From an uncultured bacterium (GTDB taxonomy: Bacteria; Patescibacteriota; Minisyncoccia; UBA6257; 2-01-FULL-56-20), in assembly GCA_963705915.1 (NCBI GenBank), contig OY970126.1:296306-360305 (forward strand): a stretch of 64,000 nucleotides of DNA. The letters run 5' to 3'. Numbering within the stretch: position 1 is the stretch's first letter; each line of letters begins with the position of its first letter. The notes under the pieces were generated by a model. The model did no database searches. It had not been told where the DNA came from and saw nothing but the letters and a program-made list of their open reading frames with translations. This document shows, in pieces, positions 1 through 64,000 of the stretch. A program made the translations under genes and the position numbers.

Positions 1-820
1 AACGAGCCGGCACCTCGGCGACGATAAAGTTGCCGGCGTGGTCGACGGCGCGGACATAGATATTGCTTGATAAGCTTTGATCTTCAAGAAGATACGGCGA
101 TTGGGCTACGTGCCAGGTTGGATTTGAACCGAATACCCACCCCGTCGGCACTTCCATAACTTCATAATGATCAATACCGGTGCCCTTGTCGTTCGTGGAA
201 AAGACGAGGAAGTACTGGTCATTAAATAAATTTGGATCTTGTTCGATTTGCGGCGTGAAGGGTTCCGGCCCAACGAGGGAATGCTCCGGCTCAACAGGAA
301 TTGCGACCGTGGTCGAAGCGATAAAAACCGGCGTCGACGAAACGCTCGTCGGAATAGTCGTTCCCTGACCATCGTTTGCGAGCACGGTCGCCGCTGCAAC
401 GGAAACCATTCCCGTCCCGGAGGCAATCGGCTGAAGTTCAAGTGAAACAATAGGTCCGGACGAACCATTGAAACCACCGGGGATAATGCCAGCGAGATCG
501 ACTTCGTCCGAGGAACTTGCCGCGGGAGCGGTGATCCAAAAACTCACGATCGAATCGCCGTCGTCCACGAGCTGCAAGGCGAAGAGGTTCGGGGGGAATA
601 CGAGGGACGCTTGAATCGTATTCACATCGCTCCCTTGAGTGTCGAGCGATACGTCAAAACGAACCGGCTGCCCGATGAGCGTGCTTGTTGCGGATGGCGT
701 GATACGAATCACGGCGGCGTGTGCCGGACGACTGCTTATAACCATTCCGCATATCACCACAATTACCGTAAGGGTTGCGGCGGAAAAGGTTCTTACATTT
801 GGCGAGGAAAGATATTTCAT
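1..820 (-). CDS. secreted protein with N-terminal signal peptide and cohesin-like beta-sandwich region; C-terminus lies beyond window start (partial)
   Basis: Manual translation of the minus strand from ATG at 820-818 gives MKYLSSPNVRTFSAATLTVIVVICGMVISSRPAHAAVIRITPSATSTLIGQPVRFDVSLDTQGSDVNTIQASLVFPPNLFALQLVDDGDSIV... with no stop before position 1. The start lies 7 nt below the stop of the 827..2026 gene. It is absent from the ORF track because it is truncated. Confidence 0.6.
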   Translation of the reverse strand, partial: MKYLSSPNVRTFSAATLTVIVVICGMVISSRPAHAAVIRITPSATSTLIGQPVRFDVSLDTQGSDVNTIQASLVFPPNLFALQLVDDGDSIVSFWITAPAASSSDEVDLAGIIPGGFNGSSGPIVSLELQPIASGTGMVSVAAATVLANDGQGTTIPTSVSSTPVFIASTTVAIPVEPEHSLVGPEPFTPQIEQDPNLFNDQYFLVFSTNDKGTGIDHYEVMEVPTGWVFGSNPTWHVAQSPYLLEDQSLSSNIYVRAVDHAGNFIVAEVPAR

Positions 821-826
821 GCTTGA

Positions 827-2026
827 TTAGCCCGTCCAATAATAAGCCATGATACTAAAATCGCGGAGCGTAATCGTCGACGAGCCATCGAGTTCGTATG
901 CCGCCGGCGGGTTCGGTCGGCCATACCAATACGCAAGAATTGAAAAATCAACAAGATTAACTTTGCAGTCACCGTTCAAATCCGCCTTCACGTTGCAACC
1001 GCTCGTCGAGGTGGCTTCCGCGACATCAGCGTCTCCAACGGTGAAGCCTTTCGCAATGCTGTAATTTGATATCGATGCCCCGTTCACCGATTCTGATTTT
1101 GCCGTATGATCGCCGTAGTCCAAATCTGCCGTGTCCAAGTCGTAGACATAAGCGCCGGTCGAGGCGGACGTTGCATTTCCGAAAACCGGCTGAGCAGAAT
1201 CAACTTCAATCGACACGTTTGAATTCGGAAACGACTCTCCAAAGATCACGAGCGTATCCCCTTTTTTTACCTCACTCTTATCGACATCGATGGTCGGCGA
1301 AAGGAATATGCCGGTCACATTGGTTGTCTCACCTGCGCTCACGAATATGGGGAAGGTAAAAGGATTCGACTGTCGTCCCGATGCGTCGTCTGCATAAACA
1401 TAAAAAAGATAATTTCCGGCATCAAGGTTGGAAATGGAAACAAAGAACGAGCCGGTTGGATCGGCGACCGTTTTCGACACGATCTGCCCGTCTTGGAGGA
1501 TTGTCACTTCGCTTGAGGGGTAAGCGAATCCGCTTAAGTCAACGAGGGTTGGTGCCGGATTATATCCGCCACCACCTCCGCCTCCACCACCCCCGCCGCC
1601 ACCACCTCCTCCACCACCACCGCCGCTATTTTGCGAAGGCGTGGTAACACTTGCTTCATTGCTGTAAGCGGAATATACCCCATCTTCGAATGCGCGGACG
1701 CGATAAAAATAGGTGGTGTCGGGAGCGGCGCTGTTGTCCGTATAGGTCGCAACGCCCGTCGTCGTGGTTGCAATTTCCGCATAGGTCCCCGAGACGTCGG
1801 TTTTCCGCTCAACGCTAAAACCATCTTCCGTGCCGCCGGAATTATCGGTCCAGGTGAGCGTCACTTGCGTCGGCGCGTCAGGCACCGCCGTGAGGTTCGA
1901 CGGGGCGTTCGGGGCAACAACCACGATAAGCGAGGTTTGCACGTTCGCAGCAAAAACCACCTTGCCAGCAATAGATGCAAACACCAAAATGAGCGCCCAA
2001 AGAAAAAGCTTTTTCATGTAAAACAA
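827..2026 (-). CDS. secreted protein: signal peptide, fibronectin-III-like domain, 21-residue poly-Gly linker, C-terminal dockerin-like Ca-binding repeat pair
   Basis: ORF track 399 aa. N-terminus MKKLFLWALILVFASIAGKVVFA is a signal peptide. TLTWTDNSGGTEDGFSVERK...YFYRVRAF is an FN3 signature. The C-terminus ADLNGDCKVNLVDFSILAYWYGR ... ELDGSSTITLRDFSIMAYYW matches the duplicated dockerin type-I segment pattern. Confidence 0.8.
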   Translation of the reverse strand: MFYMKKLFLWALILVFASIAGKVVFAANVQTSLIVVVAPNAPSNLTAVPDAPTQVTLTWTDNSGGTEDGFSVERKTDVSGTYAEIATTTTGVATYTDNSAAPDTTYFYRVRAFEDGVYSAYSNEASVTTPSQNSGGGGGGGGGGGGGGGGGGGGYNPAPTLVDLSGFAYPSSEVTILQDGQIVSKTVADPTGSFFVSISNLDAGNYLFYVYADDASGRQSNPFTFPIFVSAGETTNVTGIFLSPTIDVDKSEVKKGDTLVIFGESFPNSNVSIEVDSAQPVFGNATSASTGAYVYDLDTADLDYGDHTAKSESVNGASISNYSIAKGFTVGDADVAEATSTSGCNVKADLNGDCKVNLVDFSILAYWYGRPNPPAAYELDGSSTITLRDFSIMAYYWTG

Positions 2027-2032
2027 TGAATC

Positions 2033-2932
2033 TTATCGCGCTCCTCCCCTACGCAGTCGACGGATGATCGCGATAACAATACCGGCGAGTAGCACCGCGG
2101 CAATGAGCAACCAGACCCATTCCTTTTCAACGTACCGCTCGGTCTTTGATAGCCAATCAGATTTTAGAACGTTAAATACCGTTTTCTGACTCGCCACCAC
2201 CTGATGGTTTTTGTAAAATGTCACGACGCCCCAATATTGACCCACACCCATATAGAAATCGATCGGGAACGTGAGCTCATAATCTTGCACAGTGAACGGC
2301 GGCGTAGTCGGAAATCCGTCGTCTTTTTCAATATACGCAAGCCGCACCGAATCATACTGGTCATAGAGCTCAAAAACGGCGGAGTCGAACGATTCCGGAA
2401 CGTTGCCATCATTCTCAAACTTCACATCAACGAGTGGATCCTGACCTTCGTAAATATCGGGGAACGTAATTCGTTGGACCACATAATTTTCATATACGTT
2501 ATTGCCGACCGTGAGGTTTATGGCAACCTGCGCACCCAAAGCAATAGTCACCTGTCCAGCCGAACTCGGCGCGGTGTCAAATGAGATCGTTCCGTTATAA
2601 ACGCCGAGTGATGCATTTTGTGGAACCGTTATCGTAATAACCACGGGATATTGGTTGGTCCCCTCGGGTATCACAAAATTAAATCCGCGATCAATCGAGA
2701 CCCACGATTTTGCAGGAGCACCAAGCTGGAGATTGGCCTGAATCGGAAGATCCTGGTCGGGCTGATCCTGTACAAGGTAAATAGTTTGCGTGTACGTGGA
2801 TCCCGGCACTAAGTGGCCCGCATTTACAAATGGGGGCGAGACACCGAACGCCGCATGCGTCACCGGGATCGGAAGTAAAAAAAAGAATGCCACTCCCGCA
2901 ACCGCAATGACCATAAGAAAAGCCGGGCGCAT
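2033..2932 (-). CDS. cell-surface protein of unknown function (N-terminal signal peptide, C-terminal TM anchor with basic tail)
   Basis: ORF track 299 aa. N-terminal hydrophobic stretch MRPAFLMVIAVAGVAFFFLLPIPVTHA; C-terminus WVWLLIAAVLLAGIVIAIIRRLRRGGAR. Confidence 0.75.
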   Translation of the reverse strand: MRPAFLMVIAVAGVAFFFLLPIPVTHAAFGVSPPFVNAGHLVPGSTYTQTIYLVQDQPDQDLPIQANLQLGAPAKSWVSIDRGFNFVIPEGTNQYPVVITITVPQNASLGVYNGTISFDTAPSSAGQVTIALGAQVAINLTVGNNVYENYVVQRITFPDIYEGQDPLVDVKFENDGNVPESFDSAVFELYDQYDSVRLAYIEKDDGFPTTPPFTVQDYELTFPIDFYMGVGQYWGVVTFYKNHQVVASQKTVFNVLKSDWLSKTERYVEKEWVWLLIAAVLLAGIVIAIIRRLRRGGAR

Positions 2933-2985
2933 AGGGGTTAGAATACCTTCATTATATCACAAGGGAGCCCTGACCTCGTACCACT

Positions 2986-3927
2986 CTAAGAATGCCAAAG
3001 CGCCTGGAAAACATTCGTACCGGTATAGGTTCCTGTCGGTTGATTATTTGGCACTTGAGCACCCCAAAATGCGGCCTGGGCGACGCTTGTCGTGGTCGTC
3101 GGTGCCGTGAGCAAAAATCCCGTCACGGTGACGGCCGATCCGGAAAGCGGCGTACCGGATCCTGCATTAGTGTAGTTGAACGACGATGTGGCGAACGATT
3201 GATCGCTCGTTGGAATTACGTTTGCACCTGAGGTGAGCGTGGCGAACGCGTAAAGCTGCAGCGAGGTTGATGAGTTACCCGCATTTGTTGAAGTCGTCAC
3301 CTGATCCGTTGCTCCCGTGTTTGAGTTTGCAGCAAGCGTCCCGTAATTAATGGATGACGTCGTCACGTTGAGCGCGAGCAAGGTGTTTAAAGTTTCCTGC
3401 GGACTCGCGTCGCCGGTGCCAGTGGTATTATCAGGCGTTCGGAACATCACCGTAGCCGTCCAATGGTCGCTCGAGAAACTTGACGAAGCATCCGTCGCCT
3501 GGGCGAAGTAATAAACACCAAATGTTGTTGTGGTATTCTGGCTGCCGCTCGAACACGTGCTCGTGGCGGTAAAAGCGGTCGCGACATAACAATTCAAATT
3601 GTTCGGGGTCGTAAGACACGTTGACGATGTGACCCCGGCGCGATACAGCAAAACCGTTGTGGTTCCCCCAGTAATTTCACTGCAACCGTTTGAATCAGTA
3701 ATCGTTGCATTCACGCTCACACTTGTCGTGGCATTTGCGGTGAGCGTTATAGCACTCGAACCATTCAGGGTTACCGCCGAAACCTGAGGTGCGGCAGTAC
3801 CTACAATCACCTGGCTTGTGATGTTTGTGGATGTGGCACCAAGGATGACGTGGCTCACCACAAAAAGGCCCGTGAACATTGATGCCACGATAACCCAAAC
3901 GGCAACCTCAGCCTTGATACCTTTCAT
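2986..3927 (-). CDS. secreted Ser/Thr-rich protein; paralogous to domains of the 3974..7993 giant protein
   Basis: ORF track 313 aa with an N-terminal TM/signal segment. It shares a Cys-containing ~110-aa domain (ITDSNGC..ITGGTTTVLLYR..STC...NCYVATAFTA.STCS...TTTFGVYYF) and a C-terminal INYGTL...LTSGAN..TS...ATS.F block with the downstream giant protein. Confidence 0.75.
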   Translation of the reverse strand: MKGIKAEVAVWVIVASMFTGLFVVSHVILGATSTNITSQVIVGTAAPQVSAVTLNGSSAITLTANATTSVSVNATITDSNGCSEITGGTTTVLLYRAGVTSSTCLTTPNNLNCYVATAFTATSTCSSGSQNTTTTFGVYYFAQATDASSSFSSDHWTATVMFRTPDNTTGTGDASPQETLNTLLALNVTTSSINYGTLAANSNTGATDQVTTSTNAGNSSTSLQLYAFATLTSGANVIPTSDQSFATSSFNYTNAGSGTPLSGSAVTVTGFLLTAPTTTTSVAQAAFWGAQVPNNQPTGTYTGTNVFQALWHS

Positions 3928-3973
3928 TTATATAAGTTTAACAAGTTAGCTATGACTGATATGTGGATAACTA

Positions 3974-6900
3974 TCACTGGCCCGTGAAGGTCACCGTACC
4001 GCTATACGTTCCACTCACGCTACTCGACGGGATGCCGAGGCCCCAATAGATCGTGCTCGAAACGAGCGAGGTCGACGTGGGTGCGGAAAGTGAAAACCCG
4101 GATACCGTCGTCGGACTGCTATTGAGAATCTGTTCACTGCCTCCAAATGTGAACGTTGACGTCGCATAATGCTGTGAACTTGTGGCGATACTGTTTGCGC
4201 CGGACGTGAGCGCCGTGCCAGACAACTGCAGTCCAATCGCGGAATTGCCGAAATTCTCGACGAAGGCTGTTTGATTGGTGGATCCGGTGTTTGTGTTTGG
4301 ACTCAGAGTGCCGTAATTAATCGACGCGCCGCCGCTTGCTCCTTCGAACGTGGCTATACCAGGATCGTTATTGTTCCCGCTTCCCACAAGTGTGCCCGTA
4401 CTCGATGCGTTGACCTGGATCGTTGAGACGATCTGCTGCATGAAGATTTGCTCGTCATCGTTATATACATCAGACGAGGTGGCTTCTGCAATCCAATTTC
4501 CCGTCGGCGTAAGATTGAGCGTATTCGGCGCCGCCGCAAAATCGCCGCCGATCATGAGTTCATTCGCCTGTGTTGTTGTTATTGCAGGGCTTGCCCACGG
4601 CGTGCCTTGCCTACAACAAGAACCCGTAGATGTTGCTTGGTCCAGGGGATTGGTCGTCGTAATCCCGGTATAGTGGGCGGCAATCATGGAAAAATCGGCT
4701 GCTAGGTCATCGCCGGGGATGGTCGAGGATACCGTCGTGACACCCGCAGCCACATTATACGCATACCAAAGGCTATAGCTCCAATGGTTACCGAAATTGA
4801 GTTGCTGATAGGCAAGATGATAGGTGTCCCCCTTATTGTCGGTCGGTGTACCGGGACTCGTATCGCCGTCGACGCCGGAATATACCTGGACGAGAACAAG
4901 CTCCCCTGCATTCGTAGAAGTCGCAAAGGTCACTGTGGAGCTCGTACATCCTGCCGAAGTAGTCCCGCATCTCTCAATCTCCACAAGTGACGGAGTCTGT
5001 GGACCCGTCGATGAAGCTGTGACGCCCAAAGCACTCAAGGTGAGCAACTCCTGGCCTGTCGAGTCTTGCGTGGCGGTTGCGTTGCTCGAATCGGTAAAAT
5101 CAACCGTGCTCATCCAATCTTGCCCCGCATACGTTCCTGAATCGGTCGGGTCGGCAAAATAATAGACGCCGAATGTGGTCGTTGCATTCACCGTATTCCC
5201 GGAACAGGTACTCGATGCGGTGAACGCCGTTGCTACGTAGCAATCTTCATTATTAGGACTCGAACTACATGTGGACGAGCCAACGCCTGAGCGATAAAGC
5301 ATGACCGTGGTTGTTCCACTGGTGATCGCGGTGCAACCATTCGTGTCAGTGATCGTCGTGCCAACACTCACGCTCGTCGTCACGTCCGGCGTGAGAACAA
5401 TGCTCGACCCCCCGTTCACGGTTGTGTTCACAACGGCAAGCGGCGGCGAGGACGATGGCCGCCAGCTTGTGGTTACGTCGCAAACACTGCAGCCAAAATT
5501 GAGATTGCCCGCGACCGTGCCCGACGCGATGCCCGAAAAAACTCCGGTACTGCTACTGATCGTGACGCCGCTAAAATTAATCCAGCCAACATTTTGGCCC
5601 CAAGCATAGCCCTGAAGGTCGCCGAGGCCGTCGTTTGTAACGCCGCTTCCGGAAGGTGCCAAGTTAATCCAGCCAAAATTCTGGCTCCAAGCGTAGCCGG
5701 TCAGCTTGCTGCTATTCACGACCATAGGCGCATCGGCGGTGTTGAAATTTGTCCATGACATTTTATCGCCCCAGGCGAAACCGGGAGCAAGAGTGGAAGA
5801 AGGCGTATAAGCAATGACTATGACGCCCTGGCCGCCACTGCCCCCATTGCCGTCATTCGAAGCTGACCCTCCTGCTCCTGCTCCGCCACCGCCATAGAGT
5901 CCGCCGCTTCCACCATTGGCGCCAGTAGCCGTCGTGACTTCTCCAGCGCTGCCACCACCGCCGCCTGAACCATGAATAGCGTCCCATTCGGTCCCTGCGC
6001 CGCCGTTGCCTCCGACGTTATCGGCAACAACTGCGTTTCCTCCGTTCGCGCCGCCGCCGCCACCGCCGTTTGAACCTGCGCTCCCAGGTGCGCCGTGGAG
6101 CCCACCTGTTCCCGATCCACCAGGGCCGGAATTGCCGCCGTCTCCTCCGGTTCCAGCAGTAGCCCTCCCTCCGTTCGCTCCATTATCAGCTCCTCCGCCG
6201 CCACCGCTAGCTTTATTACCTACAACGTTGCCGTCGTCACCTCCATTGCCTCCATTACCAAATTTCCCTGCCGCCCCGCCACCAGCACCACCTCCTGCAC
6301 CGTTCTGATTAGATGAACCATTCCCACCGGATCCTCCGGCAAAGCAAGTCGCACCAATGCTCGTTGATGAAGCCCCTCCACCCCCTCCAGTTCCGCTGCT
6401 AGCGTTACCGCCGCTTCCCCCGTTCGCCCCGACAGAAGAAGATGCAAGCGTAAGACCGTTAAACCAGGTTCCGCCACCATTCCCTCCTGCCTCTGCTGTC
6501 CCAGTAGCGCCGGCACCGGCGGCCCCAACACGAATATCGATAATTTCCCCCGGGGTCAGCGCGAGATTGGATATTTTACAATAGGCGCCGCCGCCGCCGC
6601 CATCTCCGGAGTCACCGCCGTCATTTATCCGATCTCCGCCACCTCCGCCGCCGATGACTTCGATCGTGTTGCTCGCAGAGTTCCAATCAGAAGGAACCGT
6701 CCATGTGGTCAAGGCCGTGTTTGTAATAAAGATTGGACCGGTTGTATCTCTGAATGTTGCGATGCCGGGAAAGTTGAGCGTGCCGCTGGCCGCCGACCCC
6801 GTACTCGAAACATTATTCTGAATAGATGAGACGATCTGATCTTCGTATGCCATCCCGTTGTTTTCAGCACTGTCCGTTGAAGTCGCTTCCAACGTCCAGT

Positions 6901-7993
6901 TTCCCGTTGCAGAAAGCGAACAGGCACCGGCGGTATTTATATAACACCAATCCTGGCCCACTATAACTTCGTTGGCATAGTTGGTCGTCACGGCACCGCT
7001 CGCCCAAGGTCTAGTTTGGGCTCCGGTTGCCAGCGTTGAAGTTGAAACATCGAGCCATGCTGACGTTGCCATGCCTGTATAATGCGCAGCAATCAACGAC
7101 GCTTTAGTTCCACTATCCCCCGTCCCTGGCGTCGAAGACACCGTGGTTACGCCTGCAGGAACATCCGCCGCGTACCACAACGAGTAGTCGTATTGAGATT
7201 CTATATTCGGAACATCGTAGACTTCGGTATAAATATCGCCCTTGTTGTCAGTGGGCGTACCGATTACAGTGCCACCGCCCCCTGTATAGGCCTCGAGGAC
7301 GATGAGCTCTCCGGCAGTTGTAGGGGCACCAAAGGTAATACTCGTGGTGCTATTTCCGGCTTCAGTCTCCACGAGTGTCGGCGCCCCGGTTGCGGCAGTC
7401 GTGTAGGTGGCATAAATAGTCGGAGCCTCCGCATAAAGACCCCCCCCACTTGGAGCAGTACTCGGAAAAGACGACGCCGTTCCTTGACAAGCGCCGTTCG
7501 CAGAACCACCACAATAAAAACTATTCGCTGGACTGCTGTTATTGTATTCATAATCCATCTGTCGGCCGTTGATGCTCCCACCGCTCGCCTCCGCAACCGC
7601 GAACCAATATTGTGTGCCCGAAGTAATGCTCGCGGTTAGATATGTAGTCACGTTTCCGTAGGTCGCGGGGAGCGGGCTGCCGTTCACGTTTGATGCTATG
7701 AGTGTGCCTGGCTGGCCACTGTTGTCAGTGTATAATGCCACGCCCATAACGTTGCCCGTTGCACCCAAATCGTCTTGTACGTTTTCAAAGGTGACTGAGG
7801 TGAGTGTTCCGTTATCACTTGGCACAGACTGTGCCTTGAAATACATGACGTATGAATTGCCGTCAACACCGGTTGTATTAGGCGTCTGATTGCCAAAACG
7901 CATGGCCTGTTGCGAGGCATACGTTGAAAGCGGCGAGAGAAAAAGACCAAATCCAAGGAGCCCAAAAAATAGTGCGGTAGTTTTTGAAGACAT
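3974..7993 (-). CDS. giant secreted protein with internal domain duplication and ~280-aa Gly-rich low-complexity core
   Basis: ORF track 1363 aa from 8065. The signal-peptide-like MSSKTTALFFGLLGFGLFLSPLSTYA begins at the internal Met (7993), which avoids overlap with the upstream gene. It has two ~125-aa paralogous blocks (TAGELIVLEAYTGGGG... and NAGELVLVQVYSGVDG...) and a GGxGG-rich core. Confidence 0.8.
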   Translation of the reverse strand: MSSKTTALFFGLLGFGLFLSPLSTYASQQAMRFGNQTPNTTGVDGNSYVMYFKAQSVPSDNGTLTSVTFENVQDDLGATGNVMGVALYTDNSGQPGTLIASNVNGSPLPATYGNVTTYLTASITSGTQYWFAVAEASGGSINGRQMDYEYNNSSPANSFYCGGSANGACQGTASSFPSTAPSGGGLYAEAPTIYATYTTAATGAPTLVETEAGNSTTSITFGAPTTAGELIVLEAYTGGGGTVIGTPTDNKGDIYTEVYDVPNIESQYDYSLWYAADVPAGVTTVSSTPGTGDSGTKASLIAAHYTGMATSAWLDVSTSTLATGAQTRPWASGAVTTNYANEVIVGQDWCYINTAGACSLSATGNWTLEATSTDSAENNGMAYEDQIVSSIQNNVSSTGSAASGTLNFPGIATFRDTTGPIFITNTALTTWTVPSDWNSASNTIEVIGGGGGGDRINDGGDSGDGGGGGAYCKISNLALTPGEIIDIRVGAAGAGATGTAEAGGNGGGTWFNGLTLASSSVGANGGSGGNASSGTGGGGGASSTSIGATCFAGGSGGNGSSNQNGAGGGAGGGAAGKFGNGGNGGDDGNVVGNKASGGGGGADNGANGGRATAGTGGDGGNSGPGGSGTGGLHGAPGSAGSNGGGGGGANGGNAVVADNVGGNGGAGTEWDAIHGSGGGGGSAGEVTTATGANGGSGGLYGGGGAGAGGSASNDGNGGSGGQGVIVIAYTPSSTLAPGFAWGDKMSWTNFNTADAPMVVNSSKLTGYAWSQNFGWINLAPSGSGVTNDGLGDLQGYAWGQNVGWINFSGVTISSSTGVFSGIASGTVAGNLNFGCSVCDVTTSWRPSSSPPLAVVNTTVNGGSSIVLTPDVTTSVSVGTTITDTNGCTAITSGTTTVMLYRSGVGSSTCSSSPNNEDCYVATAFTASSTCSGNTVNATTTFGVYYFADPTDSGTYAGQDWMSTVDFTDSSNATATQDSTGQELLTLSALGVTASSTGPQTPSLVEIERCGTTSAGCTSSTVTFATSTNAGELVLVQVYSGVDGDTSPGTPTDNKGDTYHLAYQQLNFGNHWSYSLWYAYNVAAGVTTVSSTIPGDDLAADFSMIAAHYTGITTTNPLDQATSTGSCCRQGTPWASPAITTTQANELMIGGDFAAAPNTLNLTPTGNWIAEATSSDVYNDDEQIFMQQIVSTIQVNASSTGTLVGSGNNNDPGIATFEGASGGASINYGTLSPNTNTGSTNQTAFVENFGNSAIGLQLSGTALTSGANSIATSSQHYATSTFTFGGSEQILNSSPTTVSGFSLSAPTSTSLVSSTIYWGLGIPSSSVSGTYSGTVTFTGQ

Positions 7994-8030
7994 AACGATC
8001 CGTACTTTAATAATACCAGAGAAACGAGCC

Positions 8031-10379
8031 TTACTTGCTCTTCCCTTTCGGAACCGAAAGCTCATTTTGGCTCGCGGGCGCGGAAGACGTTGCGTTCGAT
8101 GGGATTGGTTCCCCTGCCTGCAAGTTCGCGATCGCGGTCTCTATCTGCTGATTCCCAGGATTGAGCTGGAGTGCAAGATCGAATTGCTGAAGCGCTTGAG
8201 CATCAAGCCCTTGAGCCGCATCAACCACACCGAGATAATAGTGGGCATTCGCATAATCGGGCTCAAGAATCGCCGCCACCTGGAACTCCTGTTCAGCCTG
8301 TGCAATTTGGTTGCTTTGATAATCAAGGTAACCAAGCTCAAAAGCCACGCCCGGGTCGAGCGGGTTTTGCTGTTCGAGTTCTTGTACCCGTGAGATTGCC
8401 TGAGCGGTATTTCCCTCTTTTATATATAAATTAATGAGCGCGATGCGGGCATCGGTATAATCGTCTTTGAGCGACAGCGCTTTTTCAAAAAGCGCTTCTG
8501 CCTGGCTCCAGTCGGCGGTTTGGGAGGCGTTACTCAGGGAACCCGCGCTACCCGGTGCGAGACCGGCGGACTCCACAAAGACGCGGCCCATCGCGAGATC
8601 CCACTGAGGGTTCTGTGGATCCAAAGCTGCTGCCTGCCCGTAACTGTTTTCAGCAAGCGTGTCGGCTCCACCGACGAGCGGCATAATACTTTCATATACG
8701 GAGCCAAGATTTCCCCAATTCGCCGCGTCGCGGCCATTAAGCTGAGTGGCTCCTTGCGCGGCCTGCACGGCATTTGCGAGTACCGACGGCAATTCGGCGG
8801 TGCCCGTGGCAGCGTTTTCCGCTATGAGTTGTTGTGCTTCCTGGATTAAAAGTTGTGATGCGCCGCGAAGATACACGTCTGTACGATCAAGCGCAAGTGC
8901 CTGATTCATATCGGCAAAGGCCTGGCTCAGGTTGCCCGACGCTTCTTCGTCGCTCACGCGGCCAAAAAAGATGGCAGCCCCATACCGCTCACCGCCGGCA
9001 TACATCGTGGCGAGCGTCCCTGCGGCAATGATCATGAGTATGATCAATATGAAGAACGAGAAGCTGCGGGGCGCTCCATCAAACGAAATATTCTCCTCGG
9101 GAGCATCAACGAGGAATGCACCGATGAATAGAAAGAAAAGAATACCTTCGGCGAAAAACAGCGGATACAAGAAAAGCGCCAATCCGAGGAACGCCGCCGC
9201 AGAGAGCAGCATCGCGCGATCCGGCGAAAACGATTGGATATCGAGCAACCACCATCCAACAAGACTCAGCAATCCGAGGAACAGGAGCCAGGCAACCAGC
9301 CCCCCCGTGGCGAGCAACGTGAGCACGAAATCGTATCCCTGCATTGGCGTTGTATTCCATAAGCTTGTTTCATTCACACTGACCGGCTTCCATAATGCAA
9401 AATCGAGATAGAATGTCGACGGCCCCGTGCCAACAAGCGATCGCCAACCAAGAAGCGACGGACCGACAGCGTCAAACGTTGCACCGATACTCGGACGGAC
9501 ATCCGGCGGCGCTTGATGAAGCCACGGCAAGCGCGGACCGACGAGCGACAAGAATAACGCCACAACGACAATGATAAATGCATATCGAAATCCCTGGCTC
9601 GTATCCGACGCCGACCGCAGCGCCGCGAGAATAATCGTGAAGAGCGCTACCGCGAGCCATAATAATTGATAATTGATGAGGAGGAGGCCGAGTGCTGCGG
9701 CGCAGGCTATCACCACAAAACTCCATCGCTCAAAACGGGAAAAGGGCTTAGTGCCAGCAACGCCAAGCGCAGCGAGTACGGCAACGAGCAATATCCCCCA
9801 TGCGGCAATCGAGCCGATGGGATTCTGTAACACAGATGATCCGGCTCCAAAAAGCTGCACAAGTCCGATGATTGAAGCGACGAGCAATCCAACACCTGCA
9901 CACAACCCAACGGTCTTCATATCGCGCGGGCGCAAAAAATAATACGTGAGATAACAAATCACGGCGCAGATGATAAGCGCGAGTACTGAATCAGGTTGAT
10001 CAAGCGACCCATAAAAACTTTGTGCGGGAGCGACCGAAGTCCACGCGCTCACAATCTCCGCAAGAATGAAGAGTCCGAGCGTTGGGAAAAACCATGACCG
10101 TGGATATGATAGTGTGCGCTCCTCAAAAACCGCGCCAAGAAAACAAACAAAGGCGGCAGCGGCGAGAAAACCGATCACCATGATCTTGTTAATCCCCACC
10201 GGATCAACCGTTAACGGTAAATAGAAAACGGGCACAAGCAGCGCAATTGCAAAAATGCAAAAACGTCCGATCGATCGAAATGCACGCGCCCGCTCACGGG
10301 GTCGCGGTATATCGCTCGGCGCTGGCGGCGGACCTTCGTAATAGGTTTCCTCGATGATAACGGTTTCTGAAGTGCGCAT
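8031..10379 (-). CDS. O-antigen ligase/Wzy-like polytopic membrane protein fused to C-terminal TPR repeats
   Basis: ORF track 782 aa. It has more than 10 predicted TM helices, followed by a TPR-like repeat region (AEALFEKALSLKDDYTDARIALINLYIKEGNTAQAI... YANAHYYLGVVDAAQGLDAQALQQFDLALQLNPGN). Confidence 0.75.
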   Translation of the reverse strand: MRTSETVIIEETYYEGPPPAPSDIPRPRERARAFRSIGRFCIFAIALLVPVFYLPLTVDPVGINKIMVIGFLAAAAFVCFLGAVFEERTLSYPRSWFFPTLGLFILAEIVSAWTSVAPAQSFYGSLDQPDSVLALIICAVICYLTYYFLRPRDMKTVGLCAGVGLLVASIIGLVQLFGAGSSVLQNPIGSIAAWGILLVAVLAALGVAGTKPFSRFERWSFVVIACAAALGLLLINYQLLWLAVALFTIILAALRSASDTSQGFRYAFIIVVVALFLSLVGPRLPWLHQAPPDVRPSIGATFDAVGPSLLGWRSLVGTGPSTFYLDFALWKPVSVNETSLWNTTPMQGYDFVLTLLATGGLVAWLLFLGLLSLVGWWLLDIQSFSPDRAMLLSAAAFLGLALFLYPLFFAEGILFFLFIGAFLVDAPEENISFDGAPRSFSFFILIILMIIAAGTLATMYAGGERYGAAIFFGRVSDEEASGNLSQAFADMNQALALDRTDVYLRGASQLLIQEAQQLIAENAATGTAELPSVLANAVQAAQGATQLNGRDAANWGNLGSVYESIMPLVGGADTLAENSYGQAAALDPQNPQWDLAMGRVFVESAGLAPGSAGSLSNASQTADWSQAEALFEKALSLKDDYTDARIALINLYIKEGNTAQAISRVQELEQQNPLDPGVAFELGYLDYQSNQIAQAEQEFQVAAILEPDYANAHYYLGVVDAAQGLDAQALQQFDLALQLNPGNQQIETAIANLQAGEPIPSNATSSAPASQNELSVPKGKSK

Positions 10380-10382
10380 GCC

Positions 10383-13300
10383 TTATGTGCCCGAATTATC
10401 GGAAGTTGAAGACGGCGTCGAAGGTGGCGGAGTAGCCGGAGGCGTCGTTGATGCGTCGGTTGAGGTGTCGGTCGATGTGTCAACCTGCGGTGGCGTGGAA
10501 GTTGGTGTGGACGTCGGCGTTGATGGCACGACCGGCAACGTTGACGACGGATCAGTGCTCGTTGTACTGGCGCTCGTTACGTCGGTGCTCGTTGTGCTCG
10601 TGTCCACGGTGTCGTCCGTGCTTGTAGGGTTTGTATCGTCATCGCTCGGCGTGGAGGTCGCCGTTGATGTTGGTGTTATTACCGGTGTGGGCATTGGTGT
10701 TGGCGGCGCAACAGGAGTCGATGCGGGCGGCGGCGTCTGTGATCCTGTTTGATTCTGCAACAATCCTTGAAGCTGGTTGCTTGTGATACACGTTTCCTGA
10801 ATGCAAAGGAGGTTGGTCGTCACCCGATCCACGACGATGCCCTTAAGCGTTGCAATGCCGTCGCTCACAAAAATGCCCATATTTGAGAGCGCCGCCTGGA
10901 CGTATTGGGTTACCTCGGCGAGAACCGACTGGTCTCCATTTGAAATAACGGCGGGGATACCGACCATCGTACTGCTTGCGTCGTCATTGCCGGGCGCCCA
11001 GTGTGGATTCACAAAAACTAAGATCTCCGGCGTCGATGTGGCGGTGGACGAAGTGTCCGCGTCAGCACCATCGTCGCCACTGTACGCCTGAAGCGCCTCA
11101 CCGATCACCATGCCAGGACCAATCGCCTTCACGGCAACGCCGGGTTCGATGGTCGAAGCCGCGAGTAAATCGCCAGGGTTGATCGGCCCATTTTCTGCAG
11201 AAACTTTCACGGGAACCCTGCCGGCAAGCGCAATGACCGCCTCTGTTGATGTTGTGAGCGATTCGTTATCACCAGCAATGTATGTTTCGCCGTTATCAAA
11301 GACAACGCCAGGATTCGTTGAAACGACGCCGATCACCGTCTCGTCATCTCCGCCACGAGATTTGGCAAGGCCCGGAATCGCGTCTTCGTCGGTTGTTGTT
11401 GCATCGGTGGTTGTTGCATCATGCGGGATCGCCACAACATCGCCCGGCTCCGTTGGTTCGATCGTGGGATACGCTTCGGCCAAGTCCATATTGCATGAGC
11501 CGCTCGTCGTGGCGTTGAATCCCCCGCTCGAGAGACACTGGCCGTAAAATCCTCCGCCGGCGTCCACCACGCCGTTCACATAGAGCATTGCACTACTTGT
11601 CGTCGTCGTTCCGATGCTGAGATTACCGGTTGAACTCGAAATGAAAATCGTTGACGTCGCCGAAAGTGTGCTCGTCGAGGTGTAGTACGGGAAATAATAA
11701 TCGACGCTCGTCGCGGAAGTACCGACGCCACCGGTGACGTTTGAAACGACCGTGGTCGTCGCGCCATAGTATTCCGTTTGCACCGAATTCACCGTGGAAG
11801 ATTCTGCCGTGGCCGAAGAGAGACGAACATCGATTTCCAGTGTTTGGTTTGAGGTCGAATCAATGCTCACAACACCGCCAGCCTGAAGTGTTGTGCCAAC
11901 CGCAGTGCTACTTGCGGTTCCAATGGTTGCAATATAATTTCCGATTTGGTTGTTTGTCGTCCCAGAAGCGTTTGATAAATTAAATTGCGCCGTCCAACCC
12001 GCTGGGTTTGCTGAGGCGGTTATGTTCGCACTTGTTGAGCTCGCCACAAGCTGCCCGCCATAATACATGAGCCATCCAATGCCGTGCGTGGTGGGAACTT
12101 TGAGCGTTCCGAACATCGTGACCTGGATAAAGCCTCCTGCCGTTCCGAGCGTATTGCCCGGAACGGTGTATTTATAAACCGATGTCGAGGCCGCTGTTCC
12201 CTGCACGTTCACAACCGTCGTTGTTGCGTTAAGTTGCTCTGCGTAGGTAACCGTCGATGTCGTCACGGTGAAGCTGCCGCTTGTACAACCGCACTGCGCC
12301 AAAGAAAGGCTCCCACCGGAAAGCGTGAGTCCATTACCGATACCAAGCGCACCGACCGCGCCGCTGCCGTTTGCGTAAAGGACGGACGAAAGCTGGCTCG
12401 TGATTGAAAGGTTGGTTGTTGTGACGTTCCCAAGGACGGTTGTTGACGCGAGCGACACCAAGCCGCCCGATTGATTGAACGCGCCGACCACGTTCAGTTT
12501 GCCGTTGTCAGTCGAGGTTCCGATGGCGGTATCGCCGGAAACAATAAGGCCGTTTGAAGGTGCCGCCGCGCCCCCGTTGCCAGCATACGAACCAATCGAT
12601 GCATTGCCCCCAACATCGAGCGTGCTCTTGATGATGCCCGGGGTATTGCTGTTCGGATCAATAATGGTCTGCCCGTCGGGAGCAACCATGATCGCGGGGT
12701 TGCCCACGGTATATGCTCCAGAACTTGACGCCAAATGATAAAGATCCCACGAGCTGCCGCCTGTTGCCCCTGTCTTGGATTCGATGAGGCTAAAAATCCA
12801 CCCGTCTTTATTGTGATCAATTGCATTCCAGGTAGAACCCGAAGCGTTGAAATAAGCATTTCCTTCCATATAAGAATAAAAGTTGCCGTTGTTGGAAGTT
12901 TGATCGAGGGCGAGCAATCCGGTGTTTCCGCCCGTCGCATCTCCAACGTCTATGTCACCTTGGCCAGACGACGCGTTCCCGTAAGCCCACAAGCCCGTTG
13001 ACGTTGCGGCGAACGGCCACGTGGCACTTCCAATAATGATGTCACCGGCAGAGGTCTCGTAGAGTGATGACGTTGCCGATACCGTACTCGAGCCGGACGT
13101 TGCCCACGTCATAAATTGATTCGCAACGATGCTTGAGGTGCTGTTCGCAAATACATTACCTCCGCCGCAACCAACGGAAGCGATGGTGCCGCTTGCGTTC
13201 GTTCCAAGGCACTGTGCTGATGCAACACCGGTGATGGTCACATTCGTTGTCGTCACATTACCGTTTGCGCCGAGTTGGAATTTAGTTGAACTGTTAACTT

Positions 13301-14138
13301 CAAAATTTATAAAATCTTGCTTAGATCCGGATACAATGTTCGCACCAAGGAATGTGCCGGACGCATTGCCGCCGGTGATGTAATTATTGCCAAGAAGAAC
13401 AAGCGTTGACGTTGTCGATTGCACCGGCAGGCCAGCGACCGAGAAAGCCGAATACGGCGACGAAGTGCCGATTCCCACAAAACCGCTATTGGCGACACTG
13501 AAGATGGGCGTCGCTGTCGCAACATAAAGGATATCGCCAGCGGGGTTCGTTGTTGTTCCTAAATTGAAATCAGAATTAATTTGCGCTGCATTCAACGTTA
13601 CGACTCCAGAGGATGACACGTCGAACTGACTGGAGCTATTCACTTCAAAATTCACAAAGTCGCCGTTGTATCCCGACGGTGCGTTCGCACCAAGGAATGT
13701 GCCGGACGCATTGCCGCCGGTGATGTAGTTATTGCCCAAAAGCACGAGTGTCGAGGTGGACCCTTGCACCGGCATACCGGCGACAGAGAGATCAGAGTAC
13801 GGCGCAGACGTACCTACGCCAAAATTTCCGTTCGTCGTATTCAAATAAAGAAGCGAGGTGTTTGCGGTGATCGTTCCGCTCGTGTCGTTATCAAAGAGAA
13901 CACCACCGACGGGAAGCGTGGTTGTCGAAAAAAGCGGCGGCTGGACGGTGCAGTTTGTGCTCGTTGGCGCGCAACCAGGGTCGAGCGTCTCCCCTGGCGT
14001 GAAAGGACTCCCCGGCGGATCAGCAAAAACGTGCTGGAGGGCAAAAGAAAACACGAGATAGAACCCACAAGCAATGGCACAAAATAACAAAAACCGGCTC
14101 TTTGCCTGATGGGGAGTTTTTTGAGGGTTTACGGTCAT
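10383..14138 (-). CDS. giant membrane-anchored surface protein with tandem ~110-aa repeats and Thr/Pro/Ser-rich C-terminal tail
   Basis: ORF track 1251 aa with an N-terminal TM segment (FLLFCAIACGFYLVFSFAL). The unit STLVLLGNNYITGGNASGTFLGAN...FVNFEVNSS is repeated in tandem. The C-terminal ~130 aa are T/P/S/D low complexity. Confidence 0.8.
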   Translation of the reverse strand: MTVNPQKTPHQAKSRFLLFCAIACGFYLVFSFALQHVFADPPGSPFTPGETLDPGCAPTSTNCTVQPPLFSTTTLPVGGVLFDNDTSGTITANTSLLYLNTTNGNFGVGTSAPYSDLSVAGMPVQGSTSTLVLLGNNYITGGNASGTFLGANAPSGYNGDFVNFEVNSSSQFDVSSSGVVTLNAAQINSDFNLGTTTNPAGDILYVATATPIFSVANSGFVGIGTSSPYSAFSVAGLPVQSTTSTLVLLGNNYITGGNASGTFLGANIVSGSKQDFINFEVNSSTKFQLGANGNVTTTNVTITGVASAQCLGTNASGTIASVGCGGGNVFANSTSSIVANQFMTWATSGSSTVSATSSLYETSAGDIIIGSATWPFAATSTGLWAYGNASSGQGDIDVGDATGGNTGLLALDQTSNNGNFYSYMEGNAYFNASGSTWNAIDHNKDGWIFSLIESKTGATGGSSWDLYHLASSSGAYTVGNPAIMVAPDGQTIIDPNSNTPGIIKSTLDVGGNASIGSYAGNGGAAAPSNGLIVSGDTAIGTSTDNGKLNVVGAFNQSGGLVSLASTTVLGNVTTTNLSITSQLSSVLYANGSGAVGALGIGNGLTLSGGSLSLAQCGCTSGSFTVTTSTVTYAEQLNATTTVVNVQGTAASTSVYKYTVPGNTLGTAGGFIQVTMFGTLKVPTTHGIGWLMYYGGQLVASSTSANITASANPAGWTAQFNLSNASGTTNNQIGNYIATIGTASSTAVGTTLQAGGVVSIDSTSNQTLEIDVRLSSATAESSTVNSVQTEYYGATTTVVSNVTGGVGTSATSVDYYFPYYTSTSTLSATSTIFISSSTGNLSIGTTTTSSAMLYVNGVVDAGGGFYGQCLSSGGFNATTSGSCNMDLAEAYPTIEPTEPGDVVAIPHDATTTDATTTDEDAIPGLAKSRGGDDETVIGVVSTNPGVVFDNGETYIAGDNESLTTSTEAVIALAGRVPVKVSAENGPINPGDLLAASTIEPGVAVKAIGPGMVIGEALQAYSGDDGADADTSSTATSTPEILVFVNPHWAPGNDDASSTMVGIPAVISNGDQSVLAEVTQYVQAALSNMGIFVSDGIATLKGIVVDRVTTNLLCIQETCITSNQLQGLLQNQTGSQTPPPASTPVAPPTPMPTPVITPTSTATSTPSDDDTNPTSTDDTVDTSTTSTDVTSASTTSTDPSSTLPVVPSTPTSTPTSTPPQVDTSTDTSTDASTTPPATPPPSTPSSTSDNSGT
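13290..13730 (-). repeat. tandem direct repeat (~345-bp unit, 2 copies, diverged) inside the 10383..14138 CDS
   Basis: 13290-13470 and 13620-13800 share long identical stretches, for example gcaccaaggaatgtgccggacgcattgccgccggtgatgta.ttattgcc.aaaag.ac.ag. Coordinates are approximate. Confidence 0.6.
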
Positions 14139-14189
14139 AGATACAACGAACTACGCAAGGCAGACTTTGCCTTACCTTAATTGTACCAA

Positions 14190-14212
14190 GAAAAACCACA
14201 TATTTTCTGTGG
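14190..14212 (-). terminator. weak candidate intrinsic terminator downstream of sodA
   Basis: Minus-strand RNA CCACAGAAAAUAUGUGG followed by UUUUUC; 5-bp stem only. Confidence 0.3.
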
Positions 14213-14260
14213 AAAAGAGCCTTCTCAAGATTAAGTCCTCAAATGAGAGCCAATATCGAG

Positions 14261-14863
14261 CTATTTTTTGAAATTTTTGTCCACAGCCTCCCAATGTACC
14301 ACGCTCCACCACGCCTCAATATAGTCCGGACGCTTGTTTTGATGCTTGAGATAATAGGCGTGCTCCCAAACGTCGAGCCCAAGAATTGGCGTCTGGTTTT
14401 TCATGATTGGGCTGTCTTGGTTCGGAGTCGTCACCACCGCGAGACTTCCCTTGTCGAGCACGAGCCACGCCCATCCGGATCCAAAAACTCCAGCGGCAGC
14501 TTTCGTGAATTCTTCTTTGAACTTGGCGAAGTCGCCGAATGATTTTTTTATTTTATCCGCGAGGTTGCCCGTCGGCTCACCGCCCTCTTTTGGCCCCATG
14601 ATCGTCCAGAAAAAAGAATGATTCGCGTGTCCCCCGCCATGATTTCTTACCGCAGTGCGAATATCCTCCGGCACCGAGTCGATCGAGCTGAGCAATTCCG
14701 CGAGCGGTTTATCCGCAACCTCTGGATGCTTATCGAGCGCTTCGTTCAACTTTGTGACGTACGTTTGATGATGCTTTGTGTGGTGGATTTCCATTGTCTT
14801 CGCATCGATGTATGGTTCGAGCGCATCGTAGGCATAGGACAGTTTTGGAAGTTCATATTTCAT
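14261..14863 (-). CDS. sodA: Fe/Mn superoxide dismutase
   Basis: ORF track 200 aa: [36 protein letters not shown] ... [28 protein letters not shown]. These are canonical Fe/Mn-SOD motifs. Confidence 0.95.
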
Positions 14864-14932
14864 GATTTTAATGATATTTTTCTTGCGGCGTCTATAATTC
14901 TATAATACACTATACGCGGTCGTTCGTTTCAT

Positions 14933-15003
14933 TGGGGGGTCGTCTAACGGTAGGACATGGGACTTTGAATCCCAGAATAAAGGTCCGACTCCTTTCCCCC
15001 CAG
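14933..15003 (+). tRNA. tRNA-Gln (anticodon UUG); unusual T-loop
   Basis: Hand-folded: acceptor UGGGGGG/CCCCCCA (U1-A72), discriminator G73, D-stem GUC/GAC, anticodon stem UGGGA/UCCCA with loop CUUUGAA, T-stem AAAGG/CCUUU. The T-loop UCCGACU is non-canonical (C55). No encoded CCA. Confidence 0.6.
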
Positions 15004-15036
15004 CTCTCTTGTGGATCGACTCGACTGGGAATTGAG

Positions 15037-15255
15037 CTAAAGCTTCTCCCGGAGAAACTCAAAAACGATATAGCCGATAAAGGCGGCGACAATTGCGATG
15101 ATAACATTAGTCACGCTAAAAATATCTTTCAGTGCAACGATTAAGGGTTTTCCATATCCCCTACTACGCGTGTACTCTCCCATCAAAAGATTGGCATAGA
15201 AAAGGAAGATAATAAAAGCCATTTCAACTACCGCTCTGCGGATCTTGTTTTTCAT
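15037..15255 (-). CDS. small two-TM membrane protein, directly downstream of truncated kdpD
   Basis: ORF track 72 aa with two hydrophobic helices. Its start is 9 nt below the kdpD stop. Confidence 0.45.
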   Translation of the reverse strand: MKNKIRRAVVEMAFIIFLFYANLLMGEYTRSRGYGKPLIVALKDIFSVTNVIIAIVAAFIGYIVFEFLREKL

Positions 15256-15263
15256 AGAAATCT

Positions 15264-16376
15264 TTAAATCATGACGATATGCACCTCCGGCAAATTCTGA
15301 ATGAGAAGTTCGGTAATCGATGTATGGAACTTGCCGAATAATGCTTTTTTTCTCGGATGGCCTTGCACGAGATGCGTGACCCCGTTCGCGTGGACGAACT
15401 GTATGAGGGATTGAGCGATGTTGTCGTCTTTCAAGGTAATCATCTCCGCCCCCATGCTTTCGGCAAGCTTCATGATCGCCGCGATCTCATCGTGATGGGG
15501 AGCAAGCGCCTTGCTTTCATCCGCGGCAGTCGAGACATGGACGACATACCACGTCGCGTTCAGCTGCGAAGCCAATCGCGATGCGCTCCGCAGAATCGCT
15601 TCCGCATTCGGTTCCCCGCCGCGAATCCGCACCATTACCTTGTTCAATGCGCTCGGTTTTACGGCGACGTTGAATCTTTCACGCTGCCGTTTGTCGAGAA
15701 GGTTGGCCATCTCGCTCAGCGTAAGCTCTCGCAGCCTCGTAAGATTCTTTGGCGTGAAAAAATTGTTAAGCGCCGTGTCGATGCGGTCAAGCTTGTATAT
15801 TTTGCCGTCTCTCAACCGTTCGATCAGATCATCGGCCTCAATATCGACATTGGTGATGAGGTCGGCCTGTGCCACGACGGAATCGGGAATGCGCTCGGCG
15901 ACCTTAACTCCAGTGGCTTCTTCCACAATATTATAGAGTGATTCAAGATGTTGGATATTGAGTGTCGTAATGACGTTGATACCCGCACCCAGTAATTCTT
16001 CAACGTCCTCGTATCGTTTTTTGTTCTTGCTGCCGGGGGCGTTCGTATGCGCGAGTTCGTCCACCAAAACCACGGTCGGATGTCTTTTAATGACGGCATA
16101 GACATCCATCTCTTTTAGCTCCAAGTTGCCGTGCCTCACAATTCTTGGCGGGACAATCTCCAAACCTTCCGCCTTCACCATTGTGTCGGGGCGGTCATGA
16201 GGCTCCACATAGCCGATAACCACATCCGTGCCGATCTCTTTCAGATGCTGCGCCTTCAAAAGCATGCGGTAGGTTTTTCCAACGCCCGCCGCCGAGCCGA
16301 GATAGACCTTTAGATAGCCACGCTTCTTGCGCTCGCTGAGCTTCAAAATATCGTCGGACGCTTTGCCATTATCCAT
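15264..16376 (-). CDS. kdpD: truncated KdpD: N-terminal KdpD sensor domain plus USP domain only (no TM region, no histidine kinase)
   Basis: ORF track 370 aa: LKVYLGSAAGVGKTYRMLLKAQHL...VVLVDELAHTN (KdpD N-terminal P-loop region), then a USP-like C-terminal half. The ORF ends without HisKA/HATPase domains. Confidence 0.85.
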   Translation of the reverse strand: MDNGKASDDILKLSERKKRGYLKVYLGSAAGVGKTYRMLLKAQHLKEIGTDVVIGYVEPHDRPDTMVKAEGLEIVPPRIVRHGNLELKEMDVYAVIKRHPTVVLVDELAHTNAPGSKNKKRYEDVEELLGAGINVITTLNIQHLESLYNIVEEATGVKVAERIPDSVVAQADLITNVDIEADDLIERLRDGKIYKLDRIDTALNNFFTPKNLTRLRELTLSEMANLLDKRQRERFNVAVKPSALNKVMVRIRGGEPNAEAILRSASRLASQLNATWYVVHVSTAADESKALAPHHDEIAAIMKLAESMGAEMITLKDDNIAQSLIQFVHANGVTHLVQGHPRKKALFGKFHTSITELLIQNLPEVHIVMI

Positions 16377-16399
16377 GTCTACATCATATCAGTCCCTGC

Positions 16400-16996
16400 C
16401 TATTTCTGTATCGGGTATTTTTGGTCGAGCGCCATGTTGAGCATAAGAACGTTCACACCTGGCTCGCCGAAGACATCAATGCTCCTTCCGTCGATATTCT
16501 CATTGATCAGCGCTTGAATGTTCGCGAGGCTGGTATTCCTCGCTTTCGCGACGATGGGTGCTTGAATCGCCGCATTCGCCAAACTGATCTCTGGATCAAG
16601 GCCGCTTGCGGAACCGGTCACGGCGTCCGCAGGTACGGGAGTGGACGTCGAAAGATCGTACTGCGTCCGATATGCCGCAATAGCCTGCTGAATCGTCGTT
16701 GCAAGTTTCTGTGAGGTGGGACCAAGATTGCTGCCACCGGAAGCCGTCGGATCATATCCAGCACCAGCATACGAAGGACGCGAATTGAAATATTGGGGTC
16801 CGGTGAATGTCTGCCCGATAAGCTCCGAGCCAATCACTTGTCCTTGGCCATTCGTAATCAAGCTGCCGTTCGCTTGGGAGGGAAAAAGCGCCTGGCCGAA
16901 GGCCCATACGACGAGCGGATAGACGCCACAGCATATGACCGCGAAGACCAACGTTGCGATGATCGATAATTTGAGTTGTTGAAGGATTTCTTTCAT
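16400..16996 (-). CDS. kdpC: K+-transporting ATPase subunit C
   Basis: ORF track 198 aa, N-terminal TM, KdpC-like. Sits in a kdpFABC arrangement. Confidence 0.9.
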   Translation of the reverse strand: MKEILQQLKLSIIATLVFAVICCGVYPLVVWAFGQALFPSQANGSLITNGQGQVIGSELIGQTFTGPQYFNSRPSYAGAGYDPTASGGSNLGPTSQKLATTIQQAIAAYRTQYDLSTSTPVPADAVTGSASGLDPEISLANAAIQAPIVAKARNTSLANIQALINENIDGRSIDVFGEPGVNVLMLNMALDQKYPIQK

Positions 16997-17001
16997 TGGA
17001 T

Positions 17002-19020
17002 TTACGCAAGGTGAAGCGCCGCAATGAGCATGTCGATCAGTTTGATCCCGATGAATGGCGCGATGAGGCCGCCGACGCCGTAAATGAGAAGATTGATGCG
17101 AAGCACCGTGTCCGCGGGGAGCGCTCGGAACTTCACGCCTTTCAACGCAAGCGGAACGAGGAGAATGATGATGATGGCGTTGAAGATGACGGCGGAAAGG
17201 ATAGCGCTCTGTGGATCATGCAGTCGCAAGATGTTCAACGGCGCGATGACGGGGAAAATCGGAAGGATCATCGCCGGGATGATAGCGAAGTACTTCGAGA
17301 CATCATTTGCGATGCTGAACGTGGTGAGCGCTCCGCGCGTCATGAGCATTTGCTTGCCGATCTCGACTACTTCAATGAGCTTCGTCGGGTTTGAATCAAG
17401 ATCCACCATATTCCCGGCCTCCTTAGCCGCCTGCGTCCCCGTGTTCATCGCGACGCCGACATCGGCTTGAGCGAGTGCTGGCGCATCGTTTGTGCCGTCG
17501 CCGGTCATGGCAACCATCCTGCCGCCCGCCTGTTCCTTGCGGATAAGTGCGAGTTTATCTTCCGGTTTTGCCTCCGCAAGGAAGTCATCGACGCCCGCTT
17601 CTTTCGCAATCGCTGCTGCGGTAAGCGGATTATCGCCCGTAATCATGATCGTCTTGATTCCCATTTCACGGAAAAGCTTGAAGCGTTCGACGAGCCCGCC
17701 TTTGACGATATCCTTCAAATAAATTACACCAAGGATTTTATTCTGCGTTGCAACGACAAGCGGCGTGCCACCGAGCTTTGAAACACGGTCAACTTCCCCT
17801 TGGATTTCATTTGAAAACTTTCCGTGCGACCACGCCTTGATGGCTTGCGCCGCCCCTTTGCGGTACTGCATAAATTCCATATCAAGTCCGCTCATCCTCG
17901 TTTGGGCGCTGAATGGAACGAAAACAGCTTTCGGCATTTCGGTTATTTCCCTGCCGCGGATGCCGAATTGCTTGGCAAGCACGACGATACTTCGTCCTTC
18001 CGGCGTTTCGTCGGCAAGCGACGCAAGTTGCGCGGCATCGGCAAGCTCGTCCATGCTCGTACCGGGTGCTGGAATGAATTCTGCCGCCTCGCGATTGCCG
18101 AGTGTGATCGTTCCTGTTTTATCAAGGAGTAACACGTCGACATCACCCGCGGCCTCGACGGCGCGCCCGCTCATCGCAAGCACGTTGTGCTGGACGAGGC
18201 GGTCAATACCAGCGATGCCAATCGCTGACAGCAATCCGCCAATTGTCGTCGGGATCAAACATACGAGAAGTGCGACGAGTACCGGGACGGAGAAAATTGT
18301 TCCACTGTAAATGCCGAAGAGCCGGAACGTAATGACAACCCACAAGAAAATAATAGTGAGTGCGGAAAGCAGGATGGTGAGTGCGATCTCATTTGGTGTC
18401 TTCTGGCGCTTCGCGCCTTCGACGAGCATTATCATGCGATCAAGGAAGCTTTCGCCGGGGTTTGCGGTGATGAGAACCTTAATCTGGTCCGACAACACTT
18501 TTGTACCGCCCGTTACCGCGCTGCGGTCGCCGCCCGACTCACGGATCACAGGAGCGGATTCGCCGGTGATCGCCGACTCGTCAACGGTGGCGGCGCCCTC
18601 GATCACTTCGCCGTCGCCCGGAATGGTTTCGCCTGCGACAACCAATACGATGTCTCCCTTCCGAAGTTCTTCCGCAGAAACCTGCTGTAACGTCCCATCG
18701 GCTTTGTATTTCAAGCCGAAAAGCTGCGTGCGCGATTTACGGAGCGCGTCGGCCTGAGCTTTCCCGCGACCCTCCGCCATCGCCTCGGCGAAATTGGCGA
18801 AAAGGACCGTAAACCACAACCAGAGGGCGATCTGGATCACAAACCCTTTCGGGCCGCTGTTCAAGAAAATCTCTACTGTCGTTATGATGGCCCCGACAAG
18901 CGTCACGAACATAACCGGATTGCGCACCATCCTTCGCGGATCGAGCTTCGTAAACGCGCTTCCAATTGCCGGAAGAATGATCGCTGAATCGAATATGCTA
19001 CTGGTTCTTTTATTATTCAT
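17002..19020 (-). CDS. kdpB: K+-transporting P-type ATPase subunit B
   Basis: ORF track 672 aa. P-type ATPase motifs [28 protein letters not shown]. Confidence 0.95.
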
Positions 19021-19026
19021 GGATGC

Positions 19027-20751
19027 TTAGAATAGTTTTCCGGCGTGCATGAGGAATTGCTCAACGATAGGACCGAGCGACAATATCGGGAAGAACGTCA
19101 GCGCAGTAATAAGGACAATGACGCCGATGAGCAGGAGAACGAACGTGACGCCGGTTACCGGGAACGAACCCGGACCCATCGCGACGCGCTTTTTCTTTGC
19201 AAGCGATCCGGCGAGCGCCAAGATCGGGATCATCATGAAAAATCTTCCGAAAAGCGCATCGAGACCGATCGTTGTGTTGTACCATACCGTATTCGCAGAA
19301 AGTCCGGCGAAGGCGCTGCCGTTGTTCTCGGCCGCAGAGGTATAGGCGTAGAGTATTTCGCTCAATCCATGCGGGCCGCTATTGTTGAGCCCGGCCAGAC
19401 CCCACGAACTCACCGCCGCCCATGCCGTAAAACCCAGAATGAATATGACGAGAACAAGGACCGAGAGCGCTGCGACTTTTACGTCATAAGCTTCGATCTT
19501 CTTTCCTAAATATTCAGGCGTTCGCCCAATCATAAGCCCGGCGAGGAATACCGTGAGTATGATGTACACGATCATCGTGTAGAGGCCAGAGCCCACGCCA
19601 CCAAAAATAATTTCGTCGAGCTGCATATTTACGAGTGGAACCAACCCCCCAAGTGGGGTGAAAGAATCATGCATTGCATTGACCGCCCCCTCAGACGCAT
19701 CGGTCGTGACGGTCGCAAAAAGCGAGGAGTTGAAAATCCCAAACCTCACCTCTTTTCCCTCCATATTTCCATCGGCAGCAGATATTCCAAGCTGTTGGTG
19801 AATGGGATTGCCCATCTGTTCGGCGTGATAGAGAACCGCAAAACCGGCCAGGAAGACGAGGAGCATCGCGCACCATATCGCCCATCCGTGTTTTTGATTC
19901 CCAACCGCCTTGCCGAAATAGTAAGTAAGACCCGCCCCGATGGCGAAGATGCTCAGCATCTCAAGGAAATTCGTGAGACCGTTCGGATTCTCAAAAGGAT
20001 GGGCTGAGTTGGCATTCATATATCCTCCGCCGTTCGTGCCGATCATTTTAATGGCTTCCTGGGAAGCGAGCGGTCCCTGCGGTATCGTCTGGGTCGTTAC
20101 CCCGCCGTTCGTCTGGACGACATTTGCGGTCGTGTAGCTGTTGAAATTCTGGATCGCGCCCTGTGAAATCAAGACTACTGCGAACACGAAAGCAATCGGC
20201 AAAAGGAGGTAATACGTGGTTCTCACCATATCGGTCCAGAAATTGCCGATGGTCTTGGCCGTATGACGGGCAACACCCCGGACAACCGCGGCGGCAAGCG
20301 CGATGCCCATCGCAGCCGATGCGAAATTATGGATGACGAGCGCAACCATCTGGGAGAAGTACGACATCGTCGCTTCCGGCACGTAGCTCTGCCAATTGGT
20401 GTTCGTCGCGAAGCTGACCGCCGTGTTGAATGCGAGGCTTGGACTTAAATTCGCAAAGTGCTGCGGGTTGAGAGGAAGCCATTGCTGCAGGCGAAGAATG
20501 ATATATGTGAAGACTATTCCAATCAAACTGAAAGCCAGCATTGCAATCGTATACTGTTTCCAATCCTGCTCTTTTTGCGGATCAATACCGAGAAGCTTAT
20601 AGGTAAACCGCTCAAGCGGCTTTAACAGGCGATCGAGAAACGTCTTTCCGTTAGCATCGAGCACCTGGAACAAATAGAGGCCAATCGGCTTCGTGATGAC
20701 GAAGAGGATTCCTACGAAGAGACCGAGTTGTATCCAATCAATAAGCGGCAT
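19027..20751 (-). CDS. kdpA: K+-transporting ATPase subunit A
   Basis: ORF track 574 aa polytopic; MPLIDWIQLGLFVGILFVITKPIGLYLFQVLD is a typical KdpA N-terminus. Confidence 0.95.
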   Translation of the reverse strand: MPLIDWIQLGLFVGILFVITKPIGLYLFQVLDANGKTFLDRLLKPLERFTYKLLGIDPQKEQDWKQYTIAMLAFSLIGIVFTYIILRLQQWLPLNPQHFANLSPSLAFNTAVSFATNTNWQSYVPEATMSYFSQMVALVIHNFASAAMGIALAAAVVRGVARHTAKTIGNFWTDMVRTTYYLLLPIAFVFAVVLISQGAIQNFNSYTTANVVQTNGGVTTQTIPQGPLASQEAIKMIGTNGGGYMNANSAHPFENPNGLTNFLEMLSIFAIGAGLTYYFGKAVGNQKHGWAIWCAMLLVFLAGFAVLYHAEQMGNPIHQQLGISAADGNMEGKEVRFGIFNSSLFATVTTDASEGAVNAMHDSFTPLGGLVPLVNMQLDEIIFGGVGSGLYTMIVYIILTVFLAGLMIGRTPEYLGKKIEAYDVKVAALSVLVLVIFILGFTAWAAVSSWGLAGLNNSGPHGLSEILYAYTSAAENNGSAFAGLSANTVWYNTTIGLDALFGRFFMMIPILALAGSLAKKKRVAMGPGSFPVTGVTFVLLLIGVIVLITALTFFPILSLGPIVEQFLMHAGKLF

Positions 20752-20757
20752 GATAAA

Positions 20758-20838
20758 TTAAAAATCTTCAGGACGAACCATGGTTATAAAAAGATAGATG
20801 ACGAGCGCGATGGCAATGATGCCGATGATGATGTTCAT
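20758..20838 (-). CDS. kdpF: KdpF-like 26-aa hydrophobic peptide
   Basis: Manual translation gives MNIIIGIIAIALVIYLFITMVRPEDF, immediately upstream of kdpA. Below the ORF-track size cutoff. Confidence 0.55.
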   Translation of the reverse strand: MNIIIGIIAIALVIYLFITMVRPEDF

Positions 20839-20840
20839 GG

Positions 20841-20924
20841 TTATAGTTTTTCGCAGGCTTTCATGTAGAGCCAACCGAGGGCAAAGAACACAATCGTGAT
20901 ACCGACAAAAATGAGGTCTTGCAT
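20841..20924 (-). CDS. second KdpF-like 27-aa hydrophobic peptide
   Basis: Manual translation gives MQDLIFVGITIVFFALGWLYMKACEKL, directly upstream of the first KdpF-like ORF. Confidence 0.4.
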   Translation of the reverse strand: MQDLIFVGITIVFFALGWLYMKACEKL

Positions 20925-21036
20925 GGATTTTTGGTTTCTATTTAATTCGAATATAGCGCCCTTCAATTCGTTGTCAATAGCAATATGCGTGAAATTCCTT
21001 TTGTTTTATATATGAAATTCGATAGTCGAGATTTGG

Positions 21037-21053
21037 TGTCAAAATATTTGACA
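21037..21053. promoter_or_regulatory. perfect 7-3-7 palindrome TGTCAAA-ATA-TTTGACA in the kdp/trmB divergent intergenic region
   Basis: Read directly. Candidate operator. Confidence 0.35.
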
Positions 21054-21118
21054 AGGGCTCGTTGTAGACATACCATCTAACCAAGAATATCATTGGCTCG
21101 GTTCGAGGCATTGAGTCA

Positions 21119-21135
21119 TTGTCATAAAATGACAA
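21119..21135. promoter_or_regulatory. perfect 7-3-7 palindrome TTGTCAT-AAA-ATGACAA, related to the 21037 palindrome
   Basis: Read directly. Shares the TGTCA..TGACA half-sites. Confidence 0.35.
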
Positions 21136-21208
21136 CAACTTATTACCTCAGAGCCGTTAGGCTTAAAGTATCATCACTTTACCTTGTGGAAAACCCAACC
21201 CTAAAAAT

Positions 21209-21961
21209 ATGGACCTAGAGGAAATTCTCACTAAAGTCGGCCTGGATGAAAAGGAGGCGAAAATATATATCGCTCTGTTGGATCTTGGCAGTGAAAAAGT
21301 ACATGAGATCGCGAAAAAGGCCGGCGTGAAGCGTCCCACTGCGTACGTCGTGCTCGAGCAACTCTACGCCAAGAATTTTGTCGTAAAGACCTATCACCAG
21401 CGCCGCGCTTTCTATTCCGCAGAAAAGCCTGACATCATCTTGCGCGCACTCAAGGAAAAAGAAGATCTCTTGGACCAAGCCTTACCTCTTTTCCATGCCC
21501 GGATGGCGGCATCGAAAATAAAACCAAAAATACGAATCTACGAAGGAAGGAGTGGCATTGAAAAAGTATACGACGAAATTTATGCGAGTCCGTCCGTATG
21601 TCTTTTCGGATCCCTCAAGAATCTCTCTGAGGAATTTGTCGGACGCGTGGATAAATTGAAGGAGATCATAAAATCGAAAGATATCCACGTACGCGACCTC
21701 CTTACTCATGATCCGAAAGATCTTGATTTCGGCTTTGCGGCCATCGGCCGCAACTACGAAGGGCGCGTCGTGCCAAAGGAATTCGACCTCTATATTGACG
21801 GAGCTGTTTACGGAGACCAGGTGGCGATTCTTTCCATAAAAAAAGAATTATTCGCCGTGGTCATTGAAAGCAAGGAGGTGGCTGATACATTTCGCTCACT
21901 TTTTGAACTTGCATGGAAGATGTCTGTACCGCTGGAGCAATTTGAAAAAGATAAACGATAA
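21209..21961 (+). CDS. TrmB-family transcriptional regulator
   Basis: ORF track 250 aa. N-terminal wHTH LTKVGLDEKEAKIYIALLDLGSEKVHEIAKKAGVKRPTAYVVLEQL is typical of TrmB. Confidence 0.85.
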   Translation: MDLEEILTKVGLDEKEAKIYIALLDLGSEKVHEIAKKAGVKRPTAYVVLEQLYAKNFVVKTYHQRRAFYSAEKPDIILRALKEKEDLLDQALPLFHARMAASKIKPKIRIYEGRSGIEKVYDEIYASPSVCLFGSLKNLSEEFVGRVDKLKEIIKSKDIHVRDLLTHDPKDLDFGFAAIGRNYEGRVVPKEFDLYIDGAVYGDQVAILSIKKELFAVVIESKEVADTFRSLFELAWKMSVPLEQFEKDKR

Positions 21962-22052
21962 GTTTTACCGGCATAAAATAAAGGAGCGTCCGATTGTAAG
22001 CGCAGCAGCACTGCATTAGGTCCAAAAAACTTAGCATGATATAGTAAGCCAG

Positions 22053-23261
22053 ATGAACAACCGCCCTTCATCCTTCTATGGCCTTGGCATAGCGCCAAGC
22101 ATTCTTTCGGTACTCAACAAATTATCACTTACCACCCCCACGCCCATCCAAGAGAAAGCGATCCCGCAAGCGATTGAAGGGAAAGACATCATGGGTATTG
22201 CGCAAACTGGAACCGGAAAGACATTTGCGTTCGGCATTCCTATGATCCAGCTTCTTTTGCAAGATCGGCGCCATCGGGCGCTCGTTCTTCTTCCCACGCG
22301 GGAACTCGCCGAACAGGTAGATGATTCGTTGCGAAAAATCGGCACGCCGCTCGGCATAAAAACGGCTGTCCTTATCGGCGGCGAACCGATGGGGCGGCAA
22401 CTTCAGGCGCTTCGGCGTACGCCGAACGTTATTCTTGCAACGCCGGGTCGACTCCTTGATCACCTTTCACAAAAAACGGTGACATTGCGGGATATGACCA
22501 TGGTAGTCCTTGATGAAGCGGACCGAATGCTCGACATGGGTTTTGCGCCGCAGCTCAAACGCATTCTCGCCGCATTACCCGCCGAACGGCAGACCCTTCT
22601 TTTTTCCGCCACGATGCCGGAAAATATCGTCTCGATGGCGCGCTCCTTCTTGAAGCTGCCCTTGCGTGTGGAAATTGCTCGCCAAGGAACCGCCGCGAAT
22701 GGTGTGACGCAAGAACTCTTTTTTGTGACCCAGCCAGAGAAGCCGCGCCTTCTTGAAAAAGTTTTACAAGAATACCGAGGCTCCGTGCTCGTCTTTGCAC
22801 GAACAAAATTCAGCGCCAAAAAAATCGCCGCTCATCTTCGCGCACTCGGCCACACCGCCGTGGAGCTTCATTCCAATCGATCGCTCAACCAACGGCGTGA
22901 AGCCCTTGCCGGATTCAAAACAGGAAAATATAGAGTCGTCGTCGCAACCGACATCGCTGCGCGAGGGATCGATGTACAGAATATTGAGCTCGTGATCAAC
23001 TACGACCTTCCTTCGGTTGCCGAAGATTATGTGCATCGCATCGGCCGCACCGGACGCGCAGGAGAATCAGGTCACGCCATTTCTTTTGCACGAGCCGATG
23101 AACGGCGCGACGTTCAGGACATCGAACGCCTCATGCGCATAAACCTTCCGGTGTCGAAACTGCCGACGTTGCCACCAGCGCCGCCAATGCCGCCTTTTCA
23201 CGGCGGGAATCATCATCGGCCCCGTGGCGGTTCAGGACGCCAAAATTTCCGGAGGAGATAA
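22053..23261 (+). CDS. DEAD-box ATP-dependent RNA helicase
   Basis: ORF track 402 aa. Motifs AQTGTGKT, PTRELA, DEAD-equivalent VLDEADRML, SAT, HRIGRTGRAG. Confidence 0.95.
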   Translation: MNNRPSSFYGLGIAPSILSVLNKLSLTTPTPIQEKAIPQAIEGKDIMGIAQTGTGKTFAFGIPMIQLLLQDRRHRALVLLPTRELAEQVDDSLRKIGTPLGIKTAVLIGGEPMGRQLQALRRTPNVILATPGRLLDHLSQKTVTLRDMTMVVLDEADRMLDMGFAPQLKRILAALPAERQTLLFSATMPENIVSMARSFLKLPLRVEIARQGTAANGVTQELFFVTQPEKPRLLEKVLQEYRGSVLVFARTKFSAKKIAAHLRALGHTAVELHSNRSLNQRREALAGFKTGKYRVVVATDIAARGIDVQNIELVINYDLPSVAEDYVHRIGRTGRAGESGHAISFARADERRDVQDIERLMRINLPVSKLPTLPPAPPMPPFHGGNHHRPRGGSGRQNFRRR

Positions 23262-23266
23262 GACGA

Positions 23267-23668
23267 CTACTTGGGTTGCCACTCCGTTGCTTGCAGTAAA
23301 CCGAAAAGATTTCCTTCGGTGTCTACGGCGCGAGAGAACCAACCCAAACCTTTCATCTCCCACTTTTCTTTTCCTTCCCATGGTTGGATCTGGCCGCCGT
23401 TCGCCTTGATGCTTGCGATGACCTTATCCATGTCGTCAACTAAAATCGTACAATCAAAGCTATTGAGTTTGCGCATGGGGTTATCAGACCGTTTATACAT
23501 GCCACCATCAATGCCAGGCCCCTCCCCTGTTTTCATCGTCCAATAATCCATGCCCACGCCGGGCATGCTCGTCTTTTCTATTTTCCAGCCAAGCGCATTC
23601 TCATAAAACTTTTTTGCACGCTCGGCGTCATCCGCCTGAACTTCAAAGTGTATGGGTCGATTGTTCAT
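23267..23668 (-). CDS. VOC/glyoxalase-bleomycin-resistance family protein
   Basis: ORF track gives 174 aa from 23791. The internal Met (MNNRPIHFEVQADDAERAKKFYENALGW) removes a 79-nt overlap with cyoD and matches the VOC N-terminus. Confidence 0.75.
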   Translation of the reverse strand: MNNRPIHFEVQADDAERAKKFYENALGWKIEKTSMPGVGMDYWTMKTGEGPGIDGGMYKRSDNPMRKLNSFDCTILVDDMDKVIASIKANGGQIQPWEGKEKWEMKGLGWFSRAVDTEGNLFGLLQATEWQPK

Positions 23669-23712
23669 TGTCTTATTATACTTATACCACCCTCCCGGTG
23701 TAAATATTCCAA

Positions 23713-24063
23713 TTAAAACCCTTGCTGGTCTTGCATATACTGGTTCATCTGCGCGGGTGTCATGTTGTAATTCAAATGTTCCATAATCCAAAGCGAACCA
23801 ACCACGACAATAAGCACAAGCACAATCGTCGTAAAGAATACGGCGAGCTTCCAGCGGCTTCCGGTTTCTGATCCGAGATGGAGGAAAAAAAGCATTTGGA
23901 TGATAAGCTGCAAAACGGCGAGCGCAAGAATGGTTGCGAGGATTTCCGCATTATCCATGCCGAAAAGTCCTGGCCGAGTGACAACCAAAAACGCGGCAAG
24001 CGTAAGGACGATCGACGACAGGAATCCGATGATGTATGACGTGAGATTGTTTTCTTTCATGGC
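23713..24063 (-). CDS. cyoD: cytochrome o ubiquinol oxidase subunit IV
   Basis: ORF track ORF from 24111. The likely start MKENNLTSYIIGFLSSIVLTLAAF is at 24063 (ATGA overlap with the cyoC stop). Three TM helices. Confidence 0.8.
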   Translation of the reverse strand, partial: AMKENNLTSYIIGFLSSIVLTLAAFLVVTRPGLFGMDNAEILATILALAVLQLIIQMLFFLHLGSETGSRWKLAVFFTTIVLVLIVVVGSLWIMEHLNYNMTPAQMNQYMQDQQGF

Positions 24064-24674
24064 TATATGACGCGGCCCATAAGATAAACGACCGTGAAGA
24101 TAAATATCCAAATGATATCGAGGAAATGCCAGAAGAGGCTGAGACGTTCGAGTTTTGAGACAACAAACGGCGTGAGGCCCCGAAGCTGGATCTGTACGAT
24201 GGCCACAACCATCCAGAGCAAGCCGATCGTGATATGCAATCCGTGCGTGCCGACGAGCGTGAAAAATGCCGAGAGGAATGCGCTTCGCTGCGGGCTATTG
24301 CCGCTTGCGGCGAGACCGGAAAACTCCATGAGTTCAAGCGTGAGGAATGTTGCACCAAGGAGGAATGTGACGATAAACCATACCATCGCCTGATTCTTTT
24401 TATTACTGCGGACCGCGAGCATCGCAAGGCCGCAGGTGAAACTGCTCGTAAGAAGGATGAGCGTTTCGGCGAGGGCATTCGATAGGCTAAAAAGATGTCC
24501 GCCGTCCGGGCCGCCAAAGGTGTTCCCGCGAAGGACGGCATACGTGGCAAAGAGCGCCGCGAATACAATGAGGTCGGTCATCAGATATACCCAAAAACCA
24601 AAAACGAATTTATCCTTGGAAGCCGCTTGCTTCGCCGTTTCTTGTCGTGCGACGGCCTGATTGTTTTCGTTCAT
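24063..24674 (-). CDS. cyoC: cytochrome o ubiquinol oxidase subunit III
   Basis: ORF track 203 aa; heme-copper oxidase subunit III-like with 5 TM. Confidence 0.9.
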   Translation of the reverse strand: MNENNQAVARQETAKQAASKDKFVFGFWVYLMTDLIVFAALFATYAVLRGNTFGGPDGGHLFSLSNALAETLILLTSSFTCGLAMLAVRSNKKNQAMVWFIVTFLLGATFLTLELMEFSGLAASGNSPQRSAFLSAFFTLVGTHGLHITIGLLWMVVAIVQIQLRGLTPFVVSKLERLSLFWHFLDIIWIFIFTVVYLMGRVI

Positions 24675-26660
24675 GAAAGTATTCGTGCGATTTCCATTTT
24701 CTCGACTTCAGTAGCCTTCAAAATATATTCCGTGTCTTCATCGAATGAACGCATGATCACGCAGGTGATGGCACCAATGAGGCCAATTGCCGCGAGCCAA
24801 AGGATGTCCCACACCAGGGCAAAGCCGAGAAGGAAGACAAAGCCGGAAAGATATATCGCCATCGGCGTGTTCTTTGAAAGCTCGATGTCTTCATATTTTT
24901 GATTTTTCATTTTACCGTTCGGGCCAATCTCGCCATCTTTCTTCATTTCCCAAAACGCATCGCGGCTATGGACAGTGGGCGTCACCGCAAAGTTATAGAA
25001 CGGCACAGGCGACGGTGTTGCCCATTCAAGCGTGTGCCCATTCCACGGATCACCGGTCGTGTCACGATTTTGGTTCCGCTCCTTCACGCTCACCACAACC
25101 TGGATGATCTGCACAATCGCGCCGGCGGCGATGATGAAAACGCCGATTGCCGCAACGATGAAGAGCGGCTGGAAACCGGTCGACGCGTCATAGTGGTCAA
25201 GACGGCGTGTTGCGCCCATGAACCCTAATATATAGAGCGGGGTGAAGGATGTGAAAAATCCTACGAGCCAAAGCCAAAACGCGCGTCTCCCCCATTTTTC
25301 ATTCAGTTTGAAACCGAGCACCTTCGGGAACCAATACGTGATACCGGCGAAAATACCGAAGAGCGCACCGCCAACGATCATGGTGTGAAAATGCGCGACG
25401 AGAAACAGCGTGTTATGCAATTGATAATCCGCAGCCGGCGTCGCGAGCAAGACGCCTGCCATGCCGCCAAACGTGAACGTGCTCACAAATCCCATAAACC
25501 AATACATCGGCGTCATAAAGCGGATGCGCCCGCGCCACATCGTGAGAATCCAATTGAACATTTGCACGCCGGCTGGAATGGCGATGAGCATCGTCGAAAT
25601 GCCAAAGAACGCGTTCACGTCTGCGCCCGCACCCATCGTGAAAAAATGATGCAGCCAAACCAAGCCTGCGAGCGCCGTGATCGAAATCGCGGCGCAGACC
25701 ATGGAGACATAGCCAAATAATCTTTTTGCCGGAAAACGTGGAAACGACCTCGGAGAAAATACCAAACGACGGGATGACAAGGATATAGACTTCGGGATGG
25801 CCCCACATCCAAATGAGATTCACATACATCATCGGATTGCCGCCGAATCCCGACGTAAAGAAATGCATGCCAAAAAACCTATCGAGCCAAAGAAGCCCGG
25901 TCGTCACCGTGAGCATCGGGAATGCCGAAAGGATGAGCGCCGAGCTGCAAAGCGACGTCCAAACGAACATCGGCATCTTCATGAGCGTCATGCCCGGTGC
26001 GCGCATCTTAATGATGGTGACGAGGAAATTGAGGCCGCCAAGCAAGCTGCCGAGGCCGGAGATTTGCAGGCTCCATATCCAATAATCGACGCCCGTGCCC
26101 GGACTATACGCGAGTTCCGAAAGCGGCGGGAGCGAAAGCCATCCGGCCGATGCGAACTGTCCGCCGACGGCAAAGAATGTGTTAATGAGGACCGCGCCGG
26201 CGACGTACAACCAAAATCCGAGCGAGTTCAAAAATGGAAACGCGAGATCGCGCGCGCCGATTTCGAGCGGCACGATGAGATTCATGAGGCCGAACAAAAA
26301 TCCCATCGTCACAAAAAATACCATGATGTCGCCGTGTGCCGTGAAAATCTGCTGGAAATGGCTCGGGTCAAGATACCCCTGCGAATTCCCCACCGACATC
26401 GCCTGCTGAATCCAAATCATGATGGCATCGAGTCCGCCGCGGAAAAGCATCACGGACGCCACAACGATATACATCACCCCGATTTTCTTCGGATCGGTCG
26501 ACGTGAGCCAATCCCTCCAGAGCCACCTCCAACGCTTGTAATACGTGATGACGCCGCCAACGAGCGCCATACCGAGGATGATACTCACCGTCCCTCCGAT
26601 CGTAAACCATTCGTGCGGAAGTGCGCTCCAGGTTAGATTGCCAAAAATAAAATGTTCCAT
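24671..26660 (-). pseudogene. cyoB: cytochrome o ubiquinol oxidase subunit I, interrupted by a +1 frameshift in a T5 (minus-strand A5) run at 25723..25727
   Basis: Two overlapping ORF-track ORFs (25413..26660 and 24671..25780) are both CyoB-like. The 5' frame reads ...[15 protein letters not shown] then junk. The 3' frame reads ...[11 protein letters not shown]... Deleting one A restores [13 protein letters not shown], which matches the E. coli CyoB region FSRKRLFGYTSLV. Confidence 0.85.
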
Positions 26661-26661
26661 G

Positions 26662-27561
26662 TTACATTTGCATGCCTGGCATCGCCATCCCCGGCATCGA
26701 CGATGACGGCATCATATACTTCATCATCACATTATTATAAAGATTCGGATCTACGGAGGAATAATAGGCCGGCGGATTGTAGGTGGACGGCTCGGCAAGC
26801 GTATTGTAGGCGTCTTCGTCGAGCGTGCTCGACATCTGCTTTATCTGCGCAACCCAGATATTAAAGTCCGTCTCCGCGACGGAGTTCGCCTGGAACGTCA
26901 TGCCGGCATAGCCAGCGCCGTTGATTTCCGTATCCTTGCCGGTGAACGTTCCCGTGGACGATGCGATCAAATTGAGCTGGGTTTCCATCGCGGCCATCGC
27001 ATAAATCTGGCTGCCGAGTTGGGGAATCCAAAACGAACTCATCGGCGCGTCCGCGGTGAGCTCAAAATGCACCGGCGTCTGCTCCGGAAACTCAATGTAG
27101 TTCACCGTCGCAATGCCTTGCTGGGGATAGATGAAAAGCCACTTCCACTGGAGCGCAACGACTTCTATGGTGAGCGGCGGCACGGACGAGGCGATCGGCT
27201 GATAGGGATCCACGGCGTGCACGCTCTTCCACGAGAGGACCGCAAGCACGGCAACGAGCATCGCGGGAATCACCCACAGCATGAGCTCACTCGACGCTCC
27301 ATGGTTTTGATTCGGTTCGTAGTTCGCAGCTTTGTTCCCGGCACGATAGCGCCACGCAAACGTAAAAAGCGCAACGAACATCGGCACAACAACCACGAGC
27401 ATCAAAAGCATCGACACTTTTATTGCACTAATCTCCTGCCCCGCAATCGTTCCATCCGGAGCAAAAAGCGCCACGAGACTTCCGCCAATCAAATATTTAA
27501 AAAAGATGACCGCAGCGAGGATGATCGCGGCTCCGATCGCGATTCGGTATTGCACCTTCAT
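26662..27561 (-). CDS. cyoA: cytochrome o ubiquinol oxidase subunit II, with Met-rich C-terminal tail
   Basis: ORF track 334 aa from 27666. The internal Met [21 protein letters not shown] gives a signal/TM N-terminus and removes the overlap with cyoE. The C-terminus ends [16 protein letters not shown]. Confidence 0.85.
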
Positions 27562-27619
27562 TATTGTAATAATAGCATGCGAGGGCGGCTGCCCGCGGCG
27601 CTCCTGCCCAAAACATCCG

Positions 27620-28528
27620 CTACGAAAACTGCACAAACGCGAGCGAGCCAATGATGATCGTGGCAAAAAGCGCCATCAGAACAACGAGCGAGCAGAGAAA
27701 CATGCTCCGCGCCCAACGGACGTCGTCGCGGGTGTAAAACCCGCGAACGCCAACGACAAACCAAACAAACCCAAGAGCGGCCGCGAGAATGCCGTACCAC
27801 GGATTTATGTAACCAAAATACGCGAGGAGAACGGTTGCGTAGATGTAGGCCATTACCAAAGTAACGATCGCAATCTTCGTCGTACGATTGCCGTGCTTTG
27901 CAGGAAGAATCGGAACACCGGCCGCCACATAGTCATGTGACCGACGAATCGAAATGGCAAAAAAATGCGGAATCTGCCAGGTGAATAAAATCATGAAAAG
28001 AAGCACGGCACCGAGATCAAGCTTGTTACTCACGGCCACGTAGCCAACAACGGGAGGCACGGCGCCGGCAACGGCGCCGACCGCAACCGCATACATTGTC
28101 CGCCGCTTCGCCCAGATGGTGTACATAACAACATAAAAGAATGCGCCGATGGCGGCCACGGCAACGGTGAGCAGGTTCGTGCCAATCGCAAGGAGCGCAA
28201 AACCAATCGCGCCGAGTACGATCCCATAGATGATCGCCGCGCGATTCGAAATCCTGTGAGTGACAAGCGCTCGATCCTTTGTGCGCTCCATCTTTCCATC
28301 AATCCCCCGATCGATGTAATTATTAAAAACACATCCGGAAGCAATCACAAAAGAAAGCCCAACGAGGGCAAACAGGAAAAGCTTGAGTGCTGGAATTATC
28401 GGGACGATAACGCTCGTCGACGGATCAACCACTCCCCCCTGAAGCGCAAGCGCAAACCCTCCCGCAAGCAGTACGGCGTTGCCATACACGATACCAGGCT
28501 TTACAAGGCTATAGTAGTCACGAAGCAT
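27620..28528 (-). CDS. cyoE: protoheme IX farnesyltransferase (heme O synthase)
   Basis: ORF track 302 aa; UbiA-family polytopic protein; operon position upstream of cyoABCD. Confidence 0.9.
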   Translation of the reverse strand: MLRDYYSLVKPGIVYGNAVLLAGGFALALQGGVVDPSTSVIVPIIPALKLFLFALVGLSFVIASGCVFNNYIDRGIDGKMERTKDRALVTHRISNRAAIIYGIVLGAIGFALLAIGTNLLTVAVAAIGAFFYVVMYTIWAKRRTMYAVAVGAVAGAVPPVVGYVAVSNKLDLGAVLLFMILFTWQIPHFFAISIRRSHDYVAAGVPILPAKHGNRTTKIAIVTLVMAYIYATVLLAYFGYINPWYGILAAALGFVWFVVGVRGFYTRDDVRWARSMFLCSLVVLMALFATIIIGSLAFVQFS

Positions 28529-28582
28529 GTGCTATTTAGTTTAGCACCTCGCAACAAAATAGACCCGCGACCTTCGCACTTC

Positions 28583-29272
28583 CTACCTCTTCTTCGGCGT
28601 CTTAATGACCCCAATCACTTTTCCATTGATCGTAAAATCGTCGCTTTCGTGAATATGGATTGCCGGGAAGTCATGCGTTGATTCGGACATGAGAAGAATC
28701 TGATTGTTCTCCTTGTCGATATAATATTTTTTGATGTTCGCCATGCCGTCGACGAGCGAAAGCACGATATCCCCACTCGCGGCGCTTTGGTCTTCGCTAT
28801 CGATAATCACATAGTCGCCGTCCTCGATGCGCTTGCCTCCAATCTCGGCGCGGTTCATTGAAGGACCGCTCACGCGAATGGCAAAGAGTCGATGTGCGGG
28901 AGCATCGGTCCGACCCGAGCCAACGGCACGAGCGTAACGGCGGTCGAGGAGAGATGTTGATGCCCGCAGATAGCCTTCAATATTCGTTTCCGCAAAAATT
29001 TGGGCAGGGCCGGCGTTTGCAGAACCCACGATTGGAATTCGGAGCAAGCGAGCGCCCTCAAGGCCGCCCGTTGCATATCCTTCTTTTGTTTTTTCTATAA
29101 TGCCTTTCATTTTATCGATTTTTATTAATCCGCGTTTTTCTAACTGCTGGAGGTGATGCTTGATCTTCTGCGGCGACCGCTCGCCGATGAATGCTCCTAT
29201 TTCGCGAAGCGTATACTTGCCAAGATTTTTCTCCCTGGCCAGAACTAAAAGTTTTTGTTGGATTTCGTGCAT
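28583..29272 (-). CDS. lexA: LexA-like S24 repressor
   Basis: ORF track 229 aa. N-terminal wHTH, C-terminal S24 peptidase motifs VSGPSM and K in IVLSLVDGMANIKKY. Confidence 0.85.
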   Translation of the reverse strand: MHEIQQKLLVLAREKNLGKYTLREIGAFIGERSPQKIKHHLQQLEKRGLIKIDKMKGIIEKTKEGYATGGLEGARLLRIPIVGSANAGPAQIFAETNIEGYLRASTSLLDRRYARAVGSGRTDAPAHRLFAIRVSGPSMNRAEIGGKRIEDGDYVIIDSEDQSAASGDIVLSLVDGMANIKKYYIDKENNQILLMSESTHDFPAIHIHESDDFTINGKVIGVIKTPKKR

Positions 29273-29286
29273 ATAGTAATAATAAA

Positions 29287-29315
29287 TGCCTTATTTTTAG
29301 TGTCAAGCATAACTG
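29287..29315 (-). promoter_or_regulatory. candidate sigma70-like promoter for lexA (TTGACA-17nt-ATTATT)
   Basis: Read on the minus strand just upstream of the lexA ATG. The -10 is weak. Confidence 0.3.
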
Positions 29316-29394
29316 TGGACAACCTTGACAGCACCACAAATTCAAACCCCCCGCTAGGGGGATCGCTCAAGCTCGGCGATTTCGGGTCGAAGAC

Positions 29395-29830
29395 GAAATC
29401 GGAGCCATTGCTGAGCTATCCCATTCGGAGGGTCTGGAATATGCATGATTGAGTTTTTAACGGTACTTTTTATCCAAGGAGAGCCGGGCGTATGGCGGGC
29501 TATCGTGTCGCAGGCGCGTTGTGAGGATTCCCCTATTCCTCCCTGCGATCAGATGGACCATAGTCAGCACGGGAACATGCGATGCGGATATTTCCGGCAT
29601 GGAGTCGCTTTAAAGTCGGTTCACATAGACTCCTTGTCTTTGGGAGCTTCAGGTCATATCAATTGCCTGGCCCCAACTAAGATTTCCGGTTATCCGGCTG
29701 CATGGTTATCGTCGGTAGCATCTCTCGCATTGGTCCACCGCCTTCCCTGATTCCCCTATGAGTAGTGCATAGGACGTAATCTGCTTATTCTTTATTTGGA
29801 CCTTTTTTACTATCTGGGCCGGCTCCATGG
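29395..29830 (+). ncRNA. candidate structured RNA in a 600-bp ORF-free gap; weak RNase P RNA-like features
   Basis: AAGGAGAGCCGGGCGUAUGGCGGGC resembles the bacterial RNase P P4 5' strand GGAAAGUCCGGGCUCCAUAGGGC. A complementary UCCGGCU lies ~270 nt downstream. Helices are possible at tcgcagg/cctgcga and 5' tcggagcc / 3' ggctccat. Family and boundaries are not established. Confidence 0.25.
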
Positions 29831-29888
29831 CTGCCGGTTCAGCATTTACTACAAGCCCATATTTTCTTTATTACAAAAATTTTATCGC

Positions 29889-30578
29889 TCAAGGTCCGAT
29901 TTTATCGATTGCCGAAGCTTCGATGTATCCGTTCGGATCGCGGACGCCGAAAACCACCACCAAATCTCCTGTTTTAACGTTGAGTATCGTGTCTGTTGCG
30001 AGGCCAGAGCTCAAAAGGACCGTGGACGTTTCGCCGCTTAAGCCTTCTAGAATGAAGCCGTTTGAGGCCATGGTGATGATTTCCCCGCGATGGACGTCTG
30101 AAATGTCGCCGGCATCATAACTTGAATAATAGCCACTCAAAATCGGCGGGTTATTATAGTCCGGAAGATACGATCCAACCGGCGTGACGGCCACGACAAA
30201 ACTCGCTGCGGTGAGTACAATGAGAATCCCAAGGAGCGAATACAAAAGCGGCCGCTGGTACGAGAAGGCGAAATGGTTTACGAGGATCACGAGGACGAGA
30301 AGGAAAATAAGCGAAAGGACGATGAGGAGCCACGGGAGTGATCGGAAAAATATATACCATCCGGAGACCCCCATGCCAGGCGCATAAAGAAGACCAGACT
30401 GACGCAAGAGGAAGAGGAAGAATCCAATAATATAAATGAGGAAGAGGCCAAGAATTACGCCTCCCACGACGGCGAGTATGGTCTGCAGCGCAAAATACCA
30501 TTTTGACCGCATTTTAACCCGGCCACTTTCGATGGCTTCGAAAACATTCTTTTGTATGGCTTGTTCTTCTCTCGACAT
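29889..30578 (-). CDS. membrane protein downstream of ECF sigma factor (putative anti-sigma factor)
   Basis: ORF track ORF from 30752. The start MSREEQAIQKNVFEAIE at 30578 abuts the sigma-factor stop. Four TM helices plus a C-terminal beta-rich domain. Confidence 0.6.
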   Translation of the reverse strand: MSREEQAIQKNVFEAIESGRVKMRSKWYFALQTILAVVGGVILGLFLIYIIGFFLFLLRQSGLLYAPGMGVSGWYIFFRSLPWLLIVLSLIFLLVLVILVNHFAFSYQRPLLYSLLGILIVLTAASFVVAVTPVGSYLPDYNNPPILSGYYSSYDAGDISDVHRGEIITMASNGFILEGLSGETSTVLLSSGLATDTILNVKTGDLVVVFGVRDPNGYIEASAIDKIGP

Positions 30579-30579
30579 G

Positions 30580-31164
30580 TTAGGTTTTGACCATTTTTTT
30601 GAGCATGGCCTTGCCGCGCTGAAGGCGGACACCAACCGTGGACACCGGAATGCGTAGAATGTCGGCAATAGCTTTGTAGTCCATCTCCTCAAAATAATAC
30701 AGGATGAGCGGCTCTTTGTATTTGGGGCTAAGCTTGTCGAGCGAACTCTCAAGCATGGTCTTGAGCTCTTGATGGCTCATACCGCCGTCGGCCGTTTCTT
30801 TGGCGATAAGGTGCGGAAATAGGATATCGAAATCGAATACGGAAACATTTTCCCGCTCCTTTTGTTTTTTCTTTACGGCGTTCACGAATTCATTGTGCGC
30901 GATACGATAGATCCAAGGGGAAAACCGTCGGTCGGCATCGAAACTTTTGATATTCACGTAGGCTTTAATAAAAATTTCCTGGACGAGATCTTTCACGTCA
31001 TCGCCCTGAAATAGGAAGCGGCGCGCATAGCGGCTCATCTTTGCCTCGTATCGCTCCATAAGAATTCGAAACGACTCGGCGTCGCCCCGCTGGACCGCCA
31101 CAGCGATTTGCTCATCCGTTTTGTCATGCATGACAAAGTATGAATCTACTACAGCAGTAGTCAT
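30580..31164 (-). CDS. ECF-type sigma-70 family RNA polymerase sigma factor
   Basis: ORF track 194 aa. Region 2 (DLVQEIFIKAY...FSPWIYRIAHNEF) and region 4 (YKAIADILRIPVSTVGVRLQRGKAML). Confidence 0.9.
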   Translation of the reverse strand: MTTAVVDSYFVMHDKTDEQIAVAVQRGDAESFRILMERYEAKMSRYARRFLFQGDDVKDLVQEIFIKAYVNIKSFDADRRFSPWIYRIAHNEFVNAVKKKQKERENVSVFDFDILFPHLIAKETADGGMSHQELKTMLESSLDKLSPKYKEPLILYYFEEMDYKAIADILRIPVSTVGVRLQRGKAMLKKMVKT

Positions 31165-31201
31165 AAATTTATTTCACCATAAAGCCCTCTATAGCTATAT
31201 C

Positions 31202-31228
31202 TACGACTCCTCTGGCGAGTTTGTTTCC
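31202..31228 (-). promoter_or_regulatory. ECF-type promoter (GGAAAC-17nt-CGTA) upstream of the ECF sigma gene
   Basis: Minus-strand read aaaaGGAAACaaactcgccagaggagtCGTAgatata, ~35 nt upstream of the sigma start codon. Resembles ECF autoregulatory promoters. Confidence 0.4.
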
Positions 31229-31249
31229 TTTTGCTTAGAATAACCTCAC

Positions 31250-31708
31250 ATGGATACCGAGCCCGAAACAGAAGCGACGACCCCGGCGGCGGGCACAAAC
31301 ACGCCGCCAACCAAACATCCCCGCATCATGATGTGGGTTTGGATTTTGCTCGGCGTTTCTGCGGCGCTATCGGTGTATGTCTACACGCAATCGTTGCCGC
31401 CGCCTTTTGGGCTTTATGATGCCTTTGCCAAGTGTATCGCCTCAACAACAACGAAATTTTATGGCGCCTGGTGGTGTCCGCACTGCCGCGAGCAAAAAAC
31501 TGAATTTGGCGACGCGGCGCAATATCTTCCCTATGTGGAATGTTCAACACCCGATGGTTCTGGAGAACTTGCAGTGTGCACGACTATCGGCATCACCAAC
31601 TATCCAACCTGGATCTTCCCGGACGGGTCACGCCTCACGGGAACAACCCCCCTCGCAACGCTTGCAGAAAAGACCGGCTGCGCATTGCCCACGAGCACGC
31701 ACACCTAA
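31250..31708 (+). CDS. membrane-anchored thioredoxin-like protein (CxxC = WCPHC)
   Basis: ORF track 152 aa. TM MMWVWILLGVSAALSVYVY, then WWCPHCREQK. Partner of the adjacent VKOR. Confidence 0.8.
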   Translation: MDTEPETEATTPAAGTNTPPTKHPRIMMWVWILLGVSAALSVYVYTQSLPPPFGLYDAFAKCIASTTTKFYGAWWCPHCREQKTEFGDAAQYLPYVECSTPDGSGELAVCTTIGITNYPTWIFPDGSRLTGTTPLATLAEKTGCALPTSTHT

Positions 31709-31749
31709 TGCGTGGACAATCGGCGGCTAAAATGAAAGAATAGACCAAT

Positions 31750-32298
31750 ATGACACCTTTTGTGCAAAACGTCACAAACCTCCTTTCCCTTGTTATCATC
31801 GCCTCCGACGCGCTCGCCGTTTTCCTCTTTCTATTGCTGGTAACGCCGCTCAAAGCGAGCGCACGGGGCAAAGCGGTGCTCGGATTTTTTGGCGACAATG
31901 CCATTGTTTTTTCGTTGCTCGTCGCCCTCGGCTCGATCGGCGGCAGCTTGTTCTATTCCGAGATCGCAAATTTCACACCATGCCTTCTCTGCTGGTGGGC
32001 GCGCATCCTGCTCTATCCGCAAGCGGTAATCCTCTTTGTCGCGCTCATTGCAAACGATGAACGGGTGCGGAAATATTGCGCCACGCTTTCGGCAATGGGG
32101 GTCTTGCTCACAACCTATCACACGTATCTTCAGTTTGGCGGCAACGACTTACTCCCCTGCTCGGCGAGCGGCACGAGCTGCAACCATGTGTATTTTGTGA
32201 CCTATGGCTATATTACGATCCCGACGATGGCGCTCACCGCGTTCGCGCTTATATTGCTTTTCTGTCTGATGCCATCGAAGCGCTCAAAAACGTCTTAA
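31750..32298 (+). CDS. vitamin K epoxide reductase (VKOR) family protein
   Basis: ORF track 182 aa, 4-5 TM. CLLCWW active-site CxxC in a TM helix, with additional loop cysteines. Confidence 0.85.
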   Translation: MTPFVQNVTNLLSLVIIASDALAVFLFLLLVTPLKASARGKAVLGFFGDNAIVFSLLVALGSIGGSLFYSEIANFTPCLLCWWARILLYPQAVILFVALIANDERVRKYCATLSAMGVLLTTYHTYLQFGGNDLLPCSASGTSCNHVYFVTYGYITIPTMALTAFALILLFCLMPSKRSKTS

Positions 32299-33010
32299 CT
32301 TCTTCCCAGGCTTTTGCCGCAGCATCGGCGTTGTAGAGTACCTTATTTCTTTCGTTAAAAAATCCATGTCCGGTGCCGGAATAGACTATCTTCCGGAAGT
32401 TCTTTTGATGTTTTTGCATGTTGGCTTCGAGTTCCGGCAACGTCTGCATAAGGCGCTCATCTTTTTCGCCGTAGAGCGCGAGGACCGGACAATTGATCTT
32501 TGCGAGGGCTTCTTCGGTCGGCGGCTGGCCATAGAACGCAACGGCAGCCGCCACGTCCGGCTCCGCACCGGCGAATGCAAACGAGTAGGTCCCGCCGAAG
32601 CAAAAGCCAAGGATGCCAACCACACCATTGCCGTGTTCGTGCGATCGGAGTAAATCAAAACATGCTTTCAGCTTCTTGATTGTCCGCGCGGCAAATTCTG
32701 GCGTGTGAATCGGAGCCGTTGCGGCGCGCATCTTTGCCTGGGCGGCACTTTTTACGGCCTCATCAGGGCTCGCCATTTCCTGCAAGAGCTCCGGCCCAAC
32801 AAATTCCAGCATCTCACCCGTCATGAGATCTGGCGCGAGCGCGCGATATCCCTCAGCCGCCAAGCGATCGGCAACGCCGCGAATTTGATCATTCAAACCC
32901 CAAATCTCGTGGATAACGATGATCGCTGGCGCAGGAACTTCTTTTGGATGCGAAAGATAGGCGTCGAATGTTTTTCCTTCTGCAGTAATTTTTATGGTTT
33001 CGTTGTTCAT
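32249..33010 (-). CDS. dienelactone hydrolase family protein
   Basis: ORF track 253 aa. GFCFGG nucleophile elbow and DLH-like layout. Confidence 0.85.
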   Translation of the reverse strand: MNNETIKITAEGKTFDAYLSHPKEVPAPAIIVIHEIWGLNDQIRGVADRLAAEGYRALAPDLMTGEMLEFVGPELLQEMASPDEAVKSAAQAKMRAATAPIHTPEFAARTIKKLKACFDLLRSHEHGNGVVGILGFCFGGTYSFAFAGAEPDVAAAVAFYGQPPTEEALAKINCPVLALYGEKDERLMQTLPELEANMQKHQKNFRKIVYSGTGHGFFNERNKVLYNADAAAKAWEEVKTFLSASMASDRKAI

Positions 33011-33050
33011 GGTTTATAGAGATGTTTTATATAGATAGTACGATTAGCTT

Positions 33051-34196
33051 CTACGAAAAGGTTACGGCTACGATTTCCGACCTCGTGCCGAGTCTGAGCG
33101 GCGGTCCCCACGTGCCAACACCGCTCGACGTGCACACCCACATTTTTTCGAATTGCTTGAAGCCGTAATCAAAACCGTTGTACATCTGTTTCGTGATATA
33201 CGTGAGCGGATAAATCTGGCCCCGATGGGTGTGGCCGAAGAAGCCAAGCGCAAATCCTTTTTTTACCGCAACGTCGAGGTTGTCCGGCTCATGTTTCATG
33301 AGGACGGCAGGTATGGTGCTCGAGAGCTCAATGTGGCTCAAAACATCTTCAAAATCTTTCCGATTGTGCGTGTCTTCATAATCAACGCCAACGATCTCCA
33401 ATCCTTCAATTTCGATCTTCTCATTTTCTAAAATATTGATATGCGCGCCTTGAATCGCCGCCATATATCGATCAATCTGACCATAAAACTCGTGGTTGCC
33501 AGTGACGTAGTGCACGCCGTGAGACGCCGTGAGGTTGCCAAACGGTTCCACAATCTTTTCGGCGTCGCAGCGCACGCCGTCATACATATCACCGCCGATA
33601 AGGACCACAGCCGGGGCAATCGCATTGATCCGATCAACAACCTTGCGGGCGAACTTTTCTTTACGGATGGCACCCAGATGGACATCGCTCACAAAAACGA
33701 GTGGGTGTTCTTTCCAAAATGCAGAAATGCCTGGGAGTTTCGCGCTAACCCGCGTTATTTGGGCGCGGCCACTGTTCCAAGTGCCGTAGGAGTGGATAAA
33801 GAAAAGCGGGACGAAACACACGATCCCGAGAGCAAAGAGGTTGATATACCAACCAAGCATCGTGGCGAAAAATAAAACAAAAAAGAACAGTACGCCGCCG
33901 ACAAAAAGGAAATGTACTAGCCCAAACCAGTAGGCAGCGAAAGCGTAATACCATTGCGCGATACGGTTCCGGGACCAGTGGACAATGAGCGAAGCGGTGA
34001 CAAACGTGAGGGCAAGCAATATGAATGCCACCCGCATTGCCGTGCTATCGAAGCCGAATGCCGCCGAGAGCGTTTCATAGACTGCGAGATGCACGAAAAT
34101 CAAAAGCACCTGAAACGCAACAAGCGTACCGGCGAATGCTATGCGCACGGACTTCCTATAATGCAACGTCGGCTTATGGGGTAAGGCTTTTGCCAT
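33051..34196 (-). CDS. membrane-anchored metallophosphoesterase
   Basis: ORF track 381 aa. N-terminal TMs, then calcineurin-like motifs VSDVHLG, GGDMYDG, GNHEF, GHTHRGQ. Confidence 0.85.
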   Translation of the reverse strand: MAKALPHKPTLHYRKSVRIAFAGTLVAFQVLLIFVHLAVYETLSAAFGFDSTAMRVAFILLALTFVTASLIVHWSRNRIAQWYYAFAAYWFGLVHFLFVGGVLFFFVLFFATMLGWYINLFALGIVCFVPLFFIHSYGTWNSGRAQITRVSAKLPGISAFWKEHPLVFVSDVHLGAIRKEKFARKVVDRINAIAPAVVLIGGDMYDGVRCDAEKIVEPFGNLTASHGVHYVTGNHEFYGQIDRYMAAIQGAHINILENEKIEIEGLEIVGVDYEDTHNRKDFEDVLSHIELSSTIPAVLMKHEPDNLDVAVKKGFALGFFGHTHRGQIYPLTYITKQMYNGFDYGFKQFEKMWVCTSSGVGTWGPPLRLGTRSEIVAVTFS

Positions 34197-34208
34197 AAAT
34201 GTTGGTTA

Positions 34209-35720
34209 TTATTCCGCAATAATAATATGCCCGTGCGCGGTCGCTTCTTTCGGCACGCGGATAAGGAATGAAGCGAACGCACCGATAATGATAACAATTG
34301 CAGCGATTTCAAACACGAACGCATATCCCGCAACCTCGGCTTTGAGGATAATAAGACCGACAAATTGCTGCATGACGATTGGCAACGTCGCTGGATTGGT
34401 ATTCTGGAGGACACTATTCTGTGCAATCGAAAAAACCTGGCCGTTGATAACGGAGGTGAGCAAGGTGCTAAAGATGGCGACGCCGAACGCGCCGGAAATA
34501 TTGCGCACGAGCGCGAGCACGGCGGACGCCTCACCGATATCTTCCTGCGGCACAGCAACGGCAACGAGATTGGTTCGCTGCGCCATGCCGAAGCCAAGCG
34601 CGAACGCCATAAATGAAAGTGGAATCGAAATCTGGAGCGCGGTCCAGCGCGGGTCGAGGCCGGCAAGCGCAAGCATCGCAAGGCCCGAGCCGAGCGTGCT
34701 TGCAAAGATGACGATCGACGGCTTCACTTTCCCAATGAGCCGCCCGCCAAGCGGCGCCGCAATCATGAGACCTATGGCGAGTGGAATGAAAAGGTACCCG
34801 GTTTGCGTGGCGTCATACCCCAGAAATGTTTCAGCGAAAATCGGGACGAGAAAAATGGCGCCGATGAGGCCCATGAACACAATAAAGTTATTAATGAGCG
34901 TATTTACAAAAACGCTGCTTTCAAAAAACTTTAAGTTGACGATCGGCTCGGTCTCATTTATTTCGATGTGATAGAAAATGATGGCAAAAGCTACCGTGGC
35001 AATGTAGCAGGCAATGCTCGTAACCGATCCCCATCCCCACGTTTGGCCTTGGTCGAGCACCAGGGTGAGCGCAGCAAGCGACGCGCCGAGCGCGGACGAG
35101 CCCCACCAATCAAAATGGGCGCTCCGCTTCTCTCCAACCGATTCGCTGATGAAGGTGAGTGCGAGGAAAAGACCGATGAGGCCGAGCGGAATGTTCACAA
35201 AAAATACCGCTCGCCAGTTGAAATTGTCGATGAGCGGGCCGCCGATCAAGGGACCGAAGACCGAAGCGGCGGCGAACGCTGACGACCAAATGCCAAGCGC
35301 CTGGGCTCGCTCTTTCATATCGGTAAAGGTAACCGCGATGATGGCCATCGCCGTCGGATAGTCGGCAGACACCGCGAACCCCTGGATGATGCGGAATAAA
35401 ATCATCGACGTCAGATTCCATGCAACGGCGCACAGCCCCGATGCGATAATAAAACCTATAAACCCTATGAGATAAATGCGCTTTCGGCCGGCGGTATCGC
35501 CAAGCTTCCCCCACACGGGCACGAAGACAGCATTGGCCAAAATATAGGCAGTTGAGATCCAGGCGGCATCCGTTACGCTGATGCCAAAATCACCGATGAT
35601 CTTCGGAAGCGCGAGATTAACAACCGTCTGATCGAGACGGCCAAGGAAGGTGCCGAAAATCACCGTTCCAAGAATCCACCAGCGTAGATTGCTTTGCTTT
35701 GCGTGCGCCTCTTCCGGCAT
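34209..35720 (-). CDS. MFS drug:H+ antiporter (14-TM, EmrB/QacA-like)
   Basis: ORF track 503 aa. LGRLDQTVVNLALPKI and GKLGDTAGRKR are MFS motifs. Confidence 0.9.
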   Translation of the reverse strand: MPEEAHAKQSNLRWWILGTVIFGTFLGRLDQTVVNLALPKIIGDFGISVTDAAWISTAYILANAVFVPVWGKLGDTAGRKRIYLIGFIGFIIASGLCAVAWNLTSMILFRIIQGFAVSADYPTAMAIIAVTFTDMKERAQALGIWSSAFAAASVFGPLIGGPLIDNFNWRAVFFVNIPLGLIGLFLALTFISESVGEKRSAHFDWWGSSALGASLAALTLVLDQGQTWGWGSVTSIACYIATVAFAIIFYHIEINETEPIVNLKFFESSVFVNTLINNFIVFMGLIGAIFLVPIFAETFLGYDATQTGYLFIPLAIGLMIAAPLGGRLIGKVKPSIVIFASTLGSGLAMLALAGLDPRWTALQISIPLSFMAFALGFGMAQRTNLVAVAVPQEDIGEASAVLALVRNISGAFGVAIFSTLLTSVINGQVFSIAQNSVLQNTNPATLPIVMQQFVGLIILKAEVAGYAFVFEIAAIVIIIGAFASFLIRVPKEATAHGHIIIAE

Positions 35721-35725
35721 AGGCG

Positions 35726-36373
35726 CTATTTCTTATACACCCAGATCCGGGCTGACATGCCGTTCTTGAGCTGTGGATATTTCGTGGGGTCAAAGCGGAC
35801 ATAGACATCGAATTCGTTCGTCGGGCGCTGGTCGGAAATGTCGAACACGACATCGCTCGCACGCGACGTCGGGCTCACTTCGTCAACAACGCCTTCAAAT
35901 TGTTCCGACCCAAACGCATCAACGGTAAATGTCGCGGCATCACCGACTTGCACATCGGACAATCCTGCATTTTCGTCGAGATAGCCGACAACACGAAGTT
36001 GGGTCGGGTCGATCATTGTCGCAACGACATCTTGCCCTGTGAGCGCGTTTTCGAATTCACCGATGTTTTGATCCACGGAAACAATCTCGCCGCTCGTCTG
36101 TGCCTTCACGATTTCATTGCCGACTTCCGCAACGGGTTCGTCCGTTGTCACCATGTCGCCAACATTCACAAACACCGCTTGAAGGTTTCCGGAGTTTGCG
36201 GGCGACAGGTTGATGAGCGGCGCCTGGATCACCGACTGGTCGATATAGACGGTCTGTGCGGAAACATACCAATAGAGGACGCCGCCAATGCCGCCGACAA
36301 TAACAAGCACAACCATAATCCACACGATCAAACGACTCCGCTTTTTATTTTCTTTTTGTTCGCCTTCGGGCAT
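35726..36373 (-). CDS. HlyD/EmrA-family periplasmic adaptor (short form)
   Basis: ORF track 215 aa. N-terminal TM, biotinyl-lipoyl-like and beta-barrel segments. Immediately upstream of the MFS pump. Confidence 0.75.
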   Translation of the reverse strand: MPEGEQKENKKRSRLIVWIMVVLVIVGGIGGVLYWYVSAQTVYIDQSVIQAPLINLSPANSGNLQAVFVNVGDMVTTDEPVAEVGNEIVKAQTSGEIVSVDQNIGEFENALTGQDVVATMIDPTQLRVVGYLDENAGLSDVQVGDAATFTVDAFGSEQFEGVVDEVSPTSRASDVVFDISDQRPTNEFDVYVRFDPTKYPQLKNGMSARIWVYKK

Positions 36374-36380
36374 GTTTTTA

Positions 36381-37877
36381 TTAAAAATTCGTTAATACCG
36401 TTCCGGCCGACACGCCGCTCGTAATTTCTGTCATACCATCATCTCCCGTAAGGCCAACTTGCACTTGCTGCCTCATTGACTGGGCTCCATTCTGGACCAG
36501 CACGAAATAATTATTCCCGTCATTGATGACGAGCCGCGTCGGCACTTCGACAACATTATCATGTTCGCCGATGATGATATGGACGTTACCCGTCATGCCG
36601 TCGTTTATACCCACCGTCGAGCTCGTGAAGTGGAGATCGACTTCATATGCGGGTGAACCATTCACCTGGGTCTGCAGCGTGGAAATCGTGGTGATCGTCG
36701 CAGGGAAACTAACGCCGGTGCCAAAGGCGTCGAGCGTCACGCTCGCGTCGTCCCCTACTTTGATCTTCGCAACATCAGCCTCCGAAACGTAGGTTTGCAT
36801 CTTGAGGCCGGTGTTATTAATGAGTGAAGCAACCGGGGCACCAGGCGTAACCACTTGGCCAATCTTTGCGGTGAGGTTCTCAACCGTTCCCGAAAATGGC
36901 GCGATGAGCTCTGCGTTTTGCAAAGCCACCTGTGCGCTGGCCACCGCCGCCTGTGCCTGCGTCACGGCGGCTTGCTGGGCTTCTATTTGCTGCGGCGTTG
37001 CGCCGGCCTGGGCAAGAGCGAGGGCGTCCTCTGCGCTTGCAAGGCCCGCTTGCGCGCCGGTGAGCGCCGCGAGTGACCCGTTCACTTCGGCCCGCGCGGT
37101 CACGACATCCACCTTAAACGCCGCGAGCATCGCCGCCGAAAGATTCGAGTTCGGCGTAGCGCTGTTTACAGCAAGGGCAAGCGTATCCAGGTAGGATCCG
37201 ATCTCTTGAAGCGTCGCGACGCCCGTAGCCGCAAGTGAGTTTTGGCTTGAACTCGTCGCGATGGTTGCGTTATACCACGTGGCAAGCGCCACGCCAATCG
37301 CTACGCGCTGGTTTTCGATATTGATGACGGTCTGCGAATTTGAATATGAAACGAGAAATATTGGATTGTTGGTATTCGGCTGGCTAAAGAGATTATCCGT
37401 TTGATTTTGAATCGCATCGTCAGCGGCGGCATAGGCGGTTCCGATTTCAACGTCGAGCGACGTGGACGCTGTTGTCACGGCTGTCTCGTCGATTTGCAAT
37501 TGCTCAGGACGCGTACCGCTTTCGAGCTGATCAAGATTGGCTTGTGCTGCGGCGAGCGCTGCGTTTGCCTGGTCAACCCCGGCGGAAAGTGCCGACGTAT
37601 CGAGACTCGCGAGCACCGTTCCCTGCACCACCGTATCCCCTTCTTGAACGTTTACAGCGGCAATCTGACCCGGCGTTTGGAACGAAAGGCCAACGCTATT
37701 TTCGGCAAGCGCCGCTCCCGGCTCGTCGAGCGATTCTACGACGTTCCCGGTTGTGGCCGTCACCGTGTTAAACGAAGGAGCCTGGTTCGTCTCAATATAC
37801 CAGTAAGCTCCGCCACCTACCACAACAATCACGAGAACAATCACGAACGCCCGGTATTTTGCAAAAAATGTTTTCAT
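36381..37877 (-). CDS. HlyD-family efflux periplasmic adaptor with long coiled-coil
   Basis: ORF track 498 aa. N-terminal TM, an Ala/Gln-rich coiled-coil (...AQANLDQLESG...QAAVASAQVALQNAEL...) and a C-terminal beta-barrel. Confidence 0.8.
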   Translation of the reverse strand: MKTFFAKYRAFVIVLVIVVVGGGAYWYIETNQAPSFNTVTATTGNVVESLDEPGAALAENSVGLSFQTPGQIAAVNVQEGDTVVQGTVLASLDTSALSAGVDQANAALAAAQANLDQLESGTRPEQLQIDETAVTTASTSLDVEIGTAYAAADDAIQNQTDNLFSQPNTNNPIFLVSYSNSQTVINIENQRVAIGVALATWYNATIATSSSQNSLAATGVATLQEIGSYLDTLALAVNSATPNSNLSAAMLAAFKVDVVTARAEVNGSLAALTGAQAGLASAEDALALAQAGATPQQIEAQQAAVTQAQAAVASAQVALQNAELIAPFSGTVENLTAKIGQVVTPGAPVASLINNTGLKMQTYVSEADVAKIKVGDDASVTLDAFGTGVSFPATITTISTLQTQVNGSPAYEVDLHFTSSTVGINDGMTGNVHIIIGEHDNVVEVPTRLVINDGNNYFVLVQNGAQSMRQQVQVGLTGDDGMTEITSGVSAGTVLTNF

Positions 37878-38308
37878 ATAGTTTTAATATTTTTGGAAAT
37901 CTTTCGGAGGATGCTGAGTAATTGTGTTCGTTCTTCGTGCGAGAGTGTAGAAAAAAGTTTTGTGAGCCGCTTGAGATGTGCTGTTACCCCTTTCGACAGA
38001 TACCGATTGCCGGAAGCGGTGAGCGATATGCGTATCGCGCGCCGATCCTTGGTGTCGAGCTGGCGTATGAGCAATTTCTCACGAACAAGGCCATCAATGA
38101 GAAGCGTTGCCGCCGGCGGCGTTATTCGAAAATATCTTGCTACATCCCGCATGTAAGGCCGCTTATGTTCTTTCACGTAGCGGAGGGTTTCAAACTGCAA
38201 AAAGGAGGCTGGCTTGCCATTGCCGTGGATACTTTTTCGCATCTGTTCGCGCATCGATCGCCCGATCTCAAAAATCTGCGTTAAAAGTTCCGAAATGCTT
38301 GAATCCAT
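37874..38308 (-). CDS. MarR-family transcriptional regulator
   Basis: ORF track 144 aa with a wHTH (LQFETLRYVKEHKRPYMRDVARYFRITPPAATLLIDGLVREKLL). First gene of the efflux operon. Confidence 0.85.
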   Translation of the reverse strand: MDSSISELLTQIFEIGRSMREQMRKSIHGNGKPASFLQFETLRYVKEHKRPYMRDVARYFRITPPAATLLIDGLVREKLLIRQLDTKDRRAIRISLTASGNRYLSKGVTAHLKRLTKLFSTLSHEERTQLLSILRKISKNIKTI

Positions 38309-38333
38309 GAATAGTTAGGGTACTTAACTATTC
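38309..38333. promoter_or_regulatory. perfect inverted repeat GAATAGTTA-N7-TAACTATTC abutting the marR start codon (candidate MarR operator)
   Basis: Read directly; 9-bp arms. Confidence 0.45.
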
Positions 38334-38450
38334 TACCGCTGGAGATACTATTGGTCAAATAAAACCTTTATTTTGACTTATAGAAATTTATATATTATAA
38401 TATGGGCAGTAATATTACGAACCAAACGCAGTATAAAGACTGGAGGCTAC

Positions 38451-39389
38451 ATGAAGGTAGACATGCTGGGATTCTTGCTCAGCCAGCAAGAAATGTTCTC
38501 TCACGACGTAACGAGCTCGGGTATTTACCCGGCCATCGACATTTGTCATGTTACCGCCGCCCCGCCCGTTCCTCCCTTTCTCACCTATCAAAAGATAGCA
38601 GAAGAGGCCGCCTGGCTTCGAAGCCAGATTGGAGATCGAGTAGAACGCCTAATCTTTGGGCTTCAGCACCCGCCTCTCGACGCTACAGACGAGAACATGC
38701 ACGACCTTCGATACCATTCGGGGATCTCGTTCTCTACGATCGCCTATCAGGGCGTCAACCGATACGGCGGCGGCTTTGCAGAATTAAACGCCCCATTCAC
38801 CAACGACGGCAGGTCTCTTCTCGAGATGATGGCGCGCGCCGGAATGATCCTTGATCTTTCTCACGCTGGCCACCGAACCGCACGGGGAGCGCTCGACTAT
38901 ATTGAAAAGGTCGGGCTGAATCTTCCGGTCGTTGCAACACACACCGGCTGCCATTCCGTGTATGCGAATAAGAGAAACCTGCCAGACGACGTCCTACTCT
39001 CGATTCGAGATCGGGGCGGCATCGTGGGAATCTACAACGTAACGTTCGGCCTCGATGCATCGGACAATTCACTTGCTCCGTTCATCGCGCACATTCGTCA
39101 TGCGCTACATCTTCTGGGTACAGAAGCGGTAGCGGTAGGGAGCGATGGCATCTACCAAACCTTGGACCTCGAGAAGCAGCAGGAGCTTTTCGCAACGATG
39201 AAAGCAAAAATCGATCCGGACGGCATATTTGGATCCCGGTTTCCTGCCGATCCGGTAAGCCTCAATACGCCGACGCGTATGAATGTAATCGCAGACGCGC
39301 TCCGTAAAGAGTTTCCGGACGATGTCGTAGAAAAGATCGTGGGAGGCAACGCCTACAGATTCCTCAAGAAGAACCACCTTGAATTTTGA
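38451..39389 (+). CDS. membrane dipeptidase (peptidase M19)-like protein
   Basis: ORF track ORF from 38373. The internal ATG at 38451 is preceded by a GGAGG RBS. Body contains ILDLSHAGH, VVATHTGCHSV and GSDG motifs. Confidence 0.75.
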   Translation: MKVDMLGFLLSQQEMFSHDVTSSGIYPAIDICHVTAAPPVPPFLTYQKIAEEAAWLRSQIGDRVERLIFGLQHPPLDATDENMHDLRYHSGISFSTIAYQGVNRYGGGFAELNAPFTNDGRSLLEMMARAGMILDLSHAGHRTARGALDYIEKVGLNLPVVATHTGCHSVYANKRNLPDDVLLSIRDRGGIVGIYNVTFGLDASDNSLAPFIAHIRHALHLLGTEAVAVGSDGIYQTLDLEKQQELFATMKAKIDPDGIFGSRFPADPVSLNTPTRMNVIADALRKEFPDDVVEKIVGGNAYRFLKKNHLEF

Positions 39390-39405
39390 CGCGTCGGTTA
39401 GGCTG

Positions 39406-39451
39406 TGGACACAGGGAGAATCGAACTCCCGCCCCCGCAATGCGAATGCGG
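39406..39451 (-). repeat. partial copy of tRNA-Ala 3' portion (anticodon stem to 3' end, 46 nt, 2 mismatches)
   Basis: Direct comparison with 39481..39551. Confidence 0.8.
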
Positions 39452-39455
39452 CCAA

Positions 39456-39473
39456 GCAGTTTCGTTTGTTTAC
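39456..39473. repeat. 18-nt arm (gcagtttcgtttgtttac) of a perfect inverted repeat bracketing tRNA-Ala
   Basis: Exact reverse complement of 39567..39584. Confidence 0.85.
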
Positions 39474-39480
39474 CTTAATG

Positions 39481-39551
39481 TGGACCCAGGGAGAATCGAA
39501 CTCCCGCCCCCGCAATGCGAATGCGGTGTAATACCACTTTACTATGGGCCC
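39481..39551 (-). tRNA. tRNA-Ala (anticodon CGC)
   Basis: Hand-folded: acceptor GGGCCCA/UGGGUCC with G3:U70, D-stem GUAA/UUAC, anticodon stem CCGCA/UGCGG with loop UUCGCAU, T-stem GGGAG/CUCCC with loop UUCGAUU, discriminator A. Confidence 0.85.
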
Positions 39552-39566
39552 ATGGATGAGAACATA

Positions 39567-39584
39567 GTAAACAAACGAAACTGC
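39567..39584. repeat. 18-nt arm (gtaaacaaacgaaactgc) of the inverted repeat bracketing tRNA-Ala
   Basis: Exact reverse complement of 39456..39473. Confidence 0.85.
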
Positions 39585-39600
39585 GTTTTCAATTGTTAAC

Positions 39601-39638
39601 CGCGCCTCTTAGGCGCGAGCCACTTTACTATGGGCCCA
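39601..39638 (-). repeat. partial copy of tRNA-Ala 5' end (19 nt), followed on the minus strand by a 6-bp GC hairpin (cgcgcc/ggcgcg)
   Basis: 39620..39638 is identical to the 5' end of the intact tRNA. The hairpin is at 39601..39617. Confidence 0.75.
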
Positions 39639-39677
39639 AGATTACAACACCTTACCACTTTTCCTACCGAGGGGTAA

Positions 39678-39705
39678 AGCCGCTGCTCACACGCAACGGC
39701 TTTTT
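39678..39705. terminator. 9-bp stem-loop plus T-tract between smc 3' end and the tRNA cluster; possible bidirectional terminator
   Basis: agccgctgc-tcacac-gcaacggct-ttttc. The plus-strand stem has one C.A mismatch (minus-strand G.U) and the T5 tract is on the plus strand. Confidence 0.35.
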
Positions 39706-39716
39706 CTTTACCCAAG

Positions 39717-41927
39717 CTATTTAGCTCCTGCTACAGTTGTTTCTTCGGCTGGTTCGAGTTTTAGCGAAATGATTTTTGAACTGCCATCTTCCGCGAGGGT
39801 CACGCCATAGAGTATTTCGGCGGCTTCCATGGTTGCGCGGTTGTGCGTGACAACGACGAACTGCGTCCGCTTTGAAAAATCGCGCAGCATGTCGCCGAAG
39901 CGGCGCGCGTTGCGTTCGTCGAGCGGTGCATCGATCTCGTCGAGTACAAGGAATGGCGGCGGACTCACGGAAACCATGGCAAAGAGCGCGGCGATACCGA
40001 CAAGGCTCCGTTCACCGCCTGAAAGCATGTCGAGTGACGTTGTTTTCTTGCGCGGTAATTTCACTTCGATCTCAACGCCACCTTCACCTTCGTCATGCTT
40101 CTCGACTGCCTGTTCCACGGCACCGGCGCCCACATCAGCGTCTTCGTCTCCTTCCGTGGACTCGGTTTTCGCCTTCAAGACCTTGAGCCGTGCGGAGCCG
40201 CCGCCGAACATGAGAGCAAAAAACTTATCGAACTCGTCATTAATCTTATGCAAAGACTTCTCAAATTCACTCCTGATCTTCTCTGAAAGATCGGCCATGA
40301 GCGCCGTGAGATCCCCCACTGCGCGAGTGAGATCTTCCGATTCCTTTTGCAAAAACTGATAGCGCTTTTCCGTGTCTTCGGCTTCCTTCATGAGCGCGGT
40401 GTCGACTTCGCCGATGCTTGCGAGGTCACCGCGCAGACGGAACATCCGCCGTTCCATGTCGGCAAAATCAATATTCGTGCTCCCCGCCGGCAGCGGCACA
40501 TCACGAAATTCTTCGGCACGCCGGCCAGCCTGCGCAAGCTGATGAAGCACTTCCTCGCGCCGCATATCAACACGCTCTTTTTGGAGCAAAAGTTCGCGAT
40601 TGGTTTTTTCCCAGTCATCGAGATGCCCTTGCGCGACCTGCACGTCGGCAACGGCAGCTTTGAAGTTAGCGTAAAATGCCTCTTGTCCGGCTTCGAGCGA
40701 TTTCTCCTGCTCGCGGAGTGATGTGATACTTTTTTCGAGCGTTTGCAAATCTTTCGCCGTCTTTTCGAGGTCGCGTCGGAGCGCTTCGGGCACTTCAGCC
40801 GCAGGACGACCTTCGCGTTCTTCGAGCGCAAAACCGATTTCTTCGAGCACGGTTTCGATTGCTGCCTGCACGCCGAGCGGTTCCTCATTCAACGCCTCTT
40901 CAAGCTCTGCCTTTATTTTCTGAAGGACGTCAACAAAATGATCAACCGACCGGTCGCTCCGCGAACCACCGCTCTTTTTTGCCATTTCGATTTGCGCCTC
41001 AATGCGCCCGAGATCTTTCTGAAGCTCGCTTCGCGATTCGGTGAGCTTACGGATTTCGTCTTTCACTTTTTGCAGTTCTTTTCGTTCTTCGGGTTGGCTT
41101 GCTTCGATCGCCGCCTGGCGCGTTTCGGCGGCCTTCTTTTCTTTCTCAAGATGCTCGTACTGCTTTTTATGCTCTTTCATCTGCGCCTCCACTGCCCCAT
41201 CTTTATTCTGCAGATCGCTCAGCTGCGTTCCAAAAAAATGCCCTTCGAGCGATTTCAATTCCTCTTCGAGCGCGCCGCGGCGTTCCCATCGCCCCGTCTG
41301 ACGCTTGAGGGAACGGAGATGTGGCACGATCTCTTCGATGAGCGCAGTCACCTTGTCAAGATTTATTTTAGAATTTTTTAACCTCCGTTCGGCGTCGGCT
41401 TTTTTGATCTGATATTCCCGAAGGCCGAGGATTTCCTCTATCATTTCGCGGCGTTCGAGGGGCGACGACCGGATGAAAAGATCGCTATCGCCCTGACCGA
41501 TAATAATGAGGCCACGGCTGCCGAGACGGGCTTTTGCAAAAAAATCGATGAGGTCACGCAGTAAGATTTCGGATTTATTTAAAAAATATTTGCTTTGCCC
41601 GTCCCGCCGGATTTCGCGCGTCACGACGACTTCCTCATAGTCAACGGGAAAAAATTTGTTGCTGTTTTCAAAATGCAAACTCGCGCTTGCCATGCCGACG
41701 CGCGGCCTTTTCACGGTCCCTGCAAAAATCAGATCCTCCACCTTGGCGCCCCGGAGATTCTTTGCGTCGCGTTCGCCGAGAAGCCATCGCAGGGCATCGA
41801 CGATATTCGATTTGCCGCTGCCATTCGGACCGACGATTGCCACAATGCCGGCCGGGAATTCGAGCGTGGTTTTGCCAGCAAACGATTTGAATCCGTTCAG
41901 TTCGAGGCGTTTCAGAAAATGTGACAT
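39717..41927 (-). CDS. smc: chromosome segregation protein SMC (short, 736 aa)
   Basis: ORF track. N-terminal Walker A GPNGSGKSNIVDAL, long coiled-coil, C-terminal signature LSGGERSLVGIAALFAM and Walker B LVLDEIDAPLDE. Confidence 0.9.
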   Translation of the reverse strand: MSHFLKRLELNGFKSFAGKTTLEFPAGIVAIVGPNGSGKSNIVDALRWLLGERDAKNLRGAKVEDLIFAGTVKRPRVGMASASLHFENSNKFFPVDYEEVVVTREIRRDGQSKYFLNKSEILLRDLIDFFAKARLGSRGLIIIGQGDSDLFIRSSPLERREMIEEILGLREYQIKKADAERRLKNSKINLDKVTALIEEIVPHLRSLKRQTGRWERRGALEEELKSLEGHFFGTQLSDLQNKDGAVEAQMKEHKKQYEHLEKEKKAAETRQAAIEASQPEERKELQKVKDEIRKLTESRSELQKDLGRIEAQIEMAKKSGGSRSDRSVDHFVDVLQKIKAELEEALNEEPLGVQAAIETVLEEIGFALEEREGRPAAEVPEALRRDLEKTAKDLQTLEKSITSLREQEKSLEAGQEAFYANFKAAVADVQVAQGHLDDWEKTNRELLLQKERVDMRREEVLHQLAQAGRRAEEFRDVPLPAGSTNIDFADMERRMFRLRGDLASIGEVDTALMKEAEDTEKRYQFLQKESEDLTRAVGDLTALMADLSEKIRSEFEKSLHKINDEFDKFFALMFGGGSARLKVLKAKTESTEGDEDADVGAGAVEQAVEKHDEGEGGVEIEVKLPRKKTTSLDMLSGGERSLVGIAALFAMVSVSPPPFLVLDEIDAPLDERNARRFGDMLRDFSKRTQFVVVTHNRATMEAAEILYGVTLAEDGSSKIISLKLEPAEETTVAGAK

Positions 41928-41942
41928 GGCGATGCTTGATGC

Positions 41943-42653
41943 TTATTTGTGATTCTTTTTAAGCGCATTTTTTGCGGCCTCAATCTCGGCTTCTTGCTTG
42001 GACGTCCCCTCGCCTTTAGCGATCATTTTCTCGCCAAAGTATACGCCCATCGTGAAGACGCGTTTGTGGGCGGGGCCGACTTCGTCCAAAACCTTGTACG
42101 TCGGCGTGAGCTTGAATTTATCCTGCACGAATTCTTGCAATTCACTTTTCGCGTCACGGTAGCTCTTGGTTTTCAAAACCTCATCAAGATTTATCATCAC
42201 GAATTTTTTGACGAACGGGCGGGTGGCAGAAAATCCTTGATCGAGATACATCGCGCCGATGAGCGCCTCCATGGCATTTGCAAGAATCACTTCGCGGGCT
42301 TTGCCGGTATCTTTTTTCTCTCCGCGTGACATTAAAATGAATTGCTGTAAACCGATCTGTTCGGCGACGCGCGCGAGGATTTGATAATTCACGAGCGCAG
42401 CGCGAAAAACGGTGAGCTGGCCTTCGGGTTGCGTGGGAAATTTTTCAAAAAGCTCCTCGGAAACCAAAAGTTCAAGGACAGCGTCACCCAAATATTCGAG
42501 ACGCTCGTTGTGCGGCAAACGCCATCGCGGATATTCGTTCAAATATGACCGGTGGGTAATCGCCTCAATCAACAAGTCTTCATTTTTGAACTTCACCCCG
42601 ATCGTTTTCGCGAGCGCTTCGGCCGCGGTCATGGCAGCATTTGTCGAGCTCAT
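41943..42653 (-). CDS. rnc: ribonuclease III
   Basis: ORF track 236 aa. ERLEYLGDAVLEL signature and C-terminal dsRBD. Confidence 0.9.
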   Translation of the reverse strand: MSSTNAAMTAAEALAKTIGVKFKNEDLLIEAITHRSYLNEYPRWRLPHNERLEYLGDAVLELLVSEELFEKFPTQPEGQLTVFRAALVNYQILARVAEQIGLQQFILMSRGEKKDTGKAREVILANAMEALIGAMYLDQGFSATRPFVKKFVMINLDEVLKTKSYRDAKSELQEFVQDKFKLTPTYKVLDEVGPAHKRVFTMGVYFGEKMIAKGEGTSKQEAEIEAAKNALKKNHK

Positions 42654-43117
42654 TCCTTTGGTTTCGCCGTCGGAGCCTCCCCTGTTTCCACAGCCTTCTT
42701 TTCGTTTATTTCCCTATAAATGGTTCCGAGGACGCCGTTCACAAACCGCGCGGCATTGGGGCCGCCGTAATTTTTTGCGAGCTCGATCGACTCATTGATT
42801 GCAACCCGCGGCGGCACTTCGTCCGGATCGGCGTAGAGCAATTCGTAGAGACCGATACGTAAAATATTTCGGTCGATAATAGCGATTTTTTCGAGCGGCC
42901 ATTCGGGCGCGGCTTTGCGGATGATGTTGTCGATGTCGCGCAAATGTTCTGCCACGCCATGCAAAATGCGCCACGCAAAATCGGGTTCATCAACGCCCGG
43001 CGCAAACTCCGCCATATTCCGCTCGAGGATTTCGGTGATATCCTTTTTTTGTTTGTAAAAATCCCACTCGTAAAGCGATTGGAGTACTACTGTTCGGATG
43101 AGATGCCGTGTGGCCAT
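42650..43117 (-). CDS. nusB: transcription antitermination factor NusB
   Basis: ORF track 155 aa, NusB-like (RHLIRTVVLQSLYEWDF...). Confidence 0.8.
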   Translation of the reverse strand: MATRHLIRTVVLQSLYEWDFYKQKKDITEILERNMAEFAPGVDEPDFAWRILHGVAEHLRDIDNIIRKAAPEWPLEKIAIIDRNILRIGLYELLYADPDEVPPRVAINESIELAKNYGGPNAARFVNGVLGTIYREINEKKAVETGEAPTAKPKE

Positions 43118-43157
43118 GGAAAGAGCTATTACTGCAAAAGACCGCTAACCGCCCACC

Positions 43158-43310
43158 TTATTTTTTCCCGCATTGTGGGCAAGCGCGATGCGCAAGTTTT
43201 GGCGCACCGCAATTCTTACAAACATATAAACGCTGCTTCTTCATAGCCAAATGCGACCGACGACGGCCGGTCTTGCCTTTGGAATGATGTTTAAGGGGTA
43301 CGCCTCCCAT
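43158..43310 (-). CDS. rpmF: 50S ribosomal protein L32
   Basis: Manual translation gives MGGVPLKHHSKGKTGRRRSHLAMKKQRLYVCKNCGAPKLAHRACPQCGKK. This matches the L32 pattern (basic N-terminus ...RRsH... plus a C-x2-C...C-x2-C zinc ribbon). Below the ORF-track size cutoff. Confidence 0.7.
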   Translation of the reverse strand: MGGVPLKHHSKGKTGRRRSHLAMKKQRLYVCKNCGAPKLAHRACPQCGKK

Positions 43311-43328
43311 ATATGCTCATTCTATCGC

Positions 43329-43967
43329 TTAACGCAAAAAAGTCAATCGATGCATGGGCAAGACGCCATATTTCGCTATCGCTTGGCGATGCAATTTCGT
43401 GCCGTAGCCTTTGTGAAGGTCGAAGCCGTAGATCGGATATTTTTTGGCGAGGCGCGTCATGAAACGGTCTCGCGAAACCTTGGCGATGATGGACGCGATG
43501 GCAACCGCCGGTATCTTTTCGTCTCCTTTTATGATCGTCTTGGCTTGCTTTGGCTGCTTTTCTCGACTGCCGATGAAGAGGCCGCCGTCCAGGAAGATTG
43601 CAGTTTCCGTGAGAGATTTGCCCCTCCGAAATTTTCTCGCCAGTGTCTTTGGGGTAGGTTCTCGTTTTGTGATCTTGAACGAAAGCCGCTCGTATGCCCG
43701 TGAGGCCGCGAGATTTGCGGCTCGTGAGATATTACGTTTCTCGATTTGGCGCGGATAGACTCGCGCCAAGGCAAAATCGATTTGTTTATTATGTATTAAA
43801 AATTTGAACCAAGCCTCCCGCTGCAGCTTCGTCAGTTTTTTAGAATCCTTTAATGTTCCGAGTTGTGTATTGCGAATGTTCCCGCGAACGCTTGCCGCGA
43901 CAACAACAACCGGACCAGCAAGGCATCCCCTGCCAACTTCATCAATGCCGATAATGTGGTTAACCAT
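43329..43967 (-). CDS. rnhB: ribonuclease HII
   Basis: ORF track 212 aa. MVNHIIGIDEVGRGCLAGPVVVAA is the typical RNase HII N-terminus. Confidence 0.9.
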   Translation of the reverse strand: MVNHIIGIDEVGRGCLAGPVVVVAASVRGNIRNTQLGTLKDSKKLTKLQREAWFKFLIHNKQIDFALARVYPRQIEKRNISRAANLAASRAYERLSFKITKREPTPKTLARKFRRGKSLTETAIFLDGGLFIGSREKQPKQAKTIIKGDEKIPAVAIASIIAKVSRDRFMTRLAKKYPIYGFDLHKGYGTKLHRQAIAKYGVLPMHRLTFLR

Positions 43968-43968
43968 T

Positions 43969-44484
43969 TTAGAACAAACCGCCGGTTGCCTGGGTTGGCG
44001 TTATGCCGGTGCCGCTCAAGGCGCTATTAATGTCGCCCAAATATGACTGTGCAAGCGCGAAGGTCAGCCAGATCGTCACAATTGTTGAGATTACGGTGAG
44101 CGCGATCGCGATTATTCCCATCCTTTGTGCTTTTGGATCACCGCTCTTAAAATATTTCACACCAGGCCAAAAACCGAGCGGTGGCAAAAGCACACTCACC
44201 GTGTAAATCCAAATTTTTGAAAGCGTGGATGTTGAAAGTGGTTTGAAATTAAGCGACTTGCCGCAATTCGGACAAAACGTGTAATACATCGGCACGACGG
44301 CACCGCACGAAGCGCATATGGTGCTCGTGAGCTTTGCGAGCTCTTCCGGCGTTAGATTCTTGGCCTGGGTAAGCCCGGGCTGGATCGTTGGCCCGGTTTG
44401 CGATGCACCGGCCTGCGCCGCCGGAGGTGACGGGGGTACGGGAATCGATGGATATGAAGACTGTGGCGATTCGTTTTCTGCCAT
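43969..44484 (-). CDS. zinc-ribbon plus two-TM hypothetical protein
   Basis: ORF track 171 aa. Pro-rich N-terminus, CASCG...CPNCG zinc ribbon, then two TM helices. Confidence 0.55.
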   Translation of the reverse strand: MAENESPQSSYPSIPVPPSPPAAQAGASQTGPTIQPGLTQAKNLTPEELAKLTSTICASCGAVVPMYYTFCPNCGKSLNFKPLSTSTLSKIWIYTVSVLLPPLGFWPGVKYFKSGDPKAQRMGIIAIALTVISTIVTIWLTFALAQSYLGDINSALSGTGITPTQATGGLF

Positions 44485-44562
44485 TCATTTTATTTTAGCA
44501 TGGATAGGACGTTGAATGGATTGCGTAAAACCTCGTTTTCTTTTATTATATAATGCAATCAA

Positions 44563-44619
44563 GCCCCTATAGCTCAGCCCGGTAGAGCAGCTCCCTTTAT
44601 GAGAGCCAAGGGCTCTCAT
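44563..44619 (+). repeat. partial copy of tRNA-Lys 5' 36 nt (35/36 identical) followed by a perfect 9-bp hairpin (ATGAGAGCC-AAG-GGCTCTCAT)
   Basis: 44563..44598 versus 44672..44707. Hairpin at 44599..44619. Confidence 0.8.
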
Positions 44620-44636
44620 CGGCTGGTTCGTTCGTT

Positions 44637-44655
44637 GAAAACAAAAGGGCAAATC
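44637..44655. repeat. 19-nt arm (gaaaacaaaagggcaaatc) of an inverted repeat bracketing tRNA-Lys
   Basis: Complement of 44759..44777 with a single G.U-compatible mismatch. Confidence 0.8.
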
Positions 44656-44671
44656 AAATTATGAGCAGTGT

Positions 44672-44745
44672 GCCCCTATAGCTCAGCCTGGTAGAGCAGC
44701 TCCCTTTTAAGGAGATGGTCCCAGGTTCAAATCCTGGTGGGGGCA
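44672..44745 (+). tRNA. tRNA-Lys (anticodon UUU)
   Basis: Hand-folded: acceptor GCCCCUA/UGGGGGC, D-stem GCUC/GAGC, anticodon stem GCUCC/GGAGA (27:43 G.A) with loop CUUUUAA, variable UGGUC, T-stem CCAGG/CCUGG with loop UUCAAAU, discriminator A. Confidence 0.85.
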
Positions 44746-44758
44746 CACTGCCCGGAAT

Positions 44759-44808
44759 GATTTGTCCTTTTGTTTTCACCTCACTGCCAGCCGTAAGGAG
44801 ATGGTCCC
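44759..44808 (+). repeat. second arm of the tRNA-Lys-flanking inverted repeat (44759..44777) followed by a 15-nt internal tRNA-Lys fragment (44794..44808)
   Basis: gatttgtccttttgttttc; then taaggagatggtccc, identical to tRNA positions ~36-50. Confidence 0.75.
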
Positions 44809-44817
44809 TGCCAGATG

Positions 44818-45081
44818 TCACTTCGCCCTCACGGTCACATGAGTCTTGCCCCACGAAATTTTGTTCCAAATGCGCTCGTGGATAAAATAGGCAACGGTGG
44901 TGTAAATGTTACTCACGATGACGAAGCCGACGGCAATATCGATTTGGTGAGTGAATAAATAGACGAACGTGAAGTCTAAGATGACGATAATAACCCGGTA
45001 GCTCAGCGCTTTTACAACCGAGCGCCATTCGCTGTCTTCGTGGATGTGTGCTTCTTGCTCGCCGTGGAGATTATGATCCAT
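44818..45081 (-). CDS. DUF2061-like small membrane protein
   Basis: ORF track ORF from 45405, but only the C-terminal 87 aa from the internal Met (MDHNLHGEQ...RSVVKALSYRVIIVILDFTFVYLF...FIHERIWNKISWG) look protein-like. They resemble DUF2061. Confidence 0.55.
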   Translation of the reverse strand: MDHNLHGEQEAHIHEDSEWRSVVKALSYRVIIVILDFTFVYLFTHQIDIAVGFVIVSNIYTTVAYFIHERIWNKISWGKTHVTVRAK

Positions 45082-45128
45082 AGCTTCATTATACACGCTC
45101 GCCTTCACGCACCGGACGATGTCACCGC

Positions 45129-45572
45129 TTAGTTTTTCTTTTTGAAGACCGTGAGGAGCGCCCGCTTCGTATAACCGCAGCGCTTGGCGAATGCGAAATT
45201 TTTTGGTTCGGTTTCGAAATAGATCGTCGTGCCCTTGGCGAGTGCCGCAATCTTTTTCATCATCGCAAGTCCTATTCCCTGCCGCTGATATTCCGGAGCA
45301 ATGATAAGGTCGAGAATTTTTGTATCGATCGCGAAGTCGCTCAAGGCGCGACCGATGCCGACGAGCTCGTGGGCGTCGTTCCACGCAGAGACGACGATGT
45401 CGCAATGCTCAAGCGAGCGACGCATGCGCGCAACGGAATATTCTTTTGGCGTACCCCAACCTAGCTCAACGTAGAGCGCTGCGGCTTCGGCTGGCTTCAC
45501 CGATCTTTTATCGGTTTTGATGGTTGTCGGCATAGGATTTTTGTGGTTCGCGATTGACGTTCGCCTCTTCAA
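45129..45572 (-). CDS. GNAT-family N-acetyltransferase
   Basis: ORF track 147 aa; motif A-like IAPEYQRQGIGLAMM. The start may be the internal Met at 45533. Confidence 0.75.
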   Translation of the reverse strand: MKRRTSIANHKNPMPTTIKTDKRSVKPAEAAALYVELGWGTPKEYSVARMRRSLEHCDIVVSAWNDAHELVGIGRALSDFAIDTKILDLIIAPEYQRQGIGLAMMKKIAALAKGTTIYFETEPKNFAFAKRCGYTKRALLTVFKKKN

Positions 45573-46785
45573 TCAATCTTTTATACACAAATGCACTCGG
45601 ACGAATACGGCGTTCGAGCGTCCGGTAATCGATTTCAACGAGGCCAAATCGGGGCCAATAACCGCTATCCCACTCGAAATTATCCATAAGCGACCAATGG
45701 AAATAGCCGCGGACGTCGGCGCCATGGTCAATCGCTTTTTGCATCGCTCGGATATGTTCGACGAGAAAATACTCACGATGCTTGTCGCGCGAATCGGCAA
45801 GCCCGTTCTCGGTAATATAAATCGGCTTGCCAAAGAACAATTTGAGTTCCATAAGCAAATGATAGAGACTTTCCGGATAAATCTCCCAACCAAAATCCGA
45901 AATCCGTTCATTTTTATTTCGTCCGTACCAATGGTCAACACGCATATGGAAATAAAAGTTGAGGCCGATGAAATCCGAGGATTCCGCAACGCCGAGGAAA
46001 AAATATGAATTCCACATCCTATCGGCCCACCATTTGAGCGCTCGATTCACCAACCCGCCGGCCGATTCAAAGTGTATAAGGTCCATGACGGGTCCGACGT
46101 GTGCTTGCGGGAATGCCTTTTTGATCTCGTCATACGAAGCGCGATGCGCTCGCATGAGGGCGTGCAAACTTTTGAAACCCATACGCCATCCCCGCCGTCC
46201 CGGCGGCCATTTGCCGTTATAGTATGAATTCATCGAAACGATTTCCGGTTCGTTGATGGTGATCCAAAAACGGACGTCTTCCCCGAACGCGGCCACAAGT
46301 TGTTCGGTATATCGCCGAAAATATTTAGGGAACTCCTTATTGAGCACGCCACCTTTACGGGCAAGCCAGGTGGGTAACGTCCAGTGCCAGATCGTAACGA
46401 ACGGCTCCATGTCGCGATTACGAAGCTCGCGAATAACCTCGCGATAGTGTGCGAGTTCTTTTTTGTTAAACTCCCCTTCTTCCGGCTCAACCCGCGACCA
46501 CTCAATCGAAAAGCGGTGCGCATTATGCCCAAGCGATTTTGCGATATCAAAATCTTCCCGAAAGCGATGATAGTGATCCGCTGCTCGTCCGGAGATGTAA
46601 TTCTCCTCTTGGAGCGGGTTCGGATAATTTTCTAAGATATGGTCTTCCCAGGTTTTTCCGCGAGCCTCGTTCGCCAGGCGTTTCGCGTTTTCATGTTCCC
46701 ACTCGGTCCAATTGTTATCGTTGCCGCCCTCAACTTGGTGTGAGCTCGTTGCTGCGCCCCAAAAAAATGGATCTACCATATTCAC
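45508..46785 (-). CDS. bglA: GH1 beta-glucosidase
   Basis: ORF track 425 aa. TINEP (acid/base) and ITENGLAD (nucleophile) motifs. Confidence 0.9.
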   Translation of the reverse strand: MNMVDPFFWGAATSSHQVEGGNDNNWTEWEHENAKRLANEARGKTWEDHILENYPNPLQEENYISGRAADHYHRFREDFDIAKSLGHNAHRFSIEWSRVEPEEGEFNKKELAHYREVIRELRNRDMEPFVTIWHWTLPTWLARKGGVLNKEFPKYFRRYTEQLVAAFGEDVRFWITINEPEIVSMNSYYNGKWPPGRRGWRMGFKSLHALMRAHRASYDEIKKAFPQAHVGPVMDLIHFESAGGLVNRALKWWADRMWNSYFFLGVAESSDFIGLNFYFHMRVDHWYGRNKNERISDFGWEIYPESLYHLLMELKLFFGKPIYITENGLADSRDKHREYFLVEHIRAMQKAIDHGADVRGYFHWSLMDNFEWDSGYWPRFGLVEIDYRTLERRIRPSAFVYKRLIEEANVNREPQKSYADNHQNR

Positions 46786-46797
46786 ATTCTACGGGAG

Positions 46798-47901
<1,104 letters not shown>

Positions 47902-47955
47902 GGGTCTAATTATAGTACGATGTTGGTTAAGAAAATATTAAAAAACGACCATCGT

Positions 47956-48972
47956 TCAATAGCCTATATTTTCTTTGGTTTGTGTTGATTCGCTTATCTT
48001 CATAAATCCAGTTGCAAGAAGAATTTCGTAAAAAATGAGGGAGATAAACTGAGCGACCCAGACAAAGAGAATACCAAGGGTGCGCAAAGCAAGGAAAAGC
48101 ACAACGGCCCAACCGACGATGAACCACGTTGGCCCTTCGGCTTGCCACGCTTGGAGCATCCCGACGATGAAGTTATAAAACGCATCGCTTGTCGGCGCGG
48201 ACGACGTTGCAGAACCGGATGTCGGCGCACCGAACGTATTTTCGAGTTGGGTTGTCTCCTGCGAGATTGTCGAGCTCTGCTGCTCTGGCGTCAAGCTTTG
48301 GAAGCTTGGGTTGTTCTGCAGTTCGGTTGTCGCAACGCTCTGCGCGAACGTCGAGAAAGAATTATTCGCGGAAAAATTTGGGTAGATATCGCTTATGAGG
48401 CCTGCTCCCCAATCAAAAAACTCCCGGAATCCTTGTCGTGATACAAAGACCGAATTCGAATTGAACTGGGGCACGTAGATCAAAATCATAAAGAGCAGCG
48501 TCGCAGTCACGAGCTTGCCGAGCATGGTTCCCGTGGTCCGGAAGAATTGGATCTCGATTCCGTTGTTGAGCATCGAACGTCCACCGAGATAGCCCCACAG
48601 GAGAAACAAATAGACGACGCCCGCGGCAACAAGGATGATCCCAAGTTGGTCCCTATAGAAGAATCCGAGGAGCGCCACGACCTCAAGGAACAGGATGACG
48701 AGCCGCCGAGAAAGATTACTCGTGAGGAAGAGTTCCAAAACCGAGAGCACGCTCCATAAGGCAAGTGCACCCAAAAGCCACCACAGCGAAAGATTGCTTT
48801 CAAGGTAGCGATAATAGGCAAAACCGAACACACCCGCCGAGAGTACCGCAAAGAAATCGAGAACAATCGACTTATAGAATCCGGGCGGCTTTTCGATCGC
48901 CGTGATTTTAGACTGATTGATCAGGTTTTGGGTCGGCCCCTCCCCCGCTATCACTTGTCGAAGATCCACCAT
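47956..48972 (-). CDS. polytopic membrane protein of unknown function located between dnaK and dnaJ
   Basis: ORF track 338 aa, ~8 TM. The 5' 65 nt overlap the dnaK 3' end, so the true start may be a non-ATG codon further in. Confidence 0.55.
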
Positions 48973-50791
48973 TGTCTTTATTATAGAACGCCTGCCCTAT
49001 TTTTTGTATCTCTGCGCTCACCTCCTGCGTCGCCTTTTGGATGGCAGCAATATCGTCGCCAGCCTGCGCAGCCTTGAGCGCCGTGAGTTTCACCTCGATG
49101 CCGCTCTTAATATCTGCCGGGAGTTTATCCCCAGCGTCACGGATCGATTTTTCAGCGAGGTAGACCATCGACTCGGCTTGGTTTTTCACCTCCACCAATT
49201 CTTTTTTCTTGGCATCCTCTGCAGCGTGTTCGGCGGCCTCCTTTTTGAGACGCTCGATTTCGTCTTTTGAAAGGTTCGTTGACGCCTCAATTTTTACCGA
49301 CTGCGTTTTGCCGCTCGCTTTGTCTTTTGCGGAAACGTTCAAAATGCCGTTCGCGTCGATGTCGAACGTGACTTCAACCTGCGGCATACCTCGCGGCGCG
49401 GGCGGGATACCGTCCAGAATAAATTTCGCGAGCGTTTTGTTGTCGGCCGCCATCGGACGTTCGCCCTGCAAGACATGTACTTCAACCGACGTTTGATTAT
49501 CGGCAGCCGTGCTGAATGTCTGCGTCTTTGCGGTTGGCACCGTCGTATTCTTCTGAATCATCGGCGTCGCGACGCTGCCGAACGTTTCGATGGCGAGCGT
49601 GAGCGGCGTGACATCCAGGAGCAATATGTCTTTCACGTCGCCCTGCAAAATGCCAGCCTGCACAGCGGCGCCCACGGCAACCACTTCGTCCGGGTTAATA
49701 CCCTGATGCGGGTCCTTGCCGAATAATTTTTTGACGGCTTCCTGCATTGCAGGCATGCGCGTCTGGCCACCGACCAAAATCACTTCGTTGATTTCACTCA
49801 ATTGATATCCCGCACCTTTCGGCGCAGGCGATGTAACCGTTTCTTTCGTGAGTTGAATCGAATGATCGATATATTCCTGCACAAGCGACTCAAGCTTTGC
49901 GCGTGAAAGTTTCATCACAAAATGCTTCGGGCCATTCGCATCAGAAGAAATGTACGGCAAATTGATCTCCGTTTCCGTGGCGGTCGAGAGTTCGTGCTTG
50001 GCTTTTTCCGCGGCTTCTTTCAGGCGCTGGAGCGCAAGCGCATCCTTCGAAATATCAATGCCTTCTTGTTTCTTGTATTCTTGCACCAAAAATTCCTGAA
50101 TCTTCTTATCGAAGTCATCGCCGCCTAAGTGCGTGTCGCCGCCGGTTGCTTTCACCTCAACGGTATCTTCACTCACTTCGAGCACGGAGATATCGAATGT
50201 ACCGCCGCCAAAGTCGTAGACGACGATCTTTTCGTTCTTTTGCTTATTGAAACCGTAAGCGAGCGCGGCAGCCGTCGGCTCGTTCACGATGCGGCGAACT
50301 TTGAGCCCTGCGATTTCGCCGGCGCTCTTCGTTGCCTGGCGTTGCGAGTCGTCGAAATAGGCCGGGACCGTAATTACCGCTTCTTCCACTTTTTCACCGA
50401 GTTTCGCCTCCGCATCGGCTTTGAGTTTTGCGAGCACCATCGAAGAAATTTCTTCCGGCGAATACCATTTGTCGCCCATCTTCACCTGCACGCCGCCCGT
50501 CGGTCCTTCTTGCATTTCATACGGCAGCCACGCTCTATCGCGCTGCACTTCGGCATCACTCCACTTACGGCCGATGAGGCGCTTCACCGAGAAAATGGTG
50601 TTCTTTGGATTCGTCACTGATTGGCGCTTGGCGAGCAAGCCCACGAGACGCTCGTTTGACTTCGAAATCGCCACGATTGACGGCGTGGTTCGGTTGCCTT
50701 CGGCATTTTCGAGGATCTTCGGCTCGCCGCCTTCCATGACGGCAACGGCAGAGTTTGTTGTTCCCAGGTCTATTCCTAAAATTTTTGGCAT
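48908..50791 (-). CDS. dnaK: molecular chaperone DnaK (Hsp70)
   Basis: ORF track 627 aa. [33 protein letters not shown]. Confidence 0.97.
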
Positions 50792-50847
50792 AGGTTTTAA
50801 TGTATTACGAAATTACGAATGTTCTACTGTTTCGACTTTATTATTTT

Positions 50848-51375
50848 TTAATGATTTTCCCTGCTTATAATTACTCGTGCTGGTCGAAGGACCTTTTCAT
50901 GCAGCCGATATCCTTGCTCAATCACTTCTACGATCGATCCGGCTGGTTTGTCTGACGGAATCTCTGAGAGGGCTTCTGCAACAGCCGGGTCAAACATATC
51001 ACCCTCCTTTATATCAATCTTCGTGAGTCCGCGCTTCTTTAATATATCTTCTATCTGCGTCCGGATGAGGTATACCCCTTTCTCGACGGGGCCATGGTTC
51101 TCGAGCGCCCGCAGGCCAAGATCAAAATTGTCAAGCACGGAGATCAAATCGCGGATGAGGTCCTGACTTCCATACTGCGCAACCTCTTCCAAATGTTTCA
51201 TCTCTTCCTTGCGATAGTTGATGAAGTCAGCTTTCGCCCGCTGCCATCCGGCGAGATATTCGTCCCGCTGTTTTAGGGTAGCGGCAAGTTTTTCTTCAAG
51301 GTCGCCGTTTGCGCCGCTTACATCATTTGTTTCCTTTGCCATGTTTTCCGCATTATTTTTTATTTCGTCGGCCAT
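50848..51375 (-). CDS. grpE: nucleotide exchange factor GrpE
   Basis: ORF track 175 aa; GrpE fold and operon position. Confidence 0.9.
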   Translation of the reverse strand: MADEIKNNAENMAKETNDVSGANGDLEEKLAATLKQRDEYLAGWQRAKADFINYRKEEMKHLEEVAQYGSQDLIRDLISVLDNFDLGLRALENHGPVEKGVYLIRTQIEDILKKRGLTKIDIKEGDMFDPAVAEALSEIPSDKPAGSIVEVIEQGYRLHEKVLRPARVIISRENH

Positions 51376-51384
51376 GGTTCGTGG

Positions 51385-52062
51385 TTATAAGTTTTTGAAA
51401 ATCCGAATTGTTTTTTTGTAATCCATCCGCTTTGGCCCAATTGCGAAAATCGAAATCGTCATGTCGCCCACGTGGTAATTGCCGCCGATCACAGAAAGAT
51501 TTTCACTTCTCGTGACTGGGCTTTTTTTACCAATGAACACGTTTGGCCCTTCACTCATCTTCGACGCAGCACGCGACACGCGCCCATCGACTTCTTCGAA
51601 ATCGTGGATCACAGACCGAATACCAGCATGGTCCTCCCAGTCGAGACGGCTTACGAGCTGTTCAAGACCCGCTTTCCAAACCATATCGTGTGCAAGATCG
51701 GCGGCGACGCCGAGGAGGCCGAGCTCCGACGAAAACCGCTCGAGCAAATCCGGCCACGCGCGCTCTTCGAGAAGTTCGCGCAGTGAATATTCGCGCGGAG
51801 CCGCTTCACGCGAATCGCGCGCCGCAGTCATCGCGCGCGTTGCAAAAAATTCATATCCCACGTCGGTCGGAATCCTGCCGGCTGAATGGTGCGGCTGCGC
51901 TAAAAATCCCTCTTCTTCAAGCGCATCAAGTTCCAGGCGAATCATCGCCGGTTTGATGCCGAAATCATAATTGTCATAAAGCCATCCGGAACTCACGGGC
52001 TCCCCCGTTGCAATAAATTCCTGGATGACTGCTTCTAAAATGTCCCCTTTGCGGTCGTTCAT
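51385..52062 (-). CDS. hrcA: heat-inducible transcription repressor HrcA (short, 225 aa)
   Basis: ORF track. N-terminal wHTH ILEAVIQEFIATGEPVSSGWL; operon position upstream of grpE-dnaK. Confidence 0.8.
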   Translation of the reverse strand: MNDRKGDILEAVIQEFIATGEPVSSGWLYDNYDFGIKPAMIRLELDALEEEGFLAQPHHSAGRIPTDVGYEFFATRAMTAARDSREAAPREYSLRELLEERAWPDLLERFSSELGLLGVAADLAHDMVWKAGLEQLVSRLDWEDHAGIRSVIHDFEEVDGRVSRAASKMSEGPNVFIGKKSPVTRSENLSVIGGNYHVGDMTISIFAIGPKRMDYKKTIRIFKNL

Positions 52063-52081
52063 CAGAACTATTATACGCCCA

Positions 52082-52108
52082 TTAGCAATCCCGTCAAGAG
52101 AGTGCCAG
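52082..52108. promoter_or_regulatory. CIRCE-like inverted repeat TTAGCAATC-N9-GAGTGCCAG upstream of hrcA
   Basis: 14/18 match to CIRCE consensus TTAGCACTC-N9-GAGTGCTAA, 20 nt upstream of the hrcA start. Confidence 0.5.
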
Positions 52109-52146
52109 TGGGCAAATATCGCACTTTCTTATGCTAAAATAATCCT

Positions 52147-53028
52147 ATGGACATCAAAAAGGGAAAAGGCGTCCAGTGGATTGACATACACGGGCCAACG
52201 GAAAAAGAGCTACAGTGGCTCACGACGCAATACAACGTGCATCCGGTAATCATCGACGAACTTCGCGGCCCATCGGCGCGAGCGCGTGTTGAAGCGTACC
52301 AAGATTATCTCTACTTCATCTACTACTTCCCGCTCTACGATAAAGAAGACGGCGCCTCGATCCGTACGGAAATCGACTTCATCGTGACCGAAGACACCGT
52401 CATCACCGTGCACTATGAGCCGATGAAGGACGTCTACGATGGTTTTGAGGTGCGGCGGTTCTCATCGACGCTCGAGATCATGTACAACCTCGTTGAACAC
52501 CTCATCAACTTTGAAGAACGGCAACTACGCCACGTTCGGGAAAAAGTGGAGGCGGTGGGGAAAGAGATTTTCAAGGGCAATGAAATGGACATCCTCCAAC
52601 GCGTGACCTATGTGAAGCGGGATATTTCAGAATATCGCATCGTGATCCGACTCCAGGGACCCATTCTCAATTCACTCCTTACTAAAGGAAAAAAGTTTTG
52701 GGGCGGCGATTCTGAAGTCTATCTCAATGACTTGATCGGCGACCAGTTGAAAATTGTGAGCCAGCTTGAAGATTACCGCGACGCGATTTCGGATTTTGAG
52801 GATACAAACAACCAACTGATGAACCTCAAAATTAATAGCGTGATGAAGACATTCACATCGCTCTCATTCCTCACGTTTCCGTTCGTGCTCCTCGCCGCGA
52901 TCTTCAGCATGAACACGCGCGATACCCCCATCATCAATTTGCCTGGTGCCTTCTGGATTGTGATCGGCGTGATGGCGCTCGGCATGATTTCACTCGCAAC
53001 GTATTTCAAACGAAAAGGCTGGTTTTAG
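52147..53028 (+). CDS. corA: CorA-family divalent cation transporter
   Basis: ORF track 293 aa. Cytoplasmic N-domain plus two C-terminal TMs with an MN motif (AAIFSMNTRD). Confidence 0.8.
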   Translation: MDIKKGKGVQWIDIHGPTEKELQWLTTQYNVHPVIIDELRGPSARARVEAYQDYLYFIYYFPLYDKEDGASIRTEIDFIVTEDTVITVHYEPMKDVYDGFEVRRFSSTLEIMYNLVEHLINFEERQLRHVREKVEAVGKEIFKGNEMDILQRVTYVKRDISEYRIVIRLQGPILNSLLTKGKKFWGGDSEVYLNDLIGDQLKIVSQLEDYRDAISDFEDTNNQLMNLKINSVMKTFTSLSFLTFPFVLLAAIFSMNTRDTPIINLPGAFWIVIGVMALGMISLATYFKRKGWF

Positions 53029-53041
53029 AAAATTTTAATGT

Positions 53042-54433
53042 ATGATCACAATCTACAATACGCTTTCAGGCCAGAAGGAAGCGCTGCCCGATCAGAAAAA
53101 GCTTAGGCTTTTTGTCTGCGGACCAACCGTCTACGACTATCTCCACATCGGGAACGCCCGAGGCTACATTTTTTTTGACTTCTTTGTGAAGTATCTCCGG
53201 TCAAAAGGGTACGATGTTTTCTATCTGCAAAATATCACGGACATTGACGACAAAATTATCCGCCGCGCAGCGGAAGAGCACGAGGCGCCAGCAAAACTCG
53301 CCAAACGATTCGCCGAAATTTATTTTGACGACATGAAAAAGCTCGGCGTGACAGCGGTCACCACGTACGCCGGGGCAACTGATTTCATCACCCAAATTGC
53401 AGCGCAGGTTGAGCGCCTCATTGAACGAGGTTATGCATACAAAATTGACGGCGACGGCTGGTATTTTGATATTGCAAAATTCCCGACCTACGGAGCGCTA
53501 TCGCATCGGACCGCGCTTGACGCAGAAGATTCCGTAAGTCGCATCGACGATTCCGTTGGTAAAAAAAATAAAGGTGATTTTTGTCTTTGGAAATTCACGT
53601 CGAAAGATAGGTATGAGAACGAGCCGTCGTGGAATACTGCCGTTGGCGAAGGACGCCCGGGATGGCACATCGAAGACACGGCCATCTCGGAATATTATTT
53701 CGGCCCGCAATACGACCTCCATGGCGGCGGCATCGATTTGAAATTCCCCCATCACGAAGCAGAAATCGCACAGCAAGAAGCGGCATCGGGCCGCAAACCA
53801 TTTGTCCGACAATGGATGCATTGGGGAACCTTGCTTGTCGAAGGGAAAAAAATGTCGAAGAGCTTGGGGAATTTTATTACCATCCGTGATTTTCTCGCCA
53901 ATTACGAGCCGGTTGTGTTGCGATGGATCACCTTTACTCACCACTATCGTTCACCTATCGACTATTCTTCAAAGCTCGCCGATCAAGCGAAAGCTGCCAT
54001 GAATACGCTCGGGGCTTTCATGGCAAAACTCGACCTCGCAGACGGCCCAGGCACCGGCGGCAAAACCGATCCGACGGAAATTATCAAAAAAATATCATTA
54101 AAATTTGACGAAGCATTGGCGGACGACGCGAACACCCCGCTCGCGATCGCTGCCCTCTTTGAACTAACCGCCCAATTCCAGCCGGTTGTTTGGACCATCA
54201 AGAGGTCCGAGGCAAAAAATATTAAAAAAATATTAACGTCTTCGCTCGAACTTTTCGGTATTTCATTAAAAAACCCTAAAATCCCGGCCGACGTGATGAA
54301 AATGGCCAAGGAACGGGAGCAATACCGAGTTAATAAACAATTTATGCAGTCCGACGACTTGCGAAAGAAAATTGAAAGCGTAGGATTTGAAATTGAAGAT
54401 ACTCCACGGGGCCCATTCCTCTGGCCGCACTAA
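53042..54433 (+). CDS. cysS: cysteine--tRNA ligase
   Basis: ORF track 463 aa. HIGNARGY (HIGH) and KMSKSLGN (KMSKS). Confidence 0.95.
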   Translation: MITIYNTLSGQKEALPDQKKLRLFVCGPTVYDYLHIGNARGYIFFDFFVKYLRSKGYDVFYLQNITDIDDKIIRRAAEEHEAPAKLAKRFAEIYFDDMKKLGVTAVTTYAGATDFITQIAAQVERLIERGYAYKIDGDGWYFDIAKFPTYGALSHRTALDAEDSVSRIDDSVGKKNKGDFCLWKFTSKDRYENEPSWNTAVGEGRPGWHIEDTAISEYYFGPQYDLHGGGIDLKFPHHEAEIAQQEAASGRKPFVRQWMHWGTLLVEGKKMSKSLGNFITIRDFLANYEPVVLRWITFTHHYRSPIDYSSKLADQAKAAMNTLGAFMAKLDLADGPGTGGKTDPTEIIKKISLKFDEALADDANTPLAIAALFELTAQFQPVVWTIKRSEAKNIKKILTSSLELFGISLKNPKIPADVMKMAKEREQYRVNKQFMQSDDLRKKIESVGFEIEDTPRGPFLWPH

Positions 54434-54453
54434 TATCGTTCCGCGTTAACCCC

Positions 54454-55815
54454 ATGCCCTCCAAAAAATCCGATCTTAAACTTCCGCCCCAGAATCTCGA
54501 GGCGGAGCAAAATGTGCTGGGCAGCCTTCTTATCGACAAGAACGCCATTTTTCGTGTCGCCGACCTTCTCGTGTCGGATGATTTCTATGCGCCAGCGCAT
54601 GCAAGGATTTATGATGCCATTTTGCACCTCTACGAGAAACGACAACCAATCGACGTCCTTTCACTCACAACCTACCTCAAAGACCAGGAGCTCCTGAAGG
54701 ATGTTGGCGGGTCAAGCTACCTCGCAGAACTCACGAACCAAGTGACAACGGCATCCCACGTGGCGCACTATGCAGGCATCGTCCGAGAAAAGAAAGTGCG
54801 GCGCGACCTCATCAAGGCTTCTGCTGAAATGGCAGAGAGTGCGTTCGAGAACGGACAGGAAATCGACGACCTTCTCGACGACAACGAACAAAAAATTCTT
54901 GCGATCTCACAGCATTCACTCCCGCAAAACTTCGTAGCCCTCAAAGACGATCTCGTCACAGCGTACGAACGTATCGCGACGCTCCACACCGGCGGCGGCA
55001 AGCTGCGCGGCGTGCCAACCGGATTCCATGAGCTTGACGAGACGCTTTCCGGTTTACAAAAGTCTGAACTCATCATCGTGGGCGCCAGGCCGTCTGTTGG
55101 AAAAACATCGCTCGCCCTCGACATCGGACGCAACTGCGCAAAAGCCGGACACACCGTCGGTATTTTTTCCCTTGAAATGTCCCGCGAACAATTACAGGAC
55201 CGCATCATTGCCGCCGAGTCACAGGTACCGCTCTGGCACATCCTCACCGGACGCATAACCAGCGAGAGCGAATTTCCGATGATTCAGGACGCGCTCGACC
55301 GGCTCTCGCAGATAAAACTGTTTATCGACGATTCCCCTTCGCTCAACGTCCTGCAGATGCGCTCGATGGCGCGGCGGTTGCAGGTTGAACACGGCCTCGA
55401 CCTCCTCATCATTGACTACCTCCAGCTGATCCGGCCGCGGGTGAACTTTGAAAGTATGGTTCAGCAGGTCACCGAGATTTCGCGGGGCTTGAAAGCGCTC
55501 GCCCGCGAGCTTAAAATCCCCGTCGTCGCCCTTTCCCAGCTCTCCCGCGGCGTTGAACAACGTGATCACAAAGTTCCCCGCCTCTCGGACCTCCGCGAAT
55601 CAGGATCTATTGAACAAGACGCCGACATCGTGATGTTTATTTGGCGCGACGAACATAATCCAAACGATACCGCGAGCGAATCCGACAACGTCGTTCATCT
55701 TCGTATCGCCAAACACCGCAACGGTCCATTGCGCGATATCGACTTCTTCTTCGACGCCGAACGCGCGAGCTTCAAGGTTTTGGAAAAACGCTACAGCGAA
55801 TTGCCCCCGTTATGA
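54454..55815 (+). CDS. dnaB: replicative DNA helicase DnaB
   Basis: ORF track 453 aa. N-terminal DnaB domain, Walker A GARPSVGKTS, RecA-like core. Confidence 0.95.
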   Translation: MPSKKSDLKLPPQNLEAEQNVLGSLLIDKNAIFRVADLLVSDDFYAPAHARIYDAILHLYEKRQPIDVLSLTTYLKDQELLKDVGGSSYLAELTNQVTTASHVAHYAGIVREKKVRRDLIKASAEMAESAFENGQEIDDLLDDNEQKILAISQHSLPQNFVALKDDLVTAYERIATLHTGGGKLRGVPTGFHELDETLSGLQKSELIIVGARPSVGKTSLALDIGRNCAKAGHTVGIFSLEMSREQLQDRIIAAESQVPLWHILTGRITSESEFPMIQDALDRLSQIKLFIDDSPSLNVLQMRSMARRLQVEHGLDLLIIDYLQLIRPRVNFESMVQQVTEISRGLKALARELKIPVVALSQLSRGVEQRDHKVPRLSDLRESGSIEQDADIVMFIWRDEHNPNDTASESDNVVHLRIAKHRNGPLRDIDFFFDAERASFKVLEKRYSELPPL

Positions 55816-56414
55816 AGTTGCCATCTCCCGTCCAGCGCGTGATCGAAGAACTTTCGAAGCTTCCTTCGATTGGTCCGCGTCAATCAGTTCGTCTCGCATT
55901 CCATCTCATTGGAGAGAATAAAGGCGAGCTCAAATCGTTCGCCGAAGCGATCGACGGTTTACGCAGTATTAAAATCTGTGAGCGATGTTTTTTTATCCAC
56001 CAGAACGATGACACGCTTTGCGACATCTGCAGAAATCCAAACCGAAAGCAGAATATCATTATGGTGATTGAAAAAGAAACGGACCTCATTTCACTCGAAG
56101 ACACTAAAAAATTTATCGGCCGTTATTGTATTGTTGGCCCGATCGCAAAAACGGGCTTTCTCGAACCGTGGCAAAAACTTCGCCTTCAAAGCTTGAAATC
56201 GTTTATAGAGAAAAATCTTGACGGGCAAGCAGACGAGATTATCTTGGCATTCAACCCAACGTCGCTCGGCGATTTTCAAGCATCGCTTCTCATGAAAGAA
56301 CTTGGCCCGCTGGCAAAAAAAATAAGCCGCTTGGGGCGCGGCTTACCAACGGGCGGCGAGATCGAGTTTGCCGACGACGAGACGCTCGGCAGCGCACTCG
56401 AACGGCGGAGCTAA
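55812..56414 (+). CDS. recR: recombination protein RecR
   Basis: ORF track 200 aa. HhH, C4 zinc finger CERCFFIHQNDDTLCDIC, Toprim. Confidence 0.9.
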   Translation: MKLPSPVQRVIEELSKLPSIGPRQSVRLAFHLIGENKGELKSFAEAIDGLRSIKICERCFFIHQNDDTLCDICRNPNRKQNIIMVIEKETDLISLEDTKKFIGRYCIVGPIAKTGFLEPWQKLRLQSLKSFIEKNLDGQADEIILAFNPTSLGDFQASLLMKELGPLAKKISRLGRGLPTGGEIEFADDETLGSALERRS

Positions 56415-56628
56415 CTTTTCGGCGGCGGCGATGATGCGGACCCTTCCTTCTCGAGGGGCTTATCGGGCGGGCTTTCCATTTTCTGCTTCAGGCGAGCCCT
56501 GAGCTTTCTCAGTTTGTTCTCTTCACTATTCGATTCGTTCTGTCTCGGCGTGTGAAATTCAGCGCCCATCGCAAAGGCTCCTTTTTAACGCTAGCGAATG
56601 ACGTGCTTTCCTGAGAGACACTATACCC

Positions 56629-57660
56629 TTAACCGTGCCGAACTTCAAGGACGTCGCCGTCTTGGACGACGTAGTCTTTTCCTTCAACGCGAAGCCACCC
56701 CTTTTGCTTCGCGGCAGCCCAGTTCCCCGCAATGAGCAGCTTATCACACGCAACGACTTCAAGACGAATAAACTTTTTCTCAAAATCGGTATGAATGACA
56801 CCCGCTGCTTGCGGCGCCTTCGTTCCCTGCTCAATCGTCCATGCACGTGTCTCATCCTCGCCCGTCGTGAAGAAACTGATGAGGTTCAGCGTGGCATAGG
56901 CTTCGCGTACGAGCTCGGGAACTGATTGCGCCGACGAGAGGTCAATTACAATATGATGCGCGCCAAGCGACGCGAGCTTCTCGGTGAGCGCCTGCGGCAC
57001 GTCGGCCGGTGTTCCATTTAAAAGATAAATCTGCCGCTTGAGGGTGAGAAGGTTCACATCCTTCAGTCGTCCGGTAGTTGCAATCTCGTGCGCAATTTCG
57101 TTTGCGAGCGCGACGTCGGCAACCGGCAGTCGGCCGGCCTCAAGGCACGCCTTCAATCGTCCAAGCAATTCTTTGTCCTGTATCGCTTCTTTTTTTCCTG
57201 TGCGCGCTTCGGCTTCGGCCTTCGCAAATCGTTTTTCGACAAGCTCGAGGTCCTTCAAAATCAATTCCGCGTTGATAATCTCGAGGTCGCGCAACGGATC
57301 GACAGAATTTTCAACGTGGATAATTTCCGGATTCTGGAAGACGCGCAAAACGACCACGATCGCTTGCGTCTCCTTGATGTGGCCAAGAAATTGATTGCCG
57401 AGGCCTTCACCCTTATTGGCACCCTTCACGAGCCCTGCAATATCATAGAATTCAACAACCGCCGGGATTTTTTTCTTGGACTTGCTCATCAGAGCCAGCT
57501 TCTCGCCCCGGTCGTCGGGAACGGAAACAATGCCAACATTTGGATCAATCGTGGCAAAAGGATAATTTGCGATCGTAATATCCTGCTTGGTGAGAATTTT
57601 AAAAAGCGTTGATTTGCCAACGTTGGGGAGACCGACGATGCCAAGAGAAATTTTTGCCAT
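56629..57660 (-). CDS. ychF: redox-regulated ATPase YchF (Obg-family GTPase)
   Basis: ORF track 343 aa. GIVGLPNVGKSTLF P-loop and C-terminal TGS domain. Confidence 0.95.
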   Translation of the reverse strand: MAKISLGIVGLPNVGKSTLFKILTKQDITIANYPFATIDPNVGIVSVPDDRGEKLALMSKSKKKIPAVVEFYDIAGLVKGANKGEGLGNQFLGHIKETQAIVVVLRVFQNPEIIHVENSVDPLRDLEIINAELILKDLELVEKRFAKAEAEARTGKKEAIQDKELLGRLKACLEAGRLPVADVALANEIAHEIATTGRLKDVNLLTLKRQIYLLNGTPADVPQALTEKLASLGAHHIVIDLSSAQSVPELVREAYATLNLISFFTTGEDETRAWTIEQGTKAPQAAGVIHTDFEKKFIRLEVVACDKLLIAGNWAAAKQKGWLRVEGKDYVVQDGDVLEVRHG

Positions 57661-57670
57661 ATGGGTTGAA

Positions 57671-58651
57671 CTATATTACATCTTCATCAAAATTCAAAGT
57701 TAAAATCTCAGCGGCAATCTTTTTTGCATTCCCGTGTTTCAACATGCTGAGATATGATGTCACGCGTCCAGGTTTTGGATATTCTCCAATTCGCTTGAGC
57801 GCACGTCGTTTTGTTGCTGGGCGAAGCACTCTGTGATCGGGAAAACAAACCCAACCAAGAAAATCCACCCCCGACGCCCATGTCTTAATAGACACTTTGC
57901 GTGGATGCAGTGATAGCTTCAATGCCCGATCCAGAAAATCCGCGATATGTGGCATAAGGGCCTCGAGTTCAGTTTTGTCATCACCGAGGAACACGAAGTC
58001 GTCGGCGTAGCGAATATAATATTTCTTACGCAAATCATGCTTCACGTATCGATCAAACTCATTCACGTAAACGTTCACCAAAAGTTGCGATGTCAGATTG
58101 CCGAGGGGCAATCCCCGCTTTGGACTGCTTTCAAAACTATCGATCACTTTTCCGAGAAGCCACAGCGTACCCCTTTCGGGAATATGCCTCTCGATTACTT
58201 GCATCAATGACGAATGATCAACTGATGCGAAAAATTTTCGTATGTCGCATTTTAGAACCCAACACGTTCGAGTATTATTTTTTGACACCTTGCGAGCAAA
58301 ATCATAAAAGCGCCGCACGGCGCGATGGACACCCTTATTGTTACGGCAAGAATAGATATCGTGTACGAATTTCTTATCAAAATGTGGATATAGGATGCGA
58401 TAGATAGCGTGATGAAGGACTCTATCGCGAACGGTAGCTTTGTGGATGCTGCGTGGCTTTGGATCGCTGATGCCGAAAGCGTGATAAGCCCCGTGCTCGT
58501 AGATTTTATTTTTCAGGTCTTCGTGGAGTGCATATAAATTACTGGAAAGGTTGAGCGAAAACTCCGCCACGTCTTTCTTGGCCTTTTTGCCGCGCACGAA
58601 TTCCTGCCAAGCGGCACAGAGGTTTTCAAATGATATAATAGTTTCAAACAT
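57671..58651 (-). CDS. diversity-generating retroelement (DGR) reverse transcriptase
   Basis: ORF track ORF from 58720; the likely start is the internal Met at 58651 (MFETIISFENL...). RT motifs include YADDFVFLGDD and the DGR-RT-specific LPLGNLTSQLLVNVY (I/LGxxxSQ). It is collinear with the Bordetella phage BPP-1 bRT (EPKPR..., SDF.KFF.S.D, GI.FLG...H..LR). Confidence 0.85.
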   Translation of the reverse strand: MFETIISFENLCAAWQEFVRGKKAKKDVAEFSLNLSSNLYALHEDLKNKIYEHGAYHAFGISDPKPRSIHKATVRDRVLHHAIYRILYPHFDKKFVHDIYSCRNNKGVHRAVRRFYDFARKVSKNNTRTCWVLKCDIRKFFASVDHSSLMQVIERHIPERGTLWLLGKVIDSFESSPKRGLPLGNLTSQLLVNVYVNEFDRYVKHDLRKKYYIRYADDFVFLGDDKTELEALMPHIADFLDRALKLSLHPRKVSIKTWASGVDFLGWVCFPDHRVLRPATKRRALKRIGEYPKPGRVTSYLSMLKHGNAKKIAAEILTLNFDEDVI

Positions 58652-58667
58652 ATGAACGCAGGAAAAA

Positions 58668-59063
58668 ATGACAAGAATAGGGGGGGGGCAAATTTTACCA
58701 TCAACTCTCGTCAAGCTCAAAACCGCCTATAAGAATTGGCTCGCACTTTTCCATCATTTTCCAAAAGTGGAACGTTTCGGTGTCGGTCAGAAAATCGAGC
58801 GATCGTTTCTTGATGCACTTGAACTGATTTTTTTGTCGGGCTTTGCGCCCACCGAACAGAAACTCCCAATCCTGACAAAAGCAGTGACGCGGCTGGATGT
58901 TTTGAAATTCTTTTTGCAGATCGCTTGGGAAAATAAACTGCTTACAACCGAGCACTATTCCACTTTGCTCGCCAATATCGAGGAGGTCGGCAGAATGCTC
59001 TATGGCTGGAAAAGGGGCCTTGAAAGTAAAACTCCCGCGAGAAAAGCGGGAGAACCACAGTAG
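58668..59063 (+). CDS. avd: Avd-like four-helix-bundle protein (DGR accessory variability determinant), encoded antisense to RT/TR; contains G9 tract at codons 5-7
   Basis: ORF track 131 aa: ...LKTAYKNWLALFHHFPKVERFGVGQKIERSFLDALELIF...VLKFFLQIAWENKLLTTEHYSTLLANIEEVGRMLYGWKRGL. This matches the FPK.E+FG...EIG+ML.G pattern of TIGR02436/Avd proteins. An AGGA RBS lies 6 nt upstream. There is a GGGGGGGGG run at 58680..58688. Confidence 0.6.
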   Translation: MTRIGGGQILPSTLVKLKTAYKNWLALFHHFPKVERFGVGQKIERSFLDALELIFLSGFAPTEQKLPILTKAVTRLDVLKFFLQIAWENKLLTTEHYSTLLANIEEVGRMLYGWKRGLESKTPARKAGEPQ

Positions 59064-59171
59064 TTGCGAGAGAAGACGGGGTTGTCGTCGTTCCACCTGT
59101 TGTCGTCCAAGGCGTTGCATTCGCGTTCCAGCCGTCGTCGTTCCAGTTGACGTTGACCGTGCGAAGCACGC
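59064..59171 (-). repeat. DGR template repeat (TR)
   Basis: A 108-nt near-copy of 59527..59635. Read on the minus strand, every substitution maps to an A in this copy (A>G or A>T at about 14 sites, including the AAC codons), plus one 1-nt indel. Confidence 0.75.
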
Positions 59172-59488
59172 ACCACTCTCGTATATGCACCCATCCGTGC
59201 CACCACCCCTCGACGCATCTTGAGGTTGTATCGTATTCGGGACGTAGAAGTCCACCGAGTACATATACCAATTCCTGTTATATTTTTGGAAATGAGTTCC
59301 TGCACTCCCGCGCAAGACGTGTCCGACGCAGCTCTCGCAAAGAACCATCTCAAAGTCGTGACGAAAAAGCCATAGCCGTTCCGTATCGCACGATTTCAAA
59401 TTCAGTATAACAATTTATGTAAAGTATAAAAAATAATGACCCCTCCTGCGTTGCTTTGCAGAAAGGGGTCAAGGTGTCGAGGTTCCAA

Positions 59489-59505
59489 GGGGTCATTGAG
59501 ACCCC
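59489..59505 (-). other. GC hairpin (GGGGUC-ucaau-GACCCC) ~20 nt downstream of VR 3' end, as expected for DGR target-site cruciform/IMH-proximal structure
   Basis: Read directly. A second 7-bp stem (gacccct...aggggtc) follows at 59440-59473. Confidence 0.45.
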
Positions 59506-59519
59506 AGGGTTCCTAGTTG

Positions 59520-60164
59520 TCAGGAATTGCGAGAGAAGACGGGGTTGCCGTCGTTCCACCTGACGCCGTCCAAGGCGACGGCACCCGCGAACCAGCCGTC
59601 GTCGTTCCAGCCGACGTCGACCGCGCGAAGCACGCCTTCGCGATCGCGAACGTAAAAGATGTTTGCCCACCCATTATTGAGCAGGACACCTTCGCCGCCA
59701 TTCGCCTGACGCTCCATGAGTCGCCAGATTTCCGCGAGGGTAACTTCCGCAGCAGTTTCGCCACCAAGATCGGCGATGATCTCGCTGTCGTTCGCGCTCT
59801 GGGTTAGCGTGAGCGGTCGAAGCTCCCCTTCGGGAAAATCCTCCTCAACCTTGCCGCCGAACCAGCTCTTGAAGTTCGAGCCGTGTTCGACCATCTTGAC
59901 GCCAGATTTCTTGTTGAAGAAAGTTTTGTCCGCATTGAACGGGAGGCTCTCGGTCGGCGGGGGTGTCGGGATCGGTCGGAGAATTTTATAGATACGCTTC
60001 TCAACAGGCCCCTTCGGACGGTTCCGAATGGCCGCAACCATTGTTGCGATTGCGTCCTTCGGTTGTTGAAACACGAACTGCCCATCCGAGTTTGAAAGTG
60101 TCTTGAAGCAGGCTTGATGGGTCACGAGTTGCCCCATCATTGCAGGGATCTGTTGTTCAGTCAT
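59520..60164 (-). CDS. DGR target protein (214 aa, no signal peptide) with C-terminal VR encoding a CLec-like ...GWNDDGW...RWNDGN... ligand-binding tip
   Basis: ORF track ORF from 60272. The internal Met at 60164 is preceded by a strong AAGGAG RBS. The VR lies at the C-terminus. Confidence 0.75.
   Translation of the reverse strand: MTEQQIPAMMGQLVTHQACFKTLSNSDGQFVFQQPKDAIATMVAAIRNRPKGPVEKRIYKILRPIPTPPPTESLPFNADKTFFNKKSGVKMVEHGSNFKSWFGGKVEEDFPEGELRPLTLTQSANDSEIIADLGGETAAEVTLAEIWRLMERQANGGEGVLLNNGWANIFYVRDREGVLRAVDVGWNDDGWFAGAVALDGVRWNDGNPVFSRNS
59527..59635 (-). repeat. DGR variable repeat (VR) in the last ~38 codons of the target gene
   Basis: Pairs with the TR. It ends 5 nt before the target stop codon and encodes ...RAVDVGWNDDGWFAGAVALDGVRWNDGNPVFSRNS. 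Confidence 0.75.
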
Positions 60165-60366
60165 GGTATTTCTCCTTGTGACCGTTTCTACAGTACTCTG
60201 CTGTTGGATTTGGCGTATTGGTTTCGCCACAGCCCACAAAGGCTTACTCAAAGCCACTCTGGGCTGTAGCAAAATCTCCCTCTATCAATGTACTATGCCC
60301 ACATTATATACCATAATAACCCACTCTGTCAAGATCGCCATTCTTATCTCGTACTTACGCATGTCC

Positions 60367-60636
60367 TTATGAATGCGTCTCCACCGCCTCAAATGTTTCC
60401 GAAACTGCCTGGGTGGTATTCACAACTTTCACTTTTTCGTTTCCATATTTAGTTCTGAGCACAGTCATCAATTCGTCCGCGTATGATGGCGAGAGCACTT
60501 CAACACCGGTGAAATCCAAAACCACATCCTCCGTTTTGGCGGTCCCATTGACGATCTGCTGAATACGCAAAGCCGCCTCCCGTGCTACAGGACGGCCGTT
60601 GAGTACGGTATTAAATTTTGACATTTGGACGGTCAT
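60367..60636 (-). CDS. STAS-like (DUF4325-type) small protein, putative anti-sigma-antagonist-like partner of the upstream ATPase
   Basis: ORF track 89 aa: ...EDVVLDFTGVEVLSPSYADELMTVLRTKYG... resembles STAS/SpoIIAA-like folds. Starts 12 nt below the ATPase stop. Confidence 0.55.
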   Translation of the reverse strand: MTVQMSKFNTVLNGRPVAREAALRIQQIVNGTAKTEDVVLDFTGVEVLSPSYADELMTVLRTKYGNEKVKVVNTTQAVSETFEAVETHS

Positions 60637-60648
60637 TTGAGTGATTAC

Positions 60649-61473
60649 TTATTGCTTATATTTTACCACAAAAGATGCGAGAGTGCCGACGATAGGAAAT
60701 ACGGAGTGAGCCTTCTGTCCGTTCCCATCTACGACAACGAGACCAGATCCCGAATGGATACGTACTATACCATCAAATTTATTGATTGTCCAATCTTGGA
60801 TTACTTTCAATCCGTTGCCGCGCGACTCCCCCACTCTTCCCGTCACACCACTCATCCCTAGCACAATTGCATCCTCATCGCTCGCAATAGATTTATTCGC
60901 GGCACGCAGTGATCCACTGAAGCCGATTCCCGGATCGGCGACAACGATTTCAATACGATGCTTGTTCGGATTATGTTGCGCAAGAATGATCGCGCCACGA
61001 ATGCTCGATGGCCACTGTCCATCGTTGTGATCAAAAACGTTATTGCCGAGTTCGCCAACGAGCGCCGTCGCCCGCGCTTCATCCAATTCGTTCAATCCGA
61101 AATGCCTGAACATCCTCCGTATCTTTGACGAAAGTTGGGCCTCAAGCGCATCGCGGAATTCGCAATGTAGGATCTCACACACATCATCGCTATCGTGCTC
61201 GTTGATCTCTAAAGCGCGGAGGGGCCCCAAGAAAGAATTATACGTAAACTCCATTAAAATCTTATTAAAATGCATCCGCTTTAGGTACGTAAGCATGTCA
61301 GCATCCTTCGGCAGGACAAGGTTCTTGTCTGCCTGATCCTTGAATTCAATCCCCTTGAGGCATGCCAAACCAATGGCCCACGGGTCGAACCATGTTGCCT
61401 TTTCAAAATTAATCGTATGGCCCGGAAAAATTTCCTGATACCTCTTGTATATCGTGTCGAAGGTAATATCCAT
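60649..61473 (-). CDS. GHKL-superfamily ATPase (RsbW/SpoIIAB-like kinase domain) with ~130-aa N-terminal extension
   Basis: ORF track 274 aa. N-box ELGNNVFDHN, G1 VVADPGIGF, G2 RGNGL. Confidence 0.65.
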   Translation of the reverse strand: MDITFDTIYKRYQEIFPGHTINFEKATWFDPWAIGLACLKGIEFKDQADKNLVLPKDADMLTYLKRMHFNKILMEFTYNSFLGPLRALEINEHDSDDVCEILHCEFRDALEAQLSSKIRRMFRHFGLNELDEARATALVGELGNNVFDHNDGQWPSSIRGAIILAQHNPNKHRIEIVVADPGIGFSGSLRAANKSIASDEDAIVLGMSGVTGRVGESRGNGLKVIQDWTINKFDGIVRIHSGSGLVVVDGNGQKAHSVFPIVGTLASFVVKYKQ

Positions 61474-61737
61474 TGGCTCTATTTTAACACAGTGCCGTTC
61501 GGCGCTGGCATGGATCGTATAATTCTTCCTTTCTCATCACGACTCACGATCACCCGCGCGTAGCGCAGAAATGGCAGCTTTATTCGAAATTCAAAGGGAA
61601 TTACTGGTTTTTTGTTGTTATCGATTGTGTTCTCACGATGCCGATGGAGAGTTTCATAAGTAACAGATCTGAATCCAAGGAGTATTATATAAGGAAGCGG
61701 TCGAAAAGCAACCACACCCCGTGATATAAAAACTATT

Positions 61738-63051
61738 ATGAAAAAAATATTCTTATGTGCAGCGCTCTCCGCCTTCCTCGCGACGACGGCCGTGGGAGCA
61801 CACGTTTTTGCGCAGACAGCATCGGCGGGCGCGTCTCTCGGTTCGTCGATTTCGAGCGGTGCCATGCCACCGATATCGGCTTCGGGCAGCGGTTTTGTGC
61901 AGTTTAATAATCTGACGGTGCAAGCCGTTTCGGGAGCGTCGGCGCCGGCCACAATCACGGCGTCAGCGCAATTCTATCCTCAACTCCCACCGGGAGTCGG
62001 CGCCACCGTGCCGCTCAACGGCTCGACGGGCGTCTCCGTTGGCACGAGCGGCGCAGCAGGAAGTGCTGCAAGTGCGTGCTTAAAATATAATTCAGAAAAT
62101 GCTTCGACGGGCCTTGTGATCCCCTGCCCAATGACACCGCCAGTAAATCCGGGCGGGCCTTTGATCCCCGTGAGCAGCAGTTCGGCGAGCGCAGCAACAG
62201 GTGCAAGCATGCCAAACATCGCCGTTGCAGCTCCCTATCAAATCGATATTTCGACCAACACGGAGCTTATGTTCCGCGACCGGACGCCAGCAACCCTCGC
62301 CGACTTCGCGCAAGGTGACACTATCAACGTCTTCGGCTACTACAATGCCGACGGCAGCATCCAAGCCTATCTCGTACGCGATATCTCAAAACCGGTCGAG
62401 ACGCAGACAATGCAGCTCGATAACGTAACGCTCGCCTCACTCTCGGCTTCAAACGTACCCGCCACGCTCGAGGTGACGCAAGCGCAAGGCGCTCCGTGCC
62501 TTGGCTTCAGTGGAAACACCTCAGCCCAGATTGCTTGCCCGATGGGAGTCATGGCCTTCCCGGGGAATCCTGGCACGACAAGCGCAACCGCCCCAACCCC
62601 GAGTGGTGCAACACCGAACTTTGTACTCCTTCGAAAATATGTAGTGAACGTCGACAGCCAGACGATCATTCTCGACCGGAACCGGACGCAACTCTCGCTC
62701 GCGAGTCTCAATCCGGGCGATACGTTGAACGTGTACGGCGAGACAAGCGATAACGGCCAAACGATCGACGCCGATATCGTCCGCGACCTTTCCATCCCGC
62801 CCGCACCAAGTTCGGTGAACGGGACCGTTACCCAGGTGAACGCCGATGGGTCATTCGTTATACAGACAGATAACGGCCAGACGCTTACCGTGCAGAATCC
62901 AGTGAGCGTGGGAGAAACCGTGACACTCCAGGGCATGATTAACAGTGCTCAAAATCTCATCACTGAAATCTCGCGCCTCATGATCGCGAGCAGCACAGCG
63001 CCAATGCCCGTTCCACCCCAAAACGGACTTGAAATCCCAGCAAAGCGCTGA
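61738..63051 (+). CDS. secreted protein with repeated beta-barrel (DUF5666-like) modules
   Basis: ORF track 437 aa. Signal peptide MKKIFLCAALSAFLATTAVGAHVFA. Repeated D(T)INV(F/Y)G...DG(S/Q)...A..VRD(I/L)S motifs. Confidence 0.8.
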   Translation: MKKIFLCAALSAFLATTAVGAHVFAQTASAGASLGSSISSGAMPPISASGSGFVQFNNLTVQAVSGASAPATITASAQFYPQLPPGVGATVPLNGSTGVSVGTSGAAGSAASACLKYNSENASTGLVIPCPMTPPVNPGGPLIPVSSSSASAATGASMPNIAVAAPYQIDISTNTELMFRDRTPATLADFAQGDTINVFGYYNADGSIQAYLVRDISKPVETQTMQLDNVTLASLSASNVPATLEVTQAQGAPCLGFSGNTSAQIACPMGVMAFPGNPGTTSATAPTPSGATPNFVLLRKYVVNVDSQTIILDRNRTQLSLASLNPGDTLNVYGETSDNGQTIDADIVRDLSIPPAPSSVNGTVTQVNADGSFVIQTDNGQTLTVQNPVSVGETVTLQGMINSAQNLITEISRLMIASSTAPMPVPPQNGLEIPAKR

Positions 63052-63063
63052 CGATCTCTTCTT

Positions 63064-63936
63064 CTACTTCGGCTCTTCAAGTTCCTGGAGCGGCGGAGGC
63101 GCGACGCTCGGCGGTGTGTTCAAATCGATATCAGCCTGACCACCTGGACGGAATATAAACGTAAATCCGAACGGGTCCTGGGGAACTTCCGGAATAATTC
63201 CGGCGGTCACGAGCTCCTGGGTTGAGGTTGGATAACTACCGACGTGCTCCTTATAGATTTTCGCCGCCGCTTCAAGATAATCAAAAATCTCAAGCCGCGT
63301 CACATATGCTTCCGCCCGCTGCTTCGTCGCTTCGTCGTTCGTGGAACTCGCAATCGTCTCCCATAACTGTTCGGTCTCTGCCCGTTGATCGGTGCCTATA
63401 CCAAAGTTCAGTGCAAAACGCTCGGCGTATTCCGGTACGCCGGGCGTTCGTGCTGCCATGTCAAAATAGGTAAGCGCCGCCTGCTCGTTTTCGTCGTCCA
63501 AATAATAATCGATGGCCATGTAATACGGGATGCGCCAGTCGGGGTCGGCATTTTGCAATCCTTGCTGGCCTATCGCGAGCGCCGCGGTATCACTCGCTTC
63601 GCCCGGGAAACGGCCGGGCGGAACCGCCGGCAATGTGAGCACCGAGAACGCGTAGGGGTAGGCAAGCTTTGGATCGACTGAGATGACGTATTGCACGTCG
63701 GTCAGATATTCGGTGCGTCCGGCAAAAAGATCAATCACTTCGGGCATGGTACTCGCCCAGAGCGTTGAGGCGACCGTCGAATGGAACCCCATGTCGACGA
63801 GGCGGATAAATTCCGGCGACGTATAACTTGAGAGCGGTGCCGGCGTTGCGGCGCCTACAAGCGAACGGTCGTAGTCATATTGCAATATAACGATAATCGC
63901 AAGAAGCAGGACGATGACGAGCGGCTTTCGTGCCAT
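63064..63936 (-). CDS. membrane-anchored hypothetical protein
   Basis: ORF track ORF from 63990. The internal Met (MARKPLVIVLLLAIIVILQ) gives a signal-anchor N-terminus. Confidence 0.55.
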   Translation of the reverse strand: MARKPLVIVLLLAIIVILQYDYDRSLVGAATPAPLSSYTSPEFIRLVDMGFHSTVASTLWASTMPEVIDLFAGRTEYLTDVQYVISVDPKLAYPYAFSVLTLPAVPPGRFPGEASDTAALAIGQQGLQNADPDWRIPYYMAIDYYLDDENEQAALTYFDMAARTPGVPEYAERFALNFGIGTDQRAETEQLWETIASSTNDEATKQRAEAYVTRLEIFDYLEAAAKIYKEHVGSYPTSTQELVTAGIIPEVPQDPFGFTFIFRPGGQADIDLNTPPSVAPPPLQELEEPK

Positions 63937-64000
63937 GCTAAATCTCTTTTTTATTGAAAATCCAAACTCCGGCCGTGAGGAGGAGCGCAATATAAACTGC

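Follow-up and report, generated by a model that had tools for sequence, protein, structure and literature searches.

A chromosomal diversity-generating retroelement of architecture B3 in Patescibacteria, with a predicted structured template RNA and a one-base deletion in its template repeat

The window, a 64,000-nucleotide stretch of DNA from an uncultured bacterium, contains what we regard, with a probability of about 0.85, as a chromosomal diversity-generating retroelement (DGR) of the Patescibacteria (CPR) with architecture B3, which would work by the mechanism proposed below and has lost one base from its template repeat (TR). On the minus strand the order is the target gene with a C-terminal variable repeat (VR), a leader followed by the TR, an antisense avd gene, and the reverse transcriptase (RT) gene (Table 1). 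The initial annotation had described a complete DGR with RT, an Avd-like gene and a TR/VR pair, and all of these components were found where it had placed them. The layout was identical in 76 of 76 related loci. A TR followed by a reverse-strand avd and then by RT is the B3 arrangement typical of the CPR; in the part of Wu et al. 2018 (PMC5758913) compared here, B3, TR-(avd)-RT, makes up 90% of DGRs from the CPR. Since the B3 layout recurs in all of the related loci, the element is of an already known type.

Table 1. Positions of the DGR features in the window
Feature	Position	Strand	Remarks
DGR reverse transcriptase	57671..58651	-	326 aa, apparently full length; Pfam RVT_1, 8ub7_A, motifs
avd accessory gene	58668..59063	+	131 aa; Pfam bAvd; position conserved in relatives
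Terminator-like hairpin after TR	59032..59052	-	CTCCCGC-N7-GCGGGAG, then TTTTACTTT (to 59023); 12 nt past TR; proposed 3' end of template RNA
Template repeat (TR)	59064..59171	-	108 nt, 28 adenines; C missing at 59117 relative to own VR and relatives' TRs
Structured leader RNA	59170..59400	-	directly 5' of TR; RNAalifold, pair counts, covariance model
Leader P1	59393-59374 with 59371-59356	-	pairing
Leader P2	59341-59321 with 59318-59299	-	pairing
Leader P3	59268-59257 with 59192-59181	-	12-bp long-range stem
Two short hairpins within P3	59253-59250 with 59243-59240; 59226-59223 with 59208-59205	-	
Extended -10 promoter of leader-TR RNA	59404..59412	-	TGtTATACT; conserved, predicted
Intrinsic terminator of target gene	59440..59467	-	followed by T run; predicted
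GC hairpin	59489..59505	-	GGGGTC-TCAAT-GACCCC; downstream of VR/IMH
Variable repeat (VR)	59527..59635	-	109 nt, in frame; TR/VR alignment
Target (variable protein) gene	59520..60164	-	214 aa; VR is roughly the last 36 codons
Sigma-70 promoter	60303..60332	-	TTGACA-18-TATAAT, perfect consensus; upstream of target gene; predicted

The open reading frame of the RT extends from 57671 to 58720 on the minus strand, and homologues back the ATG at 58651 as its start. A profile search matched the protein to Pfam RVT_1 (6.8e-27). The LGxxxSQ motif of DGR enzymes reported by the initial annotation is present as PLGNLTSQ and is accompanied by YADD, so that the RT carries both the [LIV]GxxxSQ motif 4 of the DGR type and the catalytic YxDD; its 326 aa also lie within the range of about 320-350 aa usual for such enzymes. 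The best solved homologue was PDB 8ub7_A (E 9.6e-47), a 328-aa reverse transcriptase which we take to be the bRT of Bordetella phage BPP-1; residues 3-300 of the RT are collinear with residues 10-296 of this chain, which has the motifs IGSLTSQ and YMDD. Aligned from end to end, the RT shares 58-65% identity with proteins of at least 80 loci of Patescibacteria metagenome-assembled genomes (MAGs), and its 546 relatives, counted with one genome per species, come almost wholly from Patescibacteria MAGs. By its sequence the assignment of the RT to the DGR type is well supported, and the host range of its relatives fits that of DGR clade 2 as given in the part of PMC8144416 compared here.

The avd gene is divergent from the RT gene on the opposite strand, the two start codons being 16 nt apart. 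Its product matched Pfam bAvd (PF22296) at 46.7 bits (5e-12), above the cut-off of 40, and NCBIfam DivGenRetAVD (NF033474) at 59.7 bits (2.9e-16), below the cut-off of 80; a sequence search of the PDB with Avd gave no match. The 3' end of avd overlaps the terminator hairpin of the TR, and its stop codon falls within the IMH*-like terminus of the TR. The antisense position of avd was the same in 76 of 76 related loci.

We then compared the TR with the VR. The initial annotation had reported a 108-nt repeat occurring twice, with strictly adenine-specific mismatches. The coordinates of both copies held, and the copies differ in length, being 108 nt (TR) and 109 nt (VR). There are 14 substitutions, all 14 of them at TR adenines (10 A to G and 4 A to T), and none of the 80 other TR positions is changed in the VR; the tabulation of mismatch classes thus returned no substitution outside adenines. 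If 14 substitutions fell at random, the chance that all would land on 28 adenines among 108 positions is P = 2.9e-10, in agreement with the signature of mutagenic homing that had been claimed. Because the TR lacks one C, the differences between the copies are nevertheless not strictly adenine-only. The codon table confirmed that AAC codons of the TR appear in the VR as GAC, GGC, TTC or GTC; with AAT included, the VR codons are GAC, GGC, TTC, GGT and GTC, and the changes always fall on codon positions 1 and 2. The absence of non-A substitutions indicates that, measured against the rate of point mutation, little time has passed since the last homing event.

The last A-to-N difference lies at VR position 59548 and is followed by 21 nt (59547-59527) identical to the TR, which is also the longest exact match between the two copies. 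Past this identity the VR reads AATTCC and the TR reads AACTAC, a difference like that between IMH and IMH*. The ends of the two repeats thus differ, and so do the types of hairpin that follow them, as would be expected of an IMH/IMH* pair. The GC hairpin described after the VR was found at 59505..59489, beginning 15 nt past the stop codon of the target gene; its stem is identical in the related locus L082, while L085 and L087 keep just the four G-C pairs. When either half of the TR was searched against the two strands of the window, with adenine positions left out of the comparison, no further VR besides the known pair came up. A-biased TR/VR pairs with the same spacing were present in 66 related loci.

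The VR forms the 3' end of a protein-coding gene, the 214-aa gene named by the initial annotation. The ATG of this gene has AAGGAG 8 nt upstream, and homologues back the start. The target protein has a helical N-terminal part and a C-terminal domain that may distantly resemble C-type lectins, so that it is possibly a small lectin-like protein. It showed no Pfam family, signal peptide or transmembrane segment; a sequence search against the PDB gave no match, and a Foldseek search of the PDB with its model gave nothing significant. In the sister cluster P0006, differences occurred in 21 of 45 C-terminal columns and in 11 of 170 columns elsewhere, a variation in sequence which indirectly supports activity of the family in nature. 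Clustered at 90% identity, the target itself stands as a single sequence, with no VR variants in a collection of 15 billion proteins.

A structured RNA lies directly upstream of the TR. Its structure was first derived from 17 loci with RNAalifold and pair counts, and it includes two similar long hairpins with an invariant G.U pair in each. The covariance model (R1) scored 230.9 bits on the window, the second highest of 75 scores, and gave one match in each of 74 related loci, always ending at the TR; the leader was therefore found in 75 of 75 sources with upstream DNA. Over these 75 loci, 94.7% of the cells were paired, and compensatory changes were seen in 45 of the 50 pairs. Rfam 15 (4227 models), searched over 57000-61000 on both strands at E <= 1, gave one chance snoRNA match and otherwise none, and none of the RT-1 to RT-19 motifs, RT-10 included, gave a covariance-model match in the same region at E <= 1.

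Ahead of the leader is a predicted extended -10 promoter. It is conserved in the four closest loci, in which the 'n' base alone varies, and TGnTAnnnT ending 3-5 nt ahead of the model start was found in 48 of 75 loci; a control region gave it in 1 of 75. The promoter became evident only once the 5' end of the leader had been defined; a classical -35/-10 scan of the VR-TR spacer gave no consistent position. On the 3' side, a per-locus search for a hairpin plus T-tract, with shuffle controls, found a hairpin similar to that of the window after the TR in 51 of 70 loci and in 3% of the shuffles. At its base the stem keeps the sequence CTCyC/GrGAG, and the changes in its upper part are paired. RNAalifold on the raw MAFFT alignment of the TR 3' flank from 70 loci showed no structure, owing to scattered gaps. 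A pairing of the 5' flank (ACGAGAG) with the 3' end of the TR (CTCTCG), which would loop the TR, was rejected, since its energy over 70 loci (-14.4 kcal/mol) was close to that of shuffled sequences (-13.9 kcal/mol). The promoter and the terminator are predictions at the level of consensus, in a phylum whose transcription signals have been little studied. With promoter, 230-nt leader, TR and terminator in a row, the template looks like a transcription unit of its own.

The window shares most of its anatomy with the CPR B3 DGRs described in PMC5758913 and, as clade 2, in PMC8144416, as far as the parts of these papers compared here describe them: the gene order and orientation, a chromosomal site among housekeeping genes (here ychF, recR, dnaB and cysS), and a small target without signal peptide, transmembrane segment or Pfam domain. 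Those parts of the two papers make no mention of the leader RNA, its promoter or its terminator. Among the neighbouring genes, PADLOC gave a weak DrmA-like match for an HATPase-like protein and nothing else.

The initial annotation had likened the RT to that of BPP-1. The likeness held for the RT, which is collinear with the 8ub7 chain (presumably bRT) and has the [LI]GxxxSQ and YxDD motifs, and it extends to the Avd protein, the A-to-N pattern on AAC codons, the position of the VR at the 3' end of a gene, the IMH-like end differences and the GC hairpin after the VR. It does not extend to the layout. In BPP-1 (mtd-avd-TR-brt) avd is encoded on the same strand, upstream of the TR, whereas here, in the B3 layout, it is antisense and the TR abuts its 3' end. 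The host differs as well, being a phage for BPP-1 and a cell here. The structured RNA of BPP-1 (Sp, Rfam RT-10; PMC5737381) lies 3' of the TR, between TR and brt, whereas here the structured RNA is on the 5' side of the TR, with no more than a terminator hairpin on the 3' side. RT-10, which is part of the BPP-1 DGR RNA, is one of the Rfam motifs RT-1 to RT-19 (Weinberg et al. 2017, PMC5737381), which are likewise structured RNAs beside bacterial RT genes; its position relative to the TR is the reverse of that of the present leader. A separate TR RNA is known from Trichodesmium erythraeum, where the TR is an abundant separate ncRNA of 265 nt with its own transcription start and promoter (PMC4143802). 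That DGR, too, has a lesion: it shows decay in the sequenced strain and has frameshifted VRs (PMC4143802). Unlike the window, it has 12 targets and a TR downstream of the RT, its RT is of a different lineage, and it is defective through a stop codon in the RT instead of a deletion in the TR.

We propose a mechanism modelled on the BPP-1 paradigm and on the conserved anatomy. The extended -10 promoter (59412-59404) would drive an RNA of about 375 nt, made up of the 230-nt structured leader, the 108-nt TR and the terminator hairpin (59052-59032), and the leader would bind RT and Avd. RT and Avd would then reverse-transcribe the TR with misincorporation opposite adenines, and the cDNA would replace the VR from its IMH-like 3' end, recoding AAC, AAT and GAC codons in the ligand-binding face of the target protein.

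The one-base difference between the repeats bears on whether the element can still work in this way. The C is absent from the TR at 59117, where the VR has CC (59581-59580), so that the TR reads AAT GC- AAC against GGT GCC GTC in the VR. The TRs of three close relatives (L082, L085 and L087) read AAY GCC AAT GCC and align without gaps to their own VRs. The VR of the window retains GCC and has the length found in all 61 family members. The TR is therefore the altered copy. Length differences between TR and VR are known in about 7% of DGRs according to the part of PMC5758913 compared here; among the 67 TR/VR pairs that we compared, an indel within the mutagenised core occurred in the window alone, a difference from the other CPR B3 DGRs. 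Because the repeats are not colinear at this site, homing across it would not keep the frame: an unmutagenised full-length copy of the present TR was computed to give a target C-terminus of ...GWNANATPWTTTGGTTTTPSSLAIPDN followed by the stop. The VR would have been written from an earlier TR that still had AAT GCC AAC, the C being lost from the TR afterwards. Homing tracts that include 59117 would now put the last 20 codons out of frame, and tracts within the 3' half would leave the frame unchanged. The claim that the system looks intact and potentially active thus stands for the undamaged RT and avd frames and fails for the template; the deletion weakens the case that the DGR is functional as it stands and leaves its identity as a DGR untouched. 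Since both frames are undamaged, the defect should be recent, or else polymorphic in the population.

The deleted form of the TR is also present, on short contigs, in the Logan assembly of ERR11523672. Since this assembly and the window may come from the same reads, it confirms that k-mers with the deletion are abundant and not that the deletion is fixed. An exact overlap of 30 nt (k-1) at 59117-59146 joins two of the Logan contigs, L081 and L084, and it stops at the indel site, which suggests that the reads contain a second allele. The deletion might then be confined to a minority, co-exist with another allele or be an error of the consensus, with an intact TR in the population and a normal DGR in most cells. 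Such an overlap is that of a branch in a k=31 graph and not that of a coverage gap, and it ends in ...GAATGC, the base preceding the missing C. Since no exact match between TR and VR is longer than 21 nt, repeat collapse cannot account for the branch; with contig ends every few kb, we estimate the chance of such a coincidence at about 1e-3 or less. Nevertheless, both assemblies carry the deleted form, and the branch could sit at the other end of the overlap, at 59147, a TR adenine, where it could arise from VR variants with TR-like k-mers. Neither the undeleted TR allele (GAATGCCAAC) nor the deleted one (GAATGCAAC) had a hit among JGI metagenome contigs (0 hits). We consider such a population, with an intact TR and a DGR that works normally in most cells, rather unlikely. 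That the 108-nt TR is the original, in a fully active DGR whose RT slipped at an AAC and added a base to the cDNA, so that it is the VR that was altered, appears very improbable. The indel does lie directly 5' of an AAC, and in the part of PMC5758913 compared here 74% of TR/VR length differences adjoin an AAC in the TR and slippage is proposed; however, the extra base is present as GCC in the TRs of the three close relatives, it restores exactly GCC and the family length in the VR, and an original TR of 108 nt would require a compensating +1 slip at this site in every homing event.

The element could also be a decaying relic that no longer homes and whose TR deletion is the earliest lesion to be seen on the way to loss. 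Clear degradation is present in two of the five closest loci: the RT of L082 ends after 49 codons, and the leader of L088 runs directly into RT residues 275-319, the TR, avd and the greater part of the RT having been lost. The lack of VR variants of the target in the protein collection agrees with such decay. The complete RT and avd frames with intact catalytic motifs do not, nor do a promoter, leader helices and a terminator that fit the consensus (with R1 at 230.9 bits, second of 75), nor the zero count of non-A substitutions, which implies recent homing; we hold decay of the whole element to be unlikely. Finally, the repeats could be an ordinary duplication beside an RT of the retron, group II intron or defence type. 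The NCBIfam and PADLOC matches of the RT were indeed generic or below cut-off (group II RT, 143 bits with a cut-off of 300; DRT families weaker). This reading is effectively refuted by the A-only substitution pattern, the SQ motif of the best solved homologue 8ub7, the Avd gene and the same TR/VR logic in the 66 related loci.

The DGR itself is ordinary, one among many in the Patescibacteria. What it may reveal lies in its template RNA and its lesion. We think it possible, at odds a little short of even, that DGRs of the Patescibacteria clade make an undescribed, self-contained template RNA, about 375 nt long and bounded by a promoter and a terminator of its own, in which the covarying domain lies 5' and not 3' of the TR, unlike in the BPP-1 paradigm. 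If so, the recruitment of RT and Avd and the priming of cDNA must differ from the priming in the 3' spacer of BPP-1. The R1 covariance model could find TRs directly, and the leader with its promoter and terminator defines an RNA from which a CPR DGR could be reconstituted; the literature compared here contains no biochemical study of one. The window would also show a DGR soon after damage to its template, its proteins and cis elements intact and its template frameshifted. The assembly graph hints at a co-existing second allele, and the lesion may be purged, be tolerated via partial homing, or be the start of loss.

The element that the initial annotation described as a complete DGR with a mutagenic-homing signature is a genuine DGR: the RT, the Avd gene and a TR/VR pair with adenine-specific differences are all present, and the same TR/VR logic was found in 66 related loci. 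The RT matched Pfam RVT_1 (E = 6.8e-27), carries the motifs PLGNLTSQ and YADD, and can be aligned with all relatives from residues 1-2 of the 58651 start onward. The 328-aa reverse transcriptase chain in PDB 8ub7 aligns collinearly with it (E 9.6e-47); this chain contains IGSLTSQ and YMDD, and we take it to be BPP-1 bRT, in agreement with the annotated likeness to that enzyme. Of 89 phage records matching the RT at E <= 1e-20, 5 were from Bordetella phage. The annotated Avd-like gene, whose start codon lies 16 nt from that of the RT, passed the Pfam bAvd cut-off of 40 with a score of 46.7 bits; its best NCBIfam match, DivGenRetAVD, reached 59.7 bits, under the model cut-off of 80.

Features of the DGR locus (window coordinates)
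Feature	Position	Strand	Remarks
Sigma-70 consensus promoter	60303-60332	-	TTGACA-18-TATAAT, 12/12 match; 139 nt upstream of target ATG
Target gene	59520-60164	-	214-aa ORF ending in VR
VR	59527-59635	-	second repeat copy, 109 nt
VR hairpin	59505-59489	-	GGGGTC-TCAAT-GACCCC; 15 nt past target stop codon
Intrinsic terminator of target gene	59467-59440	-	with T run; predicted
Extended -10 promoter	59412-59404	-	TGtTATACT; predicted; constant in the four closest loci except at the 'n' base
Leader RNA	59170-59400	-	~230 nt; covariance model, 230.9 bits
TR	59064-59171	-	first repeat copy, 108 nt
Terminator-like hairpin downstream of TR	59052-59032	-	followed by TTTTACTTT; within avd 3' end, opposite strand
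avd	58668-59063	+	ORF matching Avd profiles, divergent from RT
RT ORF	58720 to 57671	-	ATG at 58651 gives 326 aa

Both annotated repeat copies were recovered. When TR and VR were aligned on the minus strand, all 14 substitutions fell at TR adenines (10 A>G, 4 A>T) and none of the 80 non-A TR positions differed (chance probability 2.9e-10). The substitutions were confined to codon positions 1 or 2 of AAC, AAT, GAC or ACG codons. The claim of strict adenine specificity therefore holds for the substitutions but not for the repeat lengths, which differ by one base. As annotated, the VR terminates the target gene, whose ATG follows AAGGAG at 8 nt and is supported by 60 homologues, and a GC hairpin lies beyond it. 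Past the last variable position, a 21-nt stretch is identical in the two repeats, beyond which the TR reads AACTAC and the VR AATTCC, a difference that in sequence resembles the IMH*/IMH distinction. No further VR copy was found within the window.

Among one genome per species, 546 RT relatives were found, the best 80 of which were 58-65% identical and almost all from Patescibacteria MAGs. The avd gene was antisense and directly upstream of the RT in 76/76 loci with enough upstream DNA, and in 66 of these the TR adjoined the avd 3' end, with the VR about 370-600 nt further upstream. By gene order the window DGR is of architecture B3, TR-(avd)-RT, to which Wu et al. 2018 (PMC5758913) assign 90% of CPR DGRs. 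It also fits DGR clade 2 as outlined in Roux et al. 2021 (PMC8144416), where that clade is cellular and Patescibacteria-restricted, with targets typically lacking recognisable domains. Since the flanking genes are the housekeeping genes ychF, recR, dnaB and cysS, the DGR is chromosomal. When within-family target proteins were clustered at 90% identity, 21/45 C-terminal columns differed versus 11/170 elsewhere; DGRs of this type therefore diversify in nature. One 187-aa protein (P0065) of a sister cluster of target homologues (P0006) is the same as its relatives up to ...DRDGVL and continues as CGA...RHHQ, with the VR segment absent; it may have a frameshifted or deleted VR or be an artefact of its 799-nt contig. 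At one related locus (L080:12781-12878), a second A-biased VR copy lies about 7 kb downstream of the TR and may mark a remote second target; every other locus had a single VR in the flanks examined.

Directly upstream of the window target is a gene pair (60367-61473, minus strand) encoding an 89-aa DUF4325/STAS-like protein and a 274-aa protein with weak similarity to HATPase_c and a weak PADLOC DrmA-like match (2.2e-05). The relatives' DGR loci lack this pair, which makes a link to the DGR unlikely. A low-complexity, probably secreted DUF5666 protein of 437 aa (61738-63051, plus strand) is another neighbour of the target, and the target of L087 likewise has a DUF5666 neighbour, of 465 aa (L087:943-2340).

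We then compared the one-base length difference with the closest loci, recovered via the target protein. The window TR reads GCG AAT GC- AAC GCC, and the VR reads GCG GGT GCC GTC GCC. In L082, L085 and L087, whose targets are 69-75% identical to that of the window, the TRs read AAC GCG AAY GCC AAT GCC and align without gaps to their own VRs. Wu et al. 2018 (PMC5758913) put TR/VR length differences at about 7% of DGRs, usually adjoining AAC, and ascribe them to RT slippage. Here, however, the relatives' TRs keep the GCC triplet and the window VR has the length common to all 61 family members, which favors deletion in the template over slippage; the window TR is, on this comparison, the altered copy, having lost one C of the triplet at 59117. 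Loci with related RTs supplied another 66 A-biased TR/VR pairs for comparison; of these, 5 had gaps, all at outer repeat edges, and the window pair was the only one with a gap inside the mutagenised core.

The deletion was also present in an independent assembly, the Logan assembly of run ERR11523672, where the locus is split between two contigs (L081 and L084) that both match the window at 100% identity. One spans 64000-59117; the second spans 59146-55487 and carries GAATGCAAC. The contigs share exactly 30 nt (59117-59146). Logan assemblies use k=31, and because the overlap is exactly k-1, the junction is a graph branch, not a coverage gap. One end of the shared 30-mer is ...GAATGC, the last base before the missing C, and the other is bounded by a TR adenine at 59147. 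Exact matches between TR and VR reach 21 nt at most, so repeat collapse does not account for the branch. The simplest reading of the branch is a second allele in the reads, which could be an undeleted TR or could be VR variants with TR-like k-mers joining at the 59147 end. JGI contigs scanned for the deleted or undeleted TR allele gave no match.

By the BPP-1 paradigm, RT-Avd would reverse-transcribe the leader-TR RNA, misincorporating at template adenines, and the cDNA would replace the VR starting from the IMH-like end. A full-length, unmutagenised copy of the window TR would make the target terminate in ...GWNANATPWTTTGGTTTTPSSLAIPDN instead of ...GWFAGAVALDGVRWNDGNPVFSRNS. Homing tracts kept 3' of 59117 would maintain the reading frame, whereas longer tracts would truncate the conserved W-N-D-G-N-P-V-F-S-R-N end. 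The annotation of an intact system thus stands for the RT and avd frames but not for the TR. Since those frames are intact and there are no non-A substitutions, the deletion is recent or polymorphic.

Of the five closest loci, two show visible degradation. In the closest, L082, the RT match ends after 49 codons and the ORF continues into a 662-aa gene of ~270-nt cadherin/Big_9-like tandem repeats (L082:5564-7846), which means that the DGR is disrupted or the contig chimeric. The 21 differences between the L082 TR and VR are still A-specific, and the two align without gaps. In L088 (L088:1052-1461), a fragment of RT residues 275-319 comes straight after the target gene and its leader RNA (215 bits). 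A deletion has removed the TR and avd along with most of the RT, and the next gene encodes an ABC transporter. Together, these loci suggest that DGR loss is common in the window's sub-lineage.

The 350-nt VR-TR spacer is non-coding yet strongly conserved in the four closest loci, and contains, in order, the VR hairpin, the target terminator, an extended -10 promoter and a leader reaching the TR. RNAalifold predicted 50 base pairs in 7 helices from 17 loci; 95.9% of cells were paired, compared with 79% in shuffles and 40-52% with slid partners, and 36/50 pairs showed compensatory changes. The covariance model (R1) built from this alignment matched the window once and each of 74 other loci once; every match was on the same strand as the RT and stopped at the TR. 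In the 75 sequences, 94.7% of cells were paired, 45/50 pairs had compensatory changes and compensatory cells numbered 1200 versus 354 in shuffles, counts biased towards structure because the alignment was fitted to the model. The two long hairpins P1 and P2 (59299-59393, minus strand) share one design (5-bp base, internal loop, 10-bp upper stem), with a near-tip G.U (invariant in 68/71 and 66/66 sequences) and then G-C; which strand is transcribed follows from the invariant G.U pairs. P1 and P2 have the appearance of a single protein-binding module that was duplicated. TGnTAnnnT ended 3-5 nt ahead of the model's first position in 48/75 loci versus 1/75 in a control region. A hairpin and T-tract within about 15 nt downstream of the TR occurred in 51/70 loci, versus 3% of shuffles and 14/70 downstream of the VR; its stem base CTCyC/GrGAG is conserved, and the two sides of its upper stem vary together. 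Window 57000-61000 matched no Rfam 15 family at E <= 1, save for a single chance snoRNA hit. The Trichodesmium DGR, whose TR is a separately transcribed ncRNA (PMC4143802), provides a precedent for such a unit, whereas the structured element of BPP-1 (Rfam RT-10) lies 3' of its TR (PMC5737381) and the window leader 5'. The window DGR belongs to a well-populated, known kind and is itself little new; the leader RNA is the most interesting by-product of its analysis.

Follow-up and report, generated by a model that had tools for sequence, protein, structure and literature searches.

A hypervariable tract conserved in position within the first codons of avd in Patescibacteria DGRs and its possible role as a slipped-strand switch

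A run of nine guanines (G9) in the first codons of an avd gene, located in a 64 kb stretch of Patescibacteria DNA (hereafter the window), is one form of a hypervariable tract whose position is conserved and which encodes part of Avd's disordered N-terminal leader. A simple repeat occupies the homologous avd 5' site in 68 of 75 related loci (~90%), all of them from Patescibacteria MAGs and not phylogenetically independent. Sequence comparison points to a slipped-strand switch on Avd as the most likely role of this tract, a reading that we hold with modest confidence. The wider proposal that DGR hypermutation throughout the Patescibacteria is under a conserved, heritable stochastic switch in the first avd codons, mostly 'off' and re-armed by rare slippage, is put forward tentatively, and we stop a little short of expecting it to hold.

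The window encodes a complete CPR-type DGR with a genuine Avd

The region harboring the tract is the avd of a complete and ordinary CPR-type DGR, with the following components:

57671..58651, minus strand: DGR reverse transcriptase (RT) gene, 326 aa (Pfam RVT_1, 6.8e-27; LGNLTSQ and YADD motifs)
58668..59063, plus strand: avd ORF as assembled, 131 aa, ATG start, TAG stop at 59061-63 (HMMs, AlphaFold2, Foldseek)
59022..59052, minus strand: terminator-like hairpin CTCCCGC-TTTTCTC-GCGGGAG followed by TTTTACTTTC, lying within the final avd codons, 11 nt beyond the TR 3' end
59064..59172, minus strand: template repeat (TR), 28 A in 109 nt (TR/VR comparison)
59440..59467, minus strand: GC-rich hairpin and T-tract 3' of the VR and target stop, terminator and/or DGR hairpin
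59527..59635, minus strand: variable repeat (VR), at the 3' end of the target gene (TR/VR comparison)
59520..60164, minus strand: DGR target gene, 214 aa, C-terminus ...WNDDGWFAGAVALDGVRWNDGNPVFSRNS (ORF list, TR/VR comparison)

The RT starts at 58651 (N-terminus MFETIISFENL...) and carries the DGR-type [I/L]GxxxSQ motif as LGNLTSQ at residue 183 and the YxDD motif as YADD at residue 215. Over 109 nt, TR and VR differ by 14 substitutions, every one of them at a TR adenine (10 A>G, 4 A>T), and by a single 1-nt indel that leaves the TR 1 nt shorter than the VR. The VR (59635-59527) ends 5 nt short of the target stop, and its last ~21 nt are identical to the TR and IMH-like. Sequence searches of Pfam, NCBIfam and the PDB with the target protein returned no matches, and an Rfam scan of positions 57500-60400 yielded solely a sub-threshold chance match to a snoRNA. 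No relatives of the window Avd were found in IMG/VR, so this DGR clade is apparently not phage-borne.

An earlier note on this DNA had described the plus-strand ORF as Avd-like, and both HMM searches and the predicted fold identify it as a genuine Avd. The 131-aa product scores above the gathering threshold of Pfam bAvd (PF22296; 46.7 bits vs 40) and obtains 59.7 bits with NCBIfam DivGenRetAVD (NF033474), under the equivalog cut-off of 80. Its AlphaFold2 model (pLDDT 87.9) is a four-helix bundle like that of Bordetella Avd, with helices at residues 9-28, 33-57, 62-88 and 94-121; residues 1-6, ahead of the first helix, have pLDDT < 50. Foldseek matches this model to Bordetella Avd (4dwl; TM 0.74 by query length and 0.90 by target length, rmsd 1.5), as well as to the Avd chains of the 8ub7 DGR RNP. 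A convincing Avd on the minus strand, which would have undone this assignment, did not emerge, as tblastn with the window Avd detected no second copy across the window. A further feature expected of bAvd family members is an RT-binding pentamer needed for cDNA synthesis.

On the minus strand, the locus reads target/VR, TR, avd (on the opposite strand) and RT. The ATGs of the RT and of the 131-aa ORF lie 16 nt apart (58652-58667), and TR/VR homology starts at 59064, directly after the avd stop, both as previously noted. The same note took this orientation to depart from described DGRs, but the core order and the reverse-strand avd correspond to architecture B3, TR-(avd)-RT, which the accessible text of Wu et al. 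(2018, PMC5758913) assigns to 90% of the CPR DGR set. The proposed comparison with related genomes likewise revealed a single orientation: the RT is upstream of avd and divergent from it in all 75 related loci with upstream sequence. In some 60 related loci the TR was placed between -30 and +27 nt from the stop codon of avd and showed, read on the avd strand, a T>N bias. The inverted avd is the normal, previously described layout in CPR and nothing new.

A simple-sequence tract is conserved at the avd 5' end

The tract and the candidate signals around it are located as follows:

58631..58639, plus strand: extended -10-like element TGATATAAT, upstream of avd and inside RT codons (Ile-Ile-Ser)
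58652..58654, plus strand: positionally conserved avd start ATG, back to back with the RT start (CATATG)
58660..58663, plus strand: SD-like AGGA, 4 nt before ATG 58668
58680..58688, plus strand: G9 simple-sequence tract, GGGGGGGGG, codons 5-7 (Gly-Gly-Gly) of the 131-aa ORF
58692..58720, minus strand: promoter-like TTGAGC-17 nt-TAAAAT (with TG), from a consensus scan only and speculative; its start point would fall in the tract

The homopolymer encodes Gly5-7 of Avd, as originally read. It is the sole G or C run of at least 9 nt within the 64 kb, and since ~0.5 such runs are expected from base composition, it is by itself unremarkable. The suggestion that it could be an assembly artefact is contradicted by two other assemblies. 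Over 3660 nt, G9 included, the window is matched at 100% identity by the Logan assembly of run ERR11523672, and a separate ENA contig (ERZ25039493 contig_90099) shows 14 single-base indels when compared with the window but leaves the run unchanged. G9 is hence the call in three of three assemblies of the window organism, and its reproduction in the Logan assembly and the ENA contig shows that it is the prevailing call and did not arise from the assembler. Among JGI metagenome contigs, no length variants of the window tract turned up when its flanks were searched for at a spacing of 5 to 15 nt.

Among the relatives, the tract falls within the first ~10 avd codons, in most loci 7-13 nt upstream of the codon for a conserved proline (Pro11). 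It is anchored to this residue and not to the RT start, the divergent region varying from 40 to 88 nt. Poly-C predominates (C9 in 23 loci, C10 in 18, C11 in 11, C8 in 7, C12 in two and C7 in one), alongside (GA)n in four loci and (CA)4 in two, and the nearest sub-lineage presents G11 (L108), G8 (L109 and L110) and (GA)n (L111 and L113). In 61 of 62 homopolymer cases the C run is on the avd-sense strand, a bias that may stem from shared ancestry and could also denote a strand-specific function. Across 568 kb of related loci, 61 of the 65 C or G runs of at least 8 nt map to the avd 5' site, where ~2 would be expected by composition; the position of the tract is far beyond chance. The occurrence of different repeat units at one homologous site argues for selection for mutability, not for sequence.

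Tract length is also labile between close relatives. In comparisons restricted to loci whose 200+200 nt flanks are 99.5-100% identical, we found C8 (L009) against C11 (L105), C10, C8 and C9 (L097, L101 and L084, respectively), C8 (L094) against C9 (L107), and C11 (L100) against C12 (L106). The L094 and L107 loci are identical over ~2.4 kb bar the tract and four VR positions, all of them at TR adenines, a pattern that is an indirect sign that mutagenic homing may be ongoing in these relatives.

Tract length and the avd reading frame

Relative to the positionally conserved ATG, the avd body is in frame in 10 of 47 loci, has one nucleotide in excess in 22 and is one nucleotide short in 15, a near-random distribution (chi-square p = 0.098). 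No in-frame start is present upstream of the tract in 45 of 69 loci, and all 80 avd bodies are stop-free before residue 125.

The 131-aa ORF opening at ATG 58668, taken in the earlier note as the avd gene, does exist; the conserved start, however, is ATG 58652, which at G9 is out of frame and starts a frame of no more than 26 aa, closed by TAA 58730-58732. The homologous ATG and N-terminal peptide are found in L108 (G11) and L109/L110 (G8), where they are in frame, and in L001 and L111. ATG 58668, in frame at G9, is specific to the window lineage and missing from its closest relatives. An in-silico series from G7 to G12 revealed that tract length turns both candidate starts on and off: the full-length Avd frame is accessible at G8 or G11 from ATG 58652 and at G9 or G12 from ATG 58668, and at G7 or G10 there is no full-length Avd, so that two of three phases can give one. 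Because ATG 58652 needs G8 or G11, G9 is an 'off' state for the ancestral start and 'on' only for the lineage-specific ATG 58668, which may make the switch leaky in the window. Depending on which of the two ATGs initiates translation, the predicted Avd N-terminus would be MNAGKNDKNRGG... or MTRIGGGQ....

The window genome displays TGnTATAAT near start codons and almost no SD. The TGATATAAT motif, which recurs 12 nt ahead of the conserved ATG in L108, L109, L111 and L113, is a candidate avd promoter, with the qualification that it is partly forced by the RT coding sequence. The AGGA ahead of ATG 58668 is weak evidence for an SD, given that an SD-like motif accompanies just 4 of the 50 long ORFs in the window.

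A slipped-strand switch and its alternatives

In the mechanism that we favor, G9 would be this lineage's version of a hypermutable simple-sequence tract whose position is conserved and whose sequence is not. Slipped-strand mispairing in replication would alter tract length within populations, and each change would shift the intact avd body into or out of frame with its start codon, be it ATG 58652 or ATG 58668. Provided that Avd is as indispensable here as in Bordetella, the supply of Avd, and hence adenine-mutagenic homing, would be switched stochastically and reversibly. The slip-prone repeat lies where its length sets the reading frame (G9, codons 5-7), and lengths differ between near-identical genomes among the relatives, whereas the strain of the window presents G9 alone in its three assemblies. 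The proposal in the earlier note that the tract could switch Avd by slippage thus receives strong comparative support from the repeats at the homologous site of related DGRs, but none from length variation in the window's own strain. A conserved stochastic switch would, if confirmed, explain why poly-C, poly-G, (GA)n and (CA)n interchange at one site. In-frame states are not enriched (10/47), which implies that, if Avd is essential, most sampled populations would be 'off' or else make use of recoding.

Under recoding, the run would be a slippery site at which the frame is recovered by RNA polymerase slippage or by +1/-1 shifts of the ribosome on CCC or GGG codons, so that every tract length yields a low, tuned supply of Avd. 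Most loci are indeed out of frame with the conserved ATG and yet retain intact avd bodies, and an excess of one nucleotide is both the commonest phase and the state of the window. Furthermore, about half of the relatives present a covarying 5-bp hairpin that begins 0-3 nt past the poly-C run; it points to a possible further role at the RNA or DNA level and could act as the stimulator of recoding. However, neither the window nor its (GA)n and poly-G relatives have this hairpin, and repeats of the (GA)n and (CA)n type do not belong to the classical slippery sites of ribosomes. The phase distribution reveals no consistent shift direction, with 22 loci needing +1 and 15 needing -1, and programmed recoding does not need the variation in tract length seen between identical strains. 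Taken together, these observations make recoding an unlikely, albeit credible, account of the tract.

It is also conceivable that the tract belongs to the 5' leader or promoter of the RT gene and controls RT, by standing in for an SD, by initiating reiterative transcription or by spacing two face-to-face promoters, but we consider this improbable. With no intergenic space between the divergent genes, each promoter must be inside the other gene; inspection of some poly-C relatives revealed a complementary G-run 4-13 nt before a possible RT ATG, and the promoter-like TTGAGC-17-TAAAAT of the window would start transcription inside the run. Against this, the distance from the tract to the RT start is variable and its distance to Pro11 is tight, the window and the (GA)n relatives bear C or TC repeats on the RT strand that are unable to mimic an SD, and an SD role takes 4-6 nt, not 8-12 variable nt. 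Inspection of the relatives' sequences found the promoter-like site, including its -10-like element, to be unconserved. As specific candidates, we rejected both the complementary G-run as a general RT Shine-Dalgarno (variable spacing, C on the RT strand in the window, SD in 4/50 ORFs) and an RT promoter starting in the tract (-10-like element not kept in relatives).

The opposite orientation of avd could, alternatively, serve antisense regulation, with a TR-RT read-through RNA regulating Avd; the earlier note held that the TR-RT transcript would be antisense to avd, which lies between the two on the other strand. That claim is weakened by the terminator-like hairpin. On the TR strand, the stem-loop spans 59052-59032, is followed by TTTTACTTTC and appears in the predicted MFE fold, and 51 of 64 related loci have a covarying counterpart with TTTT behind it, which makes it probable that the TR RNA terminates inside the final ~40 nt of avd. 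Some transcripts may read through the TR terminator, but a conserved hairpin and U-tract directly after the TR predict a short, separate TR RNA overlapping only this 3' end of avd, and antisense regulation is accordingly very doubtful.

Finally, a tract devoid of function, whether produced by assembly or sequencing errors or arising as a neutral mutational hotspot that a dispensable leader or a decaying DGR can tolerate, would fit the composition-based expectation for such runs, the error-prone sequencing of homopolymers and a TR 1 nt shorter than its VR (a possible sign of decay), but it is highly improbable and already largely refuted by the concentration of long C/G runs at exactly the avd 5' site, the exchange of repeat units there, the recovery of G9 in two other assemblies (one of them indel-rich elsewhere), the intact RT and avd bodies and a VR that diverges only at TR adenines.

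Discussion

To our knowledge, the regulation of DGR mutagenesis is largely unknown, and uncontrolled homing is presumably costly. If the slipped-strand switch is real, a conserved contingency tract in avd would provide a simple, testable answer on DGR regulation in CPR, the largest DGR reservoir. It would amount to second-order bet-hedging, in which a mutable switch over a targeted mutator is kept by selection for mutability. It would also explain the odd or truncated annotated starts of many CPR avd genes and offer a read-countable marker of the armed DGR in each population, which could be correlated with VR diversity in time-series metagenomes. For annotation, it should be borne in mind that the avd start in these genomes is probably the ATG adjoining the RT start, and that it is often out of frame. 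No description of the tract was found in the searchable literature on DGRs and avd in connection with homopolymers, phase variation, slipped-strand events, frameshifting or Patescibacteria, although an earlier mention in the main CPR DGR paper (Paul et al. 2017, Nat Microbiol) is possible.

Among known systems, the B3 DGRs of CPR/Patescibacteria (Wu et al. 2018, NAR, PMC5758913) share with the window their gene order and reverse-strand avd, as far as the accessible text of that work describes them; that text makes no mention of a simple-sequence tract at the avd 5' end, of out-of-frame avd starts or of a conserved hairpin and U-tract after the TR. The TR/VR indel adjoining an AAC, seen in the window too, is an already described phenomenon. 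The DGR of Bordetella phage BPP-1 (mtd-VR, avd, TR, brt; Avd 4dwl, RNP 8ub7) resembles that of the window in the [I/L]GxxxSQ motif of its RT, its four-helix-bundle Avd, its adenine-specific TR-to-VR differences and the location of the VR at the target 3' end. In BPP-1, avd is encoded on the same strand, upstream of the TR, and a ~140-nt spacer precedes brt, whereas the avd of the window is inverted between TR and RT, adjoins both and bears a hypervariable tract.

Programmed frameshift and transcriptional slippage sites, such as those of IS elements, dnaX and prfB, resemble the tract in being built on a slippery homopolymer, to which many relatives add a downstream hairpin, but the tract has no fixed shift direction, comes in several repeat units and is itself unstable in length at the DNA level. 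The TA repeats of Haemophilus influenzae hifA/hifB are likewise slippage-prone and located at the junction of head-to-head genes. In that system, the repeat sets the -35/-10 spacing in a shared promoter region; the tract of the window lies instead inside the avd reading frame and is placed relative to avd codons, not promoter hexamers. Homopolymeric contingency loci, exemplified by the poly-G tracts of Campylobacter jejuni and the poly-G/C tracts of Neisseria and Haemophilus genes, share with the avd tract G/C runs of ~8-12 nt in the 5' coding region, length variation between near-identical strains and an on/off reading frame determined by tract length. Such tracts usually gate surface or restriction-modification genes, whereas the tract reported here, known from sequence comparison between assemblies, would gate an accessory factor of targeted hypermutation.

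A DGR cassette with a divergent avd gene

Re-reading of the sequence and of the ORF list placed the components of the diversity-generating retroelement (DGR) as follows, and all coordinates of the earlier note were found to be correct.

Features of the DGR cassette, with the basis of each assignment in brackets
60164-59520, minus strand: DGR target gene, 214 aa (ORF listing of 56500-60500)
59635-59527, minus strand: variable repeat (VR), 3' end of the target gene (repeat comparison with TR)
59467-59440, minus strand: hairpin and T-tract (sequence)
59172-59064, minus strand: template repeat (TR) (repeat comparison with VR)
59052-59022, minus strand: 7-bp GC-rich hairpin, then TTTTACTTTC, 11 nt after the TR and overlapping the last avd codons (sequence and fold)
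58668-59063, plus strand: avd ORF, 131 aa, between TR and RT (ORF listing)
58680-58688, plus strand: G9 run GGGGGGGGG, codons 5-7 of the 131-aa ORF (sequence)
58652-58654, plus strand: conserved avd start ATG, directly adjoining the RT start codon (CATATG, 58649-58654)
58651-57671, minus strand: reverse transcriptase (RT), 326 aa (ORF listing)
58631-58639, plus strand: TGATATAAT, TGnTATAAT-type element, 12 nt before ATG 58652 (sequence)

The TAG stop of avd (59061-59063) adjoins the first TR base, and the ATG of the 131-aa ORF lies 16 nt away from the RT ATG. Both the DGR motif LGNLTSQ and YADD are present in the RT, and all 14 TR/VR substitutions, which are accompanied by one 1-nt indel, fall at TR adenines. 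The identification of the plus-strand ORF as the accessory protein Avd was upheld by profile and fold: it passed the Pfam bAvd threshold (46.7 bits against 40), scored 59.7 bits with NCBIfam DivGenRetAVD, under that model's strict cut-off of 80, and yielded an AlphaFold2 model (26 homologues as input, pLDDT 87.9) with four long helices and disordered residues 1-6. Foldseek matched this model to Bordetella Avd (4dwl; rmsd 1.5, TM 0.74/0.90) and to the Avd chains of the DGR ribonucleoprotein 8ub7; no second Avd-like sequence was found within the window. The RT motifs, the adenine-restricted changes and the Avd matches together demonstrate that the cassette is a bona fide DGR.

The earlier note had regarded the antisense position of avd as a departure from described DGRs. 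The layout corresponds to architecture B3, TR-(avd)-RT with parentheses denoting the reverse strand, which accounts for 90% of a CPR set (Wu et al. 2018, PMC5758913). Eighty related loci were taken from reference genomes, the majority labelled Patescibacteria/CPR MAGs and a few otherwise; the RT is upstream of and divergent from avd in all 75 having sequence upstream of avd, and the premise of an unusual orientation therefore fails. In about 60 related loci the TR lies -30 to +27 nt from the avd stop and shows, on the avd strand, the T>N bias that a TR should have; the VR lies some 460 nt beyond it.

TR and VR differ in length by 1 nt, the TR being the shorter (minus strand, GCAACGCC vs GCCGTCGCC), with the indel placed at TR 59115/59116 vs VR 59578-59580 (59064-59172 vs 59527-59635). 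For the AAC codons to be in frame both before and after the gap, the TR must formerly have had one more A, and a VR copied from the present TR would put the last ~23 target codons out of frame. The same gap was seen again in two other assemblies; indels beside AAC are reported in 7% of DGRs (PMC5758913).

The TR transcript and avd

The earlier note had also proposed that the TR-RT transcript would be antisense to avd. Of 64 related loci, 51 have an equivalent of the hairpin at 59052-59022 immediately downstream of the TR, with TTTT behind it. The two arms show covariation (e.g. CTCCCGC/GCGGGAG, CTCCTCGGC/GTCGGGGAG, TTCTGCT/AGCAGAA), and the hairpin pattern, CTCCCnn...nnGGGAG, overlaps the avd region coding for the 'TPA..AGE' tail (examples in related loci L001-L080). 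By appearance the hairpin is either an intrinsic terminator or a structured module at the 3' end of the DGR RNA. Under either role a short TR RNA is predicted, whose overlap with avd would be limited to the final ~40 nt of the gene; the TR RNA probably does not extend antisense through avd.

A conserved simple repeat in the first codons of avd

Over 3660 nt the window is matched without a difference by a Logan assembly of ERR11523672, and an ENA contig of the window's own organism (ERZ25039493 contig_90099) differs from positions 54660-59652 by 14 single-base indels, none of them at the G9 run. G9 is therefore the dominant state, as judged from assemblies, and the suspicion of an assembly artefact is not borne out. 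The ENA contig also carries 15 substitutions; its differences break dnaB, ychF and RT, and one deletion removes the avd stop, generating a 184-aa 'Avd' (P0162). It has the appearance of an unpolished long-read assembly, and database proteins derived from it should be treated with caution.

Lining up the divergent RT-avd junctions of all related loci revealed a simple repeat at the same avd site in 68 of 75, mostly 7-13 nt ahead of the conserved Pro11 codon. On the avd-sense strand the unit is C7-C12 in 62 loci, (GA)n in four and (CA)4 in two; among the window's closest relatives it is G11 (L108), G8 (L109 and L110) or (GA)n (L111 and L113, the latter with an Avd 91% identical to the window's). 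Across 568 kb of related loci, 61 of the 65 C/G runs of at least 8 nt occur at this site, against about 2 estimated from composition only. The tract is anchored to avd and not to the RT start, as the length of the divergent region ranges from 40 to 88 nt.

One related locus (L053) has no tract at the avd site but a C11 run ~590 nt upstream (L053:3406-3416). A second long C/G run, the only one in the window besides G9, is C8 on the plus and G8 on the coding strand (7440-7447); it lies inside a 1363-aa ORF (3974-8065, minus strand) and may be prone to slippage as well. In roughly half of the relatives, poly-C is directly followed by a short hairpin (e.g. L006:3996-4020, L010:3993-4017, L039:3997-4011), with compensatory changes in three of five base pairs (GC<->UA, CG<->UA, AU<->GC); it is absent from the window and its (GA)n and poly-G relatives.

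Reading frame and recent tract changes

The avd body is uninterrupted to residue 125 or further in every locus, and an in-frame start upstream of the tract is absent in 45 of 69. Counted from the positionally conserved ATG, defined as that abutting or overlapping the RT start, the frame is kept in 10 loci, whereas 22 have a surplus nucleotide and 15 are one nucleotide short; a chi-square test against a uniform distribution gives p about 0.1, for loci that are not independent. Called N-termini differ widely among members of 90%-identity protein clusters, as would be expected of gene callers where the frame at the tract differs.

In the window, the peptide from ATG 58652, MNAGKNDKNRGG, is homologous to that of the G8 relative L109, MDAKNSNKDWGG, and at G9 this frame ends after 26 codons. 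In an in-silico length series, ATG 58652 gave an Avd of 136 or 137 aa with G8 or G11, and ATG 58668, a start that is not conserved in relatives, gave one of 131 or 132 aa with G9 or G12; with G7 or G10 neither start gave a full Avd.

No intergenic DNA separates RT and avd in the window, and their 5' coding ends overlap by 9-12 nt in other relatives; the promoter of either gene must therefore be contained in its neighbour. An SD-like motif is present at only 4 of the 50 long ORFs of the window, and many have an extended -10 (TGnTATAAT-like) ending 6-7 nt ahead of the ATG, which suggests widespread leaderless mRNAs in this genome. The DGR target gene, with AAGGAG before 60164, is one of the exceptions that have a strong SD.

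Tract lengths differ between loci whose 200+200 nt flanks are 99.5-100% identical (C8/C11; C10/C8/C9; C8/C9; C11/C12). Over ~2.4 kb, the JGI contigs Ga0209518_1000731 and C687J35021_10023735 (L094 and L107) differ only in the tract (C8 vs C9) and at four VR positions, each of which faces a TR adenine. The near-clonal pair appears to provide direct evidence of recent DGR activity and suggests that tract length changes on the same timescale.

A putative contingency repeat

The tract lies in a disordered leader, its length is not constant among identical strains, and it determines the frame of a gene that is conserved in other respects; retention of a repeat while its unit swaps reads as a signature of selection for mutability. 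Slipped-strand changes in tract length would move the avd body in or out of frame with its start, and phase-variable Avd would in turn make mutagenic homing phase-variable. Judged from sequence comparison, this is the most economical mechanism. The switch that the earlier note envisaged at G9 thus gains from the tract's recurrence in relatives and its variation between near-identical ones, but the three assemblies of the window's organism all carry G9.

The strongest competing explanation is that RNA polymerase or the ribosome recodes at the run. The scarcity of in-frame states and the covarying hairpin after many poly-C tracts favour it; the direction of the shift, however, is not fixed across loci, the window's lineage lacks the hairpin, and tract length varies in the DNA itself. 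A tract acting for the RT strand, or one without any role, is less likely.

No description of the avd tract was found in the searchable literature, which did not cover the main CPR DGR paper. The orientation of avd is already known and ordinary; the new element, conditional on read-level confirmation, would be a putative contingency repeat gating a DGR accessory gene.

Follow-up and report, generated by a model that had tools for sequence, protein, structure and literature searches.

A VapK/VapS-like kinase and STAS gene pair beside a DGR in a patescibacterial genome

The gene pair and the neighbouring DGR

The window, i.e., the whole stretch of 64,000 nucleotides that was analyzed, carries two minus-strand open reading frames (ORFs), hereafter genes A and B, with a DGR downstream of them. 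The features are listed below with the evidence for each.

60649..61473, minus strand: gene A, a 274-aa VapK-like protein with a predicted STAS-like sensor domain and a predicted GHKL Ser/Thr kinase/ATPase domain (ORF)
61090..61473, minus strand: residues 1-128 of A, degenerate STAS-like domain (hhalign to the VapK STAS domain, Foldseek hint, Pfam match of a phage homolog)
60652..61089, minus strand: residues 129-274 of A, GHKL (Bergerat-fold) ATP-binding/kinase domain (invariant motifs, fold)
60637..60648, minus strand: A-B spacer of 12 nt, from the stop of A to the start of B (sequence)
60367..60636, minus strand: gene B, an 89-aa DUF4325 STAS-like protein and predicted kinase substrate (ORF, Pfam)
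60303..60332, minus strand: perfect sigma-70 consensus promoter, TTGACA-18-TATAAT, a boundary marker outside the module (12/12 consensus matches)
59521-59635: DGR VR, which ends the 250-aa target (TR/VR comparison)
59058-59171: DGR TR
58668-59063, plus strand: bAvd
57671-58720, minus strand: DGR RT

The sequence-only reading had placed the two ORFs at these positions and quoted several motifs from A, all of which were confirmed. The short spacer implied co-transcription of A and B. In related loci, the two genes all shared the same orientation and were separated by gaps of 5-30 nt or joined by short overlaps. An indexed search recovered 191 homologs of A of ~272 aa, and an exhaustive search recovered 2725 clusters at E<=1e-3; the 22 that also reached E<=1e-30 were closest to the A family. 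Because homologs were abundant and a B homolog lay directly downstream wherever the sequence sufficed, the pair was not a chance pattern of ORFs.

The DGR downstream of the pair is real: read on the minus strand, the TR and the VR differ chiefly at adenines of the TR. Within the window, the gene next after B is the DGR target. As described earlier, the pair is co-oriented with the target and upstream of it, whereas the gap that had been given as ~200 nt measures 95 nt to a TTG start or about 230 nt to the called ATG start. As the consensus promoter lies between the B stop and the target, the target can be transcribed independently of A and B.

Domains of the two proteins

Judged from its sequence and predicted structure, A is a two-domain protein in which a degenerate STAS-like N-terminal domain is packed against a GHKL domain that is predicted to be competent for ATP binding. 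The GHKL motifs are ELGNNVFDHN (residues 141-150), DPGIGF (180-185) and RGNGL (218-222). They provide an N-box E141-x3-N145-x3-H149, a G1 box D180-x-G-x-G184 and a G2 box G209..R218-G-N-G-L222. In 23 homologs, down to 45% identity, E141, N144, N145, D148, H149, D180, G182, G184, R218, G219 and G221 were invariant. Since Pfam HATPase_c and HATPase_c_2 matched A at sub-threshold level (E ~4e-3), its identification as a GHKL protein rests on the invariant motifs and the fold. The AlphaFold2 model of A (pLDDT 88, pTM 0.89) matched histidine-kinase and Hsp90 ATP-binding domains in Foldseek (E 2e-4, probability 0.99), and the matches to HK853, CpxA, PhoQ and Hsp90 N-domains ranged from E 2e-4 to 1e-2. 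Searches of the PDB with the single sequence of A and with its profile returned nothing meaningful, and NCBIfam gave no useful match.

The closest homologs of known function were found in two systems that were first described in 2026 as DNA-damage sensors. VapKSC consists of the kinase VapK, the STAS antitoxin VapS and the PIN toxin VapC, and VapK is a Ser kinase activated by ssDNA (Chambers et al., EMBO J 2026; PMC13373217). CapK/CapS consists of an ssDNA-activated kinase and a STAS-wHTH repressor, with CBASS, Bub or Thoeris operons located downstream (PMC13373217). In the STAS domains of both kinases, an aromatic residue stacks against ssDNA, namely, F54 of VapK and W68 of CapK (PMC13373217). 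When the A family profile (A1) was aligned with E. coli VapK by hhalign, a probability of 92.6% and an E-value of 4.7e-7 were obtained over 224 columns, and the alignment spanned both domains (A 22-270 against VapK 48-288). In phmmer searches of a 269-sequence set, VapK and CapK matched intermediate members of the A superfamily at 1e-17 and 1.5e-8, respectively, and the matches extended to close A homologs at 1e-6. The direct profile match between A and CapK, for which CapK residues 1-253 were used, was weak (probability 19.5%, starting at CapK residue 126), and thus no membership of A in CapK is claimed. The N-box of A resembles those of VapK (EIYANSFEH) and CapK (ELIGNVRDH). Moreover, A has a basic hairpin loop at residues 168-174, equivalent to K237/K239 of CapK, which holds one to three Lys or Arg residues in 23/23 homologs.

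The ~130-aa N-terminal domain of A, which had been regarded as novel, is instead a degenerate STAS-like domain of the kind present in VapK and CapK. It carries the motif I-D-L-x-x-x-x-[WF]-x-D-P-W with invariant P31, W32 and C38. Its aromatic residue, W28, falls opposite F54 of VapK in the hhalign alignment, and this position is Trp or Phe in 21 of the 23 homologs. The AlphaFold2 model of the domain alone had a pLDDT of 85. Its Foldseek matches, which included 1thn_B and 1h4x_A, were not significant individually (best E 2.2), and STAS domains made up 14 of the 17 listed; this result was used as a consistent hint only. In addition, gp32 of Gordonia phage Phishy, a distant homolog of A, passed the Pfam STAS gathering score over residues 19-85.

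B is a bare DUF4325 STAS domain. It matched Pfam DUF4325 with an E-value of 9.3e-10 (38.5 bits against a gathering score of 23), while STAS_2 reached an E-value of 0.084 only. In the Pfam check suggested for the two proteins, B scored above the threshold and A below it; together with the invariant motifs and the matched GHKL fold, these results supported the earlier description of A as a GHKL protein of the RsbW/SpoIIAB type whose partner is STAS-like. VapS belongs to the same Pfam family as B (DUF4325, E 2.7e-17). The B family profile aligned with VapS (E 1.3e-4, probability 53%) and with the STAS domain of CapS (E 2.9e-4, probability 41%) at modest levels in hhalign, and the best natural match of B in a profile search of the PDB was VapS (9z7o_A), a real but weak match. 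The single-sequence PDB matches of B to designed "Pizza" and armadillo repeat proteins were rejected as artefactual summed matches.

Residues 38-50 of B read VVLDFTGVEVLSP. Four residues, P50, S51, D54 and E55, do not vary within the B family, and position 49 holds either Ser or Thr throughout. S51 and S/T49, which flank P50, are the predicted phospho-acceptors. In hhalign, S51 lies opposite S54, the phospho-acceptor of CapS, within the motif S-[FY]-x-x-E. In an ungapped alignment, S48 of VapS falls opposite P50, and the register of the phospho-acceptor is accordingly ambiguous. In the literature searched, DUF4325 received incidental mentions only, and the conflict-system papers of the Aravind laboratory did not cover the pair.

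Conservation, surroundings and mobility of the pair

A and B were adjacent in 18 of 19 genome loci, the 19th of which ends at a contig edge, and also in all further loci examined. The neighborhood comparison proposed for the pair thus showed it kept together in every related locus with enough sequence. By all-against-all clustering of the neighbors, no conserved third gene was found; the largest additional cluster was an ABC-F ATPase, present at variable positions in five loci. Likewise, no conserved PIN toxin, HTH domain, sigma factor or PP2C phosphatase was found beside the pair. PIN_3 occurred in one of ~25 loci, two genes away, and NYN genes occurred in one locus, according to the precomputed Pfam hits of the neighbors. 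These hits included no sigma factor or PP2C in any annotated locus, in agreement with the earlier remark on their absence near the pair. The genes 3' of the pair were unrelated between loci (LigA, MurA, a HAD hydrolase and uncharacterized genes), and the next gene was convergent in at least 5 of 17 loci. LigA was found beside the pair in two loci, which was judged not significant given the number of genes able to recur.

The pair is mobile. In one locus, a 1.57-kb insert carries A and B alone, and the 3' end of an NYN gene stands on both sides of it as a direct repeat (300 nt, 97% identical). The closest homolog of A (85% identity) adjoins a phage integrase, an HTH_3 repressor-like gene and a PG_binding_1 protein, and a DGR is absent there. 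Other contexts contained a type I/IIG restriction-modification system with a serine recombinase, GmrSD and RelA_SpoT; an integrase with SIR2_2 and SMC/AAA_15; NYN with a type ISP restriction-modification system and SocA_Panacea; and, in one case, AbiJ_NTD4. Type IIG/ISP restriction-modification systems were present in 3/17 distinct loci.

A-B pairs are common in ultra-small Patescibacteria, and distant pairs were found in Gordonia, Bacteroides and Methanothermobacter phages. These are gp32/gp33 of Phishy, an "ATP-binding protein" followed by DUF4325 in Bacteroides phage BF1-TP2, and ORFB/ORFC in the IFa fragment of Methanothermobacter prophage psiM100, which are like MTH315/MTH316. By tblastn, A matched the phage pairs at E 4e-7 to 1e-4 over ~80% of its length with 22-26% identity. 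ORFC of psiM100 is a DUF4325 protein, and Phishy gp32 matches Pfam STAS and HATPase_c. The Phishy pair sits between structural genes and the integrase, and a comparable pair is annotated in a Francisella prophage; such prophage sites often carry extra, non-essential genes. The frequent occurrence of the pair in restriction-modification islands, integrase-flanked elements and prophage positions suggests an anti-phage or stress-response role. However, ordinary housekeeping genes made up about half of the contexts, which keeps a defence role tentative.

Recurrence beside DGRs or in defence islands had been proposed as a check, along with a possible coupling of the pair to the diversified target. 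Some loci did lie in restriction-modification or defence contexts, but no RT, Avd or target homolog was found in the 35 other A loci, and neither A nor B was found in 80 loci (540 kb) whose DGR RTs are close relatives (57-75% identical). If the pair were a DGR accessory or regulator, it would gate expression or mutagenesis of the target, for instance by sensing a cDNA or ssDNA intermediate. An ssDNA-sensing kinase beside a cDNA-producing element is conceptually attractive, the pair adjoins the target in the same orientation in this genome, and both the A-B segment and the RT/Avd segment have a slightly lower GC content (0.45-0.49) than their flanks. The reciprocal surveys largely refute this explanation, and the target's own consensus promoter, the lack of a DNA-binding domain in B and the DGR-free locus of the nearest A homolog also stand against it, leaving it highly improbable. 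The juxtaposition is a coincidence of this genome and the DGR is unrelated to the pair. A tempting connection of a DGR to a signalling module, for which the comparison gave no support, is thereby removed.

Proposed switch and comparison with known systems

The best reading of the pair is a minimal, effector-less variant of the known kinase/STAS switches, with an output that is not encoded beside it. We propose, with a probability of roughly 0.55, that the pair is a self-contained and horizontally mobile switch of the VapK/VapS type, related to CapK/CapS, in which A is the kinase, B is its substrate and a partner encoded elsewhere is released. The earlier proposal of a nucleotide-dependent switch was right as a general idea, but the classical sigma-factor form of partner switching was not borne out; the closest characterized relatives are VapK/VapS and CapK/CapS (PMC13373217).

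In the proposed mechanism, A would respond to stress or infection by binding a signal, most likely a single-stranded nucleic acid, in the groove that separates its STAS-like domain from its GHKL domain, using W28 and the basic loop at residues 168-174. The activated kinase would then phosphorylate B where the second STAS helix begins, on Ser51 (or S/T49). We infer that phosphorylation alters the binding partner of B, which is the weakest step of the scheme. Because B has neither a wHTH nor the VapS helix and no PIN gene is linked, the output would lie with A itself, with a conserved factor of the host or with a partner whose gene is located elsewhere. The last of these, through release of the partner, is considered most likely, albeit speculatively.

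It is awkward, however, for a mobile cassette to need a specific partner elsewhere, and this favors a version in which the kinase itself is the effector. The pair would then be a toxin-antitoxin or abortive-infection module in which B serves as a pseudosubstrate or antitoxin consumed by phosphorylation, while A, on sensing ssDNA, once free of B or when B synthesis stops, acts on a conserved protein of the host or of a phage by phosphorylating or sequestering it. Such an arrangement would fit the strict two-gene conservation across bacteria, archaea and phages with no linked effector, the mobility of the cassette and the positions of the Phishy and Francisella pairs. It would also explain how a cassette with neither a nuclease nor a DNA-binding domain works once transferred among CPR bacteria, phages of Actinobacteria and of Bacteroides, and prophages of archaea. 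A precedent is SpoIIAB, a single protein that both binds its target and phosphorylates its STAS partner. If this explanation is true, the two genes by themselves would make up a full system of defence or addiction, and one of a new type. Nevertheless, the sequence suggests no target, and in both characterized relatives, VapKSC and CapK/CapS, the output is carried by the STAS protein and not by the kinase (PMC13373217). We therefore regard an effector role of A as rather unlikely and retain the VapK/VapS-type switch.

The CapK/CapS and VapK/VapS modules carry an effector, either a repressor domain controlling CBASS/Bub or a PIN toxin (PMC13373217). At the locus described here, their sensor-substrate core stands free as a cassette of two genes, and such cassettes range over Patescibacteria, temperate phages of Actinobacteria and of Bacteroides, and the prophage of a methanogen. 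Should the minimal pair work alone, the question becomes what a phosphorylated bare STAS domain controls; the answer could be a new output for kinase/STAS signalling in organisms with very few regulators.

With SpoIIAB/SpoIIAA and RsbW/RsbV, the pair shares the GHKL Ser kinase N-box E-x3-N-x3-H and a single-domain STAS partner with a conserved Ser, and some A homologs are annotated as "anti-sigma regulatory factor" by one source. A classical switch of this kind, acting on a sigma or transcription factor encoded elsewhere, is nonetheless improbable. A has an extra STAS-like domain at its N-terminus, which the ~145-aa anti-sigma kinases are not known to have. B belongs to DUF4325 and not to the STAS/STAS_2 families of RsbV and SpoIIAA. 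Moreover, a sigma factor or a PP2C/SpoIIE phosphatase lay beside the pair in none of the annotated loci, and the pair is horizontally mobile and also carried by phages.

The model of a DISARM DrmA variant (PADLOC model PDLC02567, 1750 positions) matched A with its positions 67-264 and B with its positions 316-380, both weakly (E 2e-5 and 6e-3). As a single model matched A and then B, a STAS-GHKL-STAS module, to judge from this model, also exists as an N-terminal fusion to a DISARM protein. In contrast, A and B are free-standing and have no helicase or DUF1998. The phage and prophage pairs have the same two-gene architecture as A-B and no linked effector. In psiM100, unlike at the A-B locus, the inserted fragment that holds the pair also contains ORFD, a third gene of 492 aa for which Pfam gave no match.

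With CapK/CapS, the pair shares the gene order and the kinase-then-STAS logic, and A shares the N-box ELxxNVxDH and the motif YLxRxxF. Both pairs are sometimes directly downstream of a restriction-modification system, as are 20% of capKS loci (PMC13373217). Unlike CapK, which has an N-terminal HTH, A opens with the STAS-like domain and has no HTH Pfam match. B is an 89-aa STAS core alone and, as it has no wHTH, cannot be a DNA-binding repressor of the CapS type. While CapK/CapS is directly followed, in the same orientation, by an immune operon under its control, the genes downstream of A-B are not consistently immune, and in several loci they are convergent.

In the case of VapKSC, the hosts are Proteobacteria, whereas A-B is hosted by Patescibacteria/CPR, and the third gene, encoding the PIN toxin VapC, is absent from A-B by the Pfam annotation of the neighbors. 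The C-terminal helix of VapS (94-116), which is required for VapC inhibition (PMC13373217), is also absent from B, since B and its homologs end ~15-25 residues past the STAS core, whereas VapS continues well past that point in the alignment. On the other hand, VapK (302 aa) and A (274 aa) both combine a STAS-like domain with a GHKL kinase domain and are homologous over their full length, with an identity of only ~24%. In both systems, the DUF4325 STAS gene lies immediately 3' of the kinase gene, an aromatic residue occupies the predicted ssDNA-stacking position, and a conserved Ser/Thr opens the second STAS helix. The closest characterized relatives of A-B are thus the VapK/VapS and CapK/CapS damage-sensing modules.

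Architecture and strict pairing of A and B

The gene pair consists of A, which encodes a predicted GHKL/STAS-like kinase, and B, which encodes its STAS-like partner, with 12 nt between them.

60649..61473, minus strand: gene A, ORF of 274 aa
60367..60636, minus strand: gene B, ORF of 89 aa, Pfam DUF4325

All motifs quoted in the sequence-only reading were found in these ORFs. The STAS-like identity that it gave to B was confirmed in the Pfam search, in which DUF4325 ("STAS-like") exceeded the gathering score (E 9.3e-10). In the case of A, HATPase_c and HATPase_c_2 were matched below threshold only (E ~4e-3). Across 23 aligned homologs, the most divergent at 45% identity, the N-box (E141, N144, N145, D148, H149), the G1 box (D180, G182, G184), and the G2 region (R218, G219, G221) were invariant. 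The AlphaFold2 model of A was confident (pLDDT 88, pTM 0.89), and its top Foldseek matches in the PDB were the catalytic domains of HK853, CpxA, and PhoQ and the N-domains of Hsp90/TRAP1 (E 2e-4 to 1e-2). Thus, despite the sub-threshold Pfam scores, the invariant motifs, the model, and the structural matches establish a Bergerat-fold ATP-binding domain in A, as expected of the GHKL-type core first proposed. In an exhaustive search, the A superfamily comprised 2725 clusters at E<=1e-3, 433 at E<=1e-10, and 22 at E<=1e-30.

The N-domain of A (~130 aa) had been regarded as novel, which did not hold. It contains the STAS signature I-D-L-x-x-x-x-[WF]-x-D-P-W and aligns with the STAS-like region of the characterised kinase VapK. 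Residues 1-128 modelled alone gave a pLDDT of 85; Foldseek returned no statistically significant match for this model, and 14 of the 17 matches listed were STAS domains (prestin, MlaB, and SpoIIAA among them), none individually significant. Gp32 of Gordonia phage Phishy, a distant A homolog, scored above the Pfam STAS threshold in the corresponding region.

The 19 genome loci with A homologs that were inspected were all from Patescibacteria-type MAGs, though a few records are titled as other taxa. B was directly downstream of A in 18 of them, and the 19th was cut at the contig end. B was also present on every further contig inspected, on one of which it was simply uncalled as a gene. The A-B pair is therefore a real and well-conserved feature, and its adjacency is retained across related loci. 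Clustering of all neighbouring genes at the A loci revealed no third conserved gene. As the gene after B was convergent in at least five loci, the pair is its own operon.

Gene context of the A-B pair
One locus: type I/IIG restriction-modification directly upstream of the pair; serine recombinase, GmrSD, and RelA_SpoT nearby
One locus: integrase, SIR2_2, and SMC/AAA_15 ATPase
One locus: NYN genes, type ISP enzyme, and SocA_Panacea
One locus: PIN_3 two genes from the pair
Also seen: AbiJ_NTD4
Also seen: SLFN_AlbA_2
Also seen: housekeeping genes (LigA, MurA, glycogen-metabolism genes, GreA/ABC transporter genes)

Type IIG/ISP restriction-modification genes occurred at 3 of 17 distinct loci. LigA, the NAD-dependent DNA ligase, was directly beside the pair twice, once upstream with a 28-nt gap and once downstream with a 59-nt gap (L025:4333-6381 and L013:11162-13201). 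This adjacency is suggestive in view of the ssDNA and DNA-damage theme, yet roughly matches the chance expectation, given the number of genes able to recur.

Independence from the neighbouring DGR

The diversity-generating retroelement (DGR) downstream of the pair is real, with a reverse transcriptase (RT), bAvd, a template repeat (TR), and a variable repeat (VR) in a target gene.

57671-60272: DGR region
58668-59063, strand opposite to RT, TR, and target: bAvd gene
59058-59171: TR
59521-59635: VR
60303-60332, minus strand: sigma-70 consensus promoter TTGACA-18-TATAAT (12/12 match), between the stop codon of B and the start of the target gene

Coupling of A-B to the DGR target had been suggested and was contradicted by surveys in both directions. 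At the other 35 A loci, no homologs of the RT, Avd, or target of the window were found, the sole exception (L020) being the same genome as the window; at these loci, homologous pairs thus did not recur next to related DGR genes. Conversely, 80 loci from metagenomes, together spanning 540 kb, with RTs 57-75% identical to that of the window included 70 with Avd and 18 with a target homolog, and none had A or B at E<=0.01. Since both surveys were negative and the target has its own promoter, the adjacency is specific to this genome, and the A-B pair is not connected to the DGR.

The promoter matches the consensus unusually well for a gene that encodes a variable protein. The window bAvd is divergent from RT and ends at TR. 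Avd was opposite in strand to RT in all 70 related loci with an Avd homolog (59 upstream/divergent), indicating that this orientation is a conserved trait of the DGR lineage.

Within the 57.4-61.6 kb segment (window 57400-61600), GC was 0.45-0.49 over the RT/Avd genes and the A-B pair, compared with 0.55-0.59 in the genes on either side (61.9-64 kb and 54.4-55.9 kb); it was higher (0.58) at the end of the target that bears VR. The lower GC is compatible with two independent side-by-side acquisitions or with one composite island, and does not establish a functional link. Divergent from A and adjoining the DGR target region is a gene (61738-63051, plus strand) whose 437-aa product is rich in Ala, Ser, and Pro, has an N-terminus resembling a signal peptide, faintly matches DUF5666, and is probably a surface or secreted protein.

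Mobility, phage carriage, and fusion

The pair is mobile. At locus L002, a 1.57-kb insert contains only A-B and is flanked by a 300-nt direct repeat, 97% identical (copies at 4887-5186 and 6753-7052; also in L009, L021, and L022), which copies the 3' end of an NYN-domain gene. These bounding repeats are an insertion signature, and the arrangement looks like a site-specific cassette insertion. A second repeat of 30 nt lies just inside each insert end, and a promoter-like box, TGGTATAAT, occurs in two copies, one upstream of the NYN gene and one upstream of A.

Next to the closest A homolog (85% identity) is a phage integrase; the same element encodes an HTH_3 repressor-like protein and a PG_binding_1 protein. 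Distant pairs were found in Gordonia phage Phishy (between tail genes and integrase), Bacteroides phage BF1-TP2, and "inserted fragment IFa" of prophage psiM100 (L031, psiM100 record 6786-9578). In a Francisella prophage table, the CI repressor and the integrase flank a 293-aa hypothetical protein followed by a DUF4325 protein. IFa, which distinguishes psiM100 from phage psiM2, encodes A-like ORFB, DUF4325 ORFC, and ORFD, which is 492 aa long and matches no Pfam family; the record notes chromosomal homologs MTH315 and MTH316. IFa would represent the module in an archaeal setting, perhaps extended by a third component. Moreover, one PADLOC DrmA model (PDLC02567, 1750 positions) matched A at 67-264 and then B at 316-380. 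These serial matches indicate that the module is also fused to a DISARM component, and the model implies predicted DrmA variants in which a STAS-GHKL-STAS module is fused at the N-terminus.

A classical sigma-factor partner switch is suggested by the kinase/STAS-like pairing, but is unlikely, because neither a sigma factor nor PP2C is linked to the pair at any annotated locus (none nearby was noted in the sequence-only reading either), A has an extra domain, B belongs to DUF4325 and not STAS/STAS_2, and phages carry the pair.

Proposed mechanism and relation to VapKSC and CapKS

CapK is an HTH-STAS-GHKL kinase paired with the STAS-wHTH repressor CapS, whereas VapK is a STAS-GHKL kinase with the STAS antitoxin VapS and the PIN toxin VapC (Chambers et al., EMBO J 2026, PMC13373217). 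In both systems, ssDNA switches on the kinase; phosphorylation of the STAS partner at a conserved Ser then frees it from DNA or toxin (PMC13373217). VapK, VapS, CapK (residues 1-253), and CapS sequences were taken from the supplementary model files of that paper.

With hhalign, the A-family profile aligned with VapK over both domains (A 22-270 vs VapK 48-288; probability 92.6%, E 4.7e-7) and weakly with CapK residues 1-253 (19.5%). VapK and CapK each directly matched intermediate members of the A superfamily, which joins the three families. A W28 was opposite VapK F54 (hhalign) and CapK W68 (motif alignment), the position for which stacking on ssDNA has been demonstrated or predicted (PMC13373217), and was aromatic in 21 of 23 homologs. 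The hairpin loop matching CapK K237/K239 kept 1-3 basic residues in all 23.

VapS itself belongs strongly to DUF4325 (E 2.7e-17), and the only natural protein that the B-family profile detected in the PDB was VapS (9z7o_A, E 0.024). By hhalign, the B family matched VapS (E 1.3e-4) and the CapS STAS domain (E 2.9e-4). Across 21 sequences, K7, F8, L12, N13, R15, E20, Q27, I28, L40, D41, P50, S51, D54, and E55 of B were invariant, and position 49 was always S or T. S51 was opposite CapS S54 (hhalign; motif S-[FY]-x-x-E), and [ST]49-P50 resembles VapS S48-P49. The predicted phospho-acceptor could be the hydroxyl of either S51 or S/T49, with S51 preferred here.

By analogy with these homologs, a nucleic-acid or damage cue would activate A, which would phosphorylate B at one of these residues. 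Unlike CapS, B has no wHTH, and unlike VapS, it has no inhibitory helix; no PIN toxin is linked to the pair. The output would therefore lie outside B or in the kinase itself. As the main rival, it may be speculated that A itself is the toxin and B a pseudosubstrate antitoxin. Our choice, likewise speculative, is an output through a conserved host factor or through a partner whose gene lies elsewhere.

The pair shares with VapKSC the DUF4325 partner (VapS and B) and the two-domain kinase alignment (VapK and A). It falls outside both systems as they were defined and represents a minimal variant of the recently described CapKS/VapKSC kind, one that lacks an effector.
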